From a virus (lineage: Duplodnaviria; Heunggongvirae; Uroviricota; Caudoviricetes), in the IMG/VR virus record IMGVR_UViG_2778261316_000002: a stretch of 5,780 nucleotides of DNA; one strand, given 5' to 3'. Shown one piece after another: positions 1 through 5,780 of the stretch. Both the position numbers and the translations under genes were made by a program. The notes beneath the pieces are model-generated. The model had not been told where the DNA came from. It saw only the letters and a program-made list of their open reading frames with translations, and searched no databases. How positions within the stretch are numbered: position 1 is the stretch's first letter; the number at the start of each line of letters is the position of its first letter.

Positions 1-81
1 GTAGCTGAACAGGAGGGACAGCTGATAGAAACAGAAGCCACTGGAGCACCTCAAAAACACCATCATACACTAAATCAGTAA
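1..81 (+). CDS. 3' end of an upstream gene, probably the tail-fibre variable C-terminal part (Sv); 5' end lies outside the window
   Basis: Frame 1 is the only frame open from position 1 and ends at TAA 79-81, 27 bp before the tfa ATG at 109. The product is assigned from position only. Confidence 0.35.
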   Translation, partial: VAEQEGQLIETEATGAPQKHHHTLNQ

Positions 82-108
82 GTTGGCAGCATCACCACTG
101 GCGTAAGT

Positions 109-576
109 ATGCCCGCCTGTTCCACTGGTATTGACCCGGGCGAATACATTCCGGGGAAAGTGGCAGTATTTACGGGTAAGGGATGGAGCCATGAAGAAGA
201 CCACCGCAATGAGACTGTTTACTCAATCGAAAATGGCGCAGCTGTTACAGTGGATTATATCGGTGCCATCAAAGACGGTTATGTCACGCTTTCACCGTTA
301 ACGCCATACGATAAATGGGATGGTGAGAAATGGGTGACAGATACTGAGGCACAGCATAGTGCCGCAGTAGACGCAGCAGAAGCACAGCGCCAGTCGCTGA
401 TTGATGCTGCAATGGCTTCCATCAGTCTGATTCAACTGAAATTACAGGCCGGACGGAAGCTGACGCAGGCAGAAACAACCCGACTTAACGCCGTGCTGGA
501 TTACATTGACGCGGTGACGGTAACAGATACCAGCACCGCGCCGGATGTCATCTGGCCTGAACTGCCGGAGGCGTAG
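109..576 (+). CDS. tfa: Phage tail fibre assembly protein (Tfa / Mu U-like chaperone)
   Basis: ATG at 109, 155 aa; C-terminal segment ...LDYIDAVTVTDTSTAPDVIWPELPEA is the characteristic Tfa C-terminal signature; position is directly after a tail-fibre 3' end. Confidence 0.85.
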   Translation: MPACSTGIDPGEYIPGKVAVFTGKGWSHEEDHRNETVYSIENGAAVTVDYIGAIKDGYVTLSPLTPYDKWDGEKWVTDTEAQHSAAVDAAEAQRQSLIDAAMASISLIQLKLQAGRKLTQAETTRLNAVLDYIDAVTVTDTSTAPDVIWPELPEA

Positions 577-988
577 GCCATTCAATATCTGGCGCACCGG
601 AAGTATCGACCAGTTCCAGTGTGTCCAGATAATCCAGCCACAAATTATATTGCGCCAGTTCCTCACCTTTCAGGCGACCAATCGCCGCTTTACCAGGCCA
701 TTGCTTACTGTTTATGTATTCGTTGACCTGATTAATCAATTGCTGCTTTTCCAGTTCGGCTGCGGCAATTTGTTCCTCATGAGTTGGCGGTGGAATATCA
801 ATCCATGCAGGCATTCCGTCGATGACGCCTCTGTATTTTCCTTCTGGTGCTTCCTTCATAAATTCGGCGGCAACAGTGTCGTCAATTTCGATTCCATCAC
901 CGGGCCATTCGCCGGATTCCTGATAAGCGATTTTAAGCTCCACAGGGAAAAACGCATTTTTATCGGCACTGAAAATATATCTCTGCAT
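548..988 (-). CDS. tfa: Alternative tail fibre assembly protein (Tfa', Mu U'-like), convergent with the first tfa
   Basis: ATG (cat at 986-988 on +), 146 aa; C-terminus ...LDYLDTLELVDTSGAPDIEWPTPPAVQAR carries the same Tfa signature; preceded 2 nt upstream by the stop of the Sv' reading frame (tight coupling). Confidence 0.85.
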   Translation of the reverse strand: MQRYIFSADKNAFFPVELKIAYQESGEWPGDGIEIDDTVAAEFMKEAPEGKYRGVIDGMPAWIDIPPPTHEEQIAAAELEKQQLINQVNEYINSKQWPGKAAIGRLKGEELAQYNLWLDYLDTLELVDTSGAPDIEWPTPPAVQAR

Positions 989-990
989 TT

Positions 991-1389
991 CTACCGTCCT
1001 ATCGAAATATAACTGAATCTGTATTGATATGAGATATCACTGGTTGCCACACGCCACGCTGAATTACTGATATGTTCAAAATTTACAGACAAAACCTGCG
1101 GGGCAGGATTCGACGGGTCTGACTGAACGGCATCAGACATAACACTGACTGAAACCATCGGCTGATTAGGGAATGGTATAGGGAAGTGTCCACTGATAAA
1201 GCGGGTCGTGTTTCCTGCAAAAGTGCCAAACTGAACAATATATCCACCTGGTAGCCTGAACCATCCCGAACCAGAAGCGAATGCTCCCATATCCGGTATC
1301 TGATTATCTCCTGTGCCCACATCCCTTTTCGCCGCTTCTCCTAAACCAACGTTTATGAAAATGAAGAAATAACAAGCAAATGGCATCAT
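991..1389 (-). CDS. Alternative side-tail-fibre C-terminal variable segment (Sv'/StfE-like), promoterless; expressed only when inversion fuses it to the constant tail-fibre 5' part
   Basis: Open frame 991-1389 on the minus strand reads through the predicted crossover site (1336-1361) and encodes a tail-fibre-like stretch ...VGTGDNQIPDMGAFASGSGWFRLPGGYIVQFGTFAGN... The ATG at 1387-1389 is probably fortuitous and the real segment begins at the crossover site. Confidence 0.6.
   Translation of the reverse strand: MMPFACYFFIFINVGLGEAAKRDVGTGDNQIPDMGAFASGSGWFRLPGGYIVQFGTFAGNTTRFISGHFPIPFPNQPMVSVSVMSDAVQSDPSNPAPQVLSVNFEHISNSAWRVATSDISYQYRFSYISIGR
1336..1361. other. Putative Hin/Gin/Pin-type inversion crossover site (pix/gix-like), right boundary of the invertible segment
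   Basis: TTCTCCTAAACC-AA-CGTTTATGAAAA: 12-2-12 imperfect palindrome with the AAACC / central AA / GTTT core of the hix/gix family; lies about 55 bp upstream of the invertase ATG and inside the Sv' frame, as in Mu. Confidence 0.45.
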
Positions 1390-1415
1390 TCCTGCTTTTA
1401 CCAGGGGGATTTAAC

Positions 1416-1970
1416 ATGCTTATTGGCTATGTACGTGTATCAACAAATGACCAGAATACCGATCTACAACGCAATGCGCTGAACTGTGCAGGGTGTGAGC
1501 TGATTTTTGAAGACAAGATAAGCGGTACAAAGTCCGACAGACCAGGACTGAAAAAGCTGCTCAGGACATTATCGGCAGGTGACACGCTGGTGGTCTGGAA
1601 ACTGGACCGACTGGGGCGCAGTATGCGGCATCTTGTCGTGCTGGTGGAGGAGTTGCGCGAACGAGGCATCAACTTTCGTAGTCTGACGGATTCAATTGAT
1701 ACCAGTACCCCAATGGGGCGCTTTTTCTTTCATGTGATGGGTGCCCTGGCTGAAATGGAGCGTGAACTGATTGTTGAACGAACAAAAGCTGGACTGGAAG
1801 CAGCTCGCGCACAGGGACGAATTGGTGGACGTCGCCCCAAACTTACACCAGAACAATGGGAGCAGGCCGGACGATTAATTGCATCAGGCGTTCCTCGCCA
1901 GAAGGTGGCGATCATCTATGATGTTGGTATATCGACACTGTATAAGAAGTTTCCGGTCGGAGATAAATGA
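1416..1970 (+). CDS. pin: Serine recombinase / DNA invertase of the Pin/Gin/Cin/Hin family
   Basis: ATG at 1416 with GGGGGA Shine-Dalgarno 6 nt upstream; 184 aa beginning MLIGYVRVSTNDQNTDLQRNAL... with the catalytic serine in VRVSTNDQ and a C-terminal HTH region (...GVPRQKVAIIYDVGISTLYKK); near-identical in pattern to Gin/PinE as I recall them. Confidence 0.95.
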   Translation: MLIGYVRVSTNDQNTDLQRNALNCAGCELIFEDKISGTKSDRPGLKKLLRTLSAGDTLVVWKLDRLGRSMRHLVVLVEELRERGINFRSLTDSIDTSTPMGRFFFHVMGALAEMERELIVERTKAGLEAARAQGRIGGRRPKLTPEQWEQAGRLIASGVPRQKVAIIYDVGISTLYKKFPVGDK

Positions 1971-1972
1971 AA

Positions 1973-2013
1973 CCGTAGCACGTCGTATGTAAGAAGATCG
2001 TGCTGCGGTTTAT
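1973..2013. terminator. Putative bidirectional intrinsic terminator between convergent pin and the GIY-YIG gene
   Basis: 10-bp stem CCGTAGCACG (1973-1982) / CGTGCTGCGG (1999-2008) with one G-U pair and a 16-nt loop, followed by TTTAT on + and by TTTCATTTAT on the minus strand. Confidence 0.4.
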
Positions 2014-2030
2014 GCTTATCACTTAAAGAC

Positions 2031-2900
<870 letters not shown>

Positions 2901-2980
2901 CTAAGTCTTTGAATTTACATAGTACAAAAAAGATACTTTTCCTCATAATGTGAATTAATTTTATGTTTCGTTTGATGATT

Positions 2981-3046
2981 GGACCGGTCTCGAAAACCGG
3001 AGTAGGGGCAACTCTACCGGGGGTTCAAATCCCCCTCTCTCCGCCA
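2981..3046 (+). pseudogene. 3' fragment of tRNA-Ser(CGA) (serU-type), anticodon arm to CCA; attachment-site scar
   Basis: GGACCGGTCTCGAAAACCGGAGTAGGGGCAACTCTACCGGGGGTTCAAATCCCCCTCTCTCCGCCA matches the 3' two-thirds of E. coli tRNA-Ser(CGA) as I recall it; the acceptor 5' strand (GGAGAGA) and D-arm are absent upstream, so it is not a functional tRNA. Confidence 0.8.
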
Positions 3047-3567
3047 CTTTATCAATGACTTATCTCCCGACTTCCCGCCTTGCTTTTCCTAAACAGAACA
3101 ATCGTAGAATATTCTTGAAGGGTTAGATCGTCACTGTTTTCTGTTCGATACTGTGACATTCAGCACTTGATTCGCTATGGATCTGACAGGAAGGTTTTGA
3201 GCGAAAATCTGCAGTTATTCAGTCGTTTTCTTATCGGTCACCATTATTCTTTTAGACATTGATCCTACAAAGCTGCCGCAAAGTTGGTGGTGGGAACTGA
3301 AGTTGCGTAGAGAAGGGGTCAATACCCGGAGGCAAACATGGGCTGGCAAAAGTGTAGCGGTATTAGGCGCAGCTATTTAGCCTAGTTATGTTTTATGAAA
3401 ACTTGATGTCATATAAGTGTCTTACTTATTGGCTGTAAATAAGTTTTTTCTAAGGAATTGTTTCTTGAGTATCATTTGTAACTGTAACGGAATTTATAAT
3501 CCTTTGCTTTATTGTTACGGTATTTTTTATCACACCCTATTTTTTATGTGGTTTTTTATACTGAAGT

Positions 3568-3597
3568 TTGGCAAAGTGAACTTTATATGCATATACT
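3568..3597 (+). promoter_or_regulatory. Candidate sigma70 promoter for the AraC-family gene
   Basis: TTGGCA (3568-3573), 18-bp spacer, TATACT (3592-3597); predicted start about 25-30 nt upstream of the ATG at 3631, in very AT-rich DNA. Confidence 0.3.
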
Positions 3598-3630
3598 TCA
3601 TCCTGTTTTCAGTTAAATTGGATGGATGAT

Positions 3631-4374
3631 ATGGCAACTACATGTTCAGTTATATTGATTTTGGAGTCCTTTGATATTTATTTCGGAAAAGAGAGTGTGT
3701 TTCTGGAGAGAGGTTCATCTGTACTTGTCGACTCTAGCTCTAGAGATTTTTTCCTGACATATCCTGAAAGAGTGATAGTGGCGGATTTTGGCGCTGAGTT
3801 TATTAGTCGCTATTTGAAAGCTAATAACTTAAGGGATATTTCTGATTGTAGGGAATATCCATCTTATTTAAAAATAAACTTTGCTGACTTCAGTTTAATT
3901 AAAGGATTAATTAATTGGGCTAATCACTGTGCTGAATACATAGAAATTTTTGATGAGTCTATTGCTTTTACATGTCTCTCTGCATTTTCTTCTGAAAAAC
4001 AATTTGGAGTATTTCTGTTTGGATGTTTGAAAAGCACAGGGGCTAAAGTTAAAACGATTATTCATACGGATTTATCTGCACCATGGCGTCTTAAGGATAT
4101 ATCATCAAGATTATATCTCAGCGAAAGTTTACTAAAGAGGAAATTGAGAGAAGAGGGGGTATCATTCAGTAAGATCATACTTGATGAGAGGATGCAAATG
4201 GCTGAATATTTACTCAGCACTCGTTGTTATCCTATTAGTAAAGTAGCTAAGGTCTGTGGTTATGCCAGTGTCTCATACTTTACTTATGTATTTAGACGTT
4301 ATTTTGGTGTTTCTCCAAGTCAATACTCTCAGAGGAGTTCAGAAAGTAAAATTCTTACTCACCAGGGAATCTGA
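3631..4374 (+). CDS. AraC/XylS-family transcriptional regulator (YdeO/AppY/GadX-like clade)
   Basis: C-terminal double HTH ...PWRLKDISSRLYLSESLLKRKLREEGVSFSKIILDERMQMAEYLL...CGYASVSYFTYVFRRYFGVSPSQY is typical AraC-family. The N-terminus MATTCSVILILESFD resembles the YdeO/AppY N-termini, so the ATG at 3631 (SD-like GGATGGA upstream) is preferred over 3622. The gene is AT-rich relative to flanking DNA. Confidence 0.85.
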   Translation: MATTCSVILILESFDIYFGKESVFLERGSSVLVDSSSRDFFLTYPERVIVADFGAEFISRYLKANNLRDISDCREYPSYLKINFADFSLIKGLINWANHCAEYIEIFDESIAFTCLSAFSSEKQFGVFLFGCLKSTGAKVKTIIHTDLSAPWRLKDISSRLYLSESLLKRKLREEGVSFSKIILDERMQMAEYLLSTRCYPISKVAKVCGYASVSYFTYVFRRYFGVSPSQYSQRSSESKILTHQGI

Positions 4375-4380
4375 TCATTG

Positions 4381-4643
4381 TTCTTGCCCCCTTATTTCCA
4401 GACAGGGGGTGTATCTTAAGTTAACGTTACCCGCTGACGTCGATATTCTCGCGGAGAGCGATAACCCAACGCACTGTGCGGATGGTTTTCATTGTAATGT
4501 TCGATCGCCACTGCAAGATTATGCAATGCCGTTCTTACATTCGGTTTCGGCATGAACGCGATGTAGTCTTCCTTCATCGTTTTCACGAACCTTTCTGCCA
4601 TTCCATTACTCTGAGGACTGCTGATTACCCATGAGGAGTACAA
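4381..4643 (-). mobile_element. IS3-family (IS2-group) insertion-sequence remnant: terminal inverted repeat plus 3' end of the transposase gene; the rest of the element is missing
   Basis: 4381-4420 TTCTTGCCCCCTTATTTCCAGACA... resembles the IS2 terminal repeat (GCCCC...TTTCCAGACA); the adjacent minus-strand ORF encodes a transposase C-terminus; the reading frame is broken upstream of about 4640. Confidence 0.7.
4416..4643 (-). pseudogene. Transposase OrfB (integrase-core, DDE) C-terminal fragment, IS2-like
   Basis: ...[26 protein letters not shown]...[23 protein letters not shown] closely parallels the IS2 InsD C-terminus (SPESNGIAESFVKTIKRDY...[19 protein letters not shown]) as recalled; only about 70 aa are retained. 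Confidence 0.75.
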
Positions 4644-4863
4644 TTAAACGGGTTAATCAGTTTCTCCATTTGAAAGAAAAAAGACTTCTGTACTGTTTGA
4701 TATCACCGCTATTTTCTTATTTTCTGTGCAGGTCGTAGTGGGACAAAACTGAGACACATAAGGCCTCACAATGGCTTGCAAGGCTTTACATGTTTTGATG
4801 TGGTGGGACGTGTGAGCGCAGTGTTGATGGGGTAATACTTTGAATTAGAAGCGGATTCTTATG

Positions 4864-4909
4864 ATTCGTAATGCGAAGGTCGTAGGTTCGACTCCTATTA
4901 TCGGCACCA
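4864..4909 (+). pseudogene. 3' fragment of tRNA-Thr(CGU) (thrW-type), anticodon loop to CCA; second attachment-site scar
   Basis: ATTCGTAATGCGAAGGTCGTAGGTTCGACTCCTATTATCGGCACCA matches the 3' portion of E. coli thrW as recalled; the 5' acceptor strand GCCGATA is absent upstream. Confidence 0.8.
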
Positions 4910-5200
4910 TTAAAATCAAATTGTTACGTAAGATCTTATCATTCTCCCACCAAAAAATTATCTTAATGTAACAGCTGGTGTAAGTAAATTCTATCAACGA
5001 AGATCAATCTTATCTACTGACCAAAAAGGCCTGATAGGGCTTCGCTCACTATACATCCTTGGCTGCAGGTTTAGTTGTACACCACTCCTAAATTTAATGT
5101 GTTGGCAATGTGTTCAATAAAGCTCGAACAAATTAGCTCATTATGATCGGTTAATATTTCAACTTCTGGTTGCATGATTGTTTGTCCGTAAAAAGATAAC

Positions 5201-5225
5201 GCGCCTGCCGGGTAGTAGCAGGCGC
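5201..5225 (-). terminator. Putative intrinsic terminator downstream of the toxin gene
   Basis: Perfect 8-bp GC-rich inverted repeat GCGCCTGC (5201-5208) / GCAGGCGC (5218-5225) with a 9-nt loop; on the minus strand it is followed by GTTATCTTTTTAC. Confidence 0.4.
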
Positions 5226-5290
5226 ATTACGCAATAGGTAAACAAGGGAGGAAGTTCAGAAATGTAAATCGGGAAGGTTGTACGCAATGT

Positions 5291-5780
<490 letters not shown>

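Follow-up and report, generated by a model that had tools for sequence, protein, structure and literature searches.

A 66-nt fragment of a tRNA-Ser gene, embedded in prophage-derived Escherichia coli DNA, is best explained (with a probability of roughly 0.85) as the relic of an attR site that was formed at the chromosomal serU locus. This relic, consisting of a phage arm, the 66-nt core and 278 nt of host flank, now lies, as a probable passenger, in a prophage that is integrated in thrW. The analyzed stretch of 5,780 nt, in the following called the window, corresponds with 100% identity to positions 1335949-1341728 (minus strand) of E. coli NZ_CM194533.1. For the analysis of its surroundings the window was extended by flanks of 20 kb to a locus of 45.8 kb (L001), a window position being the L001 position minus 20000. 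The features relevant for this reading are, in window positions and with the strand where one applies:

1416-1970, plus strand: pinE serine DNA invertase gene (RefSeq; Pfam Resolvase and HTH_7), part of the block which is colinear with the right end of the serU prophage of strain MB15
2031-2804, minus strand: LEM-3-like GIY-YIG gene (Pfam PF22945), in the serU-type phage the final gene ahead of the attachment site
2805-2980: phage-side (P) arm of a serU-type attR ("type A" left arm), which precedes the genuine serU attR in MB15
2981-3046, plus strand: tRNA-Ser(CGA) 3′ fragment, nt 25-90 of serU including CCA, the att core of a serU-integrating phage, non-functional as tRNA
3047-3324, plus strand: serU-yodB spacer, 278 nt of chromosomal DNA natively following serU, captured along with the attR
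3325-3380, plus strand: truncated right end of an IS630-family element, its last 56 nt (98% over 56 nt, for example to positions 1601-1656 of the Nissle 1917 locus L010)
3631-4374, plus strand: gene of an AraC-family regulator, probably PatE (Pfam HTH_AraC/HTH_18; 244/247 residues, 99%, identical to Sakai ECs_0287)
4416-4625, minus strand: remnant of an IS3-family transposase gene (RefSeq pseudogene; repeat_region "ISEc48 partial" in Sakai)
4739-4863: P arm of an SfV/SfII/SfI/P22-type attP, the phage side of the true attR (96-98% identity to the attP of SfIV, SfI, SfII and SfV)
4864-4927, plus strand: 3′ repeat of thrW (tRNA-Thr CGT), the core of the true attR and right boundary (46 nt of tRNA plus downstream bases)

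In the alignment with the 90-nt serU gene of K-12, the fragment (GGACCGGTCTCGAAAACCGG...CTCTCTCCGCCA) agrees at 66/66 positions, an exact match that can be regarded as far above chance. Identity to serU breaks off exactly at 2980/2981, leaving the fragment without the 5′ acceptor strand and the D-arm (24 nt). The initial annotation, which had recognized the 3′ two-thirds of tRNA-Ser(CGA) including CCA with the 5′ part being replaced, was correct in this respect. A functional tRNA requires a complete cloverleaf with an acceptor stem, which the fragment does not possess. ARAGORN did not call any tRNA in the window, and an Rfam search of the window yielded no match to a tRNA family at E ≤ 1. When the fragment was folded as RNA, just the anticodon, variable and T hairpins were left (z-score 0.08), with an energy no better than that of shuffled sequences. 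No repeats involving the Ser fragment were found within the window, and crude consensus scans of 2750-3700 revealed neither promoter-like nor terminator-like sites over the fragment, the single promoter-like site of this region being located at 3568-3597, just upstream of the AraC gene. As no tRNA can be formed, as the element contains neither a cognate attL nor a cognate integrase gene, and as promoter- and terminator-like sites are absent, the fragment is regarded as a passenger that would be inert today. In the RefSeq record both tRNA fragments of the window (Ser and thrW) are unannotated, and no paper describing a displaced serU relic was found in a literature search. A longer core of 71 nt, which had been derived from megablast extensions to query position 20, was dropped, as the Sakai copy is substituted left of a 62-nt core and the exact match of the window comprises 66 nt.

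The left part of the window has a counterpart in a prophage that resides in serU of strain MB15. Positions 1232-3324 align without any gap to positions 46411-48503 of the MB15 locus (L006; 95.5% identity), the alignment ending at 3324, and the GIY-YIG protein of the source genome and that of MB15 have the accession WP_000355484.1 in common. The order in MB15 is mtfA, an intact serU, three small genes, a tyrosine integrase gene, a prophage of ~39 kb with a contractile tail and a tail-fibre segment before pinE, then pinE itself, the GIY-YIG gene, the 66-nt fragment and yodB. The three small genes between the reconstituted serU and the integrase gene (L006 9183-11434) are hypothetical ones and occupy a cargo position at the other att end. 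Alignment to serU, which had been proposed in the initial annotation for defining the core repeat, gave nt 25-90, the same 66 nt that form the direct repeat of attL and attR in MB15. In addition, a composite query consisting of the GIY-YIG end, the fragment, the flank and the yodB side of K-12 was matched from end to end by two genomes, MB15 and RMDEC332 (98.5-98.6%), and in both of them GIY-YIG gene, fragment, flank and yodB are contiguous at the native serU locus. As the gap-free alignment with MB15 includes phage arm, core and host arm and stops at 3324, the window contains a complete serU attR that has been relocated. The attR sites of the lambdoid serU prophages of MB15 and SerU-LTIIb (KU052038) share with the window the same serU 3′ core of 62-66 nt and the same 278-nt host flank. 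For MB15 this likeness extends to the left arm and to the GIY-YIG and Pin genes, and in the SerU-LTIIb record a pseudo-tRNA-Ser of 62 nt is annotated before yodB. Compared with these genuine serU attR sites, the copy of the window lies off serU, lacks a paired intact serU and a serU-type integrase, has its flank cut at 278 nt and is joined to IS630 and AraC sequences.

The 278 nt that follow the fragment show 9 mismatches to K-12 and 8 to the serU flank of the source genome itself. Fragment and flank together are a 344-nt copy of the serU locus, and homology to this locus ends abruptly at 3324/3325. At this novel joint, position 278 of the host flank abuts an internal point of an IS630-family element, 56 nt from the end of the element. 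The joint is non-homologous and lies inside the IS, since 3325-3380 represents the far (3′) IS end. An interpretation of 3324/3325 as an insertion site of IS630 (with TA as target) was ruled out on the same ground. The AraC gene, from which the GIY-YIG gene diverges with the Ser fragment between the two, was also considered as being native to the serU locus. This was rejected, as a scan with a composite query (full serU, relic flank and AraC upstream region) found an intact serU followed by the AraC module in 0 of 5426 complete E. coli genomes. Judging from its similarity to the Sakai protein, the encoded regulator is probably PatE, a reported prophage-encoded activator of acid-resistance genes. 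The region known as O-island 8 is presumably the thrW prophage. PatE has been assigned to z0321 in O-island 8 (PMC10877973).

The prophage in which the relic is found today belongs to a different tRNA gene. According to RefSeq, L001 begins with proB, proA and thrW, followed by a tyrosine integrase gene, an excisionase-like gene, a few early genes and a truncated exonuclease gene. Its middle part contains tail-gene debris, IS1, tail-fibre assembly genes, pinE and the LEM-3-like GIY-YIG gene, and its right part an unannotated gap with the Ser fragment, the AraC regulator gene, an IS "integrase core" pseudogene, ykfI/yafW and the rest of a CP4-6-like island. On its left, the element thus begins with an intact gene for tRNA-Thr (thrW), 7.4 kb left of the Ser fragment. 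Intact thrW (at L001 15472-15535) and positions 4864-4927 of the window (L001 24864-24927) form a direct repeat of 64 nt (95%), and the homology of many genomes to the window stops at 4910-4927. The sequence right of the intact thrW matches the other arm of the SfV attP, and attL (B-O-P′) and attR (P-O-B′) of the element are accordingly built with SfV attP arms, as expected of a thrW prophage. The integrase encoded next to thrW is identical to SfV Int in 364 of 372 residues (98%), and its similarity to the integrase of the MB15 serU phage is restricted to a local match of 58 aa with 31% identity. Taken together, the thrW repeats, the SfV-type attP arms and the SfV-type integrase identify the element as a decayed prophage of the SfV-integrase type in thrW. 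It has a length of ~9.4 kb, and the Ser fragment lies 1.9 kb inside of it.

This arrangement decides against the fragment being the current attR of a serU prophage in the source genome, with serU and the integrase gene far to the left and older chromosomal DNA to the right, as had been put forward in the initial annotation. Such a reading would account for the attR-core form of the fragment, for the colinearity of the left block with the end of a genuine serU prophage (MB15) and for the first 278 nt to the right being serU-flanking chromosomal DNA. It is nevertheless very improbable. ARAGORN found no tRNA-Ser in the 45.8 kb of L001 (~23 kb on each side of the fragment). Over 22 kb to the left, thrW is the sole tRNA gene, with the SfV-type integrase gene adjoining it and the core genes proA/proB beyond it. 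The source genome has its native serU, intact and with no element inserted, 1.78 Mb away between mtfA and yodB (4360230-4360319). To the right, the native flank ends after 278 nt and is followed by phage-borne DNA, namely the IS630 remnant, the AraC gene and the IS3 remnant, which runs to the thrW attR. The Pin prophage does consequently not end at the fragment but 1.9 kb further right, where the thrW repeat and the SfV-type attP arm are located, and the DNA right of the fragment (PatE-like AraC gene and IS remnants) is still part of the thrW prophage, as in the published annotation of Sakai Sp1.

The initial proposal of an attR scar therefore holds for the origin of the fragment, a Pin/GIY-YIG prophage integrating into serU with its intact layout being preserved in MB15, and fails for the current boundary, which is the thrW attR at 4864-4927. 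Likewise, an intact tRNA-Ser gene with a cognate integrase at the far left is found in MB15, whereas in the source genome this place is taken by thrW and the SfV-type integrase gene. The two observations which the initial annotation itself had named as speaking against its proposal were both made: a matching tRNA or integrase is missing upstream, and the fragment is part of a longer sequence, the 344-nt serU-locus copy. It had recognized neither the serU flank nor the thrW fragment, nor that tRNA-Thr is the intact tRNA at the left end.

The thrW element was found to be part of a tandem array of thrW, an Sp1-like prophage, the thrW repeat and a CP4-6-like island. Window positions 1-1389 together with L001 18816-20100 comprise a Pin-invertible tail-fibre segment with convergent tail-fibre assembly genes and a gp53-like gene. 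This segment is truncated on its left by IS1 and abuts the truncated exonuclease gene, which indicates that the prophage has lost almost all of its structural and replication genes by deletion. A locus of heat resistance adjoins the CP4-6-like island 10-25 kb right of the window (L001 33403-45780). It contains genes for sHSP20-GI, ClpK, YfdX1/2, HdeD-GI, Trx-GI, KefB-GI, PsiE-GI, HtpX and a serine protease, and is notable because the isolate originates from a reusable food-transport container.

A described equivalent of the element is found in O157:H7 strain Sakai, in which the prophages Sp1 and Sp2 are reported at thrW and Sp14 at serU (PMC8190617). Sp1, annotated as "prophage Sp1, lambda-like" and defective, is 96.5% identical to window positions 1287-4629 and shows the same order of thrW, integrase gene, tail-fibre segment, pinE, GIY-YIG gene, Ser relic, AraC gene, IS3 remnant and thrW repeat. 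The annotated end of Sp1 lies past the AraC gene and the partial IS, at a position equivalent to the thrW repeat of the window. The two elements differ in their early regions, which decayed differently, and in an IS1 insertion and a shorter IS3 remnant in the source genome. Furthermore, the Sakai copy carries 3 substitutions just left of the core, and the right neighbor of the prophage is the P4-like Sp2 in Sakai in contrast to the CP4-6-like island in the source genome. A thrW pseudogene is, as we assume, also what marks the far end of CP4-6 in K-12. Like this pseudogene, the Ser fragment is the truncated 3′ end of a tRNA gene which results from site-specific integration. Unlike boundary pseudogenes that mark current edges, it is situated 1.9 kb inside an element bounded by the repeats of another tRNA gene.

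The relic is not restricted to these two strains. The junction of fragment, flank and AraC region was present in 524 of the 5426 complete E. coli genomes, i.e., in about a tenth of them, and 420 of the 5426 contained this junction together with the left arm of the window type. The AraC module as such was found in 645/5426, with ~120 E. coli genomes having the AraC gene without the relic junction. In phage records the AraC gene is always linked to the serU relic. The phages ev099, mEp332 and PhiR70_1 carry window positions 2985-4626 at 99% identity, in each case as a block that has the tail-fibre genes on one side and the integrase end of the genome on the other, and 30 contigs of IMG/VR contain the exact joint of host and IS630 DNA. 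In ev099-like phages the relic block lies beside a separate integrase gene, and in strain G12 a related prophage was found beside ybhB/bioA. In lambdoid phages with other integration modules, the block occupies the non-essential stretch that separates the tail-fibre genes from attP-int. In strain MS 69-1, the junction of GIY-YIG gene and Ser fragment is also present on the chromosome as well as at positions 28760-29684 of NZ_CP146678.1 (64 kb), a record which could be an extrachromosomal or excised form of the prophage or a duplicate of the assembly.

This distribution also bears on the idea that the fragment might be a decayed phage tRNA gene, a tRNA-like sequence arisen by chance, or an artifact of assembly or rearrangement in one genome. 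Lambdoid phages do carry tRNA genes, four of them being listed in the SerU-LTIIb record. Yet the identity to host serU extends into 278 nt of host flank which is not tRNA, the left arm equals that of a real attR (MB15), and the structure recurs in 420-524 complete genomes, 3 phages and 30 IMG/VR contigs, so that an explanation of this kind is hardly credible.

Further information on the origin of the relic can be drawn from the captured flank. The 278-nt flanks of the window, Sakai Sp1, the three phages and the 30 IMG/VR contigs represent one allele, with 0-3 differences among the copies (0-2 differences from the window for the 30 contigs). K-12, MB15, E. coli 41 and the source genome have native flanks that deviate from this relic allele by 8-9 differences, located at flank positions 148, 152, 163, 191, 215, 222, 223 and 226, and in K-12 only also at 272. 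With this number of differences the copy of the window is not a recent duplicate of the serU locus of its own genome. The native serU flanks of GN06156 and PRO_A-1551, by comparison, differ from the relic flank at just 2 positions, which makes an E. coli with a GN06156-like serU flank the probable donor. These two strains belong to an E. coli lineage in which yodB is missing altogether, zinT directly following serU at their native loci (L012 and L013). Two scans of species-representative genomes found neither an intact serU with the relic-type flank allele nor the allele alone, and thus gave no trace of the donor beyond E. coli.

The common joint and the common flank allele, as read from the sequences compared, point to a single origin of the relic block. 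Its left arm is less uniform. Over the 116 nt that adjoin the core on its left, ev099 and eight of the IMG/VR contigs agree with the attR arm of SerU-LTIIb ("type B") and not with the MB15-type arm. Type B, as present in ev099 and the SerU-LTIIb prophage, and type A, as present in the window, Sakai and MB15, are unrelated arms, whereas core, flank allele and IS630 joint are the same in type A and type B relics. As two unrelated arms are thus found on one right-hand block, either the arms were swapped later via core and flank or the capture took place twice. Most simply, the relic would have been captured once and would later have exchanged its left arm, via core and flank, with a prophage residing in serU; two independent captures may also be behind the two left arms.

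The relic would then have arisen as follows. A lambdoid Pin/GIY-YIG phage resembling either MB15 or LTIIb would have lysogenized the serU gene of an E. coli with a GN06156-like flank. Either a deletion or an aberrant excision like that which gives rise to lambda-bio phages would have joined the attR and 278 nt of flank to the IS630/AraC DNA, and the original integrase end would have been lost. Recombination with other lambdoid phages may subsequently have provided new integration modules, in the present case one of the SfV type at thrW. Lambda-bio specialized-transducing phages are the textbook comparison for such a process. As in these phages, host DNA contiguous with attR is found inside phage genomes (ev099, mEp332, PhiR70_1 and the 30 IMG/VR contigs), the joint between host and phage DNA is novel and non-homologous, and the original integrase end is missing. 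Unlike in lambda-bio phages, 278 nt of host DNA are left, the joint lies in an IS630 remnant, and a different integration module has been acquired since. The scans of complete E. coli and species-representative genomes did not reveal any intermediate, for example a lysogen of serU in which the flank is followed by the IS630/AraC module. Aberrant excision, deletion and recombination between prophages are all conceivable as the route of capture and would leave traces that are not distinguishable from one another.

As an alternative to an inert passenger, the relic could be an active recombination site, at which exchange with serU prophages takes place in dependence on RecA or on the Int/Xis of serU phages, and which could promote rearrangements between thrW and serU. 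This would be consistent with the two unrelated left arms on one right-hand block that has the same flank allele and IS630 joint, with the two right-hand continuations of one and the same left arm (yodB in MB15, AraC here) and with the presence of both the relic (Sp1) and a serU prophage (Sp14) in O157:H7 Sakai. However, the pattern of arms is explicable by one or two rare historical events, and recombination products were in no case seen directly. An attR (P-O-B′) alone is moreover no substrate for integration, and the thrW element does not encode any serU-type integrase. An active site is consequently improbable, and the only plausible activity of the relic is that of a 344-bp homology patch to the serU locus. 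Somewhat speculatively, the displaced attR might be viewed as a portable crossover point through which lambdoid phages of thrW or other sites swap their tail-fibre and cargo ends with serU prophages. If this doubtful idea were true, it would explain the two unrelated left arms on one right-hand block, and such sites could seed thrW-serU inversions in strains with Sp1 and Sp14 such as O157:H7.

Remnants of tRNA genes at attachment sites are well known, and the Sp1 element and its neighboring regulator are so as well, nothing mechanistically new being involved. What is unusual here is that the remnant is ectopic, retains host flank and travels in phage genomes. For the calling of prophage boundaries this means that the 3′ fragment of a tRNA gene alone is no proof of an edge, the true att repeat being located 1.9 kb off and belonging to another tRNA. 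The relic also exposes a succession of steps that natural phages seldom reveal, from integration into serU over the capture of attR and flank to the spread on phages with other integration modules. It is present in about a tenth of the complete E. coli genomes, including that of O157:H7 with Sp1, where it lies beside a probable acid-resistance regulator, patE. A few hundred bp of homology to the serU locus are thereby placed on mobile phages, which could matter for prophage mosaicism and genome rearrangements.

Follow-up and report, generated by a model that had tools for sequence, protein, structure and literature searches.

Gene content of the locus

The stretch analysed here, referred to as the window, comprises 5,780 nucleotides and is the reverse complement of positions 1335949–1341728 of the E. 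coli record NZ_CM194533.1, a chromosome-level whole-genome-shotgun assembly. The window and the RefSeq record differ by two mismatches, at window positions 349 and 3007, where the window has G and the record has A. Position 3007 falls within a fragment of the tRNA gene serU, and the base in the window is that of native serU. The window and 20 kb on either side of it constitute segment L001, in which the window occupies positions 20001–25780.

The annotated left part of L001 is sequentially composed of proB, proA, thrW (plus strand), a tyrosine integrase gene (minus strand), xis, a few early lambdoid genes and a truncated exonuclease gene. These are followed by truncated tail genes, an IS1, tfa′, tfa, a gene for a gp53-like fibre tip, pinE and a GIY-YIG gene. 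The serU fragment, an AraC-family gene, an IS3-type transposase remnant, a fragment of thrW, ykfI, yafW and further CP4-6-type genes complete the order. The prophage remnant at this site consists of the two prophage ends only, 9.4 kb in total, with IS1 inserted.

The window starts in the end of the IS1 (1–97, minus strand), which interrupts a tail-fibre assembly gene of the prophage and adjoins the IS1 transposase annotated at L001 19344–20041. In related genomes without this IS1 copy, the match starts at window position 97, and the terminal IS1 repeat can be read at 75–97.

The adjacent segment (109–1970) is an invertible tail-fibre segment, as judged from RefSeq annotation, open reading frames and Pfam matches, and has the same order as in strain 98234. 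It contains tfa′ (91/109–576, plus strand), tfa (548–988, minus strand) and the gp53-like fibre tip gene (991–1389, minus strand), each given by RefSeq annotation and an open reading frame, and the invertase gene pinE (1416–1970, plus strand), which matches Pfam Resolvase and HTH_7. Positions 91–1970 have the make-up of a Pin-type invertible cassette: the opposed tfa genes overlap by 29 bp (548–576) and are accompanied by an alternative fibre tip and an intact pinE. Just 3′ of pinE, positions 1948–2007 give a weak Rfam match to the 3′ hairpin of the Shigella small RNA CssrB (23.6 bits, against a gathering score of 76), which is probably only a terminator-like hairpin.

A LEM-3-like GIY-YIG gene (2031–2804, minus strand; Pfam PF22945) comes next. 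In serU-integrating phages this is the last gene before the right attachment site, attR. Beyond the serU fragment lie the AraC-family regulator gene (3631–4374, plus strand; Pfam HTH_AraC and HTH_18) and the IS3-family transposase remnant (4416–4643, minus strand), which is annotated as a pseudogene and retains the C-terminal integrase core (Pfam rve_3). To the right of the thrW fragment, the window contains the toxin gene ykfI (5291–5632, minus strand), identified by annotation and a full-length Pfam CbtA_toxin match, and the annotated antitoxin gene yafW (5653 onwards, minus strand), which is cut by the window end.

The thrW fragment

Positions 4864–4909 (plus strand) read ATTCGTAATGCGAAGGTCGTAGGTTCGACTCCTATTATCGGCACCA. 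The sequence is identical at 46 of 46 positions to the last 46 nt of the intact 76-nt thrW gene of the same chromosome (L001 15442–15517, plus strand). Allowing up to three mismatches, the 46-mer has a single match in the window, with 0.00 expected from 200 shuffles. The identity runs 10 nt beyond the CCA end through TTAAAATCAA (4910–4919, plus strand), a sequence common to attL, attR and the attP of phage SfI, so the exact direct repeat measures 56 bp (4864–4919). The two copies of the 56-bp repeat lie 9,392 bp apart in one orientation. Within the 94 kb examined around the locus, the thrW 3′ end is present in two copies only.

The left flank of the fragment is unrelated to tRNA. ARAGORN called no tRNA anywhere in the window, the thrW and serU fragments included, and the Rfam scan likewise gave no tRNA match at either fragment. 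Shuffled sequence folds as well as the 46-mer (z = −0.10), which forms only leftover tRNA stems. A functional tRNA-Thr gene was considered and ruled out, as the 5′ 30 nt of thrW are missing, no tRNA was called and a complete cloverleaf with an acceptor stem and a D arm is absent. The fragment is not a gene and is without tRNA function.

The thrW fragment as the probable attR of an SfI-type prophage

The attP, attL and attR sites of SfI, a serotype-converting phage of Shigella flexneri, share a core of 46 bases, which is identical in SfII, SfV and SfX, and integration takes place in thrW beside proA (PMC3636060). The window 46-mer corresponds letter for letter to this published core (PMC3636060). 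In the GenBank record of SfI, an attP core feature located between gtrA and int covers the same 46 bp. The fragment can accordingly be described as the core (O) of an attR for an integrase of the SfI/SfII/SfV/SfX type.

The flanks of the fragment conform to the same phage group. Positions 4739–4863 (plus strand) represent the P arm of a thrW-specific attP of the SfI type, with ~97% identity to the SfI attP arm, and the longer stretch 4739–4919 is 97–98% identical to the attP regions of SfI and SfIV. The arm homology reaches further left in phages phi458 and PhiR29, and related arm sequence of other lambdoid phages begins as early as ~4624. A five-way alignment assigns the sequence left of the fragment to the SfI P arm and the sequence right of the intact L001 thrW to the SfI P′ arm; the P′ arm at the L001 attL is identical to SfI across the aligned stretch. 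A P arm to the left of the fragment and a P′ arm at the intact gene form the BOP′/POB′ pattern expected after integration.

The genes next to the intact thrW belong to the same integration module. The L001 integrase matches SfI Int at 370 of 372 positions; its complete frame of 387 codons is uninterrupted and, as in SfI, is separated from the thrW end by 14 bp. The helix-turn-helix protein annotated beside int is an Xis that matches SfI Xis at 115 of 116 positions. The chromosomal site, proA-thrW, is that of the Sf phages. The core, the P arm and B′ flanks, and a partner attL with int and xis are all present, as in a thrW attR of the SfI/SfV/P22 type. The core and P arm, combined with the upstream thrW, P′ arm, Int and Xis, mark the fragment as the attR of a lambdoid prophage that is of the O157 Sp1/CP-933H type and has undergone deletion. 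Overall, the thrW fragment is very probably the attR (POB′) of a lambdoid prophage integrated in thrW, with the serU fragment being captured phage cargo.

Positions 4737–4821 also resemble the right end of the K-12 prophage DLP12 (L015 2001–2085, between ompT and envY), with 95% identity over 85 bp. DLP12 likewise carries an AraC-family regulator, AppY, as cargo near its attR, and AraC-type regulators beside the right attachment site seem to be recurrent in lambdoid prophages.

Int, Xis, attL and attR all look intact here, judging from their sequences, and the remnant might therefore still excise. The only possible activity of the fragment would be that of a right-hand substrate for excision by Int and Xis, and competence for excision may persist to the present day. 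In O157 Sakai, a circular form of Sp1 was undetected (PMC2669165). The O157 int gene is truncated, as seen in strain SS52.

The element resembles SfI, SfII, SfIV, SfV and SfX in having the same 46-bp core, a ~97% identical P arm, 99% identical Int and Xis, and a 14-bp spacing between core and int. The same core has been reported for P22. The Sf phages carry the O-antigen modification genes gtrABC next to attP, whereas the window element has pin-invertible tail fibres, a GIY-YIG gene and the serU/PatE cassette at that place. Also unlike the Sf phages, it is a 9.4-kb deletion remnant. Attachment-site fragments of K-12 cryptic prophages, such as ptwF-intF of CP4-6 (PMC2951348), are likewise non-functional partial tRNA copies that mark a prophage end. 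This comparison is one of description rather than sequence, and ptwF, unlike the window fragment, marks the far end of CP4-6.

The right-hand flank and the CP4-6-like element

A CP4-6 element of the K-12 type has its left end on the B′ side of the thrW fragment (4920–5780, minus strand), with 99.8% identity to K-12. In MG1655, the intact thrW joins directly to this right-hand sequence at 99.8% identity, and the same value is obtained when window positions 4864–5780 are compared with the MG1655 stretch that runs from the 3′ half of thrW through ykfI to yafW.

Several claims of the original prediction can be assessed at this point. It described a 46-nt thrW 3′ fragment at 4864–4909 without its 5′ half, and this description is accurate: 46 of 46 positions match and the 5′ 30 nt are absent. 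It took the fragment for a true tRNA-derived attachment repeat, which agrees with the exact 56-bp repeat and the SfI core and arms. A CbtA/CbeA-type toxin–antitoxin pair was placed directly to the right, and the full-length CbtA_toxin match and the ykfI/yafW assignment bear this out. It also stated correctly that ykfI and yafW lie beside thrW in K-12 as a paralogous pair; the relation goes beyond mere paralogy, as the window pair is itself ykfI/yafW at 99.8%. The proposed clean module boundary is real at the thrW piece, which has the phage remnant on its left and the CP4-6-like element on its right.

The far end of CP4-6, with ptwF and intF, is missing in this genome, and a heat-resistance island and IS elements are found instead. 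The full heat-resistance island lies within the CP4-6-like element (L001 33403–45780; L012 42000–48501), 8–20 kb right of the window. It contains clpK, sHSP20-GI, yfdX1/2, hdeD-GI, trx-GI, kefB-GI, psiE-GI, htpX and an S1C protease gene, and joins near rclC via IS remnants. The isolate with this island came from a food-transport container. In strain MLI104K1, the same place is occupied by the start of the same island, consisting of an IS5 remnant, the S1C protease gene and a truncated Zn protease gene.

Other strains have other neighbours on this side. A P4-type integrase gene begins 160–170 bp right of the thrW fragment in O157:H7 SS52 (L002 19084–19271) and in 98234 (L004 13560–13750), so in these strains the displaced tRNA tail is a common boundary of tandem elements.

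The position of this integrase raises the question of whether the fragment is instead the left attachment site of the right-hand island, CP4-6-like here and P4-like elsewhere, in a copy of thrW, and not the right end of a lambdoid prophage. The P4-type integrase just right of the fragment in O157:H7 and 98234, together with the K-12 junction, in which the same right-hand sequence directly follows thrW, implies that the fragment doubles as the boundary of its neighbour and could be a secondary target. However, the length of the repeat (46 bp plus 10) and the left arm are those of an SfI-type attP, not of a P4-type one. Moreover, the five-way alignment shows that the right flanks diverge among strains directly past the tRNA end, whereas the left arm is constant. 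As a substitute for the lambdoid attR, the assignment to the right-hand element is therefore very unlikely; it is compatible with the attR explanation and fits alongside it rather than replacing it.

Relatives of the prophage remnant

Strain 98234 contains an apparently complete lambdoid prophage of ~42.7 kb between the same attL and attR, and the accession of its integrase protein is identical. The early and late genes of this prophage include exo/bet/gam, repressor, replication, Q, lysis, terminase and head genes and a module for a sheathed tail and baseplate. Its right end contains tfa/tfa′, pinE, the GIY-YIG gene, the AraC gene, the IS3 remnant and the thrW fragment.

Window positions 97–4910 share 96% nucleotide identity and the same annotation with a region of O157:H7 that also lies beside thrW and has a P4-like element next to it. 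Sp1 and Sp2 of O157 have been placed at thrW (PMC8190617), and the integrase gene intH of EDL933 adjoins thrW (PMC2951348). Sp1 has been described as chimeric or highly disrupted (PMC2669165). The window element has both the thrW site and the series of tfa, pinE, GIY-YIG, AraC (PatE) and IS3 remnant before attR that characterize a remnant of the Sp1/CP-933H type.

The likeness to Sp1 of Sakai and CP-933H of EDL933 extends over the thrW site, tfa, tfa′, pinE, the GIY-YIG gene, the serU fragment, the AraC gene, the IS3 remnant and the thrW fragment. The two versions display several differences. Only the O157 version has a truncated integrase gene, IS1203 and a longer IS3 remnant. It keeps immunity and replication genes in place of the int-exo segment. 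In addition, the O157 fragment is followed by the P4-like Sp2/CP-933I, whereas the window fragment is followed by CP4-6.

The AraC protein of the window matches the product of the same-position gene of O157:H7 SS52 at 244 of 247 positions. CP-933H is reported to encode PatE, an AraC-like activator of acid resistance (PMC3681947). On the basis of this report and of 99% identity to the O157 gene, the window AraC gene is a putative PatE orthologue.

In MLI104K1, two IS1A copies bracket the core genes corA and ysgD, which are normally located elsewhere (L014 11881–15092, corresponding to about 2850–3500 of the window). This apparent composite transposon sits between the GIY-YIG and AraC genes of the prophage.

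The serU fragment and its cassette

The serU fragment is located 1.8 kb left of the thrW fragment. Positions 2856–2980 (plus strand) represent the P arm of a serU-specific attachment site and match the left arm of the in situ serU attR exactly in RMDEC332 and almost exactly in PM4. The fragment itself (2981–3046, plus strand) corresponds to nt 25–90 of the 90-nt serU gene (tRNA-Ser CGA), agrees with the native gene of both K-12 and this genome, and would be the core of a fossil serU attR. The tRNA-Ser (CGA) fragment that had been predicted ~1.8 kb away is thus real. Its B′ side is 278 bp of the native serU-yodB intergenic spacer (3047–3324, plus strand), ~97.5% identical to the downstream flank of serU in nearly all E. 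coli. The captured spacer breaks off at a short end remnant of an IS630-family element (3325–3380), which is 93–98% identical to annotated IS630-family elements. Rfam matches to a plastid 3′ UTR family (2992–3043, minus strand), a tmRNA T-arm and sX4 all score below the gathering thresholds and are read as mirroring tRNA-Ser-derived sequence only.

The host serU gene (4360230–4360319) is intact, with nothing inserted, and lies between mtfA and yodB elsewhere on the chromosome. The window copy of serU and spacer differs from the resident copy at ~9 sites. Most of these differences are common to phage ev099, and the break of the spacer at 3324/3325 is identical in the window and ev099. The differences from the resident copy, together with the substitutions and breakpoint common to ev099, indicate that the copy was imported and did not arise by local duplication. 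The same spacer allele is native in some E. coli lineages, at 99.7% identity.

Near serU in the same genome, a tyrosine recombinase gene lies directly beside the tRNA-Asn gene asnT (L013 7734–9239), and the genes that come next are of the LysR, hydrolase, leuC/leuD-like and MFS kinds. They seem to make up a distinct island at asnT, other than the usual yersiniabactin one.

Strains RMDEC332, MB15, Q5 and PM4 contain the junction in situ at serU: the GIY-YIG gene, P arm, serU core and spacer are continued there by yodB or zinT. The GIY-YIG gene adjoins the in situ serU attR in RMDEC332, Q5 and PM4. Since the junction is found in situ at serU and runs into yodB or zinT, it is a genuine attR of serU-integrating phages. 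Q5 was considered as an instance of a longer serU flank at thrW and rejected; it contains an ordinary in situ serU prophage with yodB deleted.

The block 2985–4626, consisting of the serU core, spacer, IS630 end, AraC gene and IS3 remnant, is present at 99% identity in the phages ev099, mEp332 and PhiR70_1, and the homology to all three stops at window position 4626. In free phages a tail-fibre assembly gene precedes the cassette, which in ev099 is located immediately upstream of int. The cassette is also found inside the complete 42.7-kb thrW prophage of 98234. The left arm in the free phages differs from that of the window and is homologous to the P arm of the in situ SerU-LTIIb prophage. 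One core-spacer-cargo block is thus located behind two different serU P arms, both of which match arms of in situ serU attR sites, and the change of arm falls exactly at the boundary of the serU core. P arm, core and host flank are contiguous in packaged phage genomes, which conforms to a captured attR junction.

A donor state, with intact serU followed by the spacer and the IS630/AraC sequence, was found in 0 of 5426 E. coli genomes searched with a chimeric query. The spacer/IS630 junction was found in none of the species-representative genomes, and none of the 29 IMG/VR contigs carrying the junction contains an intact serU. As the donor state occurs in no sampled genome, the fusion of spacer and AraC gene may have arisen inside a phage.

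The original prediction viewed the window as a composite island in which elements of two tRNA specificities had accreted. Under this scheme, serU-type and thrW-type islands were integrated here successively, both fragments are in situ scars, and the AraC/IS block may derive from an island that arrived in between. In favour of the scheme are the two tRNA 3′ fragments, which are separated by 1.8 kb and each mark a switch in the origin of the sequence, and the IS remnants between them. However, the thrW locus has no serU attB, the real serU is intact and unoccupied, and no serU-type integrase is annotated in this locus. The serU fragment, moreover, brings with it 278 bp of the serU-yodB spacer past its core, sequence of a distant locus that does not belong to an in situ serU scar. 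The AraC/IS block forms one cassette with the serU fragment, and the whole of 2985–4626 is found in free lambdoid phages and in a complete thrW prophage. Successive integration of the two types is therefore highly improbable. The locus is composite as proposed, but not through two specificities, as both elements that meet at the scar are thrW-associated. Of the genes to be located in a whole-genome context, intact thrW lies 9.4 kb upstream and serU is intact and empty elsewhere; of the two integrase types, the thrW (SfI-type) one is present.

The serU fragment thus appears, on the sequence comparisons, to be a fossil attR junction captured by a phage and not a second local scar. In specialised transducing phages such as lambda-bio and lambda-gal, imprecise excision takes an att junction together with adjacent host DNA. 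The window cassette resembles these phages in that P arm, core and host flank are contiguous in phage genomes, in a non-essential region beside attP. In contrast to them, the capture would be ancient and fixed in the phage lineage, with 278 bp of host DNA left. The junction has also been joined to IS remnants and a regulator gene, and the phages now rely on different integrases and att sites; imprecise excision is here a presumed mechanism.

The serU core may still allow the PatE cassette to be swapped between phages, either by serU-specific integrases or by recombination in the 344-bp core-plus-spacer. This idea derives from the same cassette, breakpoint and substitutions being located behind two unrelated serU P arms, with the change at the core boundary. 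Continued swapping of this kind is doubtful; homologous recombination within the 344-bp core-plus-spacer would explain the abrupt switch of arm just as well.

Distribution of the junctions

The independent complete genome of MLI104K1 contains the AraC gene, IS3 remnant, thrW fragment and ykfI in the same order. The left junction, between P arm and core, is common to more than 500 genomes, and the junction of core and ykfI is present in K-12. The block from the AraC gene to the P arm is common to ~560 records, and eight IMG/VR contigs have an equal spacing between the cassette and the thrW junction. The K-12-type flank is present in ~450 genomes and the cassette in ~550. The short distance between the two fragments had been thought unusual but is not, as ~10% of complete E. 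coli genomes have them in the same arrangement.

A mis-join at a repeat during assembly could in theory have placed an apparent thrW fragment beside ykfI, and this had been named as a possible refutation. The record is indeed a chromosome-level whole-genome-shotgun assembly, with a 2-base difference from the window. However, the junctions are carried by MLI104K1, hundreds of genomes and K-12, and the 56-bp repeat is far below the read length used for complete assemblies. The probability of such an artefact is negligible.

Proposed history of the locus

The events at this locus can be outlined from the identities and positions given above and from the presence of the cassette in free phages. 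A phage with a 46-bp attP core equal to the thrW 3′ end would have entered by site-specific recombination of the tyrosine-integrase type, in which Int recombines the core with the tRNA gene. The left product, attL, would consist of the intact thrW, the P′ arm, int and xis. The right product, attR, would consist of the P arm, the displaced duplicate of the 46-nt tRNA tail and the old downstream flank. Since this flank corresponds to the left end of a CP4-6 like that of K-12, the ancestral state would be proA-thrW-ykfI, and the phage would have entered between thrW and CP4-6. This order of arrival, CP4-6 first and the phage second, is the parsimonious one; the displaced copy might, in principle, have been the target of a CP4-6-type element instead. 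The prophage would afterwards have lost ~33 kb and gained IS1 to become the 9.4-kb remnant.

The serU junction would have an earlier origin. A phage resident at serU would have taken its attR junction together with host DNA, most likely by imprecise excision; either imprecise excision or recombination could account for the capture. The captured junction would then have been fused to the IS630 end, the PatE-type AraC gene and the IS3 remnant. The cassette presumably spread among lambdoid phages by recombination, including into one with an SfI-type thrW integration module.

Implications

The thrW fragment is a textbook prophage attR of a published and well-understood class and is already explained. 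The Sp1/CP-933H element family has been annotated since the first O157 genomes. Its use lies in annotation, where it sets the boundary between the 9.4-kb remnant with an SfI integrase and the CP4-6-like element.

For phage evolution, the locus indicates that a PatE-type regulator moves in lambdoid phages in a cassette that opens with a captured serU attR junction. If the cassette can still be swapped at its serU core, the PatE acid-resistance regulator would be a site-specifically mobilisable phage cargo. The cassette may be seen as the trace of an old transduction-like pickup and of module exchange between phages of different integration sites.
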